NCBI GenBank assembly: GCA_958296235.1
Contig: OY282457.1
Location: forward strand, 217,377-281,376
Direction of reading: 5' to 3'
From: an uncultured Candidatus Binatia bacterium
GTDB taxonomy: Bacteria; Desulfobacterota; Binatia; Bin18
Length of the DNA: 64,000 nucleotides
Each line of letters begins with the position of its first letter. The first letter of the stretch is position 1. Under the pieces are notes generated by a model. That model did not search any database and had not been told where the DNA came from. It was given only the letters and a program-made list of their open reading frames with translations. The position numbers and the translations under genes were made by a program. This document shows positions 1 through 64,000 of this stretch, piece after piece.

Positions 1-954
1 CGGCTGGAGGTTCCGACGGTATTCCTCCGGTTTGGCCACCTCTTCGATCAGCCATTCAATATCGCGTTCGTAAAAATACGACATCAGCGTAAACAGCGTA
101 TTATAGGCATCGACATAGCGGTTACACACATACGCGACCGTCTCTGCTCCGCGGCGTTCGACTGGCGCGTAGTGCATGATCAAGTCGGCATCGCTCAGCG
201 CGTGCGGGGTATCATCATCGACAAAGCGTTGATTTTCCTGCTCCATGTCGGTCACCAGGGTATTCGCCTCGTGGCAGAGATCAAGCTCGACTGTGACCGG
301 TAAGGCAATGTCCAGAGTTGGTGGTTTCCGCTGGGCAAAGCGCTCAAGGGCGCGTCGCGCGCCCTCGCGAATACGGGCGTGGCTCTCGCTCAGGGGAAGA
401 TGCTGGCCCTTGAAATAGCCGAGCGATTTTTTGACCTCGACATATTCGATGTCGCCGAGCAGCGGACGGGCCTGCTCTATGGTTTTGTCGTCACCGGACA
501 GCATCAGAATAGGCACGCCGAAGCTGCTGACCAAAAAGCCGTTCAGACCATACTCCCCAACCGACAGGCCGTTTATCCGCACATCCTGAAAGGCCGGAAT
601 CCAGGTGTGGCTGAGGATGCCATCCGGCGTCCCGGCTTTTGAGTGATAGCCAATAAACAGCGCCCCATCAAAGCCGGGGTTGAAGCCTTTGAACTGGCAT
701 AAATTGCGCTTCATCCCGGACTTCAGGCTGGCTTTGCGATGCACATCCTTGGGGCGGATATTGCACATATAGCCATGCGAGTCCGAGACCACGATGTCAG
801 ACGCTCCCCCTTCAATCGCACCCTGAACGGCCGCATTCACATCCCCGGCCATGATCTGTCGAAAAGTGTGATAGCCCGGCAAGCCCTGAAAAACCTCCTC
901 CACGGTTTCCACTCCAGAGATACCTTCCATATCCACCGATATGAAAATTCGCAT
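1..954 (-). CDS. M55 family metallopeptidase (D-aminopeptidase DppA-like), 3' end runs off the window
   Basis: Not in the ORF track. Manual translation from ATG 954 gives MRIFISVDMEGISG...VSDSHG...FIGYHSKAGTPDGILSHT...LSGDD, the DxEG/DSH/GYH/SHT motifs of M55 peptidases. Confidence 0.88.
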   Translation of the reverse strand, partial: MRIFISVDMEGISGVETVEEVFQGLPGYHTFRQIMAGDVNAAVQGAIEGGASDIVVSDSHGYMCNIRPKDVHRKASLKSGMKRNLCQFKGFNPGFDGALFIGYHSKAGTPDGILSHTWIPAFQDVRINGLSVGEYGLNGFLVSSFGVPILMLSGDDKTIEQARPLLGDIEYVEVKKSLGYFKGQHLPLSESHARIREGARRALERFAQRKPPTLDIALPVTVELDLCHEANTLVTDMEQENQRFVDDDTPHALSDADLIMHYAPVERRGAETVAYVCNRYVDAYNTLFTLMSYFYERDIEWLIEEVAKPEEYRRNLQP

Positions 955-1025
955 ATGCTCTCCTCTTGTTGCCCTCTCCCCCTGAAGGAGGGCGCGGGTG
1001 AGGGCTGCCCTCATCTCCCGAGCCG

Positions 1026-1934
1026 TTAATCCTGCCAGGCCGCGGCCGCCTCGCGCATGGTTGTGAACCAGACGCCAGGCTTGGCGTAGACGTGTTGGAT
1101 GACGCTTTCCAGCCAGGCCGGCTTAAAATCCCGTCCGCAGCACTGCGGATGGAGGATCGTATTCCATATCCCACCCGGCACCTGTTCATAACAATAGTCA
1201 AAACTCGACGTAAAAATTTCCTTCGACTGAGACGGGGTGTGGAAAGGGGCCGGATTGAACCAGGGGTTTTTGGGGTCAAGATAATACCCCATGAATTCAA
1301 ACTGGGCGAAGTCGTTGGTATCCCAGTGCAGGGGAATCTCAAGCAATTCCGAAGGCTGGCCCCAGGTAACCTCAAAGGGTTCCTCGGTCTGGACCGTATC
1401 GCCAATCCGCAGCCGATAGGGCAGAAAATCATGCCCCTGCAAACTGCTGTCATAGACAAAACCCAGGTCGATCAGATGCTGGGGGACATGCTCACCCAAC
1501 CAGTCTCCAATGGGCGAGCGAAAACCGATAGGCCGTTCGCCTACGGTTTTTTCCAACAGCTCAATCTGTTGTTCGAGATAGATGCGTTGCTTTTCCGGCG
1601 AGGCCGGCTCAACCCCGCTCATGGCCAGACCAACCTCGGAGGGTTGGTGATACATGCTATGGGCCGCAATTTCGTGGCCCCGACGATGCGCCTCCTGCAC
1701 CACATCCTGAAAAAGTCTGGCGCTGTGACCGGGGGTAAAGAAGGTGGCTTTGATGGAATATTTATCGAGGATGTCCAGGATACGCGGCATAGCCACCCGA
1801 GGACCGAATTCTCCGCGCGACAGGGGATTGGCGGTCGGAGAGCGGAAAAACCCCAGCCATAAGGCCATGGCGTCGATATCGAAACAAAAACAGCAGGCCA
1901 TTTTTTTGCCGTCCGGCATGTGTACCTTGCCCAT
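1026..1934 (-). CDS. Polysaccharide deacetylase family protein (PuuE/PgdA-like CE4)
   Basis: FDID, SRGEFGPRVAMPRIL, ATFF, HEIAAHSMYH, GFRSP, YDSS and LHPQ motifs; RBS AAGGAGG upstream. Confidence 0.9.
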   Translation of the reverse strand: MGKVHMPDGKKMACCFCFDIDAMALWLGFFRSPTANPLSRGEFGPRVAMPRILDILDKYSIKATFFTPGHSARLFQDVVQEAHRRGHEIAAHSMYHQPSEVGLAMSGVEPASPEKQRIYLEQQIELLEKTVGERPIGFRSPIGDWLGEHVPQHLIDLGFVYDSSLQGHDFLPYRLRIGDTVQTEEPFEVTWGQPSELLEIPLHWDTNDFAQFEFMGYYLDPKNPWFNPAPFHTPSQSKEIFTSSFDYCYEQVPGGIWNTILHPQCCGRDFKPAWLESVIQHVYAKPGVWFTTMREAAAAWQD

Positions 1935-2109
1935 AGACCCTCCTTAGTCCGAGCGTTGAGACTGTTTTGTCGTGTGGTATGCGCTGGCGCGTGATACGTC
2001 TCCTGGTCTGCCCCTCCTTTATTGCGCGTTTCGACTCGTTTTCTTCTACTCAACCTGAGAAGAGGAAGGCAAGAGCGAGCGCCATAATTTTTTCGTGAAG
2101 TCGTGTCGG

Positions 2110-3171
2110 CTACCGAAAATGAGGCATGACTTTTTCCGCAAACAGGCGCATGGAGCGTTCAACCCGGTCCTGCGGCAGCCCCCCGAAATTCATCCAGCAC
2201 AGCAGCTCTCCCACCCCGGCCGCCTCCATTTCACGCACCCGGTCCACAATCCGCTCCGGCGAGCCGAACAGCACGGTCTCTGCCACCAACTGTTCCCAGG
2301 TAATACTGGCCAGACGATCGGCCAGGGCGTGAAACTGAGGCTGGAGGGCAGGGGGAGCGGCCTCAATATGATCAGGGACGAGAAAGCGGGCGAGGGCTTG
2401 TTGATACCAGACTTCTGCGGCCTGTGCCTCGCGCAGGGCCTGCGCGTCCGTCGGCGCAACATAGATGTGGCGCGAGACGCCCCACGAATGCAGAGCCGCT
2501 TGTATTGCGGCTTCAGACTGTCCGGCTTCACCCAGGGCGGCAGTATAGATATCCCGATTGTGTTCGATTTGGCTGAACGGACCGAATAGAATGGAATTCA
2601 ACATGGACCAGCCGCTCCTGGCCGCCAGTTGGATGGTCTCGGGACTGACGCAGACGAGCGACAGCGGAGGATGGGGTTTCTGGTGGGGCTTGGGAATGAC
2701 CGGGATGTTTTCAATGCTGAAGAACTTGCCGTGATAGGAGACACGCTCCTGGGTCCAGGCCTGAATCATAACGGCCAGGGTTTCGCTAAAGCGTTCCCGG
2801 TTTTCTATCTGCGGAACCCGGTAGCCGACAAACTCGATGGGCCGATTACCCCGCCCGATTCCAACGCGCAGCCGGCCCTGACTCAGAATATCGACAAAGG
2901 CAATTTCTTCGGCCAGACGAATGGGGTCATGAAAGGGCAGGATGACCGCGGCCAGCCCGATGGTGATGCGTTCAGTCCGAGCGGCAATGGCAGAGGCCAG
3001 CGCCATCGGGCTGGTTGAAATGCCATACTCGATAAAGTGATGCTCGGTCAGCCAGACGCTATCGTAGCCGAGTTCTTCGCTGAGCAGAATCTGGGCAAAC
3101 TCCCGATGAATGACCTCTTCGTGGGAGGTATCTGGGGGAGCCTGAAGAAAATAATAGGTGCCGAAACGCAT
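2110..3171 (-). CDS. LLM class flavin-dependent oxidoreductase
   Basis: GYDSVWLTEHHF, DPIRLAEE, GIGRG, PKPHQKPHPP and SMRLFAEKVMP motifs. Confidence 0.92.
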   Translation of the reverse strand: MRFGTYYFLQAPPDTSHEEVIHREFAQILLSEELGYDSVWLTEHHFIEYGISTSPMALASAIAARTERITIGLAAVILPFHDPIRLAEEIAFVDILSQGRLRVGIGRGNRPIEFVGYRVPQIENRERFSETLAVMIQAWTQERVSYHGKFFSIENIPVIPKPHQKPHPPLSLVCVSPETIQLAARSGWSMLNSILFGPFSQIEHNRDIYTAALGEAGQSEAAIQAALHSWGVSRHIYVAPTDAQALREAQAAEVWYQQALARFLVPDHIEAAPPALQPQFHALADRLASITWEQLVAETVLFGSPERIVDRVREMEAAGVGELLCWMNFGGLPQDRVERSMRLFAEKVMPHFR

Positions 3172-3257
3172 TGAGTTGTCCTTTGGCGATATGAGAAAAA
3201 ATGAAAATTGCTGTTTAACACGACAACGGTTAAAAGGAAGAGACTTGTCGATTAGGG

Positions 3258-3403
3258 AGTGGTTCAGTTTGCTTATTCCCCCTCACCCCAGCCCCGCTCC
3301 CAGCGGGAGCGGGGGCGCATATCCCCTCCCCCCTCTGAGGGGGAGGGCGAGGGGGGGGGCACTCTGCCGGCGGAGGTTAAGAGCGATGTGAAACTGAACC
3401 ACT
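3258..3403. mobile_element. MITE-like element, family A (13-bp terminal inverted repeats enclosing REP hairpins)
   Basis: AGTGGTTCAGTTT (3258-3270) and AAACTGAACCACT (3391-3403) form a perfect inverted repeat; a related copy lies at 13394-13563. Confidence 0.7.
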
Positions 3404-3450
3404 ACCGCCGATTAGCTGGTGTAGTCTTTCTGTCAGAGAGGAGCATTGTC

Positions 3451-3681
3451 ATGTCGCATACAACGCTTGAAACAGCAATCCGGGAACAACTGGTGCAACT
3501 ATCGTTTGAGCAACAACGGCAGGTGCTGGAGTTCGCACGCGCCCTGGTCATAGCCCGAGCGCACGGCGTGCCCGGGCGGACATTATTGCGTTTTGCAGGC
3601 TTAATCGAGGCTGATGATCTGGTCACAATGCAACAAGCGATCAAAGAAGATTGCGAACAGATACAACCCAATGAGTGGTAG
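3451..3681 (+). CDS. Putative VapB-type antitoxin (DUF2281-like)
   Basis: 76 aa with QQRQVLEFARAL...LLRFAGLI...AIKEDCEQI; RBS GAGGAG; overlaps a PIN-toxin remnant. Confidence 0.7.
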   Translation: MSHTTLETAIREQLVQLSFEQQRQVLEFARALVIARAHGVPGRTLLRFAGLIEADDLVTMQQAIKEDCEQIQPNEW

Positions 3682-3847
3682 AATACTGGTCGATACGAAT
3701 ATTGTCATTGCCCTTAGGACAAAAGGTCGCCCTATCCCGGAAAACGATATTTGGATTGCTGCCACAGCCAAACAATATCATCTCACTCTTGTGACGCGAG
3801 ACGAACATTTTCAGGCTGTTGAGGGCGTCGCAGTGGGGTATTGGTAA
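3671..3847 (+). pseudogene. vapC: VapC/PIN toxin with in-frame central deletion
   Basis: PIN N-terminus (ILVDTNIVIAL) joined directly to the PIN C-terminus (GRPIPENDIWIAATA...LVTRDEHF); 58 aa versus the usual ~130 aa. Confidence 0.8.
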
Positions 3848-3858
3848 AGGAGGGCGGC

Positions 3859-5271
3859 TTGGCCTCGCATATTACGCCACTCAAAACCGCGGACCTGCCA
3901 CCGCGCACTCGCTCGTTCTGGCAATTAGCCGGGCCGGGAGCTGTCCTGGTCGGTCTGTCCATAGGCGCTGGCGAACTGGTGATGTGGCCGTGGATTACAG
4001 CCAAGTTTGGAGCCAGCATGGCCTGGGCCGCGGCGCTGGGCGTCTTTCTGCAACTCTGGGTCAACTTTGAGATTGGCCGCTGGGCCATTGTCACCGGCGA
4101 AGCGCCGTATACCGGCTTTGCCCGGGCCTGGATGGGCTTTATTTACATCCTGTTATTTCTGACCTTTGCCGGTCTGTTTCTGCCCGGCTGGGCGCGTGTT
4201 TCCGGCGCGGCCCTGAAGGGCCTTATCTTCGGACCGGACGGTCCTGGCGCGGACTGGATGTGGACCGGCCTGACCTTTGTGTTGATCGCCGCCACGCTCT
4301 TTGGCCCCAAAGTCATGTATCAGGCCATGGAACGGATCGTCATCGGCCTGGTGGTGTTCATTACGCTGGGGCTGATTTTCGTGGCCTTTCAGGTCGGAAC
4401 CTGGGAACATGTCGCTGAGATGGCGCGCGGGCTGGTGAACTTTGGCCATATCGAATTGACGGACGATTTCCCCTTCAGCCGCTTTTTTGGAGCCGTGGTG
4501 TTCGCCGGCGCTGGCGGGGCCGGCAATCTGTGGTACGCCTTCTATTTACGCGACAAGAATATCGGCATGGGGGCGCGGATGCCGAGCCTGCAAAACCCGT
4601 TGCGGGGCGGGTCGAACGAGGAAGAGGCAACCGGCTATCTCTACCCGGAAACGGAAGCCAACCAACGCGCCTTCAAAAGCTGGTTGCGCTGGATACGCCT
4701 GGACCAGAGCCTCTTCTTTTGGGGGCTGAACAGCTTCACCATGTTCCTGTTCATGTTTGGGGTGCTGTGCGTCTTACGCCCCAGCGGCGTTGTTCCGGCT
4801 GAGGGGCGGATTATCTGGGATATGTCGCTCATTCTGGAGAACTCAATGGGCGCGACCGGGCATTATCTCTTTCTGGCGATTGGCATGGCGACGCTCTTCA
4901 GCACCCAATTGGTCAGCGTCGATGGCAACGCCCGTGTCTGGTCCTATATCGTCCGCACCACGTTCCCGTTTGGGGCCAAGATCGACCAGGCCAAACTCTA
5001 CGTTCCTTTTGCCGTGGTCTTTATGGTCGCCGGTACGGCCAGCACCTGGTTTTTTGAGCGCTTTGCCGTTACCGGGCTGGGCTTTCTGTTTAACGCTGCC
5101 CTGCTCAGCGGCCTGACTATGGCCCTGTACGTGCCCTTGATGCTGTATATGAATCTGCGCAATCTGCCGCCCTCGGCCCGACCGGGGCCGGTGTCGATTG
5201 TCATGATGCTCATCGCGTCCGTGGTATACGGCAGCTTTGCGTTGTACTCGCTGTGGCTCACGATTTTCTAA
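3859..5271 (+). CDS. Nramp-family (YcsG-like) divalent metal transporter
   Basis: GPGAVLVGLSIGAGEL motif, about 11 hydrophobic segments; TTG start after RBS AGGAGG. Confidence 0.8.
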   Translation: MASHITPLKTADLPPRTRSFWQLAGPGAVLVGLSIGAGELVMWPWITAKFGASMAWAAALGVFLQLWVNFEIGRWAIVTGEAPYTGFARAWMGFIYILLFLTFAGLFLPGWARVSGAALKGLIFGPDGPGADWMWTGLTFVLIAATLFGPKVMYQAMERIVIGLVVFITLGLIFVAFQVGTWEHVAEMARGLVNFGHIELTDDFPFSRFFGAVVFAGAGGAGNLWYAFYLRDKNIGMGARMPSLQNPLRGGSNEEEATGYLYPETEANQRAFKSWLRWIRLDQSLFFWGLNSFTMFLFMFGVLCVLRPSGVVPAEGRIIWDMSLILENSMGATGHYLFLAIGMATLFSTQLVSVDGNARVWSYIVRTTFPFGAKIDQAKLYVPFAVVFMVAGTASTWFFERFAVTGLGFLFNAALLSGLTMALYVPLMLYMNLRNLPPSARPGPVSIVMMLIASVVYGSFALYSLWLTIF

Positions 5272-5305
5272 GCCTCCTCATGTTACCCCATACTGGGGCC
5301 GGGGC

Positions 5306-5510
5306 GTGTCTCACTTGCACCCCGTTCTTCTGTCTGCGGAGCGCCTCCTCCCTGGCGCTCCCCTCAAGGAACGTGTGACGCGCATTGTGTCGCCGGCCCC
5401 CAGGCGGGTCCGTCGGCCCCCTCACCCGGCCCTTCGACAGGCTCAGGGCCACCCTCTCCCAACGGGAGAGGGGTTGGGGTGAGGGGGAACTTCAAACGGA
5501 GACACTACCT
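5306..5510. repeat. Degenerate MITE/REP mosaic
   Basis: Imperfect family-A ends (GTGTCTCACTTG ... CAAACGGAGACAC) around a CCCCTCACCCGGCCCTTCGACAGGCTCAGGGCCACCCTCTCCC core shared with 61348-61391. Confidence 0.65.
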
Positions 5511-5701
5511 GGGGCCGCGGCTGGTTCGAGTTGGCTGCCGTGAACAAGCCGGTTGCGGGGCGGGGCGCTTCTGGGTAGAAGTTTCTCACTACGTTGAACG
5601 GAGGCCGCTATGGCTCTGCTGATAAAAATGGCTGGATGCCTATTGCTCTCTTTTGGTGGGATTATCTGCTGAGTCTGTACGAACTGTGAGGAGGAGAGAG
5701 T

Positions 5702-6403
5702 ATGGCTGGACCTGTCTGCTTGATTACTGGTGTTGGCCCTGGAACTGGCGCGTCGCTCAGCCGCCGCTTTGCCCAGGGCGGTTATCGCGTGGCCATGCTG
5801 GCCCGGACCCAGGAGCGTTTGTCGCAACTGGAAAAAGAAATTGCGGACTCCCGTGGCTATGTGTGTGATGTGTCTGACGAAGCCGCTGTCAACGCCACCG
5901 TCGCCCAAGTGAAAGAAGAAATGGGCGCGCCCGAAATCCTGATCCACAATGCGGTGGGTGGCGCGTTCGGCACTTTTCTCGAAATCGAGCCGCAAACGCT
6001 GTCCGATAATTTTCAGGTCAACACAATGGGGCTGCTGTATCTGGCCAGAGCCGTGGCGCCGGATATGATCGAAGCCGGCAAGGGTGTGATCCTGTCCTCC
6101 GGGAATACCTCTGCATTACGCGGGAAGCCCCGTTTTGCCGGCTTTGCCCCAACCAAAGCGGCCCAGCGCATCCTCTCAGAGTCCATGGCCCGCACTCTCG
6201 GGCCCCAGGGCATTCATGTCGCTTATATCGTCATTGATGCAGTGATTGACCTGGCCTGGACGCGCAAGATGCTGCCCGACAAGCCGGACGATTTTTTCAT
6301 TCAGCCGTCAGCCATCGCCGACACGGCCTACCACGTCGCCCATCAGGACCGCTCGGGCTGGTCGTTCAATGTGGAAGTCCGGCCGTTTGGCGAGGAATGG
6401 TAG
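5702..6403 (+). CDS. Short-chain dehydrogenase/reductase (SDR)
   Basis: TGVGPGTG Rossmann motif, HNA motif, FAPTK variant catalytic motif. Confidence 0.9.
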   Translation: MAGPVCLITGVGPGTGASLSRRFAQGGYRVAMLARTQERLSQLEKEIADSRGYVCDVSDEAAVNATVAQVKEEMGAPEILIHNAVGGAFGTFLEIEPQTLSDNFQVNTMGLLYLARAVAPDMIEAGKGVILSSGNTSALRGKPRFAGFAPTKAAQRILSESMARTLGPQGIHVAYIVIDAVIDLAWTRKMLPDKPDDFFIQPSAIADTAYHVAHQDRSGWSFNVEVRPFGEEW

Positions 6404-6561
6404 GCGCTGTTGAGGACTGCCTGTAGATTCTCCAGCCATCAGAGAAGAGTAGGCGCTGACGGTCCTTTCCCTCGCCCGTCATGGGCTATGGACGGGCAAA
6501 GAACCGTATCCCCGCCTGCGCCTGCTTCATGGAAAACTCTATAAGGAATACTCCGCCTGCA

Positions 6562-8304
6562 ATGGAATCACACACCGCCAAATCTACAAACGGCGTCCGC
6601 TATCAACCCGACGAACGGCCGCCGCGCGCGCTGGCCGTCGGTCTCGGCCTCCAGGCCGCCATCCTCGTTTTTACCCCAATCATCACCGTGCCGCTCGTCG
6701 TGCTGCAAGCGGCAGACCAGGACGAAGCCTATGTGGCCTGGGCCATCTTCATGGCCGTGCTCATCAGTGGGATCACCACAATCGTGCAGGCCGTGCGGGT
6801 CGGACGGTTCGGGGCCGGACACATCTTGATAATGGGCACCTCTGGCGCATTCATTGCCGTCTGCATCACCGCGCTCACAGAGGGCGGGCCGGCTCTGCTC
6901 GCGACTCTGATTATCATATCATCGGCGATCCAGTTTATGCTGGCGGCGCGCTTATCACTGCTCCGGCGTTTTGTCACCCCGGTTGTGTCCGGCACAGTCC
7001 TCGCCTTGATTGTCATTTCCATTGCTCCAGTCATTTTCAACATGCTGACGGATGTACCCGAGGGCACGCCGGCGTCCGCGGCTCCGGTATGCGCCGTGAT
7101 AACGCTGGGCTTGATCGCGGCCCTGACCTTGCGCGCGCCGGACGTATGGCGGTTGTGGGCCCCGATTATCGGGCTGGGCGGAGGCTGCATCGTGGCCGCG
7201 TTCTTCGGCCTGTACGACATGCAGCGCGTTGTCGATGCCGCCTGGATAGGTCTGCCGGATATGGCCTGGCCGGGCCTTGATCTCACATTTGATAGCCGCT
7301 TTTGGCTGCTCCTGCCGTCGTTCGTATTCGTAACCCTGATCGGGGCTATTGACACGATCGCGGACGCCACCGCCATTCAGCGCATCTCGTGGCGCGACCG
7401 ACGGGCGGTTGATCTGCGCGTTGTTCAAGGTGCGGTCAATGCCGATGGCCTCGGCAACCTGCTGTCCGGTCTGGCTGGCACCATCCCGAACGCCACCTAT
7501 TCGACCAGCCTGTCGCTGGCCGAACTGACAGGGGTCGGCGCGCGGAGCGTCGGCGTATACATCGGGCTCATCTTTCTCGGGCTGGCCTTCCTGCCCAAAG
7601 TAACGGCCCTCCTGATCGCCATTCCCGCGCCCGTAGTCGGTGCTTATGTATTCGTGCTGCTGGCGCTGATCTTCGTGCAGGCATTGAAGCTGATGGTGCA
7701 GGATGGGATTGACGCGCGCATGTCGCTCATCGTCGGGATCGGATTCTGGGTTGGGGTGGGCTTTCAGAATCAGGCGATCTTCGCCGACTCTCTTGGCGAG
7801 ACCTTGGGCAAGGTGCTCGAAAACGGCATGACGGCCGGCGGCTTGACCTTGCTCGTGCTGCTCCTGTTCATGGAGTTGACCGCGCCCCGGCGGAGCCGCC
7901 TGGCAGTAGAGTTGGACATTGTGGCCCTGCCCAAGCTGGACGCCTTTCTGCGCGCATTGGCGGCTCGCATGCGCTGGAACTCTGTAGCCACGGAACGGCT
8001 CTGTTCAGCCGGGGAAGAGGCCCTGCTGAGTCTTGTTCATCAGGAAGAAGATGAGGCCGACCGCGAAACGCGGCATCTGCTCGTGGTGGCGCGGAACGAC
8101 CACGGCGCCGCGGACCTGGAATTCATCGCCGCACTTGGAGAAGACAATCTGGAAGACCGCATGCTGATCCTGAGAGAGCAGGTTGACAGGCCGAGTGAGC
8201 GCGAACTCTCGCTCCGTTTGCTCCGACACTTTGCGTCGTCCGTCCGGCACCAGCAATATCACGACATCGACATTGTGACTGTACGTGTAGACGGCTCCGA
8301 GTAG
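6562..8304 (+). CDS. Xanthine/uracil permease (NCS2/SLC23) with C-terminal soluble domain
   Basis: LGLQ, PVVSG and ADGLGNLLSGLAGTIPNATYS motifs, about 13 TM segments, then a soluble tail of about 135 aa. Start uncertain (6481/6529/6562). Confidence 0.85.
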   Translation: MESHTAKSTNGVRYQPDERPPRALAVGLGLQAAILVFTPIITVPLVVLQAADQDEAYVAWAIFMAVLISGITTIVQAVRVGRFGAGHILIMGTSGAFIAVCITALTEGGPALLATLIIISSAIQFMLAARLSLLRRFVTPVVSGTVLALIVISIAPVIFNMLTDVPEGTPASAAPVCAVITLGLIAALTLRAPDVWRLWAPIIGLGGGCIVAAFFGLYDMQRVVDAAWIGLPDMAWPGLDLTFDSRFWLLLPSFVFVTLIGAIDTIADATAIQRISWRDRRAVDLRVVQGAVNADGLGNLLSGLAGTIPNATYSTSLSLAELTGVGARSVGVYIGLIFLGLAFLPKVTALLIAIPAPVVGAYVFVLLALIFVQALKLMVQDGIDARMSLIVGIGFWVGVGFQNQAIFADSLGETLGKVLENGMTAGGLTLLVLLLFMELTAPRRSRLAVELDIVALPKLDAFLRALAARMRWNSVATERLCSAGEEALLSLVHQEEDEADRETRHLLVVARNDHGAADLEFIAALGEDNLEDRMLILREQVDRPSERELSLRLLRHFASSVRHQQYHDIDIVTVRVDGSE

Positions 8305-8324
8305 CTCAGCCCTGCCGGCACCGC

Positions 8325-9176
8325 TCAAAGGGGCTGACACTGCGGGCAAAAATGCGTGCTGCGCTGTCCGACCAGGGTGCGCTCGATCGGGGTCCGACAA
8401 CGCCGGCAGGGCTTGCCCGTTCGACCATAAACGCGAAAGAAATTTTGATACTTGCCCTCTGGATAGACCCAATCAATGGCCGCGCCGTTGTGTTTGATGC
8501 CGTCGTTCAGCGCCGCTCGGATCGCTTTATGCAGTGCCGCAACCTGGCGGTCATTGAGGTCAGCGGCTCGGGAAAAGGGATGGAGTCTGGCGCGCCAGAG
8601 CGCTTCATCCGCATAGATATTGCCCACCCCGGCAATAAAAGACTGATTCAGCAGCAGGGCCTTGAGGCCGCCGGTTTTCTGGGCAATGAGTGGCCGAAAG
8701 CGCCGCAGCGTAAAGCTCGGTTCTAAGGGCTCCGGGCCAAGATGACCGGTCACGGTTTCGAGATCGTCTACGCAATAGACCCGCCCAAACTTGCGCGCGT
8801 CATGAAAATGCAGGCTATAGCCCATATCGAAACTACAGGTGAAATGGACATGCTTATGCCGCGGATAGCCGGTCTCGCGGACCTCAATCCGCCCGCTCAT
8901 TTTGAGGTGGATGACGAGATGCCGAACGGAGGCGTCTGCGCCGGACCGCAAGGTCAAAACAATGTATTTCCCGCGCCGTCCCAGGGCTTCGATCCGGTGG
9001 CCGGGCAGGGTGCGGGTGACGATGCGAATGGACGGGCGGATGGAATTGCGCCAATTCCCCCAGGCGTGGGTGATCTCCGCCCCTATGAGAGCGGGGTAGG
9101 TCGGCAGCCCGGCTTCCGCGGGTTCACCACGTGTGAGCTTACGGACAATGGTTTCCACTTCCGGGAGTTCGGGCAT
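8325..9176 (-). CDS. mutM: Formamidopyrimidine-DNA glycosylase (Fpg)
   Basis: MPELPEVET N-terminus, RRGKY, HLKMSG, GVGNIYADE, C-terminal CxxC...CPQCQ zinc finger. Confidence 0.96.
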   Translation of the reverse strand: MPELPEVETIVRKLTRGEPAEAGLPTYPALIGAEITHAWGNWRNSIRPSIRIVTRTLPGHRIEALGRRGKYIVLTLRSGADASVRHLVIHLKMSGRIEVRETGYPRHKHVHFTCSFDMGYSLHFHDARKFGRVYCVDDLETVTGHLGPEPLEPSFTLRRFRPLIAQKTGGLKALLLNQSFIAGVGNIYADEALWRARLHPFSRAADLNDRQVAALHKAIRAALNDGIKHNGAAIDWVYPEGKYQNFFRVYGRTGKPCRRCRTPIERTLVGQRSTHFCPQCQPL

Positions 9177-9243
9177 AGCCTATAGCCTCTCTGTTCAAAA
9201 ATTGATAGCTGGACGCCAGGGAAAAAGAGGAGGAGATTCGGAC

Positions 9244-9597
9244 ATGGCAGTGAAAAAGTTTTCAAGCGCGTATTACGTGGTCAACAATATGGACCAGGCG
9301 GTCAATTTTTACCAGGACATCCTGGGTCTGGACATCAAATTTCGCGACGGCGACCGCTGGACCCAGTTTGATGTGAATGGGGTCGGGGTGGCGTTGGCAG
9401 ACCCGAGTGAAGGCTCGGTCCCGCCGGGCGGCGGGGCAACTGTCGTGCTGGAAGTCGAAGACCTCGCGGAAATGCGAGACAAGCTGACCCAGAACGGCGT
9501 CACGGTCAACGAGACCGTGGACATGGGCGGCCACGGCAAATACTTCACCGCGGTGGACCCGGCCGGCAATATCGTCCAGATTTTCGCCCGTTCGTAG
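9244..9597 (+). CDS. VOC/glyoxalase family protein
   Basis: AVNFYQDILGL and DPAGNIVQI motifs; RBS GGAGGAG. Confidence 0.88.
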   Translation: MAVKKFSSAYYVVNNMDQAVNFYQDILGLDIKFRDGDRWTQFDVNGVGVALADPSEGSVPPGGGATVVLEVEDLAEMRDKLTQNGVTVNETVDMGGHGKYFTAVDPAGNIVQIFARS

Positions 9598-9654
9598 AGG
9601 TGGGGTGTGGGTGTGTGCTATTAGGGGAGTAAAATTTACCTGGAGAGATAGGAT

Positions 9655-10212
9655 ATGAGAAGAGTTCTACTTTCCACTATAGTACTGACCTTATCTGCCA
9701 GTCCCTCACTAGCGAGTGTTTGTACCAGCCTACAAGCCGATTTTGAGGCTGCCAAATCTGCGCGTGAGCAAGCTAATGCCGAATTTGAGGTTGCGAGATT
9801 GGCCCACGAGCAAGCCCAAGTAGAAGCAGAGATCGCTCGTATCAAGCGTAATGAGTTACGGCGCGCCTTCCAGACCGTACGCTTCGACCGGAAAGCTTCT
9901 TCGAGTCAACGAGTGCAAGCCCGAGCTGATTGGCAACAGGCTGTAGAAGATTCCCGCGCGACACTGAACGATCTGAGATTGGCTACGGACACTCTTGATA
10001 TGGCCAGGGGCCTGCGAGATCAAGATAATGTCGATTTTGAGTTAGCCAAATTAGCCTATGAGCAAGCCCAGAATTGTCACCCTTTGTATTGGGTCAAACT
10101 CGCTACGACAAAGGCTGTGGATGGTGTAACAACGGTTGCGGGTGTTGCGACAACCGTTGCGTTTTTGGCCGCATACCCCCTTTGGATGGCTTGGCCCTTT
10201 CTCGTCTTTTAA
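9655..10212 (+). CDS. Hypothetical exported coiled-coil protein with C-terminal hydrophobic anchor
   Basis: Signal peptide (…SLA), Ala/Glu/Arg-rich heptads, two Cys, C-terminal TM; AT-richer codons. Confidence 0.6.
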   Translation: MRRVLLSTIVLTLSASPSLASVCTSLQADFEAAKSAREQANAEFEVARLAHEQAQVEAEIARIKRNELRRAFQTVRFDRKASSSQRVQARADWQQAVEDSRATLNDLRLATDTLDMARGLRDQDNVDFELAKLAYEQAQNCHPLYWVKLATTKAVDGVTTVAGVATTVAFLAAYPLWMAWPFLVF

Positions 10213-10282
10213 CAACTGAGAAGGTGGGCAAAGGATGCGGCTTTGGGCGTGAGAGGGCCATTCTTTTTTAGGAGAAGATGTC

Positions 10283-11335
10283 ATGAAGCACCTGTGGTCG
10301 GACTGGATGAAGAGCCTTGTTGTCCTCGTGGGTCTTGGAGTGCTGGTGGGGCCGGTTTCGGTTGCTTGGAGCCACGAGGGTGGGGGGGATGAAGTTCCGC
10401 TCTGGCAGTGGGAGCCGGAGCAGTTTCAGCAGCATGTAGCCACGGTCCGCAGCGGCAAAGACCTGACGCCCAAGTCCTGGCCGGACGGCGCGCGGGTTGC
10501 AGTGAGTTTTTCGTTTGACTTTGACACCGAACCGGTCTGGATGGGGTTTCAGGGCCAGCAAAGCCCCTCGTATATGTCGCGGGGTGAGTATGGCGCGCGC
10601 GCCGGTATGCCGCGCATTTTTGCCTTGTTGGAAAAACACGACATCCCGGCCTCGTTCTTTATTCCCGCCATCTCAATGGTCCTGCATCCGCACGTCATTG
10701 AGGAAATCAAAAAACATCCCGACTATGAGATCGGCTTTCACTCCTATGTGCATGAAAACCCGCTGACGCTGAGCGAAGCGGAAGAGCGCGCCGTCTACGA
10801 GAAAGCCATGAAAATCTTTGTCGAAAAGGTGGGGAAACGACCGACCGGCTTTCGGTCCGCGGCCTGGGACCTGACGCCGGCGACTATTCAGATCGTCAAG
10901 GAAATGGGCTTTCTGTATGAAAGCAGCATGATGGCGGATGACCGTCCCTACAGCCTGCTTGCGAACGGGGAAGAAACCGGCCTGATCGAACTTCCGGTCG
11001 AATGGATACTCGACGATTGGCCGTTGTTTCAACTGAGTTGGCCGAGTCGGCACGTCAGCATCCGCAATGCGGACGACGTGTACTCGATCTGGAAAGACGA
11101 ATTCGATGGCGCGTATGAAGAAGGCACAATGTATATTCTCACCTTGCATCCCCAGGTCATCGGTCATCGCTACCGCATGCAAATGCTTGACAAGCTCGTC
11201 ACTTACATGAAGAGCAAACCCGGGGTGTGGTTTGCCACCCATGAGCAGATCGCGCGCTATGTCAAAGAGCAGGCTGGACTCGGGGGCGACGACCCCCCGG
11301 CAGCAAAGGCTGCTGAGGCCCAGCCTGCCGAATAA
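10283..11335 (+). CDS. Exported polysaccharide deacetylase family protein (PuuE/PgdA-like)
   Basis: Signal peptide; FDFD, SRGEYG, HSYVHE, GFRS and LHPQVIGH motifs. Confidence 0.9.
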   Translation: MKHLWSDWMKSLVVLVGLGVLVGPVSVAWSHEGGGDEVPLWQWEPEQFQQHVATVRSGKDLTPKSWPDGARVAVSFSFDFDTEPVWMGFQGQQSPSYMSRGEYGARAGMPRIFALLEKHDIPASFFIPAISMVLHPHVIEEIKKHPDYEIGFHSYVHENPLTLSEAEERAVYEKAMKIFVEKVGKRPTGFRSAAWDLTPATIQIVKEMGFLYESSMMADDRPYSLLANGEETGLIELPVEWILDDWPLFQLSWPSRHVSIRNADDVYSIWKDEFDGAYEEGTMYILTLHPQVIGHRYRMQMLDKLVTYMKSKPGVWFATHEQIARYVKEQAGLGGDDPPAAKAAEAQPAE

Positions 11336-11375
11336 ATACAGGGTCTGAGTTTGGAGACGAATAAAGGGGGGAAGC

Positions 11376-13061
11376 ATGGCCTACGATCTGCTCATTACAG
11401 ACGCTCAGATTTGTGACGGCACTGGCGCTGATCTCTTTCATGGCGCTGTCGGGGTTAAGAATGGAGTCATTACCGATGTTGGCGCGGTGTCTGGAACGGC
11501 AACGCGGACGATTAACGCCGACGGCTGTGTGGTCGCACCGGGCTTTATTGACATCCATACCCACTACGACGCGCAGGTCTCCTGGGACCCGCTGCTGACC
11601 TGTTCGGGCTGGCACGGTGTGACCAGCGTGCTCATGGGCAACTGCGGGGTTGGCGTTGCGCCGTGTCGTCCTCAGGAGAAGGACATAGTCTCGTGGGATT
11701 TGGTCAATGTGGAGGCCATGCCGCAAGAGGTACTGCTGAATGGCGTGGCCTGGGACGAGTGGGAGAGTTTTCCGCAATATATGCAGGCCATTGCGCAACG
11801 TGGAACGGCTCTTAACGCCGGCTTTCTCGTGCCGCTGTCCAGCTTTCGCTATTTTGTCATGGGCGCTGAAGCCTCCGAGCGAGAGGCGAATGACGCTGAA
11901 CTCGCTCGCATGACCGCTCTTTTTCGTGAGGCCATGCAGGCCGGAGCGTATGGCTATTCGCTGAGTTTGCTCGACCAGCACATCGGCTATCAGGGCAAAC
12001 CGCTGGCGAGTCGGATGGCCACCCAAAAGGAACTCTGTACGCTGGGTCAAGTGATGAAAGACTTGGGCCAGGGTGTCATCGAAATCGCGCTGACCCGGAG
12101 CGTGAGTGTATTGACTGACGAAGAATTGGAGCTGCTGCTGGCAATTGCCGAAGCCAGCCAGCGCCCGGTGACGTGGTTGGCGCTCCTGGGACGGTCCGAC
12201 AAACCCGGGGTCTACCGGTCGGCCCTGGACCGCCTGGAGCCTTTTTTCGCCAAAGGGCTGCGGATTCCTCCTCAAGTCACCCCGCGCCCCATCCAGCAGT
12301 ACTACACCCTCAAAGTGCCTTTTATCTTTGCCAGCCTGCCGTCGTGGAAAGAGGCGTTCAATCGACCGGTTGCGGAACAAATCGCCCTCTACCAAAAGCC
12401 CGAGTTCCGCGCGGCCTTTCGCCAGGACCTGCAAGTTGGCGGCGCTATTTTTACTAACCAGTGGAATCAGGTGCATGTGGTCAAGGTGCAGAAAGACCAC
12501 AACACAAGGCATCTGAATAAAAGCATTGCTGACATAGCCGCGGAAACACACTGCGATCCTGTTGATACGATCCTGGATTTGGCCATTGATGAAAACCTGG
12601 AGATGGGCATTACGCTTTCGGTCATCAATACCAATCCTGATGAAGTGCGTGAGTTGATTACCCATCCCGACTGTCTCATCGGGCTGTCCGATGCGGGAGC
12701 GCACGTGGACCAGCATTGCGATGCCGGCGTTCCCACCTATCTGCTCGGAGAGTGGGTCAGAAAACGACAGGCCATGACGCTTGAAGAAGGCGTGCGGCGG
12801 CTGACCTCAGAGCCGGCAGCGTTTCTCAATCAGCCCAGGAAAGGCTGCCTTGCCCCAGGTTTTGATGCTGACCTCGTAGTGTTCGATCCGGCTACTATTG
12901 GTCCTCGTCCACCCGAATGGGTCAACGATCTGCCGGGCGAGAAGCCGCGTCTGATCGAATATGCAACGGGAGTACAGCATACTATTGTTGGTGGGCATAT
13001 TGTCTTTTCGGACAACGCCTACCAGGGCGGGCTGCCGGGCACGGCGCTCCGACCGGCCTGA
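11376..13061 (+). CDS. N-acyl-D-amino-acid deacylase-like amidohydrolase
   Basis: APGFIDIHTHYDAQ, HGVTSVLMGNCG, SDAGAHVD and DADLVVFDP motifs. Confidence 0.92.
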   Translation: MAYDLLITDAQICDGTGADLFHGAVGVKNGVITDVGAVSGTATRTINADGCVVAPGFIDIHTHYDAQVSWDPLLTCSGWHGVTSVLMGNCGVGVAPCRPQEKDIVSWDLVNVEAMPQEVLLNGVAWDEWESFPQYMQAIAQRGTALNAGFLVPLSSFRYFVMGAEASEREANDAELARMTALFREAMQAGAYGYSLSLLDQHIGYQGKPLASRMATQKELCTLGQVMKDLGQGVIEIALTRSVSVLTDEELELLLAIAEASQRPVTWLALLGRSDKPGVYRSALDRLEPFFAKGLRIPPQVTPRPIQQYYTLKVPFIFASLPSWKEAFNRPVAEQIALYQKPEFRAAFRQDLQVGGAIFTNQWNQVHVVKVQKDHNTRHLNKSIADIAAETHCDPVDTILDLAIDENLEMGITLSVINTNPDEVRELITHPDCLIGLSDAGAHVDQHCDAGVPTYLLGEWVRKRQAMTLEEGVRRLTSEPAAFLNQPRKGCLAPGFDADLVVFDPATIGPRPPEWVNDLPGEKPRLIEYATGVQHTIVGGHIVFSDNAYQGGLPGTALRPA

Positions 13062-13073
13062 CGTAGGCGACGC

Positions 13074-13349
13074 TCATACGTTCCGCTCGACGAGAAAGCG
13101 CCTGAGAGCGCCGGCTCGCCGCTCCACTGCCTTGAGCCGCTGCCTTCGTTCGCTCGGACGAGCCAGAATGCCACGGCGCTCGTACTCCGCGAGACGTTCC
13201 TCAACCGTCTCCGGTCCCCGTTGGATCGGGCGGATCTCGGCCACGGGCTCCCCGCGATAAGTGACCGTAACCGTCTTTCCCTGGCGCACCTGCCGGAGGA
13301 GCTCCGAGAAGCGCGCCTTAGCTTCGTAAGTGGAATACTCGTGTGGCAC
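13074..13349 (-). CDS. Phd/YefM family antitoxin
   Basis: YSTYEAKARFSELLRQVRQGKTVTVTYRGEPVAEIRP from GTG 13349; overlaps a 6-codon PIN toxin stub (MSVAYV). Confidence 0.88.
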   Translation of the reverse strand: MPHEYSTYEAKARFSELLRQVRQGKTVTVTYRGEPVAEIRPIQRGPETVEERLAEYERRGILARPSERRQRLKAVERRAGALRRFLVERNV

Positions 13350-13393
13350 GGACGCATTATAACTAGTCAGGCTAGTCAAGAAAAGTATCGATA

Positions 13394-13563
13394 GTGTCTC
13401 AGTTTGCCTTTTCCCCCTCACCCCAGCCCTCTCCCCTTCGACAGGCTCAGGACAGGCCTCCAGGGGAAAGGGAGTAGCTATTCCCTCCCCCCGCTGAGGG
13501 GGAGGGCCAGGGTGGGGGGGCGCTGAGCTGGCAGCGAGGGCGGGAGATGTGAAACTGAGACAC
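13394..13563. mobile_element. MITE-like element, family A
   Basis: GTGTCTCAGTTT (13394-13405) and AAACTGAGACAC (13552-13563) form a perfect 12-bp inverted repeat; internal REP hairpins resemble 3258-3403. Confidence 0.7.
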
Positions 13564-13696
13564 GACCTCCGCTTTTGATTGGTTGACACGCTGAAGGCCC
13601 GAGCGTGCTCCAGCGGCAAACATTTCGACATCGTTGTGGCTCATCGTACAGCGACAGGGGAGGCGGCTAGGGCGTTCTACGATGTATGTAGCTACC

Positions 13697-13768
13697 CGTC
13701 ATTCCGGCGAAAGCCGGAATCCAGGCCCGCCGCCCCCCCGCTGGAGGCCGGATCAGGTCCGGCATGAC
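13697..13768. repeat. CGTC-type REP doublet
   Basis: CGTCATTCCGGCGAAAGCCGGAATCCAG ... GCCGGATCAGGTCCGGCATGAC. Confidence 0.75.
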
Positions 13769-13808
13769 CAGAGCGCCACGACAGGGCTACAACTTGGCGT
13801 AAACTGCG

Positions 13809-14543
13809 CTAGGGCTGTCCGAATTGCTTGAAGATGCCGGTGTAGGCTTTGCGTTCCGGCGGGCGGTAGGTTTTATACTTGCTGGTGGTCTTGCCCAGTT
13901 CGACCAGAGACTCGGCCATCTTCACTGCGCATACCACGCCGTCAAGGACGGGTATGTCAAGTTCCCGCTCCAGATCATCTGCAAACTGCGTAAACCCGGC
14001 GCAGCCGAGTAAAATGGCCTCTGCATCGTCTTCGTCCCGAGCCTTACGGGCTTCGACGCGCAGCTTTTCGAGTGCCCCGGCCGGGTCTTTTTCCACGTCG
14101 AGCACGTAGAGGGGCGAGGTGCGGATACTCACGACTTTCTCCCGAAAGCCGTAACCGGCGACCATTTCTTCGAGCATGGTCCGTGTACGCGGGATAACCG
14201 TCACAATCGAGAAGCGCGCCGCCAGCATGGAGGCCATATACAATGAGGCTTCGGCTATACCGACCACCGGTTTGGTGGTCAGTTCGCGAGCGGCGTGTAA
14301 ACCCGGGTCGCCGTAACAGGCGATGATATACGCGTCGCACCCGTCCGTGTCGCCGGTCCGAATCTCTTCGAGCAGACCGGGAATACTGAGGTAATCGTCG
14401 TAGTAGGATTCAATGGACGCCGGTCCGAACCGAGGGCTGAGCGCGATGATAGAGGTGTCCTGGCGGACGACCGACTCGCCGGCCGCGCCGATTGCGCGAG
14501 TCATTTCCTCGGACGTGTTGGGATTGATGATCTTGATCTTCAT
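13809..14543 (-). CDS. hyuE: Hydantoin/allantoin racemase (Asp/Glu/hydantoin racemase family)
   Basis: IINPNTS, ACYGDPG and LGCAG two-Cys motifs; last gene of the hyuABC run. Confidence 0.88.
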   Translation of the reverse strand: MKIKIINPNTSEEMTRAIGAAGESVVRQDTSIIALSPRFGPASIESYYDDYLSIPGLLEEIRTGDTDGCDAYIIACYGDPGLHAARELTTKPVVGIAEASLYMASMLAARFSIVTVIPRTRTMLEEMVAGYGFREKVVSIRTSPLYVLDVEKDPAGALEKLRVEARKARDEDDAEAILLGCAGFTQFADDLERELDIPVLDGVVCAVKMAESLVELGKTTSKYKTYRPPERKAYTGIFKQFGQP

Positions 14544-14552
14544 GCCTGTCCT

Positions 14553-15767
14553 TTACTGCTGGGCCACTAACTCCACCGCGTCAGCCAAAATATCTACGCC
14601 CAGGCAGATATCTTCTTGACGGGTGTCCTCTGCGACATCGTGGCTGCGGCCACCAATGCTGGGAATGAACATCATGGCGCTGGGAATGTAGCGGCTGAGC
14701 ACCATGGCATCATGTCCGGCCCCGCTCGGCATCCGAAGGGCAGGGACGGCTCGCTGTTGGGTAGCGGTCTCAATCGTCTTGACAAGGGAAGCGTCCATAT
14801 CTGCCGGGGCTATGCTCAGGAGATGGGCGACCTCGGATGTGACGCCTTGTTGTCCATGAAACTCAGCGACCGCAGCATTGATTTCAGATTCCAGGCGCTC
14901 AAGAACCTCTTGCTGGGGATCGCGGAATTCAACCAGGACTTGGGCCGAACTGGGCACAACATTGCCGGCGCCCGGTTCAAAAACAATATGGCCCAGGTTC
15001 CACACGCTCAGAGCGCTTCCCGCCTGTGCAAACCGCTCTAACACATTGGCAGATATCTTGATTGCTGTTGCGCCGGCGTCTTTGCGTAAGTGCATGGGTG
15101 TTGTGCCGGCATGATCCGCCTGACCGGTACAGGTGATGCGGCTCCGGCGAATCCCGACTATGGTGGTGACGATGCCGATTTTCTGCGCTTCTACCTCAAG
15201 CCGTGGCCCTTGTTCAATATGCCCTTCAAAGTAGGCTAAGTGCCGACCTGGATCGACCCGGGCGCGTGGCCGGCCGGCATAGCCGGCTTCGGCCAGGGCG
15301 TGTGTGAGTGAGATGCCGTGCGTATTGCGCGCGCTTTCAATATCCGTATCTGATAACTCGCCGCAAAACGACAAGCTGCCGGCCAGCGCCCGATAGCTGC
15401 CCTCTTCGTCCGCGAACGAAATCACGTCAACGCCGAGGTCGGGCAGGGCCTTCGATTCATTCCGGGCGCGGGCGATCTCCAGGCCGTACAGGACGCCCAG
15501 AGTGCCATCCAGCCACCCGCCTTTCGGCACGGAGTCGGTATGCGAGCCAATCAGCACGGCTTTGTCCACGCCACGCGCTCGCCCGTACACATTTCCAATC
15601 CCATCGATCTCCGCATCAAGGCCGGCCGCGCGCATGTGTTCTAACAGCCACTGCCGCGCGGCTCGATCTTCAGACGTAAAGGACAGCCGATTGACCCCGG
15701 TCCCAACTTTTCCAAACTGGGCAAGCTGTTTGAGGCTGTTCAGCAGGCGGGCGTGATTGAGCTGCAT
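14553..15767 (-). CDS. hyuC: N-carbamoyl-amino-acid amidohydrolase (M20 Zn hydrolase)
   Basis: GSHTDSV, DGTLG, DEEG, HIEQGP, HAGTTPM and SGAGHDA motifs. Confidence 0.88.
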   Translation of the reverse strand: MQLNHARLLNSLKQLAQFGKVGTGVNRLSFTSEDRAARQWLLEHMRAAGLDAEIDGIGNVYGRARGVDKAVLIGSHTDSVPKGGWLDGTLGVLYGLEIARARNESKALPDLGVDVISFADEEGSYRALAGSLSFCGELSDTDIESARNTHGISLTHALAEAGYAGRPRARVDPGRHLAYFEGHIEQGPRLEVEAQKIGIVTTIVGIRRSRITCTGQADHAGTTPMHLRKDAGATAIKISANVLERFAQAGSALSVWNLGHIVFEPGAGNVVPSSAQVLVEFRDPQQEVLERLESEINAAVAEFHGQQGVTSEVAHLLSIAPADMDASLVKTIETATQQRAVPALRMPSGAGHDAMVLSRYIPSAMMFIPSIGGRSHDVAEDTRQEDICLGVDILADAVELVAQQ

Positions 15768-15823
15768 AGACCTGTCCTTAACTAATGTAATCCGCCAATG
15801 TAATCCGCTATGGTGAGCAAAAC

Positions 15824-16010
15824 ATGTTGACTTATAAAGCCCTGTATAAATTCCTCGATCAAGGGGTCCATGCCGAAGTGTTGAATTTTCCTGGCGCCAT
15901 CACCTGCGGCCCAACCCTGGAGGAAGCCCGACGGTTGCTGGCCAGCGCCTTGGCGGACATGGCCGAGACCAATCTGTTACGGGGTGAACCTTTGCCACCG
16001 CCTGAACTGA
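15824..16010 (+). pseudogene. hicB: HicB-like antitoxin remnant; ORF reads on to 16177 antisense into hyuB
   Basis: VHAEVLNFPGAITCGPTLEEARRLLASAL...GEPLP is a HicB N-domain; no hicA adjacent; the ORF tail overlaps hyuB. Confidence 0.7.
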
Positions 16011-16065
16011 GATTCCCGAATTCACAGCCGCACGAATTTGCAAGCAACTTGGTATCCCGGTTCCC

Positions 16066-17898
16066 TCATGAGCGCGTCTTCCGTTCGCTCCGAACTTTTT
16101 CCGTCCCCTCAAGGTCCAACTGCATCTCCTCAGTAATCACCACCCCATACTCCTGCCGTGCGGTTTCTTTGGAGTAGTACTCGTCAAATACATCTTCCAG
16201 AACCTGCCGCGGGTCGCGTTGGAAAGGGTCGCCATAGCCGCCGCCAGTGGCGCCAATGGTGATTAAGCGCTCTCCGGCTTTGACGCTACGATAGGGAACT
16301 TTTGAGGGAAGGGCGATTTCTTCGTTATCGAGGGTTTGCAAGGTCAGGGCGCCGGGTATGCCCGTACTGCCCCCGTCAAAACCCCAAGCTCCATAGATAA
16401 AACCGTCGGCCTCAACCGACGTGCCACCGTCACTCAGATAGTGCAGTTCCTTGATCGATCCCATGCCGCCCCGCCATTGCCCAGGCGCACACGCATCCTC
16501 TCTGAGCTCGTAGCGTTCAACCCGGAGGGGCACGTGGGACTCAACGTCTTCAATGGGATTGTTCCGGGTGTTGGCGTACAGCGTATCAACCGTGTCCATG
16601 CCATCGTGCCCGTACCGACCGCCATAGCTGCCTTCAAAAATTTCCAAATGCACCCAGGGGCTGTTATTCTGCCGCATCCCGCTTGAGGCAATGGCCTTGA
16701 GATTACCGATGCCGGCACTGACCTGGCGGGGAACCGCCTGGGCCAGGGCCTTCATGACGGTATCGCTTAAAACATTGCCGGTGACAAAGCGGGCAATGGT
16801 CGGGGCCGGAAAAACAGGATTCGCCAGCGTGCCGCTGGGCGCAATGATTTCAATGGGCCGGTAGAGGCCGGCATTTTGCGGCAGATCGCCATAGACCTCG
16901 GTGTCGAGCAGGACTGAGCGCAACACCAGCCAAACGGCTACATCAACCGTGCCAACCAGCGGCATGTTGATGGGCCGGTCTGACACTTGCGGCGCGGTGC
17001 CGGTCAAGTCTACGCGCAGCTCCGAGCCGTTGACCGTCAGGGTCACACAAATGGGCAGGTTGCGCCGGCTCGGGTCGGGGTCATCAATATAGCCATCCAT
17101 ATGGCCGGTGGCGGCATAGCTGCCGTCCGGTATTTTTTCAATAGCCTGCCGCATTAAGCGCTCAGAGTAGTCAAACAGGGAGGCGCAGGCGGCTTCGACC
17201 GTGTGGAGCCCATAGCGCTCAATGAGTTCGATATAGCGCTGCGCGCCGATGCGACAGGCTGCGACCTGGGCCTCCATATCGCCCACCACCAGATCGGAGA
17301 TGCGGATATTGTCGCGCAATAATTGCCACACCGCAGCGTTCCGTTTTCCCTGCTCAAATACCTTGATCGCCTTGAACTGCAAACCCTCGGCATACGCATC
17401 AAACGCCTCGACAATGCCGGTGCTGCCCGGTGTCTGACAGCCAATATCAAGATGGTGGGCCGTGGTAACGGAGAAACCAACGAGGGCATCCTGGTAGAAA
17501 ATCGGCACCCCAAACCCGACATCCGGGCCGTGGCTGGCACCGCCATACGGGTCGTTGTGCATGATGACGTCGCCGGGTCGTATGGGCTCTCCCCGCTTGG
17601 CCAGCGCGTCGAGCATCCCCCGTACATAGCCGGGAATAGGGCCGGACTGGAGGGGCGTGCTCTGTTTTGACTCGCATAACTGTTCGCCGCGCGCATTGAC
17701 CAGGGCCGCGCCGAAATCCTCAGACTCCCGGATAATACTCGAATACGACATGCGCATGAGCTTATAGCCCATCTCCACCGCGATATTCTCCAGCGCCCCC
17801 AAGATAACGCTGGCCGTAATCGGATCAACTCTGTGTCCGTCCCTCTGGCCTTCCTCACCGACCACTGGCCCCTGGCCACTAACCACTGTTTTGCTCAT
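16066..17898 (-). CDS. hyuB: Hydantoinase B/oxoprolinase subunit
   Basis: SYSSIIRESEDF, HNDPYGGASHGPD, HHLDIG and GGGYGDP motifs; ATG 17898 overlaps the hyuA stop. Confidence 0.92.
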   Translation of the reverse strand: MSKTVVSGQGPVVGEEGQRDGHRVDPITASVILGALENIAVEMGYKLMRMSYSSIIRESEDFGAALVNARGEQLCESKQSTPLQSGPIPGYVRGMLDALAKRGEPIRPGDVIMHNDPYGGASHGPDVGFGVPIFYQDALVGFSVTTAHHLDIGCQTPGSTGIVEAFDAYAEGLQFKAIKVFEQGKRNAAVWQLLRDNIRISDLVVGDMEAQVAACRIGAQRYIELIERYGLHTVEAACASLFDYSERLMRQAIEKIPDGSYAATGHMDGYIDDPDPSRRNLPICVTLTVNGSELRVDLTGTAPQVSDRPINMPLVGTVDVAVWLVLRSVLLDTEVYGDLPQNAGLYRPIEIIAPSGTLANPVFPAPTIARFVTGNVLSDTVMKALAQAVPRQVSAGIGNLKAIASSGMRQNNSPWVHLEIFEGSYGGRYGHDGMDTVDTLYANTRNNPIEDVESHVPLRVERYELREDACAPGQWRGGMGSIKELHYLSDGGTSVEADGFIYGAWGFDGGSTGIPGALTLQTLDNEEIALPSKVPYRSVKAGERLITIGATGGGYGDPFQRDPRQVLEDVFDEYYSKETARQEYGVVITEEMQLDLEGTEKVRSERKTRS

Positions 17899-19973
17899 GC
17901 CGCCCCTCCTATCTGAATGAGCAGATTCCCGTGGGTGTCGAGCCGAAAACGGCAATCCGGCGGAACCACGGTGGTCGAGTCTGTTTGCAGGATGACCGCC
18001 GGGCCGCTTATCTCCTCATCGACGGGGAGTTGTTCACGCCGATAAAAAGCGGTGTCCAGACTGCGCAACTCATCCTGAACCCGAAACATCGACGGCTGGG
18101 TTCTGACCAGCGCGGCCTGGAGCGAGCCGGAGCTGGATGCAGACGCGGCGCGGATTTTCTGCGCCTGACCGATTCCGACCAGACGGATGGTCACGATTTC
18201 AACCAGGCTGTCCGCAAAGAAATGACCGTACTCCGACTCGTGCTGTTGGTGAAAACGGTCGATAACGCGGTCGAGCGCCGCTGTATCGAGCGGACCAGGC
18301 GGAACCGCGACCCGCAGCTCATAGCCCTGGCCGACGTAGCGTACATCCGCAAAACGCGTAAACGTGACTTCAGACAGGGCAATACCGTCATCGCCGAACT
18401 GTTGCCGCACTTCGTTTTGCATCTGGGTAAAGGCCGCGTTGAGCCGGGGCAGATCGAACTCGGGCGAGACCTGAAAGGCGGTCCGGGTCGCGTCGTATTT
18501 GACATCCGTGGTAAGCAGACCAACAGCCGAGGTGATGCCGGGGTAGGGCGGGATGATGCACTCTGGAATGCCCAGCAGGCGGGCGACCTCTGCGCCGTGG
18601 AGGGGGCCGGCTCCGCCAAAGGCAACCAGTGTACAGGCCCGCGGGTCAATGCCTTTTTGCACCGTGCGGGAGCGGATGGCATTGGCCATATTACTGTTCA
18701 GAATAGTGACGACCCCTTCGGCCGCTTCCATATCGGACAGCCCAAGCCGGCCGGCCAGGCTGCGAATGGCCCGCCTGGCGGCTGCCGCATCAAGCGCCAT
18801 AGCGCCGCCGAGAAAATGCTGCGTATCCAGCCGACCCAGGAGGATATTGGCGTCTGTGACCGTGGGCTGGGTTCCTCCGCGACCATAGGCCGCCGGACCC
18901 GGCTGAGAGCCGGCACTGTGCGGTCCGACCCGAAAGCCTCCGCCCGGATCAATATGGGCGATGCTGCCACCGCCAGCGCCAATGGTGTGAATGTCGATCA
19001 TCGGGACCAGAACCGGATAGCCGGCTATCCAGGTATCGCGGGCCGTGGCTTCGCTGAACTGCCCGTCCGTGACCACGCCGATATCGGCGCTGGTGCCACC
19101 CACATCAAAGGTAATGAGCCGGCTGCGCTGCGCCCGCTCGCCCGTCCAGGCTCCACCGAGCACGCCCGCGGCCGGGCCGGACAGCAGGGTCAGCGCGGGC
19201 TTCTGGGCAACCACGCGGGGCGTAGCCAGCCCGCCGTTGGAGCGAATGACACGCAGCTCAGCCCCAAGCCCGGCACGCCGTAAGCGTTGCTCCAAGCGCG
19301 AAATATAACGGTGGACGCTGGGGCCAATAAAGGCGTTAATGGCGGTCGTGGTAAACCGTTCAAACTCGCGGAACTGAGGGGAGAGGGAGGCCGAGGTCGT
19401 GACAAAGACCTCCGGGTATTCTTCAAGGATGATCTCACGCGCCCGGTTTTCATGCCCGGCGTTGAGATACGAAAATAAAAAACAGACGGCGATCGATTCG
19501 ACCTGGGCGTCTTTAAACTCGCGGGCGGCCTGCCGGACCGCGGCTTCATTGAGCGGAATCAGAACCTCACCATGAGGCGGAATGAGCCGTTCTGGAACGC
19601 CCTTGCGATAACGGCGGCGGACCAGGGGCCGGTCCTGCCAGGGAATCTCCTGCTGGATGGAGTAGTGATGCGGCCGCTGGTGGCGACCGATGTGGAGAAT
19701 GTCGCGGTAGCCCTGGGTGGTAATCATGCCCGCGGTCGCGCCTTTATGTTCCAGCAGCGCATTGGTTGCGATCGTCGTGCCATGATAGAGCAGGGCAATG
19801 CTGTCGAGCGGAATGGTCTGGTGGCGGCACAGCTCGGTGATTGCGCGCATGACCCCCAGAGAAGGATCGTCTGAAGAGGTCGGCACTTTATGGATGGCCA
19901 ACCGGTCTGTCTGCGTATCTGCCAGGACCGCGTCGGTGAATGTCCCGCCTACATCAACCCCAATGAGTCGCAT
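17895..19973 (-). CDS. hyuA: Hydantoinase A/oxoprolinase subunit
   Basis: DVGGTFTD, HGTTIATN, SGPAAG, DVGGTS, GAGGGS and FGGAGPLH motifs. Confidence 0.93.
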   Translation of the reverse strand: MRLIGVDVGGTFTDAVLADTQTDRLAIHKVPTSSDDPSLGVMRAITELCRHQTIPLDSIALLYHGTTIATNALLEHKGATAGMITTQGYRDILHIGRHQRPHHYSIQQEIPWQDRPLVRRRYRKGVPERLIPPHGEVLIPLNEAAVRQAAREFKDAQVESIAVCFLFSYLNAGHENRAREIILEEYPEVFVTTSASLSPQFREFERFTTTAINAFIGPSVHRYISRLEQRLRRAGLGAELRVIRSNGGLATPRVVAQKPALTLLSGPAAGVLGGAWTGERAQRSRLITFDVGGTSADIGVVTDGQFSEATARDTWIAGYPVLVPMIDIHTIGAGGGSIAHIDPGGGFRVGPHSAGSQPGPAAYGRGGTQPTVTDANILLGRLDTQHFLGGAMALDAAAARRAIRSLAGRLGLSDMEAAEGVVTILNSNMANAIRSRTVQKGIDPRACTLVAFGGAGPLHGAEVARLLGIPECIIPPYPGITSAVGLLTTDVKYDATRTAFQVSPEFDLPRLNAAFTQMQNEVRQQFGDDGIALSEVTFTRFADVRYVGQGYELRVAVPPGPLDTAALDRVIDRFHQQHESEYGHFFADSLVEIVTIRLVGIGQAQKIRAASASSSGSLQAALVRTQPSMFRVQDELRSLDTAFYRREQLPVDEEISGPAVILQTDSTTVVPPDCRFRLDTHGNLLIQIGGAA

Positions 19974-20012
19974 ATATCGCCCCTGGGGCTACTCTAGCGA
20001 GTTTCTTGCGGC

Positions 20013-20062
20013 TTGACAAAAGACCGGCCCGTATCGTATGAGCTTGGAATGAACATTCACTC
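20013..20062 (+). promoter_or_regulatory. Putative sigma70 -35 box and TetR operator-like palindrome
   Basis: TTGACA at 20013-20018 and an imperfect palindrome GAATGAACATTCACTC (20047-20062) between the divergent hyuA and TetR genes. Confidence 0.45.
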
Positions 20063-20104
20063 AGTTTACGTCGCGCACCGGACTCTGGCGAAAGGCGCTC
20101 AGCA

Positions 20105-20833
20105 GTGAAATCTCAGGTCTTGCGCAAAAAACGCAAATCCCCGTCTCAGGTGACCGACGAAAAGCGGCTGCAAGAAGGCCAGGAGCGCATTGCCGCCGCG
20201 GCGCTCAATCTCTTTCTCCAGAACGGCTATCACAACACCAGCGTGCGTGAGGTTGCCCAAAAAGCCGGCCTCAGTGTGGGTTCGGTCTTCAACTATTTTA
20301 CCAGTAAGGAAGCAATTCTCTTCTTTCTGCTCTCTTCCGGTCAGATCCGGGCCGAGGCCGGGTTTCAAAAACAGCGTGCCGAGTTTGAGCGGCTCAAACA
20401 GGACGGTGCCAGTCCGCGCGCCCTGTTTTTGCGGGCCTACGAGCGGTACGCGGTGCTGACTGACGAACTGCGACGCAATACGGTCCTGGCCTATCAGGAA
20501 ACCAAGTCGCTGACGCTGGCGGAACGCAAGCGCTTTCTTGAGGGCGAAGAACGGATTCAGCATTTTTTCGAGGAGATCATTGCCTATGGGATAGCCCGGG
20601 GGGCATTTCCAGCCGGGAATATTCGACTCAAAGCCCACTGCTTATTGGTGCTGGCCCAGTCCTGGGCGGTGCGCCATTGGGCGCTCAGCAGCTTTACCAA
20701 GCTCGATGAGTATCTGGAGCCGTTACAGTCGATTGCCCTGGGGATTCTTGAGAGCGACTCCCAGCAGACATCTGCTCTGGTCGCGGCGCAGGATGATAAG
20801 GATTTCGTCTTCTCACGCGAGCTGACGAGTTGA
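20105..20833 (+). CDS. TetR/AcrR family transcriptional regulator
   Basis: GYHNTSVREVAQKAGLSVGSVFNYFTSKEAIL helix-turn-helix. Confidence 0.92.
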   Translation: MKSQVLRKKRKSPSQVTDEKRLQEGQERIAAAALNLFLQNGYHNTSVREVAQKAGLSVGSVFNYFTSKEAILFFLLSSGQIRAEAGFQKQRAEFERLKQDGASPRALFLRAYERYAVLTDELRRNTVLAYQETKSLTLAERKRFLEGEERIQHFFEEIIAYGIARGAFPAGNIRLKAHCLLVLAQSWAVRHWALSSFTKLDEYLEPLQSIALGILESDSQQTSALVAAQDDKDFVFSRELTS

Positions 20834-20983
20834 GCTCATATGCTGTGCAACCGATTCCAGTGCCACGCCACACCTCTTCCTGACACCCTCTGTGCAGCGC
20901 GTTGGCGGCTGCATGGAGACTTCGGGGAACCCTAGGAATAAAGGAGGGGAGGGCCACTGGCCCTCCTTCCTGGGGGCAGCGGT

Positions 20984-22231
20984 ATGGATGGATTTCTGTT
21001 TGATGTCAAAGTCCTGGAACTCGCAGATGAAAAGGGGGAGTTCTGCGGCAAGCTGCTGGCCGGGGCTGGTGCGGATGTGCTCAAAATCGAGCCGCCAGGC
21101 GGGCAGGCCACGCGCGAGATCGGGCCTTTTTATCACGATCAGGCCCATCCCGAACGCAGTCTGTATTTCTGGCACTATAATTTCGGGAAGCGCGGCATTA
21201 CGCTCGATATAGCGTCGCCGCCGGGAACCGGCCTGCTCAAGCAGCTCATTGCGGAAGCCGACATCCTGATTGACGCCCAGCCGCTGGGAACGCTTGAAAA
21301 ACTCGGGCTGAGCTGGAAGGCCCTGCAGGCACTCAACCCGCGCCTGATTTATGTAGCGCTGTCTCCGTTTGGGAGCAGCGGCCCGTGGCGCAACTATAAA
21401 GCCACCGACCTGGTTCATCTGGCGCTGGGCGGACAAATGATGTGCTGCGGCTACAGCCCCACAGAGGATGGCAGCTATGACACCCCGCCTATTGCCCCGC
21501 AGATGTGGCACGCCTATCACATCGCCGGCAATCAGGCATTTATTGCCACCGTTGGCGCGCTCATCGGGCGCGAGATGACTGAAGTCGGAGAGATGATTGA
21601 GCTGCCCATTCACCAGGCCGTCAGCGTTTGCACCGAGATTGACGTTCCGCACTGGATCTATGGCAAGACGCCGTGCTACCGCCAGACCGGGCGGCATGCC
21701 CAACCGGCCATCGGACCCGAGGTGCAGTTTCCAACCAAAGACGGGCGGTACTCCATTGTTTTGCCCAATCCGTTTCCGGGCGGATATGAAACCCTGGTCG
21801 GATTTCTGGAGAGCAAGGGCAAGGCCGGCGACCTGAATGAAGAACACTATAAAGAACCCAAGAATCGCCGAGGGCCGGCCTTTACCGAGCATTTTGCCGA
21901 TATCCAGGCGGCCTGTGTGGCCGACTTTGACATGGAAGACATCTGGCATGAGGCGCAAGAGTTGGGTATTCCCTGGTCGCCCATTCGATTGCCGGAAGAA
22001 AATCCCGACGACATACAGTGGCAGACCCGCGCCACGTTTTCTCAGGTCGAACACCCCGAGTTAGGCGAGTCCTACACCTATACGGGCGCGCCCATGCTAC
22101 CCAACGCCTGCGCCTGGCGGCAGGGCCCGCGAGCACCGCTTATCGGCGAACACAACCGGACAGTTTTTTGTGAGCAACTCGGGCTGAGTGCGGAAGAGCT
22201 GGCGGACTTACAGGATAAAGGAATCGTGTAA
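20984..22231 (+). CDS. CoA-transferase family III (CaiB/BaiF), subunit 1
   Basis: GADVLKIEPPGG, GKRGITLD, NPRLIY and APLIGEHN motifs. Confidence 0.9.
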   Translation: MDGFLFDVKVLELADEKGEFCGKLLAGAGADVLKIEPPGGQATREIGPFYHDQAHPERSLYFWHYNFGKRGITLDIASPPGTGLLKQLIAEADILIDAQPLGTLEKLGLSWKALQALNPRLIYVALSPFGSSGPWRNYKATDLVHLALGGQMMCCGYSPTEDGSYDTPPIAPQMWHAYHIAGNQAFIATVGALIGREMTEVGEMIELPIHQAVSVCTEIDVPHWIYGKTPCYRQTGRHAQPAIGPEVQFPTKDGRYSIVLPNPFPGGYETLVGFLESKGKAGDLNEEHYKEPKNRRGPAFTEHFADIQAACVADFDMEDIWHEAQELGIPWSPIRLPEENPDDIQWQTRATFSQVEHPELGESYTYTGAPMLPNACAWRQGPRAPLIGEHNRTVFCEQLGLSAEELADLQDKGIV

Positions 22232-22238
22232 GGTGGGC

Positions 22239-23612
22239 ATGAAAAAAAGACGACCACTGGAAGGCGTTCGGATTGCCGACCTGACCTGGCTGCTGGCCGG
22301 GGCGGGCGGGCCGCGCCTATTGGCCAGCCTCGGGGCGGAAGTCATTCGTATTGAATGGCGCGACCGGCTGGATTTTCTGCGCTATATGCCGCCGTTTGCC
22401 TCAAAGCGGAAACATGTCCAGCATCTCTCATCTAGTGGAGGACACGATTCCTCTTTCCGCTCGGAACAGATGGAAGAGCGCGCGGAAAAGGCCGGCGCCA
22501 TGGATTTGACCGGCTTGGATACCGGCAAGGTCCAGAGCGTCAATCGCGGTGGCTATTTCAATGACATTAATGCCGGCAAATATGGGATCAGCCTGAATAT
22601 GAAAGCCCCCCAGGGCCGCGAGCTGTTCAAAAAGCTGGTGGCGGTCAGCGATGTGGTGGTTGAGGCATTTACAGCCGAGACCATGCAAAAATGGGGGCTC
22701 GGCTATGACACCCTCAAAGCTATCAAGCCGGATATTATTTATATGCAGCAGCCCGGTTGGGGCTACAAAGGTCCCTACGTGAAATACGCTTCCTACGGCC
22801 CGATTGCTCAGGCCGTGAGCGGCCTGACCGAACAGTCGGGTTTACCCGCGCCCCAGCCTCCTGCCGGCTGGGGCTTTTCGTATATGGATTGGAGTGGCGC
22901 ATATTATTGCGCCATGACCATCCTGATGGCCTTGTACTATAAAAAACGGACCGGCAAGGGCCAGTATCTGGATTGCTCGCAAGTCGAGCCCGGCATTGGC
23001 ATGACCGGAACCGCGGTACTGGATCATGCGGTTAATGGCCGCTCCTATCGGCGCACCGGCAATCGCTCGCCCTACACACCCGCCGCGCCGCACGGCGCCT
23101 ATCCCTGCGCTGGCCAGGGCGCTGAGAAGGACCGCTGGATTGCCCTCGCCGTAACATCAGAAGAAGAGTGGCAGGCTCTGGTCCGCGTAATGGGCACCCC
23201 CGACTGGGCGGCACAGGAGCGATTTGCCTCGCTGGCCGAGCGGATCAAGCATCAGGACGAGTTGGACCGTCTGGTAAGCGCCTGGACGCAGGCGCAGGAG
23301 CCCTTTGGCCTGCAAGAGCGTTTACAGGCCGCTGGTGTTCCCGCCGGCGTGTGCCAGACCGCGCAAGACCGGATCGAACGCGACCCGCAGCTCAAACACC
23401 TGAACTGGCTGCTCCCCCTGGAGCATACCGAAATCGGAACCTGGCCGATCAAGGACATTCCGTTTCATTTTGCCAATGGGCAGGTGAGTCAGGCTGGACC
23501 GACCGAACGCGCTGCGCCGTGCTATGCGGAAGATAATGAATATGTCTACAAGGAATTGCTCGGCTTGAGCCAGGCAGAAATGGACGCGTGTAAGGCAGAG
23601 GGAGTGATTTAA
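22239..23612 (+). CDS. CoA-transferase family III (CaiB/BaiF), subunit 2
   Basis: LEGVRIADLTWLLAG, GAEVIRIE, YMD and GKGQYLD motifs. Confidence 0.9.
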   Translation: MKKRRPLEGVRIADLTWLLAGAGGPRLLASLGAEVIRIEWRDRLDFLRYMPPFASKRKHVQHLSSSGGHDSSFRSEQMEERAEKAGAMDLTGLDTGKVQSVNRGGYFNDINAGKYGISLNMKAPQGRELFKKLVAVSDVVVEAFTAETMQKWGLGYDTLKAIKPDIIYMQQPGWGYKGPYVKYASYGPIAQAVSGLTEQSGLPAPQPPAGWGFSYMDWSGAYYCAMTILMALYYKKRTGKGQYLDCSQVEPGIGMTGTAVLDHAVNGRSYRRTGNRSPYTPAAPHGAYPCAGQGAEKDRWIALAVTSEEEWQALVRVMGTPDWAAQERFASLAERIKHQDELDRLVSAWTQAQEPFGLQERLQAAGVPAGVCQTAQDRIERDPQLKHLNWLLPLEHTEIGTWPIKDIPFHFANGQVSQAGPTERAAPCYAEDNEYVYKELLGLSQAEMDACKAEGVI

Positions 23613-23664
23613 TAATCAGGGATTGGGGAGCACAACCTGACCCCCAGAGCAAGAGGAGGATGTC

Positions 23665-25347
23665 ATGTCATACGATCTCATCATCAAAAACGGAACCGTT
23701 GTGGATGGAACCGGCGCAGAACGCTACCGGGCCGATATTGCGGTAGCCAACGGAAAAATTGCTGAAATCGGCAAGGTTTCAGACGGAGCCAAGAAGGTCG
23801 TGGATGCCTCCGACCTGATTGTGGCACCGGGCTTTGTTGATCCGCACACCCACTATGACGCCCAGATTTGCTGGGATCCGCTCATTACGTCCTCTTCCTG
23901 GCATGGGGTCACGAGTCTGGTGATGGGCAATTGCGGGGTCGGCCTGGCTCCGTGTAAGCCTGAGGTGCATGAGATCGCCGCCTGGGACCTGGTCAACGTG
24001 GAAGCCATCCCGTTTGACGTGCTGGGCAAAGGCGTGACCTGGGATTGGGTCACCTTCCCCGAATATATGAATGCGGCTGAAAAGCGCGGCAGCGGCATCA
24101 ATATCGGCTTTATGGCCGCGCTGACGCCGTTTCGCCATTTTGTGATGGGCGAAGAGTCGATGGAGCGGGGCGCAACACAAGAGGAAATCGCGCAGATCAA
24201 GGCCCTGATTAAAGAGGCCGTGGCTGCCGGCGCCTTTGGCTTTTCGACCACGAATGTCGCCCAGCATATCGGCTATAAGGGCCGTCCGATTGCTTGCCGC
24301 AACGCCAGTTGGGACGAGCTCAAGGCCTACTGCAACGCGCTTAAAGAACTTGGCAAGGGCAGTATCGAACTCGCCCTGACCAATAATGTCTCTATTGTTG
24401 ACGAAACAGAACATGCCTTGCTGGACATGCTCCTGACCGAAAGCGGCCGTCAGGTCACGTGGCTGGCGTTGCTGAATCGGGACGATCAACCGGATGCGGC
24501 CATGAATACCCTGCGCACGATTGAGCCACTGTTCGAGAAGGGCGCCGTTCCGCAGGTGACCTGTCGTCCGCTGATTATTCAGATCGACCTGCGCAAACCC
24601 TTCATCTTTGCCAATCTGCCCTGTTGGAAGCCGGCCTTTGACCAGCCGATTGAGAAGCAGAAGGAATTCTACAGGGATGAATCCTTTCGGGCGGCATTCC
24701 GCAAAGAGATGGAGTCACCCAAAGTCTTCTCGGGCAAATGGGAACGCGCCATCGTCCATGAGGCCGGCAATCCCGCCATGCAATCCATGATTGGCAAGAG
24801 CGTGGCCCAGATTGCCAAAGAGCGCGGCAAAGATGGGCTCGATACCTTTTTGGACCTGTGCATCGAAGACGACTTGCAACTCCAGTATACCTACGAGCTG
24901 TTCAACGCCGACGAAGACCGCATCCCTGAGCTGATTACGCACGATCAGGTCATGGTCGGCCTGTCAGACGGCGGAGCCCATGTGGATATGCTGTGTGACG
25001 CCGGCTACTGCACCTATCTGCTCGGCACCTGGGTGCGGGACCGGCAGGCCATGACGCTTGAGCACGCGGTGAAGCGGATTACCTCCGAGCCGGCCGCGTT
25101 CTACGGCATGACCACGCGGGGCAAGATCGCCACAGGCATGGCCGCCGACTTTGCGATCTTTGACTATAACACGGTAGGCTCCGCCCGCCGTGGCGAAATG
25201 CGGGCCGACCTGCCCGGTGGCGGGCGGCGCCTGGTCATGCCGGCCCAGGGCGTGCAGTACACGATCGTGAACGGAGAAGTGCTGTTCGACGATGGCAAAC
25301 ACACAGGGGCCATGCCGGGCCAGGTGCTGCGTTCGGGTCAAGTGTAG
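23665..25347 (+). CDS. N-acyl-D-amino-acid deacylase-like amidohydrolase (paralog of 11376-13061)
   Basis: [18 protein letters not shown] and SDGGAHVD motifs. Confidence 0.92.
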
Positions 25348-25373
25348 TCTTTTCCTGTTCCCCCAAGGGGAGA

Positions 25374-25444
25374 GGGCAACCACAGGGGGTTGCCCCTACC
25401 TTTACTCTCCCTCTCCCCTTGGGGGAGAGGGCCGGGGTGAGGGG
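25374..25444 (-). repeat. Composite REP (CCCTCACCCC hairpin plus GTAG-type REP), inverted copy
   Basis: Reverse complement of the ~70-bp units at 28024-28093 and 29224-29293. Confidence 0.8.
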
Positions 25445-25514
25445 TGTCGGATTACGCTCCGCTAATTCACCCTGCGGAGACTCGCAAGGCGTAATACCCT
25501 CAGAACGCTAAACA

Positions 25515-26318
25515 ATGGAACGCTTGGTCTATTCCTTTTCTGCTGGCGTTCTGTTTATGGCCATTCTTTTCCTCTGGTATATTTTTTACGAATCTTTCTG
25601 CTTGTCCCTTATCTTTCCAGCATTGGCCTACTGCGTCATATTTTATGGACTACTGGAAAGTAGGGTGGAAGCAAAAAATTCTTACCTCAAGCGTTTTCTT
25701 CGAGAGACTTCTTCCTGGTATGAACGTCTCCAAGGGAAGGGGTTGTCTGCGATATTCTGCTTGATTCTTTCCGTGCCGTTGACTGTGTTTCTCGCGGTGT
25801 TTGTAGTACGCTCCCGTCCGACCGACTGGTATTTTCTCATTTTTGCAGCATGTGCATTTCCTGTTGTCTTCAATATTGCAACGATTAGGAAGCACCTCAG
25901 AGAGGGAGCCGAAAACGTTCTTGCAAAAAATATCTCGGGACTCTTGGTGTTTGGAATTGTTGCCATTGCGTATTTTCTCGTAAGTTATTATCTGATCCCA
26001 GTTCCTGGCGATAAGATATTCCCCAATTCACTTGAAAAGACACTGGAAGCGTTCACCGCGGGTGTAGGCTCACGATGCATTCATGTTGATATTGTGTTGT
26101 TAGTTGCGGCTGAAATCGAAGGACTGTCTTGGTACGTAGTGACTAAGGCGTCATCGTTTTTGGCAGGAGATTGGATAAAATTCTTCCTTTGGAGCATTTT
26201 CTTCTTGAAGACTGCAGCGGTTTATCTGGGGTTTGTTCAGGGGTTAGGAGGAGCAAGTCTGCTAGCCTGCAAGGGAATCGAAAAATACCGAAAATCAGAT
26301 GACAGGGGCGGAGAGTGA
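25515..26318 (+). CDS. Hypothetical polytopic membrane protein (AT-rich islet)
   Basis: 267-aa ORF with about 7 hydrophobic segments; visibly lower GC than its flanks. Confidence 0.75.
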   Translation: MERLVYSFSAGVLFMAILFLWYIFYESFCLSLIFPALAYCVIFYGLLESRVEAKNSYLKRFLRETSSWYERLQGKGLSAIFCLILSVPLTVFLAVFVVRSRPTDWYFLIFAACAFPVVFNIATIRKHLREGAENVLAKNISGLLVFGIVAIAYFLVSYYLIPVPGDKIFPNSLEKTLEAFTAGVGSRCIHVDIVLLVAAEIEGLSWYVVTKASSFLAGDWIKFFLWSIFFLKTAAVYLGFVQGLGGASLLACKGIEKYRKSDDRGGE

Positions 26319-26329
26319 GGAGAAGATGT

Positions 26330-27448
26330 ATGTCGTCTCCCGACAACGATAGTCAAACTGTTCAACAACCAAGCAGTTCAGAAAATCCGACAAAACCAGT
26401 CGGAATGCTTACGTATTTCTGGTGGACAATTCTTGCGCTTATATCTGTCACGGTTGTTTTGCTAATCCTGGCAACAATCAATCAAGACTCTCAACCAGAA
26501 AAACAACAGAGGGTGAGAACAGAACAAGGGAAAGAAAGCCCACGGGCAGGAGAAAATCTGGGGTTGAGAGTAGAAGAACGAAGCCCACGGCCAGAAGAAT
26601 ATCTGAGGAAACAGGCAAAACAAAGAATGGGGCCTATTCTCAGAGAGCTGCGCCCAGAATCATTTGAAAAGACTGCCAACACCATAGATGAACAAATCGA
26701 TCTGGCATTCGAGCCCATATATGACCAAATTCCTAAATTGCTTAATTGGCATTATTCCGTACCAGGACAGTATGAGCAGCTTGGTAAAGCCGCTTTTGGA
26801 TATTTGGAAAGTGAAATGGAAGAGCGGCTATTTTCAGGCATATATGAACGACTTAAAGACGCATCTACAAAAATCAATGAAACATTCAAAGCCGAGTTTG
26901 ACTCTTTAATCTCGCAGAAAATAAAGGACGAAACTCAGGCAGTGGATAATGCGAGTAGGGATGTTTATGAAAAGATGCTGACTAAAGTAATGCAAAATTC
27001 TATTCAGAGATTCACAGCATCCGTCCCTGGCTCAGGGGTCACTGCTTTCCAGGGTGCAATTGCTGGTAAGGCTCTTTTCGGTACAATTACTAAAACCATG
27101 TCAAAAAAGTTGTTTGCTTCAGTTGTAATTAAAACGTCGGGTAAGATAGCTGCAAAAATGGCTGGGGCGGGTGGCGCAGCGGCTAGTGGGGCAGTCGTCG
27201 GGGCCTTCCTTGGACCGGGTGGCGCAGTGGTTGGTGGTGTAGTAGGAGGAATAGTTGGATGGGTCGCGGTAGACGCTGTAGTAGTGACTATTGATAAACA
27301 TTTTAACAGAGATGACTTTGAACAAGAACTTGTTACGCTGATTGATAAGCGAAAGGACGAGGTGAAGTCTTTAATGAGAGAGGCTAAATCCAAAAAACTT
27401 GAAGAATTATCAAAAACACTTGACAACGTTCCTCCCTCTCAAATGTAG
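26330..27448 (+). CDS. Hypothetical membrane-anchored helical protein with glycine zipper
   Basis: N-terminal TM, long helical region, GAVVGAFLGPGGAVVGGVVGGIVG zipper; RBS GAGGAG. Confidence 0.75.
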   Translation: MSSPDNDSQTVQQPSSSENPTKPVGMLTYFWWTILALISVTVVLLILATINQDSQPEKQQRVRTEQGKESPRAGENLGLRVEERSPRPEEYLRKQAKQRMGPILRELRPESFEKTANTIDEQIDLAFEPIYDQIPKLLNWHYSVPGQYEQLGKAAFGYLESEMEERLFSGIYERLKDASTKINETFKAEFDSLISQKIKDETQAVDNASRDVYEKMLTKVMQNSIQRFTASVPGSGVTAFQGAIAGKALFGTITKTMSKKLFASVVIKTSGKIAAKMAGAGGAAASGAVVGAFLGPGGAVVGGVVGGIVGWVAVDAVVVTIDKHFNRDDFEQELVTLIDKRKDEVKSLMREAKSKKLEELSKTLDNVPPSQM

Positions 27449-27565
27449 ACGGTAGCTTAACGAAAGGCTTCCTTATAGATAATTCGGCTCAATCCCGTTA
27501 GTTCAGGAGCAGTGAAAGCAAGAAAATCGTTTGTAAACTTTTATACTTATACTAAGGAGGAGAAC

Positions 27566-28012
27566 ATGCTGACTCGTTTATTTCACGTTAATGTCTGCGT
27601 CCGCGATATGGAGCGCTCCATCGGGTTTTATGAAAAACTCGGCTTTAACAAGGTCAACGACTTTACGCTTGAAGACCCGACGGTAGGTGAGGCGCTTGGC
27701 CTCGACGCCCGGAAGCTGCGCGGCGTGTTCATGCGCCTCGGAGACGATGAGAACGCTCCGGTCCTGGACCTGGTCCAGTTCATCGATCCGCCCCCACAGG
27801 GCGAGCCTTACCCGTCGCTCAATAACATCGGTATTTGTCGTATCGCCTTCAGCGTGGACGATATCGACAAGACCTATGCCGACCTCCAGGAAATGCAGGT
27901 CCAATTTTTGGCCCCGCTCAAAAAAATCGAAGGACCGGGAGGCGCGGAGATTGGGGTCGTCTGTTTCAAAGACCCGGACGGGACCATCCTCGAACTCATC
28001 AGCGGGATGTAG
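27566..28012 (+). CDS. VOC/glyoxalase family protein
   Basis: HVNVCVRDMERSIGFY and DPDGTILELI motifs; RBS AAGGAGG. Confidence 0.9.
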   Translation: MLTRLFHVNVCVRDMERSIGFYEKLGFNKVNDFTLEDPTVGEALGLDARKLRGVFMRLGDDENAPVLDLVQFIDPPPQGEPYPSLNNIGICRIAFSVDDIDKTYADLQEMQVQFLAPLKKIEGPGGAEIGVVCFKDPDGTILELISGM

Positions 28013-28023
28013 TTATTCGAGCA

Positions 28024-28093
28024 CCCCTCACCCCGACCCTCTCCCTCAAGGGGAGAGGGAGCAAAAGGTAGGGGCAACCCCCCGTGGTTGCCC
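28024..28093 (+). repeat. Composite REP unit
   Basis: CCCCTCACCCCGACCCTCTCCC..GGGAGAGGG + GTAGGGGCAACCCCCGTGGTTGCCC; near-identical to 29224-29293. Confidence 0.8.
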
Positions 28094-28112
28094 TGCTGGA
28101 GAACCTGAGCCT

Positions 28113-29198
28113 ATGTCAACACAGCAGCCCCGCGAGCATATAGACCCGGACAAACTCAAAGCTGGCGGCCAAAAGGTCTTTGGCCTGCTGAGCGGTGCGT
28201 TAATCTCGGCCATGATCCACCTGGGCGACCGGCTCGGGCTGTACCGGGCGCTGCATGGCGCCGGGCCGGTGACCGGCGAGGAGCTTGCCGAAAAAACGGG
28301 CTTGAGCGAACGCTGGGTGCGGGAGTGGCTCCGAGGACAGGCCGCGGCCCAATTGCTTGAGTATGCAGAGGAAGGGCGTTTTTCCCTGTCGCCGGAAATG
28401 GCCATGATTCTTGCGGACGAAGACAGTCCCAAGTTTGCCGGGGGTATTTTCAGCGACTTTCCGCAACGCATGGCCATATTGGAGAAACTGCCCGAGGCCT
28501 TTCGCACCGGCCTGGGCCTGCCCTACGACGCGCGTGGCTCAGAGGGGGCGCGGGGCATTGAGCGGGTCTTTGCCCCCTGGTATCGGCACGCGCTGATTCC
28601 CGTTGTTCTGCCTGCCTTGGACGGTGTCGAGCCCAGGCTGCAAGCCGGCGCAAAGGTGGCGGACGTGGGCTGCGGTGCCGGGATTGCGCTGGTCCAAATG
28701 GCCACCGCCTTTCCGCGGGCCGACTTTCATGGCTATGACATCTCGGCGCACGCGCTGGCTCGCGCCAACGCGAACAGGGATGAGGCCGGGCTGACCAACC
28801 TCCGGTTTCACCATGCGGCCCAGGATGGGTTGCCGGCTGATGCGAGTTTTGACTTCATTACCACCTTTGACTGCATCCATGATATGACCCATCCGGCAGA
28901 AGCCATTCGGGCCATTCGGTCGGCGCTCAAGCCGGATGGAACCTGGCTGATCGCCGATATCAAGAGTGCCCCGACATTTGAAGAAAATCTGAAGAAGCCC
29001 ATGACCGGGCTGATGTATGCCTTCTCGGTTATGGGCTGCATGTCCTCGGCCTTATCCGAGCCGGGCGGGGCCGGGCTGGGGACCTTGGGCTTTAACGAAC
29101 CGGTGGCGCGGAGTATGACGCGCGACGCTGGCTTCACCCGCTTTACCCGTCACGATTTTGACAATCCGTTCAACGCCTATTATGAGGTGCGGCCTTGA
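28113..29198 (+). CDS. Class I SAM-dependent methyltransferase with N-terminal wHTH (Rv2258c-like)
   Basis: LGDRLGLY, ERWVREWL, ADVGCGAG and FDCIHD motifs. Confidence 0.9.
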   Translation: MSTQQPREHIDPDKLKAGGQKVFGLLSGALISAMIHLGDRLGLYRALHGAGPVTGEELAEKTGLSERWVREWLRGQAAAQLLEYAEEGRFSLSPEMAMILADEDSPKFAGGIFSDFPQRMAILEKLPEAFRTGLGLPYDARGSEGARGIERVFAPWYRHALIPVVLPALDGVEPRLQAGAKVADVGCGAGIALVQMATAFPRADFHGYDISAHALARANANRDEAGLTNLRFHHAAQDGLPADASFDFITTFDCIHDMTHPAEAIRAIRSALKPDGTWLIADIKSAPTFEENLKKPMTGLMYAFSVMGCMSSALSEPGGAGLGTLGFNEPVARSMTRDAGFTRFTRHDFDNPFNAYYEVRP

Positions 29199-29223
29199 CG
29201 CAGAAAGGTCCGGTGAAGAAAAA

Positions 29224-29363
29224 CCCCTCACCCCAGCCCTCTCCCCCAAGGGGAGAGGGAGCAAAAGGTAGGGGCAACCCCCTGTGGTTGCCCGGTTCTC
29301 AGGCCCCCCTGGCCTATTTGCCGGCAATGCGGTGCGGCAACCCCCTGTGGTTGCCCGGTTCTC
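29224..29363 (+). repeat. Composite REP unit plus an extra GGCAACCCCTGTGGTTGCCC copy
   Basis: Direct repeat of 28024-28093; second hairpin copy at about 29336-29363. Confidence 0.8.
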
Positions 29364-29390
29364 AGAGGGAGCAGACATGAGGAGAAACAT

Positions 29391-29792
29391 ATGGAAAAGG
29401 AATTTCTGAATCCCGCGGGTCTGCCCGTTTTGCCGGGCTTTTCTCAGGTTGTGACCGCAACTGAGGGAAAAGTTGTTTTTATCTCGGGCCAGGTCGCCCT
29501 GAACGCAAACAACGAGTTGGTGGGGGAGGGCGACCTGCGCGCCCAGGTCGTCCAAACCTTTGAAAACCTCAAACGAGCGCTCGCCGCGGTTGGGGCCACG
29601 TTTGATGACGTGCTGAAGACCAATACGTATATTGTTAATTATACGCCTGACATGATCGGCGTGATCCGTGAGGTTCGCAGCCAGTATCTGCCCCAGGACA
29701 AACCACCGGCCAGTACCCTCATCGGCGTTCAGGCGCTGGTGCTTGAGGGCCTGCTCATTGAGATTGAGGCCTTTGCTCTGCTCAAGGCTTGA
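29391..29792 (+). CDS. RidA/YjgF family protein
   Basis: FISGQVA, PPASTLIGVQAL and LIEIEA motifs. Confidence 0.92.
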   Translation: MEKEFLNPAGLPVLPGFSQVVTATEGKVVFISGQVALNANNELVGEGDLRAQVVQTFENLKRALAAVGATFDDVLKTNTYIVNYTPDMIGVIREVRSQYLPQDKPPASTLIGVQALVLEGLLIEIEAFALLKA

Positions 29793-29845
29793 GGCAATAC
29801 CGCAAAAGGTAACTGATTTCACTTTTTACGCTCAGCCTTGCACCC

Positions 29846-31942
29846 ATGCCTGCTCCTGCCAGTCTTCGCGTTGCCTTTGACATTGGCGGAACCTTCACCG
29901 ATGTTGTCATAGCCGGAGCTGACGGCCAGCTCTTGACCTATAAAATTTTGACCCTGCCCGATTCTGTTGGCGCAGACGTGGGTCGCTGCATTGCCGATAC
30001 CGAACGCCAGCGCCCGGAGAGCGCTATTACGAGCCTCGTCCACGGTACAACCATAGCCTCCAACGCAGTCCTGGAAGAACAGGGCGCGCGAACCGGTCTG
30101 ATTACCACCGCTGGCTTTCGGGATGAATTGGAAATCCGACGCCTGGGCCGGCCCGGCGTATACAACGTTTTCTGGCAGCGCACGCCGCCCCTGATTCCGC
30201 GTCGCCGCCGGCTTGAAGTCAGCGAACGCCTGACTGTTCGGGGCGAGGTGGAAACTCCGCTCAACGACGAAGAGGTCCGTCAGGCCATACTCAGCCTCAA
30301 ACGCCAGGGTGTTGAAGCCATTGCCGTGGCGTTTCTGCACTCTTACGTCAATCCCAGCCATGAACAACGGGCCGTGGCTCTCATCCGTGAGGTGTGCCCG
30401 GAAGTCATGGTCTGCTCTTCGGCTGACATCCTGCCCGAGGTGCGCGAGTACGAACGCACCTCCACCACGGTGCTGAACGCCTACCTGATGCCCGTGGTCG
30501 GACGATACCTGGACCAGTTGGAAACGCAGCTACGGGCATATCCCCCACCACTGCAAATCATGCAGTCCAACGGAGGGATCATGCCGGCTGCGCAGGCCCG
30601 CCGCCGCCCGGTGCATATGATTGAATCCGGTCCTGCGGCTGGTGCATTGGCTGCGGCCGGCCTGGCGCGGGAAATCGGCCTGGCTCAGGCGGTGGCGTTT
30701 GATATGGGCGGGACAACCGCCAAAGGCTGCCTGATAGAAAATGGGCAAGCCGTTGAAACCGCGGAGGGCGAGGTCGGCGCGGGAATCAACCGAGCCGGGC
30801 GACTGAGCAAGGGTGCCGGTTATGCGCTGCGCGTCCCCGCCTACGATATTGTCGAGGTCGGTGCGGGAGGAGGGAGTCTGGCCTGGGTAGACGCCGGCGG
30901 CGCTTTGCGCGTCGGTCCACGCAGCGCCGGCGCCGTCCCCGGACCGGCCTGCTATGGCCGCGGCGGAACCGAGCCGACCATCACTGATGCCAACGTGGCC
31001 CTGGGATATATGAACCCGAACAGTATCGCCGGTGGCGCCGTCCCTATTGATGCCGCGGCCGCGCAGACTGCAATCGAGACGCGGCTGGGCGCCCGCCTCG
31101 GTCTATCGGTCCACGAGCTTGCCTTCGGGATTCATCAGGTGGCTGACGCGACCATGACGCGCGCCATCCGGGCGGTCACAACCGAGCGGGGCCGTGACCC
31201 ACGCGAGTTTACTCTGATTGCTTTCGGGGGCTCAGGCCCGCTGCACGCGGCGACGCTGGCCGACAATCTGGGTATGTCGCGGGTGTATATTCCGCTCTTT
31301 CCCGGGGTATTCAGTGCGTTGGGCCTGTTGGTAGCCGACCTGCGCTCTGACTACGTGCAAAGTGTGCCGCAGGATTTGGACGGGGTTGACCCCGCGGCGC
31401 TACTCCAGGAATTTGACACTCTGGCAGACCGCGCAGCGCAGGAGGCCCGGCATGAGCGGCGCGAGCGGCCTGGGCTTACCTATGAGCGCCTGCTCGATTT
31501 ACGCTATAAGCGCCAGTCATCGGAGCTGACCCTGCCGCTCCCGGCTCAGGTTGAGGCGGCTGACATCCGGCAGGTTTTGGCCGAGAGCTTTCATGCTGCG
31601 CATGAACAAACGTATGGATATCGACGCGAAGACGATACTATTGCCATCGTCAGCGTCCGCCTGAAAGCAACCATTCGGACACAAAGCCTGTCCTTCAGCG
31701 AGTTGGGCGGGTCTTTCAGCCAAGCGGCAGAAAAGACCGCGCAGCCGGGCTCTCGCCGCGCCTATTTCGGCCGGCAACAAGGTGAGCTCAATACCCGTAT
31801 TCTGAGCCGCAGTGACTTGGTCGAACATGCCGTCGCCGGTCCTCTGATTGTCGAAGAGTTTGACGCCACGGTCGTCGTCCCTCCGCGCTGGCAGGCGAGT
31901 GTCGATGCGTATGGAAATATTGTCTTGGCCAAAAACGGATAA
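29846..31942 (+). CDS. Hydantoinase A/oxoprolinase subunit
   Basis: DIGGTFTD, HGTT, ESGPAAG, DMGGTT and GAGGGS motifs. Confidence 0.92.
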   Translation: MPAPASLRVAFDIGGTFTDVVIAGADGQLLTYKILTLPDSVGADVGRCIADTERQRPESAITSLVHGTTIASNAVLEEQGARTGLITTAGFRDELEIRRLGRPGVYNVFWQRTPPLIPRRRRLEVSERLTVRGEVETPLNDEEVRQAILSLKRQGVEAIAVAFLHSYVNPSHEQRAVALIREVCPEVMVCSSADILPEVREYERTSTTVLNAYLMPVVGRYLDQLETQLRAYPPPLQIMQSNGGIMPAAQARRRPVHMIESGPAAGALAAAGLAREIGLAQAVAFDMGGTTAKGCLIENGQAVETAEGEVGAGINRAGRLSKGAGYALRVPAYDIVEVGAGGGSLAWVDAGGALRVGPRSAGAVPGPACYGRGGTEPTITDANVALGYMNPNSIAGGAVPIDAAAAQTAIETRLGARLGLSVHELAFGIHQVADATMTRAIRAVTTERGRDPREFTLIAFGGSGPLHAATLADNLGMSRVYIPLFPGVFSALGLLVADLRSDYVQSVPQDLDGVDPAALLQEFDTLADRAAQEARHERRERPGLTYERLLDLRYKRQSSELTLPLPAQVEAADIRQVLAESFHAAHEQTYGYRREDDTIAIVSVRLKATIRTQSLSFSELGGSFSQAAEKTAQPGSRRAYFGRQQGELNTRILSRSDLVEHAVAGPLIVEEFDATVVVPPRWQASVDAYGNIVLAKNG

Positions 31943-31956
31943 ACGAGGAAGAGTTC

Positions 31957-33702
31957 ATGGCCGGCGTATTTGACCCCATTCTGATCGAAGTCATGAAAAA
32001 CGAGCTGATCGCGGTTGCCGAAGAAATGGGCATTACCATGAAGCGCACGGCGCGCTCGCTGGGGGCCAAGGAAGGCTCTGATTTTTCGACTGCGTTGGTC
32101 GATGCCCAGGGCCGGTTGATCGCCCAGGGTCTGACCATCGGCGTCCATCTGGGCTACATCATGGGGGTCATGCCGTGGGTGCTGAAGAAATTTGGCGACG
32201 ACCTCCACCCTGGCGATGTGATTGTCTCAAATGATCCCTACGGCGGGGTGTCCCACTTCCCGGACATCGTTCTGGTCATGCCCATTTTCTGGCAGGAACA
32301 ACTGGTCGGCTTTTCGGCTATTGTGGAACATCATACCGATATTGGTGGGCGCTTCCCCGGCGGCATGGGCATAGCCAGTGCCGAAGTCTACGAAGAAGGG
32401 GTGTGTATTCCGGGGGTCAAGCTCTTCAGTCAAGGCGAGCTGAATCACGACCTGGTTGATATGATTGCCGCCAATGTCCGCGCGCCTGAGGATGTGCGCG
32501 GTGACCTGGATGCCCAGGCCGCGGCCTGTCGGCGCGGCGCCCAGGGAGTGCAGGAACTGCTCGGCCGCCACGGGCTGGAACAATTTGCAGCCTGTAACGA
32601 ACAGTTACGCCAGTACAGCGAACGGGCCATGCGAGCCTGCATTGCTGCCATCCCGGATGGCGCGTATGTGTGTACGGACCTGTTTGAAGATGACGGCCTG
32701 GGCGGGGAAGGGGTCAATCTGCGTCTGGTGGTGACCGTCGGCGGCGAGTCTGTCCGGGTTGACTTCGACGGAACCGGCCCACAGGTGCGCAGCGCGATTA
32801 ACGTTCCCTTCAATCTCACCCGCGCCTGTGTGTACGTGGCCTTTCGGTCCATTCTTGAGACGGACGCGCCGGCAAACTCGGGGCTGATGGCTCCCATTCA
32901 GGTAACTGCTCCCGAGGGCTGTGTGGTCAATCCCAAATTTCCTGGCGCGGTCGGTGCGCGCGGAATGCTGATGTGGCGGATTATCGACATGGTGTTTGCC
33001 GCCCTGGCTCAGGCCATTCCGGACAAAGTTTATGCCGCCGGCGAGGGCGGGGCGAATCTGCTGGTGTATACGCCCCGGGTTGATGCCGGAGTGCCATCCA
33101 TGCTGCTGGATATTTACACCTCGGGCTGGGGCGCGCGGCCCGATAGCGATGGCGTGGAAGGGGTCACTCCTATGGCCGCGGGTGGCGCCATGCGCAGCAT
33201 TCCCGCGGAAATGATTGAGCGGGAATGTCCGGTCATGCTGGAGGGCTTCGGCTTTTTGCCGGATACCGGTGGGGCGGGACAATATCGCGGCGCCCTGTCC
33301 GTGTACCGCCAATGGCGCTTTCTGGGGGAAGGCCGAGTCATGCTCCGAACCTGTCGGGTCAAATCCGTTCCCTATGGGTTGGCCGGCGGAAAAGACGGCA
33401 CCCCGTTTGCCGCCAGACTGCGCTCGGGCGAAGCAGAAACCCAGCTTCCACACGAAATGCTGATTGACACGGAAGTGCGGTCTGGAGAAACCCTGCTGCA
33501 TATCCAACCGGGCGCGGGCGGCTATGGCGACCCGCTCGCGCGTGACCCCCAACTCGTCCTGGACGACGTGTTGGACGAGAAAATCTCGCCGGCGTACGCC
33601 GAGCGGGAATACGGGGTCGCTATTGACGAGCGCGCGGAGCAGGTTGACTGGAACCGGACGGCGCAACTTCGCGCGACCTTGCAGTCTGACCCAGGGACAT
33701 GA
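31957..33702 (+). CDS. Hydantoinase B/oxoprolinase subunit
   Basis: NDPYGGVSHFPD, HHTDIGG and GAGGYGDP motifs. Confidence 0.92.
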   Translation: MAGVFDPILIEVMKNELIAVAEEMGITMKRTARSLGAKEGSDFSTALVDAQGRLIAQGLTIGVHLGYIMGVMPWVLKKFGDDLHPGDVIVSNDPYGGVSHFPDIVLVMPIFWQEQLVGFSAIVEHHTDIGGRFPGGMGIASAEVYEEGVCIPGVKLFSQGELNHDLVDMIAANVRAPEDVRGDLDAQAAACRRGAQGVQELLGRHGLEQFAACNEQLRQYSERAMRACIAAIPDGAYVCTDLFEDDGLGGEGVNLRLVVTVGGESVRVDFDGTGPQVRSAINVPFNLTRACVYVAFRSILETDAPANSGLMAPIQVTAPEGCVVNPKFPGAVGARGMLMWRIIDMVFAALAQAIPDKVYAAGEGGANLLVYTPRVDAGVPSMLLDIYTSGWGARPDSDGVEGVTPMAAGGAMRSIPAEMIERECPVMLEGFGFLPDTGGAGQYRGALSVYRQWRFLGEGRVMLRTCRVKSVPYGLAGGKDGTPFAARLRSGEAETQLPHEMLIDTEVRSGETLLHIQPGAGGYGDPLARDPQLVLDDVLDEKISPAYAEREYGVAIDERAEQVDWNRTAQLRATLQSDPGT

Positions 33703-33762
33703 TGGCGAAATGCGACGGCCCGTGTCCTGTCCGTTGCCGGCGCGTGAACCGGGAGGAGAGCT

Positions 33763-35505
33763 ATGGCATTTGATCCTATTCTGGTTGAGGTGGTGAAAAA
33801 CGAGCTGGCCGCCATTACCGAAGAAATGGCGATTGCGGTCTGGAAAACCGGCCGCTCGGCCATGGTCAAAACGGGAGATTTTGCCACTGCCATCTGTGAC
33901 GGCCAGGGGCGACTGATCGGTCAGGGCTATGCGGCTCCGTTTCAACTGGCGTTCTTTATTGCGGTGATGCCGCATATCCTCAAAAAATACGGTGACGCAT
34001 TCGCGCCCGGCGACGTGATTGTGGTGAACGACCCGTATGCCGGTGTCACTCATATGCCGGATGTGATGATTATTGCGCCCACGTTCTGGAAGGGGCAGCG
34101 GGTCGCTTTTACCTTAGCCTATTCGCACCACACCGATATTGGCGGGCGCTTTCCGGGTGGGTTCAGCAGCCAGTGTACCGAGACCTTTGAAGAGGGTCTC
34201 CGCCTGCCGCCAATCAAGCTGTACCAGGCTGGGGAGCGCAACGACGCCCTCCTGGAGACGATTCTGGCCAACGTCCGGGTGTCCGACGAATGGCTGGGCG
34301 ATGTTGAGGCAAAAATCGCGGGCTGCTGGCGCGGCGAGCAAGAGCTGAAAACAATGCTCGAAAAATACGGCTTGGACACCTTCAACTCGTGCTGCGACTA
34401 TTTGATTACCTATGCGGAAAAGGCTACGCGGGCGGCCATCAAAGAGATTCCTCCGGGCGAGTATGTGTATGAGGACGCCTTTGAGGACGACGGTTTTGGC
34501 TCCGACGGTGTGGCCCTGCCGCTCAAGGTGACCCTGCGCGCCCAAGGGGAAACCTTGCGCGTTGATTTCACCGGAACCGGACCCCAGGCGCGCGGCGCCA
34601 TCAACCTGCCGTTGAGCATGACGCAAGCCACCGTATATGGCGCGGTCAAGAGCATTGTCAGTCCAGAGGTGTTGACCAATGTCGGCTTCATTCGGCCCAT
34701 ACAGGTCGTTGCGCCGGTCGGCAGCCTGGTGAATCCACGCTTTCCTGCCGCGGTCGGTGGCCGCGCCCCGTTATTCTTTCGGGTTTTTGATATGCTATTT
34801 CGCGCCCTGGCCCAGGCGCTGCCCGACCGGGTTCCCATCCCCGGAGAGGGGGGGGATGTGTTGCACTTCACCGGTGAGAAAGAAGACGGGACACCGTTTG
34901 CGGTGATGGATATTTTCTTTGGCGGCTGGGGCGGACGGCCACACAAGGACGGTATTGATGGTGTGGCGCCTATGGCCTTCGGGTCCTACGGAACGATTCC
35001 GGCGGAGATGCTCGAACGTGAGTTTCCGCTGGTCGTTGACGGGTTTGGCTATGTGCCGGATACGGGCGGCGCCGGCAAGCATCGGGGCTCGGTGTCCATC
35101 TATAAACAGTGGCGCTTCCTGAGCCCCGGAAAAGTCATGGTCCGCACCAATCGCCTCATTCGCGCCTCCGGCGGGCTGGCCGGCGGCGCGTCCGGCTCGC
35201 TGTCCAAGAATATTCTGAATCCCGAAACAGAGAACCGGGAACTGCCGCGCAAGGCCCATATGCACATGGATGTCAAACCGGGCGATCGCATTCACCACAT
35301 CGTGTCCGGCTCGGGCGGGCACGGCAATCCTCTGGAGCGCGACCCGGCCCAGGTGCTGGCCGACGTACAGGACGAAAAGTTGTCTGTCGGCCAGGCACTT
35401 GGGCAGTATGGAGTGGTGATTGATGCGGCCACGGCCGAGGTCAAGCTACCGGAAACCGAGGCGGTACGGGCCACCCGCTTGCAACCGGCTGCGGCAGCAG
35501 ACTGA
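33763..35505 (+). CDS. Hydantoinase B/oxoprolinase subunit (second paralog)
   Basis: NDPYAGVTHMPD, HHTDIGG and GSGGHGNP motifs. Confidence 0.92.
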   Translation: MAFDPILVEVVKNELAAITEEMAIAVWKTGRSAMVKTGDFATAICDGQGRLIGQGYAAPFQLAFFIAVMPHILKKYGDAFAPGDVIVVNDPYAGVTHMPDVMIIAPTFWKGQRVAFTLAYSHHTDIGGRFPGGFSSQCTETFEEGLRLPPIKLYQAGERNDALLETILANVRVSDEWLGDVEAKIAGCWRGEQELKTMLEKYGLDTFNSCCDYLITYAEKATRAAIKEIPPGEYVYEDAFEDDGFGSDGVALPLKVTLRAQGETLRVDFTGTGPQARGAINLPLSMTQATVYGAVKSIVSPEVLTNVGFIRPIQVVAPVGSLVNPRFPAAVGGRAPLFFRVFDMLFRALAQALPDRVPIPGEGGDVLHFTGEKEDGTPFAVMDIFFGGWGGRPHKDGIDGVAPMAFGSYGTIPAEMLEREFPLVVDGFGYVPDTGGAGKHRGSVSIYKQWRFLSPGKVMVRTNRLIRASGGLAGGASGSLSKNILNPETENRELPRKAHMHMDVKPGDRIHHIVSGSGGHGNPLERDPAQVLADVQDEKLSVGQALGQYGVVIDAATAEVKLPETEAVRATRLQPAAAAD

Positions 35506-35700
35506 TTGAGGGTCAGGAGCGCCGTAGCAAGCAGGTCGGATGAGCGGAGCGTCATCCGCCAAGGCCGGGCTGGCGGGTTATGCCCGCGGCTGACCCGATC
35601 TGCAAGGCTGCCGTTCCTGCCGGCGTCATTCGCTATCCAGGAGGAGAATGAGAAAGCCTGCGCCGTTTGGATAGACGATTCGATATGGTATAGGCTCCCC

Positions 35701-37752
35701 ATGCGTATAGGCTTTGATATAGGCGGAACGTTTACCGATGTTATTGTGGTTGGCAACGACGGACGCCTGTTTACCACTAAGGTGCTCTCGCTGCTTGATC
35801 GGGTTGGCGAAGATATTGTCCAATGTGTGCGCGAAGTCGATACGCAGGCCCAGGTCGAAGGCTTCGTCCACGGTACAACCATTGCCTCGAACGCGGTGAT
35901 CGAAGAGACCACCGCGCGGACCGGACTGATTACCACCCGGGGCTTTCGGGACGAACTCGAAATGCGCGGGCAGCGCCGGCCCAATATCTATGACGCGGAC
36001 TGGGACCGGCTGCCCCCTCTGGTGCCCCGTTCCCTGCGTTTGGAAGTTCAGGAGCGCATCCTGGGCACTGGTCGGATTGAGCGTCCGCTCGACCCAACGC
36101 AGGCCAGGACGGTGATCGACCAGCTTGTGACCGCGGGTGTCGAAGCGATTGCTGTTTGCCTGGTGAACTCGTATCTCAATCCGACGCACGAACAGCAGTT
36201 GGGACAGCTTATCGCTGAGGTGGCCGCGGATACGGTGGTGTGTCTGTCGTGCGATATCCATCCCGAGATTCGCGAGTACGAACGCACCAGCACGACGGTC
36301 ATTAATGCGTCGCTGATTCCGGTTGTTGATCGCTATCTCACCCGACTGGAACAGCACCTCTCGGCCTATAGCGAGCGCGTCCTGATTATGCAGTCCAACG
36401 GCGGCATCATGAGTGCCCAGGCCGCCCGCCGCCGACCCGCGTATATGATTGAGTCGGGGCCGGCTGCGGGTGTGCTGGCCGCGGCGCGCTTCGCCCAGGA
36501 GACGCAGCAGGATCGGGTGCTCTCGTTTGACATGGGCGGGACGACCGCCAAAGCCTGTTTGATTGAAAACGGCGTGCCACTTGAAAAGCCGGGAGGAGAG
36601 GTCGGGGGGGGCGCAACCACGACCACGCGCTTGTTCGGTGGGGGAGGACATGCGCTGCGCGTCCCCTCGCTCGATATCGTCGAAGTGGGTGCTGGAGGCG
36701 GCAGTATTGCCTGGATAGATGACGGGGGCGCATTACGGGTCGGCCCCCAGAGCGCGAGTGCGGACCCTGGTCCGGCCTGTTATGGCCGGGGCGGAACCGC
36801 GCCGACGGTGACTGACGCCAATGTGGCGCTTGGCTATATGAATCCTGACGCGATCGCTGGGGCAACGCTGACCATAGACCGCCAGGCCGCCTGGACCGCG
36901 ATTGAGCAAAAAATCGCTCAACCGCTCAATGTGGAAGTCCTGGCCGCGGCCTATGGCATCACTCAGGTAGCAAATGCGACCATGATGCGCGCCCTGCGGG
37001 CCGTCTCGACCGAACGCGGCCGGGACCCGCGGGATTTTACCCTGATCGCGTTCGGTGGAGCCGGACCGATGCACGCCGCCGCGCTGGCGGACAGCCTGAG
37101 TATGACGCGGGTTCAGATTCCGCTCTACCCCGGCTTGTTCAGCGCCCTTGGGTTGTTGCTGGCGGATTATCGTCACGACTATATTCGCAGCGTAGCCGTA
37201 GCTTTGGACCAGATCGACCCGCAGGCCGTGCTGCGTCACTACCGGGAGCTTGAGACCCAGGCCCGGGCTGAGCTGGTCGAAGAAGGTATTGCTGCGGAGC
37301 GGATTCGCTTCGAGCGCCAGGTCGACCTCAAATATGGCTATCAGGTGGCCGAGCTGAGTCTGCCGTTTCCTGAAGTGACTGCCGCTGACTTGCAGGATCG
37401 CTTGGCCCAACTCTTCACCCAGGCGCACCGCCAGGCATTTGGCTATGATCGAGCTGATACGATTGAGCTGGTCAGCGTTCGGCTGCGGGCCTTGGCCTCC
37501 TCCGGCCATCTGCGCTTTACCGAGCTGACCGGCACTGGGAGCGTGAGCGCTCCTGCGCCTCCAGCCTCGCGCATGGCGTATTTCGGTCCACAGCTGGGCG
37601 AATGCCAGGCTGCGGTCTACCAGCGCACCGCTCTTGAACAGGCCCGGAACGGCCCGCTCATCGTGGAAGAACCGGATACCACGGTGGTTGTACCGCCTGG
37701 CTGGACAGTCCAGTATGACGTGAGCGGGAATCTTCTCTTGCAGCATGAATAG
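35701..37752 (+). CDS. Hydantoinase A/oxoprolinase subunit (second paralog)
   Basis: MRIGFDIGGTFTD from ATG 35701, ESGPAAG and GAGGGS motifs. Confidence 0.92.
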   Translation: MRIGFDIGGTFTDVIVVGNDGRLFTTKVLSLLDRVGEDIVQCVREVDTQAQVEGFVHGTTIASNAVIEETTARTGLITTRGFRDELEMRGQRRPNIYDADWDRLPPLVPRSLRLEVQERILGTGRIERPLDPTQARTVIDQLVTAGVEAIAVCLVNSYLNPTHEQQLGQLIAEVAADTVVCLSCDIHPEIREYERTSTTVINASLIPVVDRYLTRLEQHLSAYSERVLIMQSNGGIMSAQAARRRPAYMIESGPAAGVLAAARFAQETQQDRVLSFDMGGTTAKACLIENGVPLEKPGGEVGGGATTTTRLFGGGGHALRVPSLDIVEVGAGGGSIAWIDDGGALRVGPQSASADPGPACYGRGGTAPTVTDANVALGYMNPDAIAGATLTIDRQAAWTAIEQKIAQPLNVEVLAAAYGITQVANATMMRALRAVSTERGRDPRDFTLIAFGGAGPMHAAALADSLSMTRVQIPLYPGLFSALGLLLADYRHDYIRSVAVALDQIDPQAVLRHYRELETQARAELVEEGIAAERIRFERQVDLKYGYQVAELSLPFPEVTAADLQDRLAQLFTQAHRQAFGYDRADTIELVSVRLRALASSGHLRFTELTGTGSVSAPAPPASRMAYFGPQLGECQAAVYQRTALEQARNGPLIVEEPDTTVVVPPGWTVQYDVSGNLLLQHE

Positions 37753-37812
37753 CCGCGGAGCGTGTTGCGCTTCAGGCCGGGTGGGTTTCTGCCGTACGGA
37801 AGGACATCTTTT

Positions 37813-40080
37813 GTGAGGCCGACATCCACGCCAGTAGTCAAAGATCTGGTCCTGATTGGCGGTGGCCACAGTCATGTCGCGGTGCTGAAACGCTTTGGGA
37901 TGCAGCCGTTGCCGGGCGCGCGCATGACGCTGATCTGTCGCGATATCCATGCGCCGTATTCCGGTATGTTGCCCGGCTATATTGCTGGACATTATACCTT
38001 TGATCAGGCTCACATCGATCTTGGACCGCTGTCCCGGTTTGCCGGGGCGCGATTTTTTCACGATGAAGTGATCGGCCTGGACCTGGCGAACAAGCAGGTT
38101 GTGTGTCGCGCCCGGCCGCCCGTGGCCTATGATGTACTGTCCATTAATATCGGGGCGACGCCTGCTATTGGGCATATCTCCGGCGCTGCGCACACCGGTG
38201 TGGCCGTCAAGCCCATAGACGGTTTTTGGCGGCAGTGGGAAAAGCTCCGTGAGCGCTGTCTGGCTCGCACCGAACGCACGACTATCGGTGTCATCGGCGG
38301 CGGAGCCGGGAGTGTGGAACTCTTGCTGGCCGTCCAATATCGCCTCAAATGCCTGCTCGCCCAGCAAAAACGGTCAGCCGACCACCTCGTTTTTTCCCTC
38401 ATCAGTGCGGCGTCTGAGATTCTGCCAACCCACAACCCGCGTGTCCGCGCCGCGTTTCAGCGCATTCTCAGGCAGCGTGGAGTTGAGGTCCGAACGGATT
38501 GTCTTGTCACCGGCGCTACCGAGGGCTCCATTCGTTTTGCCGATGACACCCAACTTGCTCTGGATGAGCTTCTGTGGGTCACTACGGCCGGTGCCGCGGA
38601 CTGGCCAGGAGCGTCCGGGCTGGCCACAGACGAGCAGGGTTTTATCGCGGTGGAGGATACGCTCCAGTCCGTTTCCCATCCTGAGGTCTTTGCCGCCGGA
38701 GATATCGCCGCGGTCGTCAACCATCCCCGCCCAAAATCGGGCGTGTTCGCCGTGCGGCAAGGCCCGCCGTTGGCGAAGAATCTGCGCCGCTCCCTGCGCG
38801 GCCAAGCGGTCAAAGCCTTTGTGCCGCAAAAGCAGTTTCTGAGCCTGATCTCTACCGGAGACCGCTATGCCGTAGCCTCACGTTCGCGCTGGGCGGGTGA
38901 AGGCAAGTGGGTCTGGAGGTGGAAAGACTGGATCGATCGGCGTTTTATCCGCAAATACAATGAGCTGCCGGATATGCCCGAAGAGGAGCCGGCTCAGGTA
39001 GAGCAGGGTCTGGCTGACACGCGCGTCCTCAAAGAGATTTCCGCTTTTGCCATGCGGTGTGGGGGGTGTGGCTCCAAGATCGGCAGTACCGTCCTGAACC
39101 GGGCCCTGGCGCGTCTTGAGCCGGTTGACCGTTCCGACGTTATCGTTGGCTTGCACGCGCCGGACGATGCGGCTGTGGTCACTGTTCCGCCCGGAAAAGC
39201 GGTGGTGCAGACGGTTGATTTTTTTCGAGCCTTTATTGAAGACCCGTTTGTCTTTGGCCAAATCGCGGCCACCCATGCCCTGGGTGACATATTTGCTATG
39301 GGCGCCGAGCCACAGACTGCTCTGGCTATGGTCACCATTCCGTACGGGTTGGAAGACAAGGTACAGGACCAGCTTACCCAGCTCATGGCTGGAGCCTTGG
39401 AGGTCCTCAACCGTGAACACACCGCTCTTGTTGGCGGGCATACCAGCGAGGGCGGCGAACTGGCGCTGGGATTTGCCATCAACGGCCTGGCAAACCAGGA
39501 GGCGGTGCTGAAAAAAAGTGGCCTGCAGCCGGGACAGGCGTTGATTCTGACCAAGGCGCTGGGAACCGGCGCGCTGTTTGCCGCGGACATGCGCCACAAA
39601 GCCAGGGGGCGCTGGGTCGAAGCCGCGCTGGCCTCCATGCGACAGTCAAATCGGGCCGGAGCGGACTGTCTGCGCCAGCACGGTGCAACCGCCATGACCG
39701 ACGTGACCGGATTCGGTTTGCTGGGACATCTGGTCGAAATGGTCCGCGCCTCCGCGGTTGACGTGACCCTCAATATGGAACGGCTGCCGCTTCTGCCCGG
39801 CGCGCTGGAGGTCGTTCAGCAGGGCATTTTTTCGTCCCTGCAACCGCAGAATATTCGGCTGCGGCGGGCCATTCGTGAGGTGGAGCGGGCGGCCCGGCAC
39901 CCGCGCTATGCCCTGCTGTTCGACCCGCAGACCGCCGGCGGGCTGCTGGCCAGCGTCCCTGCCGGGCAGGCCCAGGCGTGTATACGCGAGCTTCAGGCTC
40001 TCGGCTATCAGGATGCGGCCATTATCGGCGCGGTGCAGGAGCAGAGTGATACGCTTGAGCCGATTACGCTGCAAGCATGA
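37813..40080 (+). CDS. selD: Selenide,water dikinase fused to an N-terminal FAD/NAD oxidoreductase domain
   Basis: [15 protein letters not shown] and FAAGD in the N-domain; [29 protein letters not shown] and DPQTAGGLL in SelD. Confidence 0.93.
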
Positions 40081-40085
40081 CCGCC

Positions 40086-40625
40086 TTACGCATAGGCCCT
40101 GAGAAAAAAGAAGACGAGCACGCCGGTGACCGAGACGTAGAGCCAGATCGGGAAGGTAAAGCGCGCTATCTTTTTGTGTGGCCCAAACTGTCCGCGGGCT
40201 GCATAGTACAAGGTCGTAAAGACCAGGGGCAGGGCGACAATGGAGAGAACGATGTGGCTGATTAAGATGAAAAAATACAGTAGCCGAATCGGCCCCTGGC
40301 CGGGAAAGGCGGTATCGCCATGAAAATGGTGATACACGATATAACTCACCAGAAAGAGGACTGAGAACCCAAGCGCGGCCAGCATGCAGCGCATATGTCG
40401 TTCCCGGTTGCCGCGTTTGATATTGACAAACCCCGCAGTCAAACAGCACGCGCACAGAGCGTTAAAGCACGAGTTGGCCGCTGGGAGATACGTCACCCAG
40501 TCTCCCTCTGCCGTGGCCGCCGGCTTATAGTAGATCAACCAGATCAAAAATCCGCTCACAAGCAAGCCGAGCAGAAAAAACCAGGACAATGGATTGCGTG
40601 TTATGGCCTGGGTGGGCATGGGCAT
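40086..40625 (-). CDS. DUF420 membrane protein
   Basis: LPAANSCFN, H..CM, FLVSY, LISHIVL and HKKIARFTFPIWLYVSVTG motifs. Confidence 0.88.
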   Translation of the reverse strand: MPMPTQAITRNPLSWFFLLGLLVSGFLIWLIYYKPAATAEGDWVTYLPAANSCFNALCACCLTAGFVNIKRGNRERHMRCMLAALGFSVLFLVSYIVYHHFHGDTAFPGQGPIRLLYFFILISHIVLSIVALPLVFTTLYYAARGQFGPHKKIARFTFPIWLYVSVTGVLVFFFLRAYA

Positions 40626-40738
40626 GAAGCTAACGGCAGGCCAGGCGAAGATCAAGCCTCGGCCTGGCCTGCGTGTCGCGCTTGACGCGGTATTCCTGTA
40701 GAATGCCGCTTGGTCAGAACGAAGACAAGGAGGATAGT

Positions 40739-41521
40739 ATGAAGTTTGTGAGCCTGGAAGAAGCCAAGCAGGCGTCGGGTCTGCGCCTGACGTTTGTAGC
40801 CAATGCGCCGAGTCCGTGGGGGGAAGCCGTCAAAGGCATGCTCAAGACCAAAAATATTCCGTTCACCGCAACGCTCTACAATTCAGGTGATCCGGCGAAC
40901 AAAGCCCTGGTGGAGTGGACGGGTGAAGATAGCGCCCCGTCCGCCATGTATGAAGACGAAGCGTCCCGGTCGGGGTGGGCGGAAATCCTGCTCCTGCTTG
41001 AACGCCTCCAACCCGCACCGAGTCTCATTCCGACTGACCCCGAACAGCGGGCGCTCATGTTTGGCCTCTCGCATGAAATCTGTGGTGAGATGGGCCTGGG
41101 CTGGTCGGTCCGGTTGCTGATGGCTGATTTCGCGCTTGACCCGCATGTGGACTATCCCATTCCGCCAGAGATGGGCCAGTATTTGGGAGCGAAGTATGGC
41201 TATCGCCCCGGGATAGGGCCGGAAGCAACCAGACGGGTAACGGATGTTCTTACGATGTTGTCCACCCGCCTCAAAGATCAACAGGCACAGGGCAATCGAT
41301 TCCTGATGGGTGAAAACGTTACGGCGCTCGATTTCTATTGGGCCACGTTTTGCGCCCTGATGAAACCGCTGCCGCCTGAGCAGTGTAAAATTATGGATGT
41401 CTTACGCGCCGCCTTCGAGTTCCCAAATCCAGCTATTGAACAGGCCCTTGATCCAGCCCTGATTGAACACCGGGACTTTATGTATGACGAGTATCTCGGG
41501 CTGCCGATGGTGCTTGCGTAG
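40739..41521 (+). CDS. Glutathione S-transferase-like protein
   Basis: PSPWGEAVK N-terminal motif, PSLIPTDP, FLMGENVTALDFYWA C-domain motif. Confidence 0.7.
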   Translation: MKFVSLEEAKQASGLRLTFVANAPSPWGEAVKGMLKTKNIPFTATLYNSGDPANKALVEWTGEDSAPSAMYEDEASRSGWAEILLLLERLQPAPSLIPTDPEQRALMFGLSHEICGEMGLGWSVRLLMADFALDPHVDYPIPPEMGQYLGAKYGYRPGIGPEATRRVTDVLTMLSTRLKDQQAQGNRFLMGENVTALDFYWATFCALMKPLPPEQCKIMDVLRAAFEFPNPAIEQALDPALIEHRDFMYDEYLGLPMVLA

Positions 41522-41572
41522 CGCTGCCGGGAGACGCCTGAGTCTCCCGACTCATTTTCATGCCCCGAGCGT
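41507..41572 (+). repeat. 66-bp direct repeat, copy 1 (GST 3' end plus hairpin)
   Basis: Identical to 42028-42093; contains the CGGGAGAC-N6-GTCTCCCG hairpin. Confidence 0.9.
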
Positions 41573-41614
41573 TATAATATGCCGTTCAGGCGTTGAGCGC
41601 AGGAGAAACCCGCT

Positions 41615-42022
41615 ATGGAACCGCAAACCGTAGAGCTGGGAGAAAAGACCCTCTATGCCTTGGCCGCTATCGCCAATCCCGGCATGATGCCTGGTGACTG
41701 GATAGCGCTCGGGGTGGGGCTGTCCCAATGCGCCTTGATTGCCTGGGGGATTCACAGAATGAGCATGGGAAATGAGGCAAGAGAGGCGCAAACGGAACTG
41801 TTGAGAGAACAAACCCGTGCCTTGAGAGAACAGTCAAACGTGTTGGCTGGTGTTGGTGAGGGGATAAGAGAACAGTCAAAAATGTTGGCTGGTGTTGGTG
41901 AGGGGATAAGAGAACAGTCAAAAATGTTGGCTGGTGTTGGTGAGGGGATAAGAGAACAGTCAAAAATGTTGGCCGGTGTTGGTGAGGGGATTCAGGTTTT
42001 ACTCGCTGACAGGAAGAACTAG
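41615..42022 (+). CDS. Small membrane-anchored protein with 14-aa tandem repeats
   Basis: TM segment followed by (REQSKMLAGVGEGI) x4; RBS AGGAG. Confidence 0.7.
   Translation: MEPQTVELGEKTLYALAAIANPGMMPGDWIALGVGLSQCALIAWGIHRMSMGNEAREAQTELLREQTRALREQSNVLAGVGEGIREQSKMLAGVGEGIREQSKMLAGVGEGIREQSKMLAGVGEGIQVLLADRKN
41825..41992 (+). repeat. 42-bp in-frame tandem repeat x4
   Basis: AGAGAACAGTCAAAAATGTTGGCTGGTGTTGGTGAGGGGATA units start at 41825, 41867, 41909 and 41951. Confidence 0.95.
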
Positions 42023-42027
42023 ACTAC

Positions 42028-42093
42028 ATGGTGCTTGCGTAGCGCTGCCGGGAGACGCCTGAGTCTCCCGACTCATTTTCATGCCCCGAGCGT
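42028..42093 (+). repeat. 66-bp direct repeat, copy 2
   Basis: Identical to 41507-41572. Confidence 0.9.
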
Positions 42094-42196
42094 GATGCTA
42101 CCCTGCGAACGCAGGCGAAACGCTTATGAACATGAAACTCACGCCACAAAGCAGGCTATTTACAAACAGAGGGGAAGCGTATGATTTAAGGAGGCC

Positions 42197-42430
42197 GTGA
42201 TGAACACCCTACAAGCTGCTCACGACCTGGAGAACGCGGGATTCCCCACAGAACAAGCCGAAGCGCTGACGAATGTACTCCATGAGGCCCTACAGTCGGA
42301 TGTGGCGACAAAGGCCGATTTGAACGAGCTTGAGGCAAAAATTCTCAAGCTCATGGTTGGTCAAACCCTGACTATTGTGGCGTTGGTCTTTGCCCTACTC
42401 AAGTTCATGTTGCCCCAGGCCACTCCGTAA
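42197..42430 (+). CDS. Small DUF1640/CCDC90-like coiled-coil membrane protein
   Basis: LENAGFPTEQAEAL...VATKADL motif plus C-terminal TM; RBS AAGGAGG. Confidence 0.75.
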   Translation: MMNTLQAAHDLENAGFPTEQAEALTNVLHEALQSDVATKADLNELEAKILKLMVGQTLTIVALVFALLKFMLPQATP

Positions 42431-42468
42431 AAATTGTGGCCCTAGCAGCACGGTCCCGCTTCATTTTC

Positions 42469-42957
42469 ATGCCCATCCCCGAACGGTATAACCGTGGTTA
42501 CAATCTTGGCGTTGGTGGTGCGGTCGTGCGTGACAACCGTCTCCTGCTCGTGCGCCGGGCCTCACGACGGGGCAGGGGGAACTGGCAGGTGCCGGGGGGC
42601 TTTGTCGAGCCGGACGAAACCATTGAGCAGGCCGTTGTGCGTGAGGTCCGGGAGGAAGCGGGCGTGACCGGAGAGGTGCAGGGCGTCATTGGTCTGCGCA
42701 ATCGGTGTGATCCCGACATTGGCAACAGTCTGTATATCGTCCTGCTGATGACACCGCTGAGGGGTGAACCTACACCTGACATGGAAGAGGTTGACCGCGC
42801 CGAGTATCTGACCCTGGAGCAGATTGAGCGATTGGAGCAGGCGCCGGCCATCAACCGGGAAATCGCCAGCCGGGCGCTCTCCCAGGAAAAACGTCTGCTG
42901 GAGCCGCAAGAACTCATCCATCTGAACGGCAAACCCTACACCCTCTTTGTTGGATAG
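42469..42957 (+). CDS. NUDIX hydrolase
   Basis: Nudix box GFVEPDETIEQAVVREVREEAGV. Confidence 0.92.
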   Translation: MPIPERYNRGYNLGVGGAVVRDNRLLLVRRASRRGRGNWQVPGGFVEPDETIEQAVVREVREEAGVTGEVQGVIGLRNRCDPDIGNSLYIVLLMTPLRGEPTPDMEEVDRAEYLTLEQIERLEQAPAINREIASRALSQEKRLLEPQELIHLNGKPYTLFVG

Positions 42958-43070
42958 TGAGAATGTGCCATCTCTTTTTCATGAAAATTGCTGGGTATAG
43001 TCAAAAACAAATATTCCAGGCTATAGAACTGCCTATCTTGTGCTAACCCTGGTCACAAAAGAGGAAATCT

Positions 43071-43889
43071 GTGGACATGACTCCGCAACAAGAAACGCTT
43101 GAGTTGCGTGGAGATGGCGCGGCGCGGGCCACTATTCAATTTTGCTACCATCAGGCTGGCCAGGGCCTGCCGCTGGTATGGCTCCACTGGTTGTGGGGCG
43201 AGCCGGGCTGGATGGACTACCACCAGCGGTTAGCCGAACGTTTCCAGGTATTTGTGCCTGACCTGCCGGGCTATGGACAATCCGCATTGCCGGAGTGGGC
43301 AAAGACACCGCATGACTTAGCAGTGTTGCTGCTGCAATTCTTTGATGCGCTGTCACTCAAACAGCCGATTGTCGTCGGCTCATGCCTGGGTGGATGGGTA
43401 GGGGCTGAGCTCGCTCTGCTCAGACCGGAGCGGATTGCCAAGCTGGTCTTGATTGGCCCGCTCGGCTTAGTAAAGGACTGGACCAAGGTCCCTAATCTCT
43501 TCTATACGGACCCGGCGCGCTTGCCGCGGTATCTTTTTACGGACGCAGTGCCGGAGCGGACCTCACTGTATGTTCCTGACCTGAGTAACTGGACCGACGC
43601 ATTTATCAACAACCGAAACGCGAGCATCCGACTGGTGTTTGACCCTTACCTGCACAGTCGCAGCCTGCGCCATTACTTACATCTTTTGACCACCCCAACG
43701 CTTGTCATTTGGGGCGAGCAAGACCCCCTCCTGGCCCCGGCGCACGCCGCGTTGTGGACTGTAGCGTTACCGCGCGCTCACAGCGTGATAATTCCGCGGG
43801 CCGGACATCTGCCATATGTGGAAGAGTGCGAGGCTGTTATCCAGGCGATTAACGCCTTCATTCCGCCACAGGAGAGGGGAGGAGCATGA
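43071..43889 (+). CDS. Alpha/beta fold hydrolase
   Basis: DLPGYGQS, GSCLGG (Cys at the nucleophile elbow), WGEQD and AGHLP motifs. Confidence 0.88.
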   Translation: MDMTPQQETLELRGDGAARATIQFCYHQAGQGLPLVWLHWLWGEPGWMDYHQRLAERFQVFVPDLPGYGQSALPEWAKTPHDLAVLLLQFFDALSLKQPIVVGSCLGGWVGAELALLRPERIAKLVLIGPLGLVKDWTKVPNLFYTDPARLPRYLFTDAVPERTSLYVPDLSNWTDAFINNRNASIRLVFDPYLHSRSLRHYLHLLTTPTLVIWGEQDPLLAPAHAALWTVALPRAHSVIIPRAGHLPYVEECEAVIQAINAFIPPQERGGA

Positions 43890-45043
43890 GAGTCTTTAAT
43901 ATGGCGCTGTTTGGCTGGCCACACCTGCCTGACGACGCTCCTGTTGGTACGCCTGGATCATATCCCCTTTCGAACAGGTATTTTGATCCTGTTCGGGGAA
44001 ACGCATTACTGCAACAAGAGTTGGACCGGATCACGCTCAGTGATGAGCTTGGGTTGGATGGTTTCACCTGTCAGGAGCATCATGGCGGTGGCGGATTTTG
44101 TGCCATGGTGCCCTCGACCCACCTCATGGCGGCAGCTGTCTCACAACGCACGAAACATCTTCAGGTGGCGGTCACTGGCACGTGCATTCCGTTACACCAC
44201 CCGCTTGCCATTGCGGAAGAGGTCGCCATGCTGGACCACCTCAGCAATGGGCGTTTTATTTGGGGGGCGTTGCGTGGTTTTCCGACTGAATACCTGTCCT
44301 ATAATGTCAATCCAGCGGAATCTCAGGCTCGGTTTCGGGAAGGTTTTTCCTTAGTCCTGAAAGCGCTTTCGAGTGAGGGGCGGTTTGATTTTGATGGTCA
44401 GTTTTACCGTGTCCGGGACTACAATATCTGGCCGAAGCCCTTGCAGCAGCCCTATCCGAAAATCTGGATGGCGGCCAATAGCCTGGACTCGCTCGATTTT
44501 GCGGTCAGGAATCGCACCTATATTGCTACGCCGTGGGTCAGCATTGAGCGGACGCGCTCGGTGCACGAGACGTATTATCGGCTGGCGCAAGAGCAAAGCC
44601 TCACCATCCCCGAGGATTTTGATGATATGTTTGCCTCGATCTGCGCGTTATACGTTGGCGAGAGCGATAAAAAGGCGCGCCAAGAGGCTGAAGCGCATTT
44701 AGAATACCACTTCTTTCGCGCGCTGGCGTCATTTGATATCGGCACTGTCTCGCTTATCCCCGGACATATGAGTGTCAATGGTATGCGTGATTGGCTGAAG
44801 AACGTCACGAGTAAAGAGACGGGCAAGGCCATGGGCTATAGCGTTGATGAGGGAATTGAGAATGGGACGGTCATTTTGGGTGGGCCGGAAAGTGCGGTCG
44901 CTCAAATCAAACGTCAACGCGAAGAGGGCAAACGCGGAACCTTACTGGCTATGTTTCAGTTTGGTTCCCTCCCCGATGCGCTCGCCACGCAGAGTCTGCG
45001 ACTCTTTGCCCAAGAGGTATTGCCCAAGATTCGCGCTATTTGA
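43886..45043 (+). CDS. LLM class flavin-dependent oxidoreductase
   Basis: QEHH, PLAIAEEVAMLD, PKPLQQPYP and LRLFAQEVLP motifs. Confidence 0.9.
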   Translation: MRVFNMALFGWPHLPDDAPVGTPGSYPLSNRYFDPVRGNALLQQELDRITLSDELGLDGFTCQEHHGGGGFCAMVPSTHLMAAAVSQRTKHLQVAVTGTCIPLHHPLAIAEEVAMLDHLSNGRFIWGALRGFPTEYLSYNVNPAESQARFREGFSLVLKALSSEGRFDFDGQFYRVRDYNIWPKPLQQPYPKIWMAANSLDSLDFAVRNRTYIATPWVSIERTRSVHETYYRLAQEQSLTIPEDFDDMFASICALYVGESDKKARQEAEAHLEYHFFRALASFDIGTVSLIPGHMSVNGMRDWLKNVTSKETGKAMGYSVDEGIENGTVILGGPESAVAQIKRQREEGKRGTLLAMFQFGSLPDALATQSLRLFAQEVLPKIRAI

Positions 45044-45093
45044 GGAGGCGACCGCCCTGGACGGATAGGCGGCCGGGCCTCTATCGTGGCAGC

Positions 45094-46371
45094 ATGTCAG
45101 GCAGGGACGGAGGACGGAGCGAGGGGTCGTCCGCGTTTTTCTACGGCTGGTGGGTCGTTATGGCATGCTTTGTCAGCATGGCGATGGCGGGTAGTATTGG
45201 TAATCTGTCCTTTCCCGTCTTTCTCAAGCCGTTGACCGCAGAGTTCGGCTGGACCCGGGCTCAGGTATCAGGCGGGATTTCGGCCTTTATGTTGGCCATT
45301 GCGCTCACCGCCCCCTTTGTCGGGCGGGCGGTGGGTCTGTACGGGCCGCGGGCGGTGATGATTCCGGCGGCCGTCTTGATGGGCCTGTGCCTGATGCTGC
45401 TGTCACAGCTGACGGCTTTGTGGCAACTCTATGTGCTGCGTCTTGGGGTGGGGGTCGGGTTTACGGCCCTGGCCCATGTGCCGGTCAATATCACCATTTC
45501 GCGCTGGTTTGCGCGCAAGCGCGGTCGGGCTATGGGCACGGCCATGATCGGCGCTCCCGTGGGCGGACTGCTGATGACGCCCTTTGCCTCGTCTTGTGTC
45601 GAGTGGGTCGGCTGGCGTCCAACCCTGTTGATCCTGGGCGGGCTGCTGTGGCTTATCCTGGTTCCGGTGTTGTGGGGACTGCTGCGAGATACGCCCGCGG
45701 ACCTGGGTCTGCTGCCGGACGGCGAGACGAGACGCGCCACAGACGACGCGCCGGTCGGCGTTGAAGGAGGGGCGGGGATATCTGCCCGCGATACGGTCCG
45801 GACCGGCCGTTTCTGGGCGCTCATCGGTATCTATTTTCTGGCCTATGCTTGTCTCTTTTCCGTTATGGTTCACCAGTATCCCTATTTTACGGATCAAGGC
45901 TTTTCCGCTCAGCAGGCGGCCCTGCTGGTGAGTGTGCTGCTCAGCGCGTCCGTGCTCAGCGGACTGGGTTTTGGCTGGGCGAGTGAGCGCTATGATCCGC
46001 TGCAACTGGCGGCGACCTGTTATGCCCTGGGCGGCATTGGCATAGCCCTGCTCTTATGGGCTCCCCCCAGGCTTGCCGTAACCGGCTTTGTTGCGTGTTT
46101 TGGCTTCTTCTTTGGCGGCACCACTCCGCTGACCGCGCTCGTGACTGGGCGCATGTTCGGTATGAAAGCGCATGGTGTGATTTACGGCTTCTATCAGACC
46201 GTTATCTGTTTGAGCGGCTTTGTTGGTCCAACCGTGATGGGCTTTATTTACGATACGACCGGAAGCTATCAACTCGGGTTTAGCGGTATTGGTATCGGTC
46301 TGCTGTGCGCTGCAGCGCTGATGTTGGTCGTGCGGGCGAGAACCATGCTTCTTCCCTTATCTGGAGTCTGA
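45094..46371 (+). CDS. MFS transporter
   Basis: 12 TM segments; FYGW, EFGWTR, WFARKRGRAMG and YDTTGSY motifs. Confidence 0.9.
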   Translation: MSGRDGGRSEGSSAFFYGWWVVMACFVSMAMAGSIGNLSFPVFLKPLTAEFGWTRAQVSGGISAFMLAIALTAPFVGRAVGLYGPRAVMIPAAVLMGLCLMLLSQLTALWQLYVLRLGVGVGFTALAHVPVNITISRWFARKRGRAMGTAMIGAPVGGLLMTPFASSCVEWVGWRPTLLILGGLLWLILVPVLWGLLRDTPADLGLLPDGETRRATDDAPVGVEGGAGISARDTVRTGRFWALIGIYFLAYACLFSVMVHQYPYFTDQGFSAQQAALLVSVLLSASVLSGLGFGWASERYDPLQLAATCYALGGIGIALLLWAPPRLAVTGFVACFGFFFGGTTPLTALVTGRMFGMKAHGVIYGFYQTVICLSGFVGPTVMGFIYDTTGSYQLGFSGIGIGLLCAAALMLVVRARTMLLPLSGV

Positions 46372-46492
46372 TTTTCCTCTTGTGGCTCAAATCTCCGACT
46401 GATACAACTTTTTGCACTCTGGACAAGCAGGGCATCCATCTCCAAGTGGATGCCTGCTGTTCGTTCTGAGCCGTCAATGAGGAGGGCCTGTT

Positions 46493-47710
46493 ATGAAATG
46501 CCATTGGTTCCATTTGATGCCGTATCAGGATCTGCCCGAGGACTTTAAGGAAAAACATCCGAGTGTCTGGGTGGATGTTTCAAGTGAATTATTCGATCCC
46601 GCTCGGGGCCATCAATTTTACAATGAATATTTGGATCAACTGGAGTTTGCGGACAGCCTGGGGTTTGACGGTATTTGCGTGAATGAGCACCATGCCAACG
46701 CCTATGGTCTGATGCCGTCCCCCAATCTCATTCTGGCCTCGCTCGCCCGTCGGACTTCCAATTCCTCACTCATTGTGCTGGGCAACTCGATTGCGCTGTA
46801 TAACCCGCCTATTCGCATTGCCGAAGAAATGGCCATGCTGGACTGCATATCGGGGGGCCGTTTCGTGGGCGGCTTTCCAGTTGGGACGTCGATGGACACC
46901 AATTTTGCGTACGGCCAGACCCCCCTGACGCTGCGCGAGAAATACCGGGAGGGGCATGATCTGATTATTAAAGCCTGGACCGAGCCGGAACCGTTTGTCT
47001 TTAACGGAAAATACAATCAACTCCGGTATGTGAACATCTGGCCGCGCCCGATCCAAAAGCCGCATCCGCCGGTGTGGATTCCGGGCGGTGGCAGCGTCGA
47101 AACCTGGGACTGGGTGGCCGAGCATGACTATATGTATGCCTTCCTGAGTTACTTCGGCTACGAACCGGCCACGCAAGTGATGCAGGGCTATTGGGAAGCG
47201 GTAGACCGGGCCGGCCGGGACCGGAACCCCTACCGCGCCGGCTATCTGCAACTCATTGGAGTATCCGAGACGGACGCCCAAGCGGAAAAGGACTATGCCG
47301 AGGCGGCTTCGTATTTCTACCATCGCTGCCTGCACGTGCCCGATCATTGGGCCGCCGCACCAGGTTATCTGACGCTCAAGACCATCAAGTCGCTCAAGTC
47401 GCCCTTCAGTTTCGAGCAGTTGGCCGACCTCAAATGGAAAGATTTTGTTGAGCAGGGCTACGTCGTTGCCGGCTCTCCGGCAACCGTGCGCGACCGGCTG
47501 GTGGAAGTCATTAAGGAAATGAACGTCGGCCAGCTCTTCTCCCTGCTCCACTTCGGCAACCTGAGCGCCGAGCTGACCCGCAAGAACACGGAACTGTACG
47601 CCAAAGAGGTTTTACCCTTTCTGCGCGAGCAGTTGTGGAACGAATGGGAAGACCGTTGGGCGCCGCGCCCACTGAAGGAAGAAGACCGGATGCCGGTCGC
47701 CGCCCTCTGA
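46493..47710 (+). CDS. LLM class flavin-dependent oxidoreductase
   Basis: GFDGICVNEHH, PIRIAEEMAMLD and PRPIQKPHPP motifs. Confidence 0.92.
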   Translation: MKCHWFHLMPYQDLPEDFKEKHPSVWVDVSSELFDPARGHQFYNEYLDQLEFADSLGFDGICVNEHHANAYGLMPSPNLILASLARRTSNSSLIVLGNSIALYNPPIRIAEEMAMLDCISGGRFVGGFPVGTSMDTNFAYGQTPLTLREKYREGHDLIIKAWTEPEPFVFNGKYNQLRYVNIWPRPIQKPHPPVWIPGGGSVETWDWVAEHDYMYAFLSYFGYEPATQVMQGYWEAVDRAGRDRNPYRAGYLQLIGVSETDAQAEKDYAEAASYFYHRCLHVPDHWAAAPGYLTLKTIKSLKSPFSFEQLADLKWKDFVEQGYVVAGSPATVRDRLVEVIKEMNVGQLFSLLHFGNLSAELTRKNTELYAKEVLPFLREQLWNEWEDRWAPRPLKEEDRMPVAAL

Positions 47711-47742
47711 GGCGCTGGACCCCTGAATGGAGAGCGTTTGGA

Positions 47743-48516
47743 ATGCAAGAAGTGAAGGTTGCTATTCGGAATGGAAAATTTACCACCTCAATGCAGTGGG
47801 GCGGCAGCGGCGAGCCGCTGCTGTTTCTGCACGGCGCTGGCGGCCCCATGCTGGGGGCGCCGTTTCTTGAGGAACTCGCTCAGGTTTTTACCGTCTACGC
47901 TCCGGCCCATCCCGGCTTTGGAGCTGGAACAGGGATTGAGCATATTGATGACGTAATTGACTTCGCCCTGTACTACCACGATTTTCTTGACGAACTACAG
48001 ATCGATAGCCCGCATGTCATGGGTCACTCACTGGGCGGCATGTTGGCCGCAGAGGTCGCCGCGCTCGCCCCGTACCGGATCAATCGCCTGGTGCTGGTCT
48101 GTCCGGCAGGACTCTGGCTTGAGGACAATCCCATTCCCGATTTCTTTACCTTTAACCCGCAGCAGATGGTCGAACATGTGTTTCATGACCCCAGCGGTCC
48201 CATGAGCCAGATGTTCACCGAACAGTTGCAATCTCCAGAAGCCCAGCTTGAGATGTATAAATGCCTGGCCTCAACCGGGAAATTCCTGTGGCCGATTCCT
48301 GACAAAGGGCTCAAGAAACGTATCCATCGGCTGCAACTGCCCACCCTGTTGCTGTGGGGAGCATCCGATAAGCTTATTCCGCCGGTCTATGGGGAGGCGT
48401 TTCAGCGCGCCATTCCCGGTTCGCGTCTGGTCCACTTCGCGAGTTCGGGCCACATGATTATGCTGGAGGAACAGGACGCTTTTGTCGAAGCCGTGTCAGA
48501 TTTTTTATTGGAGTAA
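47743..48516 (+). CDS. Alpha/beta fold hydrolase
   Basis: LHGAGG, GHSLGG nucleophile motif, WGASD and SGHM motifs. Confidence 0.9.
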   Translation: MQEVKVAIRNGKFTTSMQWGGSGEPLLFLHGAGGPMLGAPFLEELAQVFTVYAPAHPGFGAGTGIEHIDDVIDFALYYHDFLDELQIDSPHVMGHSLGGMLAAEVAALAPYRINRLVLVCPAGLWLEDNPIPDFFTFNPQQMVEHVFHDPSGPMSQMFTEQLQSPEAQLEMYKCLASTGKFLWPIPDKGLKKRIHRLQLPTLLLWGASDKLIPPVYGEAFQRAIPGSRLVHFASSGHMIMLEEQDAFVEAVSDFLLE

Positions 48517-48533
48517 CCCGAAAGGAGGGGAGC

Positions 48534-48914
48534 ATGATTAAAGCGAAATCGATCCGCCATACTGGGGTGCCGGTCTCGGATGTGAGAAAGGCCAAGAGAT
48601 TTTATGGAGACATTCTGGGCTTTGACGAGATTGAGCGGCCCAAGATCAAGGGTGTTCCTGGGGCCTGGTATGAAGTGGATGGAACCCAGGTGCATATCAT
48701 TGGCCAACGTAACGCCATGGCCGACAAGGATATTCCCGGCATCGGGACTCACATCGCAGTCCAGGTCGAAGACCTTGAAGAGGCCAAGCGCGTCCTCAAG
48801 AAGAGACGGGTGAAGTTCCAGGAATTTGCGCCGCCGCCGAATCTTGGTTTGGCTCCGGTGGTCTTTGTCCGCGACCCGGACGGCAATGTGGTCGAGCTGC
48901 GGACGGAAGCCTAA
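48534..48914 (+). CDS. VOC/glyoxalase family protein
   Basis: HTGVPVSD, FYGDILG, HIA and DPDGNVVEL motifs. Confidence 0.9.
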   Translation: MIKAKSIRHTGVPVSDVRKAKRFYGDILGFDEIERPKIKGVPGAWYEVDGTQVHIIGQRNAMADKDIPGIGTHIAVQVEDLEEAKRVLKKRRVKFQEFAPPPNLGLAPVVFVRDPDGNVVELRTEA

Positions 48915-49005
48915 ACATATTTGAGCGGCATACAGCGGAGAGGAACCCACCCCGCTGCTTCGCAGCACCCCTCCAAGGAGGGGATGTGTTCTGCTCAACT
49001 CCTTG

Positions 49006-49231
49006 GACTTGTGATGCAGATTACATTATTCGGCGACCCCCCGTTCCCCTGCGCTGTGCCTGTCTGCGCCAGGGGGCCAGGAGGGCGGGCTTCCCTCCCT
49101 GGGAGAGCGGGCTTCCAGCCCGCAAGCGGCCAAGATGGCCGCTCTCCCAGGCAGCGGGCGGGCGAGCGGCCCGAGGCGGGGGCCGCCGGCCCGGTCCCGG
49201 GAGGCTTACGCCACAATATGCATCACATGTC
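49006..49231. mobile_element. MITE-like element, family B, inserted in a REP hairpin
   Basis: GACTTGTGATGCA (49006-49018) and TGCATCACATGTC (49219-49231) form an inverted repeat with TTG on both flanks. Confidence 0.65.
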
Positions 49232-49296
49232 TTGGAGGGGTGGCCGAAGGCCGGGGTGGGCTCCTTTTATCGAGGCATAAACAGGGAGAGGGTCTC

Positions 49297-49785
49297 ATGC
49301 TGATCGAAATCTATCCCAAACCCGACGGCATGCAGCATATCAATCTCATGTTCTGTGAGGCTGAGCCCGAGCCTGAGGACGGCTGGGTCCGCGCTCATAT
49401 TGACGCGTTTCCCACTCCGCCCAAGCGGATTTTTGAAGAGGAACGGGCCGGCCGGACGTATACCACGCTCCAGTACGGCCAGTGTGTTATCGGGCATTCC
49501 ATGTTCTATATCGAAAAGCACAAGGGCGTGGTGGACCAACTGCTCGGGGTCTGCGCGAGCGAGCTTGAGCGGGCTGCCCTGGACCGTCCGACGCGCAATG
49601 TGATTGTCTCCCGCCTGGCCCTGGAACTGAATAAAAACGCCCGATTTTCAGTTGACGAGCAGGGCAATCTGACCATTGCTCTGAAAGAGATAGATGAGGC
49701 CGAGATTCACAAACGCCTGGGTGAGCTGATAACCGAAGAAACTCCTGTCCGGCAGGTCGAAGTCGTAGGAAGTGAGACATCCTGA
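49297..49785 (+). CDS. Hypothetical protein
   Basis: 162-aa ORF with RBS GGAG and host-like codon usage over most of its length; no motif recognised. Confidence 0.7.
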   Translation: MLIEIYPKPDGMQHINLMFCEAEPEPEDGWVRAHIDAFPTPPKRIFEEERAGRTYTTLQYGQCVIGHSMFYIEKHKGVVDQLLGVCASELERAALDRPTRNVIVSRLALELNKNARFSVDEQGNLTIALKEIDEAEIHKRLGELITEETPVRQVEVVGSETS

Positions 49786-50021
49786 TGACATCACGACGGA
49801 ATATAAGACGATTAAGACACCCTATGGATTAGCATCCATTGGAGATGGGAATGTTCAAGTGGCTACAACGGTTAGCTTCCTGGATTCTTTCAATTTGGCG
49901 AAGAATCCCGCCGGAAACAAAAAGAGAAATAATCGACGCTATCGTAGACCTTTTTGAAGAGATTCTTAGAGAATATTATCGCCGGTGGAAAAGAAAAAAC
50001 GGAAAGGAAGAATGATAGGCC

Positions 50022-50318
50022 ATGTCTGACTTAAAAAGTTTCATCTTGGACTCAGGATTGCCGTCAAGATTGTCATCAACTGAACTTAAAACTCGAATGA
50101 GCAGGCTTTTACCTGCAGCAGGCATTCTTCCTCCTGGTCGAGATGAGTTTGAACGAGATAGGTTTATTAGCGAAGTAGCGAATTTAGCTCACAGTGAGAA
50201 AATCATCACTTCGCTTAGTGAAGAAGTTGGACAGCCAAAAGAAAACGAATCAGAAGATGAATTCGTAAACAGGGCAAAATCAACTCTGGCAAATCTGCTT
50301 TGGCGGGAAATACAGTAG
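50022..50318 (+). CDS. Hypothetical protein (AT-rich islet)
   Basis: 98-aa helical, acidic ORF in an AT-rich segment. Confidence 0.5.
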   Translation: MSDLKSFILDSGLPSRLSSTELKTRMSRLLPAAGILPPGRDEFERDRFISEVANLAHSEKIITSLSEEVGQPKENESEDEFVNRAKSTLANLLWREIQ

Positions 50319-50427
50319 TGCATGATCTAGTAAAACCTATCAAGCACTGTGCCCTCCGCTTCGTTCGAACACTGAGGGTCGGCATTACAGAATATATACC
50401 TCGAAACCATAGGAAGTGAGGCCTGAT

Positions 50428-51180
50428 GTGGCAGGGGTGGAAGGAAGAGTCGCGCTTATAACCGGAGCCGGGTCGGGTATTGGACGCGCGACTGCGCGGG
50501 TCTTAGCCACAGGCGGCGCCGATATTGTGGTGACCGATATCAACCTGGCTGGGGCTGAGGAAACGGCCCAGACCGTCACGGAATGCGGCCGCAGGGCGCT
50601 CGCGCTCCAGGTCGATGTGGCAGACCTGCATGCCGTGGAAACGGCGGCGACGCAGACCCGCCAGGAGTTGGGCGCGATTGACATTCTGTTCAGCAACGCC
50701 GGCATAGGAACCCAGGTCGCGTTTGCAGACATGACAGAGGAGGACTGGGATCGCATGTTCGATGTTCATCTCAATGGGACGTATCACTGCTTTCGCGCGG
50801 TCTTACCCGAGATGAAAACCGCGGGCTGGGGCCGGTTGATCAGTACCTCCTCTATGGGTGCCTTTACCGGAGGGGTCCGTCTGGCCCACTACTGTGCGGC
50901 CAAGGCCGGTATTGCCGGGCTTACGGTTGCCATGGCAAGTGAGCTGGCGCGAACGGGCATTACGGTCAACGCGGTTGCTCCCGGTGTGATCGATACGCCA
51001 ATGGTCCGGCAGAGTCCTGAGCGCTGGGTCAAGAATATGACCAAGACCATTCCGATGCGCAAACTGGGACAACCCGAGGACATCGCCCATGCCGTCGCCT
51101 ATTTGGCCTCGGAGGAAGCCGGATTCATGACAGGCCAGATTCTCAGTCCGAACGGCGGCTCGTATATGAAGTGGTGTTAA
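50428..51180 (+). CDS. SDR family oxidoreductase (FabG-like)
   Basis: TGAGSGIG, SNAG and YCAAK motifs. Confidence 0.92.
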   Translation: MAGVEGRVALITGAGSGIGRATARVLATGGADIVVTDINLAGAEETAQTVTECGRRALALQVDVADLHAVETAATQTRQELGAIDILFSNAGIGTQVAFADMTEEDWDRMFDVHLNGTYHCFRAVLPEMKTAGWGRLISTSSMGAFTGGVRLAHYCAAKAGIAGLTVAMASELARTGITVNAVAPGVIDTPMVRQSPERWVKNMTKTIPMRKLGQPEDIAHAVAYLASEEAGFMTGQILSPNGGSYMKWC

Positions 51181-51181
51181 G

Positions 51182-51937
51182 ATGCGACTGTCAGGAAAAA
51201 CCGCGCTGATAACCGGCGCCGGGTCGGGCCTGGGCCAGGCGACCGCTCAGCTTTTTGCTCAGGAGGGCGCGCAGGTCGTTGTGGCCGATATCAGCCAGCG
51301 TCGCGCAGCCGCGGTCGCTGCCGAGATCAATCAAACCAAGGCTTCTCCGGCCATAGGTCTTCAGGCTGATGTAACACAGCGTCAGGCCGTCAACGCTCTG
51401 GTTGATCGGGCCAAGAGCGAGTATGGACCAATCCATATTCTTGTGAACAACGCCGGGATTGCCCAGATCAAGGACCTGCTCGATATCACGCCTGAAGAGT
51501 GGCAGCGCATGATCGACGTCCACATGAAGGGAACCTTTCTGTGCACGCGGGCCGTGATCGGAGATATGCTAGCCGCACAGTGGGGGCGGGTGATTAACAC
51601 GGCTTCTGTTGCCGGCATGACCGGCGGGCCGCAAAACGCGCACTACGCTGCGGCAAAGGCCGCCATTATCGGTTTTACCCGCTCGTTAGCTTTGGAGTAC
51701 GCGCGGTCGGGCATCACGGTGAACGCGGTTGCCCCTGGATTGATTGAAACACCCATGGTCAAACAAGGCACCGGACCTGCCGCCGAAAAGGTGGTGGACT
51801 TCTTTATCCGCCGCATTCCCATGCGCCAAATGGGTACGCCCCGAGACATTGCCGCGGCCCATTTGTATCTGGCCTCAGACGATGCCGCCTATGTGACCGG
51901 GCAAGTGCTGAGCCCGAACGGCGGCTATCTGGTGTAA
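51182..51937 (+). CDS. SDR family oxidoreductase (FabG-like)
   Basis: TGAGSGLG, NNAG and YAAAK motifs. Confidence 0.92.
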   Translation: MRLSGKTALITGAGSGLGQATAQLFAQEGAQVVVADISQRRAAAVAAEINQTKASPAIGLQADVTQRQAVNALVDRAKSEYGPIHILVNNAGIAQIKDLLDITPEEWQRMIDVHMKGTFLCTRAVIGDMLAAQWGRVINTASVAGMTGGPQNAHYAAAKAAIIGFTRSLALEYARSGITVNAVAPGLIETPMVKQGTGPAAEKVVDFFIRRIPMRQMGTPRDIAAAHLYLASDDAAYVTGQVLSPNGGYLV

Positions 51938-51983
51938 GGCGTTTTTCCTTGACGTTTACGGATGCTGGTTATAGCGTGGCGGT

Positions 51984-52919
51984 GTGAACGAAGCCTTTGA
52001 ACACCGTTCGTTACTTGACCGCACCCTCTTGCGCACTCTTCAGCAGCGCCAAGACTGGCCCTCTATTATCCGGCTGACCCTCCATCTGTCCGCTTTCCTG
52101 CTGGGTGCGTATGGCGTGCTGCTCGTCACGCCGCATTCTCACGTTGCGGCAGGTCTGCTTTCGGTCGTGCTGAGTGGGATTTGGGCTTCGTTGTTCGCTC
52201 CCTTTCATGAGTGTACACATCAGACCGCCTTTAAGTCTGCCTGGCTGAACTCCCTGGGCGCGTGGCTCAGCGGCTTTCCCTTTGGTATGGCGCCGGCGGC
52301 GTACCGAGCCTTCCATTTTGATCATCATCGCTACACTCAATATGTCGACAAGGACCCGGAGCTGTTGTTTTTGGGTGGGCAACCGGTGTCCTGGCCAAAT
52401 AAATGGAAAAATTGGCTGCGTATGATTAGCGGCTGGGGCATTCTCCTCTTCAAAATAGGCCCTTTAGTGCGCTTTCCTTTCCTGGCCTATGAGAAATGGG
52501 AATCCTTCGCTCCCTGGGCCTCGCTCGACCAACGTCCCACACTGGCCTGGCAATCGGGGGTGATCGCCCTCTTTTGGGTCGGGCTGATTATTGCTGCCTG
52601 TAGCGGTCCCGCGGGTATGGGCTGGCTGCTGTTTGCGGGTCTTCTCAGCCATATGTTTCAAGCCATATGGGTGACTACCGAGCATACGGGATTGCCGAAC
52701 GAAGGCTCTATTCTGGCGCGCACGCGGACCATGCAGACCTGGCCGTTTTTCAGCTGGTGGCTGTGGAATATGAACTTTCATGCCGAGCACCATGCCTGGC
52801 CGGCGGTCCCGTGGTATGAACTGCCCGCCCTGCACCAGGAAGTGGCAGAACACCTCGACGCCACGGAGCGCGGATATGCCCGACTCCAGTTCAAGGTCTG
52901 GAGCAAGGTCGGTGTGTAG
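51984..52919 (+). CDS. Fatty acid desaturase family protein
   Basis: His boxes HECTH, HFDHH and HAEHH; TM segments. Confidence 0.9.
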   Translation: MNEAFEHRSLLDRTLLRTLQQRQDWPSIIRLTLHLSAFLLGAYGVLLVTPHSHVAAGLLSVVLSGIWASLFAPFHECTHQTAFKSAWLNSLGAWLSGFPFGMAPAAYRAFHFDHHRYTQYVDKDPELLFLGGQPVSWPNKWKNWLRMISGWGILLFKIGPLVRFPFLAYEKWESFAPWASLDQRPTLAWQSGVIALFWVGLIIAACSGPAGMGWLLFAGLLSHMFQAIWVTTEHTGLPNEGSILARTRTMQTWPFFSWWLWNMNFHAEHHAWPAVPWYELPALHQEVAEHLDATERGYARLQFKVWSKVGV

Positions 52920-52932
52920 GGCCTGACCCCTG

Positions 52933-52997
52933 CTCGCCTTGACCACCCGAAACCCAGCGTCTAGGCTCACGTCAACAGCAGCTCAGGAGGTTAGGAA
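52933..52997 (+). promoter_or_regulatory. 65-bp direct repeat, copy 1, containing a sigma70-like promoter and RBS
   Basis: TTGACC (52939-52944), 17-bp spacer, TAGGCT (52962-52967), then AGGAGG; 64/65 identical to 55450-55514. Confidence 0.85.
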
Positions 52998-53009
52998 GGG
53001 GAGAGCGAA

Positions 53010-53813
53010 ATGAGCTTCTACTCTATTTGTAAATCGGATCCTGTCTTGGATTTTATTCGTGATACCTACGACGCAACTCCGTTGAAAATTCCTGATACTC
53101 GAATCAAACCTCTTACTTTATTTACTACTGTAAAACGCCGCTTCCGGTATATTGGGCCTATCAAGGATATTGCTGCGGACAAGGCGTGGAAAAAACTGCG
53201 TCCAGAATCCCAAAAACTGTCAGATATCTCGAAGGTCGAGTCACGAAAACTATCTTGGTCTATTGCCATAGACTTATTGAGCCCATTTCTCGCCCAGAGT
53301 CTAACACCCTCTCTGACTGACACGATGACGAGTCTAAAAGCTTTTCGGAGTACAAGCGTTTGCGTTTCCATTAAGGGCGTGAGGCGGCACTTTATCGCTC
53401 CCAGCAGGGTAGCAAATTTATTGAAATCCGCCCCCATTAATCTAAGAACAATAGATAGCTCAGGGACTCTCCATTTGGTCGACTCCATCCTGGTCGCCCG
53501 TAAGATTACATTAAACATGAATTGCCCTTCTGCAGTTGAGGTCGCAACAAAGCTCGAAAACGCATTGAGTGGTAAGTTTTCGACCGATGCAATCCTTCGC
53601 AGTCAATCGTGTGTCTCTATAGCGGGAAATAAGTTTGTGCCCTTCGCATTCACATGTTTTCAACTACAGATCGACGAATCTGGACGCGCTTCTAGAATAG
53701 AATTTCCATCTTCGGGAGGTCCACAGATCGGAGCTACACCGATGGGTGTAGATTTGCCGCCCACTCACGTCATGCTTGGAGAACCCAATGAATTCGTTAA
53801 AATCGATTCCTGA
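53010..53813 (+). CDS. Bacterial gasdermin (bGSDM), pore-forming cell-death effector
   Basis: 267 aa; N-terminal C7-x-x-DP, P..RIKPL.L, YIG, LSWSIAIDLLSPFL, LHLVDSIL, G...FAFTCFQL, then a Gly/Pro loop and terminal FVKID. This pattern parallels known bGSDMs as recalled; not confirmed by search. Confidence 0.85.
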   Translation: MSFYSICKSDPVLDFIRDTYDATPLKIPDTRIKPLTLFTTVKRRFRYIGPIKDIAADKAWKKLRPESQKLSDISKVESRKLSWSIAIDLLSPFLAQSLTPSLTDTMTSLKAFRSTSVCVSIKGVRRHFIAPSRVANLLKSAPINLRTIDSSGTLHLVDSILVARKITLNMNCPSAVEVATKLENALSGKFSTDAILRSQSCVSIAGNKFVPFAFTCFQLQIDESGRASRIEFPSSGGPQIGATPMGVDLPPTHVMLGEPNEFVKIDS

Positions 53814-55347
53814 CATCACGACAGCCAGAGATTGGATGGAATGTGAGCAAACTAAGATATACAAACAGATGGCGATTCCTGTTCCCGATTCTAAATCCGT
53901 AAATTTCTCACCGGAATGGCTCGAAAAGTATCTAAAGTCGAATCCTGACTATACGCCTGAGCAACGAGCTTCGTTCGCCAAACAATACAGTGATAGAGAC
54001 CCATTGCAAGACCGCTCTGATGTTGGTCGAGTCGGCAAACCTATAAGCGTTTTGATTCTAACTAACCGAGTCGATAATTTAAAGAATGCATGCAAAAGGC
54101 TAAATCTACCAGGAGTGGTTGATAACGTCGTTTTTGGCAACACTCCAGCAGGCGGATTGGGAGTATCTACATGTAGGATTGAAACATCCGACCATTATTC
54201 GGTCTTCATTCCGGACGGATTTTATCACTTAATCAACCTATTCAGTAAATTAGTTGTTCTCTTGCAACCGTTTACCCTTATAGAGGAGGGGGTGGTGTAT
54301 CAACCAGCGGCATCCTTCGATCAGTTTCGCCTCGCCCGGCACCCGTATATTCAATTCCGCCGCCGTGACCTCCTAAGAGCGTTTTTTATCCATGGAGATG
54401 TGGCAGCGGCACTTCCGTACCCCGCGGCAGTGCCGTTTCAAGATCGTTTGGCGTATTTGCTTGAAGGAACCGAATTATTTGTGATCGCACACGAAGTCGC
54501 GCACGTCATTCTCGGACATTTGGATAGAGATATCTCAAAATTCACACCAGATGACGAGTTGGAGGCGGATAAACTTGCATTGGAGATTCTCACTGAACAT
54601 TTTGACACCGAGATGGACCTCCCCGACGTCCGTGCTGCCCTGTGTATGTTTATGTTCCTCTCGATAGTCGATATATGGGAACAATCACTGCCTGCTCTTC
54701 TGTCGGTCGAGAATGAGTCACAAGTTGCTTCGCATCACCCTAAATTCGAGCAAAGGTTCAAACATTATCTTTCCTTACTTGAAGACTTTGCCCGCCGTCC
54801 GAAATTGGAGGAAGCGACAGTACCATGGTACATATTCGTACACCGCGCGATAGGACTTGCTACGGAGGAGTCGGAACGTATTGTATTAGATATTGTCGAT
54901 CAAGCGGGTGGTATAGCTGGAATTAGTGCATCAGTATTAGGGCCAGACAAGCACATGGGGCACTCGAAACCTGCGCCCCCGGACGTTTGGTATCGTACTA
55001 TTGCCGAGTTGATTTTGTCAGATATTTCAGCCAACCGCCGTCTTGGCTTGTGGTTCTTCCTAAAATTGTCTCTCAATTCCTCGATAGCCTTCTACGATGG
55101 CCTATTAGATGACGATGAACCGGAAGTTCAGAGTCTCTATAGGCAGGCATTGATTTCGATAGAGCCGATGTACGAATGGTATTTGCCGAGGCTCTTTGAG
55201 CGAATTCGTGAAGAGACAAGAGACGGACAACAAAAGCAATACAAAGAGCAGATTGCTCAGCATCTTGTATTCAAGGCTTCTCTCGAACTTGGGGGCCGTT
55301 TTGACATGGATCCCATGCATCCTGATTTTTTCAATGATCTTGATTAA
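53788..55347 (+). CDS. HExxH zinc metallopeptidase (M48/U49 Lit-like), candidate gasdermin activator
   Basis: FVIAHEVAHVILGH (HEVAH at 54490-54504), downstream ELEAD and HHP...QR; overlaps the gasdermin stop by 26 nt (start 53776/53788/53836). Confidence 0.78.
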   Translation: MNSLKSIPDITTARDWMECEQTKIYKQMAIPVPDSKSVNFSPEWLEKYLKSNPDYTPEQRASFAKQYSDRDPLQDRSDVGRVGKPISVLILTNRVDNLKNACKRLNLPGVVDNVVFGNTPAGGLGVSTCRIETSDHYSVFIPDGFYHLINLFSKLVVLLQPFTLIEEGVVYQPAASFDQFRLARHPYIQFRRRDLLRAFFIHGDVAAALPYPAAVPFQDRLAYLLEGTELFVIAHEVAHVILGHLDRDISKFTPDDELEADKLALEILTEHFDTEMDLPDVRAALCMFMFLSIVDIWEQSLPALLSVENESQVASHHPKFEQRFKHYLSLLEDFARRPKLEEATVPWYIFVHRAIGLATEESERIVLDIVDQAGGIAGISASVLGPDKHMGHSKPAPPDVWYRTIAELILSDISANRRLGLWFFLKLSLNSSIAFYDGLLDDDEPEVQSLYRQALISIEPMYEWYLPRLFERIREETRDGQQKQYKEQIAQHLVFKASLELGGRFDMDPMHPDFFNDLD

Positions 55348-55449
55348 ACAGCAAATGTTTCTGTGACCGGAACAGTGAATTGACTCCCGGTTTAGTTGGT
55401 TTCCACATTCAACTGGGTAGTGTTATAGCCTGTAGGGCTTCCCCACCTT

Positions 55450-55514
55450 CTCGCCTTGACCACTCGAAACCCAGCGTCTAGGCTCACGTCAACAGCAGCT
55501 CAGGAGGTTAGGAA
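55450..55514 (+). repeat. 65-bp direct repeat, copy 2 (promoter/RBS of the acyl-CoA dehydrogenase gene)
   Basis: Matches 52933-52997 with one mismatch; ends 5 nt before ATG 55520. Confidence 0.88.
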
Positions 55515-55519
55515 TTACG

Positions 55520-56683
55520 ATGCTCACTGCACCGACGCGCTTTTTTACCGAAGACCATGAGATATTCCGCGAACAGGTTCGGAATTTTGTGACCAGGGAA
55601 GTCCATCCTCATATTGACCAGTGGGAAGAAGAGGCTCTTTTCCCCAAGTCGCTCTACCAGCGCATGGGTGAACTCGGGTTTCTGGGTATTCGCCATCCCG
55701 TAGAGTATGGGGGCAGTGCCGGGGATATCTGGATGACGCTCGTCTTTTGTGAGGAGTTGTGTCGTTGCCGGGCCTTGGGCCTCCCCACGAGTGTTTTGGT
55801 CCATACCGATATGTCCTCGACCCATATCGCCCGCAACGGCACGCCGGAGCAGAAAGAAAAATACCTGCGACCCATGATTACGGGCGAGGCGGTCTGCGCC
55901 ATAGGCGTGACTGAACCTTCGGGCGGCTCCGATGTCGCCAGCATACGCACCACGGCAGTGAAAGACGGCGATTCCTACGTCATTAACGGCTCCAAGATTT
56001 TTATCACCAACTCCGTCCACGCCGACGTCTTTTGCGTGGCTGCCAAAACCGACAAGGATGCCCAGGCGCGCGGCATCTCCATATTCCTTGTCGAGCGTGA
56101 CACTCCTGGGTTCAGCCTGGCTAAAAAGCTGGACAAAATGGGCTGTCATAGTTCGGATACCGGCGAGTTGGTCTTTGAAGATGTTCGCGTTCCACGTCAC
56201 AACCTCTTGGGACAGGAGGGCAAAGGGTTTTATTATATTATGCAGAACTTCCAGGACGAGCGCCTGATTGCGGCCAGTATGGCCGTGAGTGCGGCCCAGC
56301 AGGCTCTTGAAGATACGCTCACCTATACACGCGAGCGGGAGACGTTTGGCAAGCGCATATTTGACCATCAGGTCGTGTCGCATCGCCTGGCGGACATGGC
56401 GACCGAATTGGAAGCCGCCCGTCAGTTGACATATTACGCGGCTGATGTGCTGGCCAGCGGGCGTGACTGTAGTACCGAAGTCTCAATGGCAAAGCTGTAC
56501 GGCTGTAATATAGCCAACAAGATCGCCTATGAGTGCGTCCAACTGCACGGTGGCTACGGCTATATGAAAGAGTTTGCGGTTGAACGGTTCTACCGGGACA
56601 TCCGTCAGAGCACGATTGCCGGAGGGTCCGCCGAGATTATGAAGGAAATCATCGTTAAGCGCGGGCTGGACCGGGACCTGTAG
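55520..56683 (+). CDS. Acyl-CoA dehydrogenase
   Basis: TEPSGGSD, NGSKIFITN, QLHGGYGY and IAGGSAEI motifs. Confidence 0.95.
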   Translation: MLTAPTRFFTEDHEIFREQVRNFVTREVHPHIDQWEEEALFPKSLYQRMGELGFLGIRHPVEYGGSAGDIWMTLVFCEELCRCRALGLPTSVLVHTDMSSTHIARNGTPEQKEKYLRPMITGEAVCAIGVTEPSGGSDVASIRTTAVKDGDSYVINGSKIFITNSVHADVFCVAAKTDKDAQARGISIFLVERDTPGFSLAKKLDKMGCHSSDTGELVFEDVRVPRHNLLGQEGKGFYYIMQNFQDERLIAASMAVSAAQQALEDTLTYTRERETFGKRIFDHQVVSHRLADMATELEAARQLTYYAADVLASGRDCSTEVSMAKLYGCNIANKIAYECVQLHGGYGYMKEFAVERFYRDIRQSTIAGGSAEIMKEIIVKRGLDRDL

Positions 56684-56907
56684 GCTGGGAGAGGGCTCAC
56701 AATCCCCCTGCGCTGTCGCGCCTCCCCCTTGAGAAAGGGGACTGCGGAGGGTCGTCCTCTGAGACATGCAAACGGACTAATGCTACTTTACTTTCAATCT
56801 GTTATATTCTACTAAAGACGAGCAACGCCTCTGGCGGTGTCGTATGTGGATGTGTGGAATGGATCCGTTGTGTGGTGGTGGATTGGTGGTATGTGGAGGA
56901 GGAATCC

Positions 56908-57393
56908 ATGGGAGTGGTGCTGGAGGTCGAAGTCCCACAAAGAGCGTTTAATCGCCGTATCCAACCGTTTGCTATTGCCCTTGCCGAAGTCTCCTGGCGC
57001 GTAAAGATGTTTACGCACGAAGGAGTTGTTCTGGCGGCCCTCTATCTTGAAGAGCCCGACCTCATTCTCGCCCTGGCGCTGTGGCCGAATGCCGACTCCG
57101 CGCGGCGTCTGTTTAAGGGACGTTTTGAAATCTGTTTGTGCTCGGCCGCAGACCCGGTGGGACGGGTGCGTCTTGCCGTACAGATTGATCCTGCCATGGT
57201 CGAGGAACTCTTTGTCGCCGCTGAGCTGATTAACGCCAAGCCGTCAAAGGCGAGTGCGAAGCGGGCCGAAAAATATTTTACCGAGTTCCTGGCATTGGGC
57301 TTCCCAGACTCTCAAGTCGTCTGGGCCCGGTCGTGTCGATGGCAGGATGCGCCCGAGTACCTGGAGGCGACGACGCCTATCCGGGTAGGCTAA
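56908..57393 (+). CDS. Hypothetical protein
   Basis: ATG 56908 with strong RBS GGAGGAGG; no motif recognised. Confidence 0.55.
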   Translation: MGVVLEVEVPQRAFNRRIQPFAIALAEVSWRVKMFTHEGVVLAALYLEEPDLILALALWPNADSARRLFKGRFEICLCSAADPVGRVRLAVQIDPAMVEELFVAAELINAKPSKASAKRAEKYFTEFLALGFPDSQVVWARSCRWQDAPEYLEATTPIRVG

Positions 57394-57397
57394 AGAC

Positions 57398-57452
57398 CTG
57401 TCCTGAGCGGACTTCGACCTCGCCCCTCTGGGGCTACGCTCAGCACGAACGG
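57398..57452. repeat. REP-like palindrome
   Basis: CTGTCCTGAGCGGACTTCGAC...GCTACGCTCAGCACGAACGG, related to the TTCGACAGGCTCAG repeats elsewhere in the window. Confidence 0.5.
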
Positions 57453-57588
57453 CGGCAAAGGGCCGGGCTCGCATTCGGAGAAAAGACGTGGTATGCCGTG
57501 AGCTTCACTCATCTCCCGGGTGACTGAAGTTCAGATGCCACTATACGGAAAGGCCGGCAATGCGCCCGCTTTTCCACTGGAAAACTAC

Positions 57589-58659
57589 ATGCCTGAGCGA
57601 ATCGAAAATTCCCATCTCACTGAGATGACCCCCTTAGTATCCCCTCGGGCAATCAAAGCCAAACTTCCGCTGACCGAAGGCGCGGCTGGCCTGATCATGC
57701 AAACGCGCCACGCTATCTGTGATATCCTGCACGGTCGGGACCGCGACCGTCTGCTCGTCGTCACTGGCCCATGCTCCATCCATGATCCCCAAGCGGCCTA
57801 TGAATACGCCGAGTGTCTCAAACCGGTGATTGACGCAACACGTGATCAGCTCGTTGTGGTGATGCGAACCTATTTTGAAAAGCCGCGAACAACGATAGGC
57901 TGGAAGGGTCTGATCAACGATCCGCATCTTGACGGGTCGTGCGATATTCCGACTGGCCTGGAACTGGCCCGCGAGATTTTACTCCGCATTAACCATATGG
58001 GCGTGCCCTGTGCGAGTGAAATGTTAGACCCGGTGACACCGCAGTATGTGGCCGACCTGCTCAGTTGGGCGGCCATAGGAGCGCGGACAACCGAGAGCCA
58101 AACGCATAGAGAAATGGCAAGCGGGCTCTCTATGCCGATCGGTTTCAAGAATACAACCGGTGGGGAGGTGTCCGGGGCGATCAACGCTATGATTTCAGCC
58201 GGTCACCCGCATAGTTTCCTGGGCATTAACGCCGACGGCATGACCTCGGTCATCAAGACCTTGGGGAATCCCGACCGTCATATTATTTTACGGGGTGGGG
58301 GAGGGCGACCCAATTACCGCCAGGAGGATATTGCGCAGGTGACGGAAATGGTTGCCAAAGAAGGGATCGCCCGCCCGATTATGGTGGACTGCTCCCACGG
58401 CAATTCAAACAAGGACTATACCCGTCAGGCCGCGATCTGTCGTGACGTGTTGCGTCTGCGCCAAGAGCAGGAGTACGATGTCATGGGTATTCTCCTGGAG
58501 AGCAATTTGAAACCGGGGAATCAGTCTTGGAAAGAAGACTCCACGCTCGAATATGGAGTGTCGATTACCGATGCCTGTATCGGCTGGGAAGAGTCTCGCG
58601 ACTTACTGTATGAAATGGCTGAAGTGGTCCAGTCCAACCCGTGCGCCATTCCCACCTGA
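57589..58659 (+). CDS. aroG: DAHP synthase class I-alpha (AroF/G/H type)
   Basis: GPCSIHD, YFEKPRTTIGWKG, AIGARTTESQTHR, DCSHGNS and YGVSITDAC motifs. The paralog label is tentative. Confidence 0.93.
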   Translation: MPERIENSHLTEMTPLVSPRAIKAKLPLTEGAAGLIMQTRHAICDILHGRDRDRLLVVTGPCSIHDPQAAYEYAECLKPVIDATRDQLVVVMRTYFEKPRTTIGWKGLINDPHLDGSCDIPTGLELAREILLRINHMGVPCASEMLDPVTPQYVADLLSWAAIGARTTESQTHREMASGLSMPIGFKNTTGGEVSGAINAMISAGHPHSFLGINADGMTSVIKTLGNPDRHIILRGGGGRPNYRQEDIAQVTEMVAKEGIARPIMVDCSHGNSNKDYTRQAAICRDVLRLRQEQEYDVMGILLESNLKPGNQSWKEDSTLEYGVSITDACIGWEESRDLLYEMAEVVQSNPCAIPT

Positions 58660-59002
58660 TGAACGGCACCCGGGGTCCGTCGGAAGACCGCTCCTCCGCG
58701 TCTTCTGTCTGTACAGCCTGCTGGCCGTCGTTGCCGGAGGTACTGCCTCGTGTACCTATGCCGAACGCAAGTGGAATCAGAAAATTGCCGAGTTCAATAG
58801 GGGCATTGATCAACAAATGGCCCAAGCCGAAGGGAAGGCTGGCCGCTGCCAGGCCCGAGGCGGCGTCCTCTACAATGAGCAATGCTATATGCCCGATAGG
58901 AACCCGGCCGTTCGGGATGAACAGACCTGCCGTCTGCACGGCGGCCTGTTCATCAATCAGGAATGCCTGACCGACCAGCGCCGGAAGGCCTCCTTTCAAT
59001 AG
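58610..59002 (+). CDS. Putative lipoprotein with two CxxxGG-x5-C repeats
   Basis: Hydrophobic stretch ending TASC (lipobox-like); repeats CQARGGVLYNEQC and CRLHGGLFINQEC; start uncertain. Confidence 0.55.
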   Translation: MKWLKWSSPTRAPFPPDERHPGSVGRPLLRVFCLYSLLAVVAGGTASCTYAERKWNQKIAEFNRGIDQQMAQAEGKAGRCQARGGVLYNEQCYMPDRNPAVRDEQTCRLHGGLFINQECLTDQRRKASFQ

Positions 59003-59061
59003 CAGCCGGCAGCGGATGACTGGGGTAGCGGTCAACTCATATCTCAAAAGAGGAGGAAGTC

Positions 59062-59541
59062 ATGGACGAAGCTGAGGGAAAAACAGCACTGGTTCGCGGA
59101 AGCTGTTTTTGTGGCAGCGTCCGGTTCGAGTTTGCCCTACCGACGCTCTTCTGTGCTCACTGTCACTGCTCGATGTGTCGGCGCACGCATGGGGCCGGCT
59201 ATGTGACCTGGATCGGGGTGCCCACACCAAAATTCAGTCTGACTGCGGGGCAGGAGCAGCTTGCCGTTTTCGTCTCTTCGGAGCATGGCAAACGGTCGTT
59301 CTGCCATACCTGCGGCAGTTCGCTGTTCTGTCAGTCGAGCCGACATCCAGAGGTCATGGATATTGTCCTGGCGAATCTGCACGATGGCATCGACCGCGAA
59401 CCGCAGGCCCACTACTATTTTTCTGATCGCGCGGCCTGGGTTGCCATAGGAGATGCCTTGCCCCGCTTTGGCGGACAAACCGGGACTGAACCCCTGGCAG
59501 GAGAGTCTGCCAGCCATATGACAACGGAGAAACACGCATGA
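59062..59541 (+). CDS. GFA family protein
   Basis: GSCFCG, CHCSMCR and FCHTCGS zinc motifs. Confidence 0.92.
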   Translation: MDEAEGKTALVRGSCFCGSVRFEFALPTLFCAHCHCSMCRRTHGAGYVTWIGVPTPKFSLTAGQEQLAVFVSSEHGKRSFCHTCGSSLFCQSSRHPEVMDIVLANLHDGIDREPQAHYYFSDRAAWVAIGDALPRFGGQTGTEPLAGESASHMTTEKHA

Positions 59542-60374
59542 GTTACGAGCAGATTTTATACGAGGCCCAAGACGGTATTGCGACGCTTACACTGAATCGG
59601 CCGGACAAGCTCAACGCCTGGACAAACGTGCTGGAGCAGGAAGTCCGCCACGCCCTGACCGCGGCGACCGCGGATGCAGCCATCCGGGTGATTATTCTCA
59701 CCGGGGCCGGACGTGGATTCTGTGCCGGAGCGGATATGGCCTTGCTGAACGCGGTCCGAGAGCGGTCCGAAACCGCCGCGGCGACCGCAAGCCCGGTGGC
59801 CTTTCCCGGACCGGTCCCGGGCGGACTCGACCTGCCCCAGGCATTCTCCTATCGATATGCGTATTTCCCCACCGTACCGAAGCCCATTATTGCCGCCATC
59901 AACGGTCCGGTCGCCGGCCTGGGGCTGATCCTCTCCCTGTACGCCGATCTCCGCTTCGCGTCAGATACGGCGGTCTTCACCACTGCCTTCTCGCGTCGCG
60001 GACTCATTGCCGAACACGGGGTTGACTGGATTCTGCCACGGGTTGTCGGTCTGCCGAATGCCCTCGACCTGATGCTCTCGGCCCGAAAAATAACCGCCCA
60101 GGAAGCCCTCCAGATGGGCCTGGTGAACCGCCTCTACCCGGCGGACTCTTTTATGTCGGAAGTCCGGGCCTATGCGCTCGAACTGGCACGCATGGTTTCG
60201 CCCCGTTCCATGCGGGTCATGAAATCCCAGCTCTTTCGGGCTCAGGACGTTGATTTTGCAACCTCACTACAGGCCGGTCTGACCGAGATGAGCGCGAGTT
60301 TCAGCAGCGAAGATTTTAAGGAAGGGGTGGCGCATTTTGTGGAAAAACGGCCACCTGAGTTTTCCGGCAAATAG
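59538..60374 (+). CDS. Enoyl-CoA hydratase/isomerase
   Basis: LNRPDKLNA, FCAGAD, PKPIIAAING and EGVAHFVEKR motifs. Confidence 0.93.
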   Translation: MSYEQILYEAQDGIATLTLNRPDKLNAWTNVLEQEVRHALTAATADAAIRVIILTGAGRGFCAGADMALLNAVRERSETAAATASPVAFPGPVPGGLDLPQAFSYRYAYFPTVPKPIIAAINGPVAGLGLILSLYADLRFASDTAVFTTAFSRRGLIAEHGVDWILPRVVGLPNALDLMLSARKITAQEALQMGLVNRLYPADSFMSEVRAYALELARMVSPRSMRVMKSQLFRAQDVDFATSLQAGLTEMSASFSSEDFKEGVAHFVEKRPPEFSGK

Positions 60375-60410
60375 GGCGCTCATAGAGTGCGGAGGCCCAC
60401 GGAGGACACG

Positions 60411-61271
60411 ATGAGAGTCGGGACGATCAAACAGGTCTGGCGCTATCCCTTCAAGAGCATGCTGGGCGAGTTGCTGGAGCAGGCCGAGGTGAACCCCCAG
60501 GGTGTCGTGGGCGACCGGGGCTGGGCGGTGCGGGATGAGGTCCGAGGGGGAATTGGCAGCGCCAAAAAAATCCCGACTTTGATGCACTGTCAGGCCCGCT
60601 ATCCAGACGGTCCTACGAAAGAGCAGATCGGACCGGCTGAAATTACCGTCCCGGATGGAACGACCTTCTTGTCCAACGACCCGAACGCCGCGGCCCAGCT
60701 CAGTCAAGCCCTGGGCCATCGGGTTTCCATCTGGCCGATTCAGCCGGCTGAAAACCTTGAGCACTATCGACGCGGAAAGCCGACGCACACCAATCCGGCA
60801 GAAGAGTTAAGAAGCCTCCTCGGTTTGGAGCCAGACGAACCCCTGCCGGACTTATCTATCTTTCCCAAAGAGATTCTGCAATACGCCTCGCCGCCGGGCA
60901 CCTATTTCGATGCCTTCCCGCTGCTGCTGGTGACTGAGGCCTCGTTGCAGCGTTTGCAATCGCTGAGTCCGACTTCGCAGATTGACGCCCGGCGCTTTCG
61001 TCCGAATTTTTTGGTTGAGACGGAAGAGGCGACCGGTTTTGTTGAGGCCACGTGGCCGGGCAAACAACTCCGCATCGGGAATATGACCCTCGACGTGACA
61101 ATGAACTGTCTGCGCTGCGTTATGACAACGCTCGGCTGCGCAAACCTGCCCAAAGACCCGAAGATCATGCGCACCCTGGTGCGTGAGGCCAACCAGAATT
61201 TTGGGGTCTATGCTACCGTGAAAACCCCCGGGCAGGTCGCGGTTGGCGACCCGGTCGAGATTGTAACTTAG
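60411..61271 (+). CDS. MOSC domain protein
   Basis: RYPFKSM, GDR, RRFRPN and CLRC motifs. Confidence 0.92.
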   Translation: MRVGTIKQVWRYPFKSMLGELLEQAEVNPQGVVGDRGWAVRDEVRGGIGSAKKIPTLMHCQARYPDGPTKEQIGPAEITVPDGTTFLSNDPNAAAQLSQALGHRVSIWPIQPAENLEHYRRGKPTHTNPAEELRSLLGLEPDEPLPDLSIFPKEILQYASPPGTYFDAFPLLLVTEASLQRLQSLSPTSQIDARRFRPNFLVETEEATGFVEATWPGKQLRIGNMTLDVTMNCLRCVMTTLGCANLPKDPKIMRTLVREANQNFGVYATVKTPGQVAVGDPVEIVT

Positions 61272-61309
61272 CCCTATCGCCGGAATAGCCGCCGCTTGTC
61301 CCCTCTGGG

Positions 61310-61499
61310 GACGTGTGATGCACATTGTATCGCAAGCGGCCCGTCGGCCCCCTCACCCGGCCCTTCGACAGGCTCAGGGCCACCCTCTCCCTCCAGGGGA
61401 GAGGGAAAGAAAAGAGCCTCTCTCCCGCTGGGAGAGGGGGTGGGGTGAGGGCGAAACAGCGCCCTGGGCCGCTGAACAACTTAATTTGCATCACACGTC
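61310..61499. mobile_element. MITE-like element, family B
   Basis: GACGTGTGATGCA (61310-61322) and TGCATCACACGTC (61487-61499) form a perfect 13-bp inverted repeat with TGGG on both flanks. Confidence 0.72.
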
Positions 61500-61556
61500 T
61501 GGGGAGGGGGTAGCCGAAGGCCGGTGTGGGTTCAGGCTCCCTGGGCGCGCCCTGCC

Positions 61557-62633
61557 TTAATAATGCTTCATCACTTTGTCCGTAAAATCGGTCAGCACTT
61601 TGCGGGCGCTGGCCATCGGGGGGAGCAGGCTGACTTCTTTGAGGCCGTTTTTCTCCGCGGCGCGCAGCTTGTCAATGACCTCGTCCGGCGTGCCCACGAT
61701 GCACGAACCCTCAATGGCTTTAGGCGTGATAAAGCGCCGCTCCTCGGGCATCAGAAACGTGCAGTGGCCATTGTGAATCTGGAGATAGCGTTTCTCCGCC
61801 GGAGTCTCCATTTTTTTCACATAGGCGCAGTATTCGTCCCAGATATCGTGGACGGACGGCGGAATCATCTCTTCCTTGCCGGTGAACTCGTAGATTTCAT
61901 AGGCAAAATGCAGGACCGCGGACACCCATGAGCCGCATTCGTCTATGACGCGCTCCGAGGTCAGGTCCTCACCCGGCTCCAGCACAACAACAGAGGTGAG
62001 CGAGACCGTATGATAGTCGCTCAGGTCCCGGTCAGCCCTGGCGGCCCCCTGACCCACATAGTCCATATTCAGATTCAGAACAGCCTCTTGCTCGTTCAGC
62101 ACCGAGATCAGACCATCCCCAAATTCTCCCGCGGCCTTGAGGGCGAGCGGTCCATTGGCGGCCACAATAATCGGAATGGGATGCTCCAGGTCGATGAACT
62201 TCAGGTCCTGGTGCAAAAACCGAATGGTCCGCGTTGTGTCATGAAAAGTATACTCAACTTCTTCCCCCTGCAGGAGCGTCCGGACGACGCGCAGGTATTC
62301 GCGGAAGTCTCGGATTTTCATGGGATTCATGCCCATGACGCGCATAGCGGTATGGCCTGTCCCGATACCGAGAAAGGCGCGGCCCGGCGCAATCCGATTG
62401 ATCGAAGCGATCGAGTGGGCAGTGACCGGAGCGATCCGGGTACCGGGAATGGCGACGCCGGTGCCGAGTTTTATCCGTGAGGTGTTGTGCGCTGCCAGCG
62501 CCAGCGTGGCGTAGCAGTCCGACCAGATCATCTGGGAATCCGGCACCCAAGCCCGGTCATAGCCCAGGTCTTCCGCAAATTTAATGAGCTGCCAGTCTCC
62601 GATATTGGTTGCCACCGTGACACTGAATTCCAT
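61557..62633 (-). CDS. LLM class (Mer-like) flavin-dependent oxidoreductase
   Basis: AWVPDSQM, IKLGTGV, LGIGTG and AANGP motifs; RBS GAGGAGG before ATG 62633. Confidence 0.9.
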   Translation of the reverse strand: MEFSVTVATNIGDWQLIKFAEDLGYDRAWVPDSQMIWSDCYATLALAAHNTSRIKLGTGVAIPGTRIAPVTAHSIASINRIAPGRAFLGIGTGHTAMRVMGMNPMKIRDFREYLRVVRTLLQGEEVEYTFHDTTRTIRFLHQDLKFIDLEHPIPIIVAANGPLALKAAGEFGDGLISVLNEQEAVLNLNMDYVGQGAARADRDLSDYHTVSLTSVVVLEPGEDLTSERVIDECGSWVSAVLHFAYEIYEFTGKEEMIPPSVHDIWDEYCAYVKKMETPAEKRYLQIHNGHCTFLMPEERRFITPKAIEGSCIVGTPDEVIDKLRAAEKNGLKEVSLLPPMASARKVLTDFTDKVMKHY

Positions 62634-62823
62634 GGATTCCTCCTCACCGTGCGAGATTCTCTTGGGGACCACCGGAGGCATACCACACCAGGGTGTCTTG
62701 CGCCATGTCCGAAGTCGGGCAAAACAATTGACAAAGGGTAGGACTGAATGAGACAACCGCCTACAGGGCTGACCGGAGGAGAGCGGTGACGAGAGACGCT
62801 GGGCAGGCGAAGGGAGGCGTCAA

Positions 62824-63969
62824 ATGGAAACGTGCGATTTTCTCATTATCGGAGCCGGCATAGCTGGAGCGTCGGTTGCCTTTGAGCTGGCCACTCATGG
62901 TCGGGTCATTGTCCTTGAACGCGAAGCCGTGCCCGGTCATCATTCAACCGGCCGGTCAGCCGCCGTCTTAACCGAGAATTACGGCAACTCCATTATTCGC
63001 CGCCTCACCCTGGCGACCCGTCCCTTTTTGGAACATCCGCCAGACGGGTTTACCGACTACCCGCTGACCACCCCGCGCCAGATGCTGTGGATCGCGCGCG
63101 CAGACCAAAAGGCTGGGCTGGAGGCAACGCTCGGTGAGGCGCGGCGGCTGGTGCCCACTATTCGTGCGGTTGAGCCCACACAGGCATACGCTCTCTGTTC
63201 TGCCTTACGGGCTGGCTATGTCGCCTACGCAATTTTGGAGCCCCACGCTTTGGATCTCGATGTGCATGCGATCCATCAGGGTTTCTTGCGGGGATTGAGA
63301 AACCGGGGCGGAACGATAGTCACACAGGCCGAAGTGGTCCGGTTTCGGCAGACGGACGCGAGCTGGGAAGTCCATACGCCTCAGCAGCAATACGCGGCTG
63401 CGATCGTTGTGAATGCGGCTGGCGCGTGGTGTGATGTCATTGGTCGGCTGGCAGGGGCGCGGCCAGTCGGCTTGGCGCCGAAACGCCGCACGGCCTTTAC
63501 CTGTAATGGCCCTGCCGGGATAGCGCCGCAAGAGCTCGCGGCCTGGCCGGTTATCATAGATAGTGATGAAGAGTTCTACTTCAAGCCTGAGTCCGGAGGG
63601 ATTCTTGCCTCTCCCGCGGATGAAACCCCGATGGAACCGTGCGACGTGTTTCCGGACGACTACGATGTGGCGCTTGCCATAGACCGTATTCAAAAAGCCA
63701 CGACGTTGTCCATTGCCCATATTAACCGCAAATGGGCTGGATTGCGCAGCTTTGTCCGGGATAAAACACCGGTCGTGGGCATGGATAGCGAACGCGCCGG
63801 ACTGTTCTGGTTAGCCGGGCAGGGCGGCTATGGCATCCAGACCTCGGCTGCGATGGGCCGCACCGCGGCAAGCCTGATAGTGAATCAGTGTTTACCCCAA
63901 GACTTAACCGATATGGGGCTCTCGCCTGAGGATCTGGCGCCGATTCGGGTCCAAGCGGAAAGCGACTGA
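62824..63969 (+). CDS. FAD-dependent oxidoreductase (DAO/D-amino acid dehydrogenase-like)
   Basis: IIGAGIAG, STGRSAA, NAAGAW, WAGLR and GQGGYGIQTS motifs. Confidence 0.92.
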   Translation: METCDFLIIGAGIAGASVAFELATHGRVIVLEREAVPGHHSTGRSAAVLTENYGNSIIRRLTLATRPFLEHPPDGFTDYPLTTPRQMLWIARADQKAGLEATLGEARRLVPTIRAVEPTQAYALCSALRAGYVAYAILEPHALDLDVHAIHQGFLRGLRNRGGTIVTQAEVVRFRQTDASWEVHTPQQQYAAAIVVNAAGAWCDVIGRLAGARPVGLAPKRRTAFTCNGPAGIAPQELAAWPVIIDSDEEFYFKPESGGILASPADETPMEPCDVFPDDYDVALAIDRIQKATTLSIAHINRKWAGLRSFVRDKTPVVGMDSERAGLFWLAGQGGYGIQTSAAMGRTAASLIVNQCLPQDLTDMGLSPEDLAPIRVQAESD

Positions 63970-64000
63970 GGAGGGCAGGTGCGGAAGAAGGACAACCGAA

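Follow-up and report, generated by a model that had tools for sequence, protein, structure and literature searches.

The window, a 64,000-nucleotide stretch of the contig, contains a cassette of two overlapping genes on the forward strand. A first-pass annotation made from the letters of the DNA had described it as an AT-richer, two-gene operon with overlapping reading frames, and both frames are present as described. Gene 1 (53010-53813, +) encodes a protein of 267 aa, and gene 2 ends at 55347 (+). The frame of gene 2 is open from a TTG at 53776, and the ATG at 53788 gives a protein of 519 aa. The genes are taken to overlap by 26 nt, because the ATG start is backed by a Shine-Dalgarno (SD)-like GGAG and by homologs that align from that methionine. 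This GGAG (53778-53781, +) lies within the end of gene 1, 6 nt upstream of the ATG; a second one, likewise read from the sequence, lies 6 nt upstream of the ATG of gene 1 (53000-53003, +), within cassette-specific sequence. A scan for promoters and terminators returned three and three sites, not above the counts in shuffled sequence. The GC content of the cassette is 0.462 as against 0.570 and 0.563 in its flanks, in agreement with the earlier description. The cassette is a low-GC insertion of 2.45 kb with a direct repeat of 69 nt on both sides.

Gene 1 encodes a bacterial gasdermin (bGSDM). The PADLOC bGSDM model PDLC02986 matches it with E=3.1e-33 over model positions 1-237 of 257, and the NCBIfam model prok_gasdermin (NF051890) matches it with E=1.4e-21 at 77.2 bits, under the equivalog cutoff of 100. 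A Pfam scan of gene 1 gave no match, and its relatives bear the precomputed tag PF26164. A PDB sequence search found 7n51 and 8sl0 (E about 3e-8). When the AlphaFold2 (AF2) model of the protein (pLDDT 75.1) was compared with known structures by Foldseek, ranks 1-7 were all bGSDMs, the best being 7n51 (E=1.4e-12, TM 0.72), and mammalian GSDMA3, GSDMD and GSDMB came below them. The identity that had been proposed from motifs is therefore borne out by family models and by crystal structures.

The protein has a short C-terminal peptide after a flexible loop, and no large C-terminal domain. Cys7 (codon 53028-53030, +) aligns with Cys4 of the Vitiosangium bGSDM (7n51) and is a candidate palmitoylation site; it is retained in nine of ten gasdermins of the subfamily, with Leu in the remaining one. 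Residues 234-249 have a pLDDT below 50 and are predicted to form a disordered or flexible loop, close to the 232-250 suggested earlier. From this low pLDDT and from the model of the complex discussed below, residues 237-253 (53718-53768, +) are the candidate cleavage region. The loop has an invariant His253, and its residues P238 and A242 are semi-conserved. The C-terminal peptide, H253-S267 (53766-53810, +), is presumed to be an autoinhibitory tail, given its fixed length and conserved residues: exactly 14 residues follow His253 in all ten sequences, and G257, E261 and D266 are kept in at least seven of the ten. The motifs on which the first-pass annotation had relied are all present in the two proteins, namely Cys7 before DP, LSWSIAIDLLSPFL, PFAFTCFQLQ and EFVKIDS in gene 1, and HEVAH, ELEAD and HHPKFEQR in gene 2.

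Gene 2 (53788-55347, +) encodes a zincin metalloprotease with a Lit-like core and a fold closest to the M48 protease BepA. The PADLOC model PDLC03011 ('peptidase_U41'), which we take to be a member of the PADLOC gasdermin system definition, matches it with E=4.3e-19 (67 bits), only over model positions 87-250 of 378; five members of the protease subfamily match this model with scores between 1e-16/1e-19 and 5e-5. Matches to Lit models are found in PADLOC (E=4.3e-4) and in NCBIfam (E=3e-7; 29.9 bits, the cutoff being 274). In Pfam, the U49 family (PF10463) does not list the protease at E<=1 and matches one of 32 relatives at E<=0.01; the precomputed PF10463 tag is on seven of eight relatives. 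Pfam M48 gives E=0.039 and 14.2 bits, where the cutoff is 20.3, with matches in 3 of the 32 relatives, and the protease lies under the Pfam gathering scores for M78, M48 and U49. Aligned to E. coli Lit by hhalign (probability 82.6%, E=9.6e-6, 79 columns), it has all three of its motifs in register with those of Lit. Since the motifs align, yet the thresholds of the curated families are missed, the protein has a Lit-related core but is no Lit orthologue.

Structural comparison points to the same class of enzyme. The AF2 model of the protease has a pLDDT of 88.4, and a wide VIA-align search with it lists a zinc metalloprotease in each of its top eight rows, with BepA (6sar_A, Z 10.7, rmsd 3.6, 171 residues aligned) and 3c37_B (Z 10.2) at the head. 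The zincin core expected from the Lit and M48 families was thus recovered. Foldseek with the full-length model against the PDB gave nothing at E<=0.001, its weak rows being an M61 aminopeptidase and BepA, and a PDB sequence search found no meaningful match. The zinc-binding and catalytic motif HEVAHVILGH (H235, E236, H239, H244; 54490-54519, +) aligns with HEISHVVLQH of Lit. It is followed by E257-L-E-A-D261 (54556-54570, +), aligned with EREAD, and by H317-P-K-F-E-Q-R323 (HPxxxxR; 54736-54756, +), aligned with HPAAYER. From the M48 ExxAD motif we assume that the third zinc ligand is likely to be E257, as in gluzincins. All 32 relatives keep H235, E236, H239, H244, E257, A260, D261 and R323, and P318 is conserved in at least 90% of them; judged by this invariance, the motifs go beyond chance.

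The remainder of the protease, about residues 345-519 (54820-55344, +), forms a C-terminal domain that the AF2 model shows, with confidence, as wholly helical and that is specific to a subfamily of about 500 aa, of which there are 36 representatives at E<=1e-30. It is a candidate exosite or sensor. Pfam finds no match in these ~175 residues and no TPR, WD40 or NACHT domain in gene 2, as had been noted before. VIA-align gives little on the domain, its rows falling mostly within residues 12-382. A HEAT-repeat identity was considered and rejected, the ESM Atlas leads at 0.81 being at the level of chance.

The two genes are strictly paired. In seven of seven related loci from other lineages, which were retrieved by the protease alone, a gasdermin gene lies immediately upstream of the protease gene, and the conserved pairing that the first-pass annotation had proposed to look for is therefore found. 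These loci include an Acidobacteriaceae MAG and Reyranella soli, with gene spacing of -26 to +82 nt, and no third gene common to distinct paired loci was found. The protease reading frame is broken in one relative. Wider relatives of the protease, of about 400 aa, align only to about residues 80-340. No match to the gasdermin HMM of the subfamily was found near two of them, L017 and L018 (Streptomyces rimosus pSRIMDV3), and four of five ~400-aa representatives are unmatched by PDLC03011; the gasdermin link is for these reasons not extended to the whole wider family. L018 adjoins a gene for a CN_hydrolase protein.

The cassette is an accessory, horizontally acquired element. The left copy of the direct repeat (52929-52997) is identical to the right copy (55446-55514) at 67 of 69 positions, and the right copy holds the ribosome-binding site of the downstream acyl-CoA dehydrogenase gene. 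The repeat is a duplication of native intergenic sequence, which occurs once where same-genus genomes have an empty site; in 9 of 12 such genomes the sequences that flank the cassette adjoin or overlap each other. The host genome has one copy of the cassette. No protease match was found in 40 relatives, 24 of them of the same genus, and among 401 genomes of the phylum the PADLOC model was matched in 2, one being that of the window. Direct repeats border such a cassette in two unrelated genomes, at independent places. No relatives were found on viral contigs or phage records, and a search of plasmids gave one distant relative only. The surroundings are not a defence island: none of ten neighbouring ORFs matches PADLOC at 1e-5, and those with Pfam matches are metabolic or housekeeping genes.

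The gasdermin and the protease are predicted to form a complex. Prediction runs scored 0.60, 0.62 and 0.76 (median 0.62), the best of three controls scoring 0.01. Of 80 solved complexes 58 reach the mark for this score, as do 2 of 110 mismatched pairs; these counts are only approximate here because own alignments were used. Contacts agree between runs to at least 87%, with partner pLDDT of at least 70 and 119-132 confident contacts. In the model, residues 232, 235-236, 239, 244-245, 257 and 260 of the protease contact gasdermin residues 237-253. Residues 381-398, 441-443 and 474-482 of the C-terminal domain contact the gasdermin core, as does the N-terminal helix of the protease (about residues 20-32). 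The predicted exosites comprise residues 23-32 and 381-398 of the protease and residues 19-21, 66-72 and 125-133 of the gasdermin. The predicted interface would thus place the loop at the active site; such contact is no proof of cutting.

Pairing of a gasdermin with a U49-type peptidase is already catalogued, both in a review of 2022 (PMC9612521) and by PADLOC models for both genes. In that review, the legend of Figure 2 gives a 'peptidase (Peptidase U49)' in the bGSDM operon of Ideonella sp. (strain 201-F6, IMG 2684147428). This operon resembles the cassette in having a gasdermin gene and, after it, a HExxH peptidase gene of the Lit type. The Ideonella gasdermin is reported to form pores of ~300 A after engineered cleavage in the equivalent loop (10.1101/2023.04.20.537723). 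The paper texts searched hold no report of native gasdermin cleavage by a U49-type zinc protease; the terms 'U49' and 'metallo' are absent from the bioRxiv version of PMC9134750, and passages of that of PMC12373157 leave the peptidase type unmentioned. As far as these searches reach, the activation route may thus be called uncharacterised, as it was in the first-pass annotation. Compared with the PADLOC peptidase model PDLC03011, the protease of the cassette matches in its catalytic part only and has in addition the helical C-terminal domain of ~175 residues.

Caspase-like bGSDM systems, such as that of Runella zeae, use C14/CHAT proteases. Like the cassette, they join a gasdermin that bears an N-terminal Cys and ends in a short inhibitory peptide to a neighbouring protease, which removes ~20 C-terminal residues (Johnson et al., 10.1101/2021.06.07.447441). 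Exosite recognition has been proposed for these caspase-like systems (PMC9612521), and is suggested for the cassette by the model of the complex. The enzyme of the cassette differs, however, in being a zinc metalloprotease rather than a cysteine protease, and in lacking TPR, LRR, WD40 and NACHT sensor repeats as judged by Pfam.

The protease shares HExxHxxxxH, ExEAD and HPxxxxR with E. coli Lit, a U49 peptidase encoded by prophage e14. Lit cleaves EF-Tu in the presence of the T4 Gol peptide. Cell killing by protease action is thus known for Lit and is proposed here for the protease of the cassette. Lit has 297 aa and stands alone, whereas the protease of the cassette has 519 aa (222 more) and is paired with a gasdermin in all seven related loci. 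The M48 zincins (BepA, HtpX, Ste24 family) have the HExxH...ExxAD arrangement that the protease, as a likely gluzincin, would share, and provide the closest solved folds, but the protease has neither a membrane anchor nor a TPR domain, and its biological role would differ.

Taken as a whole, the cassette is probably a horizontally acquired, self-contained two-gene module for cell suicide, in which the protease cuts and activates the gasdermin, with abortive infection licensed by phage as the probable outcome. The gasdermin would be kept inactive by its own C-terminal peptide, H253-S267, and is most likely switched on by the zinc protease with which it is paired. The protease, presumably cytoplasmic and with a Lit-like catalytic core within an M48-like zincin fold, would use two surfaces, its N-terminal helix (near residues 20-32) and its helical C-terminal domain (near 381-482), to dock on the core of the gasdermin, with loop 237-253 threaded into the HExxH cleft. 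A cut in the loop would free an inhibitory tail of roughly 15-30 residues, and the gasdermin is therefore proposed to oligomerise into membrane pores, with death of the cell. Lit and the bGSDM systems tested so far suggest, by analogy, that a cue derived from a phage probably licenses the protease, so that cutting, pore formation and their trigger would together serve abortive infection. Because the model docks the loop with no trigger present, it leaves unexplained how premature killing is avoided.

The same death module could serve an end other than phage defence, such as addiction to or stabilisation of the cassette, conflict with kin or competitors, or lysis triggered by stress. We regard this as unlikely. 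It would fit the absence of defence genes nearby and the housekeeping neighbours, and the direct repeats around the cassette in two independent places suggest self-propagation; possible roles of bGSDMs beyond phage defence are also raised in PMC9612521. On the other hand, the sporadic, horizontal distribution fits abortive infection, as does the kinship of the catalytic core with that of Lit, a prophage e14 protein that bears the annotation of cell death peptidase, and the same review reports one bGSDM operon to be phage-defensive.

Two further readings concern the protease itself. It may act as Lit does, cutting EF-Tu or another translation factor of the host upon infection, the gasdermin being activated otherwise or acting independently. 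The shared motifs and the PADLOC and NCBIfam matches to Lit speak for such a substrate, but the NCBIfam score is far under its cutoff (29.9 against 274), the alignment is confined to 79 columns and Lit is the shorter protein by 222 residues. The pairing in all seven loci, the overlap of the genes and the predicted position of the gasdermin loop in the cleft point instead to the gasdermin as substrate, which makes the EF-Tu reading very unlikely. The least probable reading is that the protease-like protein is chiefly a binder that restrains the gasdermin in the manner of an antitoxin, catalysis not being the switch. The large, confidently predicted interface with its 119-132 contacts, and the exosites modelled outside the active site, would suit a binder; the invariance of catalytic and metal-binding residues in 32 relatives argues for enzyme activity.

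Gasdermin activation by the paired protease, the preferred reading, can be carried further, although the extended form is speculative and we would sooner doubt than accept it. The cassette might represent the first metalloprotease-activated gasdermin pathway, with a zincin that is pre-docked by its N-terminal helix and its private C-terminal domain and that cuts, like Lit, only after the substrate complex has been completed by a protein or peptide of the phage. The same proposal would have sensor, protease and effector all contained in a promoterless 2.45-kb cassette that moves between phyla and leaves a long duplication of target sequence on integration.

How gasdermins are activated is established for proteases of the cysteine (caspase-like) and serine classes and not for a zinc metalloprotease. 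The cassette is near-minimal: it has just two genes, lacks a sensor domain of the repeat type and involves no third partner. Being minimal, and with a concrete model of a loop in the cleft and two exosites, it offers a handy entry to infection sensing of the Lit type. It also opens the question of how a gasdermin without a large C-terminal domain is recognised. The repeats that surround the cassette in two unrelated genomes may inform how small defence cassettes move.

The window contains a cassette of two forward-strand genes, a gasdermin gene (53010-53813, 267 aa) and, directly downstream, a protease gene (ATG at 53788, stop at 55347); both positions agree exactly with those of the first-pass annotation, and every sequence motif quoted there was found. 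GC content is 0.462 in the cassette vs. 0.570 and 0.563 in the flanks. The protease frame is open from a TTG at 53776. An SD-like GGAG is read 6 nt before ATG 53788, the start of the gasdermin gene has the identical GGAG-6 nt-ATG arrangement, and the alignment of protease homologs begins at the Met of ATG 53788. Because GGAG precedes this ATG and the homologs start there, the protease is taken as 519 aa, with a 26-nt overlap between the genes.

The upstream gene encodes a bacterial gasdermin (bGSDM). The PADLOC bGSDM model matches it with E = 3.1e-33 (positions 1-237 of 257), and among PDB sequences, phmmer matches the Vitiosangium gasdermin (7n51, 8sl0) with E of about 3e-8. The NCBIfam prok_gasdermin match (1.4e-21) scores 77.2 bits, below the equivalog cutoff of 100, and a Pfam scan gave no match. 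In Foldseek, ranks 1-7 for the AlphaFold2 model (pLDDT 75.1, pTM 0.75; 10-sequence alignment) are exclusively bacterial gasdermins (best 7n51, E = 1.4e-12, TM 0.72), followed by mammalian gasdermins. Disorder in the model is limited to residues 1-7 and 234-249. Residues D10, P11, R17, T19, Y20, P28, D29, R31, F212, T215, C216, and H253 are invariant in the subfamily alignment. The tail past His253 has exactly 14 residues in all 10 sequences, with G257, E261, and D266 conserved, while in the loop P238 and A242 are the sole positions to reach 7/10 conservation. Cys7, which pairs with Cys4 of the Vitiosangium protein in the phmmer alignment, is present in nine of the 10 gasdermins. The tenth (L004:196-999, another locus of the subfamily) begins MGLLSFLQRDP, with Leu in place of Cys, so some members of the clade may not be lipidated.

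The downstream gene encodes a zincin related to Lit, the E. coli phage-exclusion protease (Peptidase U49). Pfam matches are sub-threshold only (M78, 0.0015; M48, 0.039). The PADLOC 'peptidase_U41' model (PDLC03011) matches with E = 4.3e-19 over profile positions 87-250 of 378, and the Lit models match at 4.3e-4 (PADLOC) and 3.1e-7 (NCBIfam; 29.9 bits, cutoff 274). In hhalign, the protease family aligns with the Lit protein of the annotated e14 prophage of E. coli K-12 over 79 columns (82.6% probability, E = 9.6e-6), with HEISHVVLQH, EREAD, and HPAAYER of Lit paired with HEVAHVILGH, ELEAD, and HPKFEQR. Foldseek returned nothing at E ≤ 0.001 for the confident AlphaFold2 model (pLDDT 88.4, pTM 0.91). 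With VIA-align against 48,161 chains, the top eight rows are zinc metalloproteases throughout, spanning model residues ~6-383: M48 BepA is best (6sar_A, Z 10.7, rmsd 3.6, 171 aligned), and 3c37_B (Z 10.2) and M13 enzymes (Z ~9) are among the further rows, though caution is advised for Z of ~8-13 with helical models. Fold match and sequence motifs agree, and with the Lit alignment they bear out the reading, made from sequence, of a Lit/M48-type zincin core. The C-terminal ~175 residues gave no match in Pfam, VIA-align or ESM Atlas that assigns a family.

In an exhaustive HMMER search, the protease has 327 representatives at E ≤ 1e-3, of which 65 reach 1e-10 and 36 reach 1e-30. Full-length proteins of ~500 aa make up the strong matches; the weaker ones, of ~400 aa, cover only residues ~80-340. 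L91, G122, G203, E229, H235, E236, H239, H244, E257, A260, D261, and R323 are invariant in 32 aligned relatives. Related loci were retrieved with the protease alignment alone, two genomic (an Acidobacteriaceae MAG and Reyranella soli) and five metagenomic. A gasdermin homolog (33-39% identity) lies immediately upstream of the protease on the same strand in 7/7 loci, with spacings of -26 to +82 nt, as the claim of conserved pairing predicted; the gasdermins of L005 and L007 are identical, leaving six independent loci. No further ORF is common to distinct loci or to the window. Pairing is strict in the ~500-aa protease subfamily, and the claim is confined to that clade because two distant relatives have no adjoining gasdermin. 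The wider family seems to have other partners. On Streptomyces rimosus pSRIMDV3 (L018:1371-4876), a 382-aa distant relative (hmmsearch with the family HMM, E = 4e-44) lies directly 3' of a 714-aa CN_hydrolase-domain protein, with gasdermin absent nearby. At another locus the protease frame is interrupted (L006:5001-5918), ending 127 codons past the start of the tblastn match, and similarity runs on as far as 5918; the cause is either frameshift or decay of the copy, or an error in the metagenome assembly.

The observation and its functional reading, that the protease would act on the gasdermin loop, hold up. A complex was predicted from our own protease and gasdermin alignments. Three runs scored 0.60, 0.62, and 0.76 (median 0.62), vs. 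0.01 for the best of three controls; 58 of 80 solved complexes attain the score mark, as do 2 of 110 mismatched pairs, counts that are a rough guide only, as own alignments were used. At least 87% of contacts agree among runs, and partner pLDDT is at least 70. The confident interface places gasdermin residues 237-253 against the protease metal site (232, 235-236, 239, 244-245, 249, 252, 257, 260). Two predicted exosites (protease 20-32 and 381-398/441-443/474-482) face gasdermin residues 15-21, 66-72, 123-137, 159-164, and 196-199. No solved gasdermin-zincin complex is known to us from which the model could have copied the arrangement. The prediction favours a bound state in which the loop occupies the cleft; cleavage and the scissile bond are beyond its reach, and our guess is that a cut would fall near the semi-conserved P238-x-x-x-A242 stretch.

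Whether the pairing had been catalogued was left open by the first-pass annotation. The Figure 2 legend of PMC9612521 covers bGSDM operons of Ideonella sp., Runella, Oscillochloris, and Sphingobium and includes 'peptidase (Peptidase U49)' among its gene labels; the cassette is thus recognisable as a known gasdermin-plus-protease kind with a catalogued U49-type architecture, which PADLOC, as standard defence annotation, would flag. In the accessible part of the Johnson preprint, a protease adjoins 43 of 50 bGSDMs, mostly C14 or CHAT, and 'U49' and 'metallo' are not mentioned (10.1101/2021.06.07.447441). The Wein preprint names no peptidase type. The Ideonella gasdermin, with the IMG id given in PMC9612521, forms pores of ~300 Å once an engineered WELQut site replaces A241-G245, in work that did not use the native protease (10.1101/2023.04.20.537723). 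No published description of zinc-protease cleavage of a bGSDM was found in the freely readable main texts searched. The moderate interest of the cassette lies in how a metalloprotease would activate a gasdermin, what its private C-terminal domain may do, what the trigger would be, and how so small a unit integrates.

The genome has one copy of the cassette. The protease was not found in 40 relatives searched (24 of the same genus). Of 401 sampled genomes of the phylum, two match the PADLOC peptidase model, one of them the window's own. In 9 of 12 same-genus genomes, no more than ~130 nt separates the flank on the desaturase side from that on the acyl-CoA-dehydrogenase side. In four of these nine the flank matches overlap by ~65-80 nt, owing to a 69-nt direct repeat (52929-52997 and 55446-55514, 67/69 identical). 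In the empty site of relatives this sequence is native, intergenic, and single-copy, which delimits the cassette-specific DNA to ~52998-55445. A second case is found at L005, where 260 nt beginning 67 nt past the protease stop (L005:3099-3356) match, at 96.9% identity, a stretch upstream of the L007 gasdermin (L007:3260-3519), the remainder being 100% identical. Diverged direct repeats of local sequence thus bracket the cassette in two unrelated genomes; no repeat of at least 25 nt was found at L001, L002 or L003. Both repeats are far beyond the typical length of a transposase target-site duplication, and entry by a single crossover of a circular intermediate is suggested. At the Acidobacteriaceae locus, a 361-aa ORF (L001:3485-4570, minus strand) ~630 nt upstream of the gasdermin looks, from its translation, like an IS630/Tc1-type transposase.

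Only 12 nt of cassette-specific DNA precede the gasdermin ATG, which seemingly leaves the cassette without a promoter of its own. The interval 52998-53009 holds the SD, and a promoter would not fit; a promoter scan gave no more sites than shuffles. Since the left repeat duplicates the sequence that precedes the acyl-CoA dehydrogenase gene, the cassette may borrow that gene's signals; alternatively, read-through from the desaturase gene may transcribe it. The ten neighbouring ORFs are metabolic or without assignment, with no PADLOC match. A second AT-richer dip at 49297-50318 (GC 0.478 at 49500-50499), whose ORFs (49135/49297-49785 and 50022-50318) have no Pfam or PADLOC match, may be another small acquired insert.
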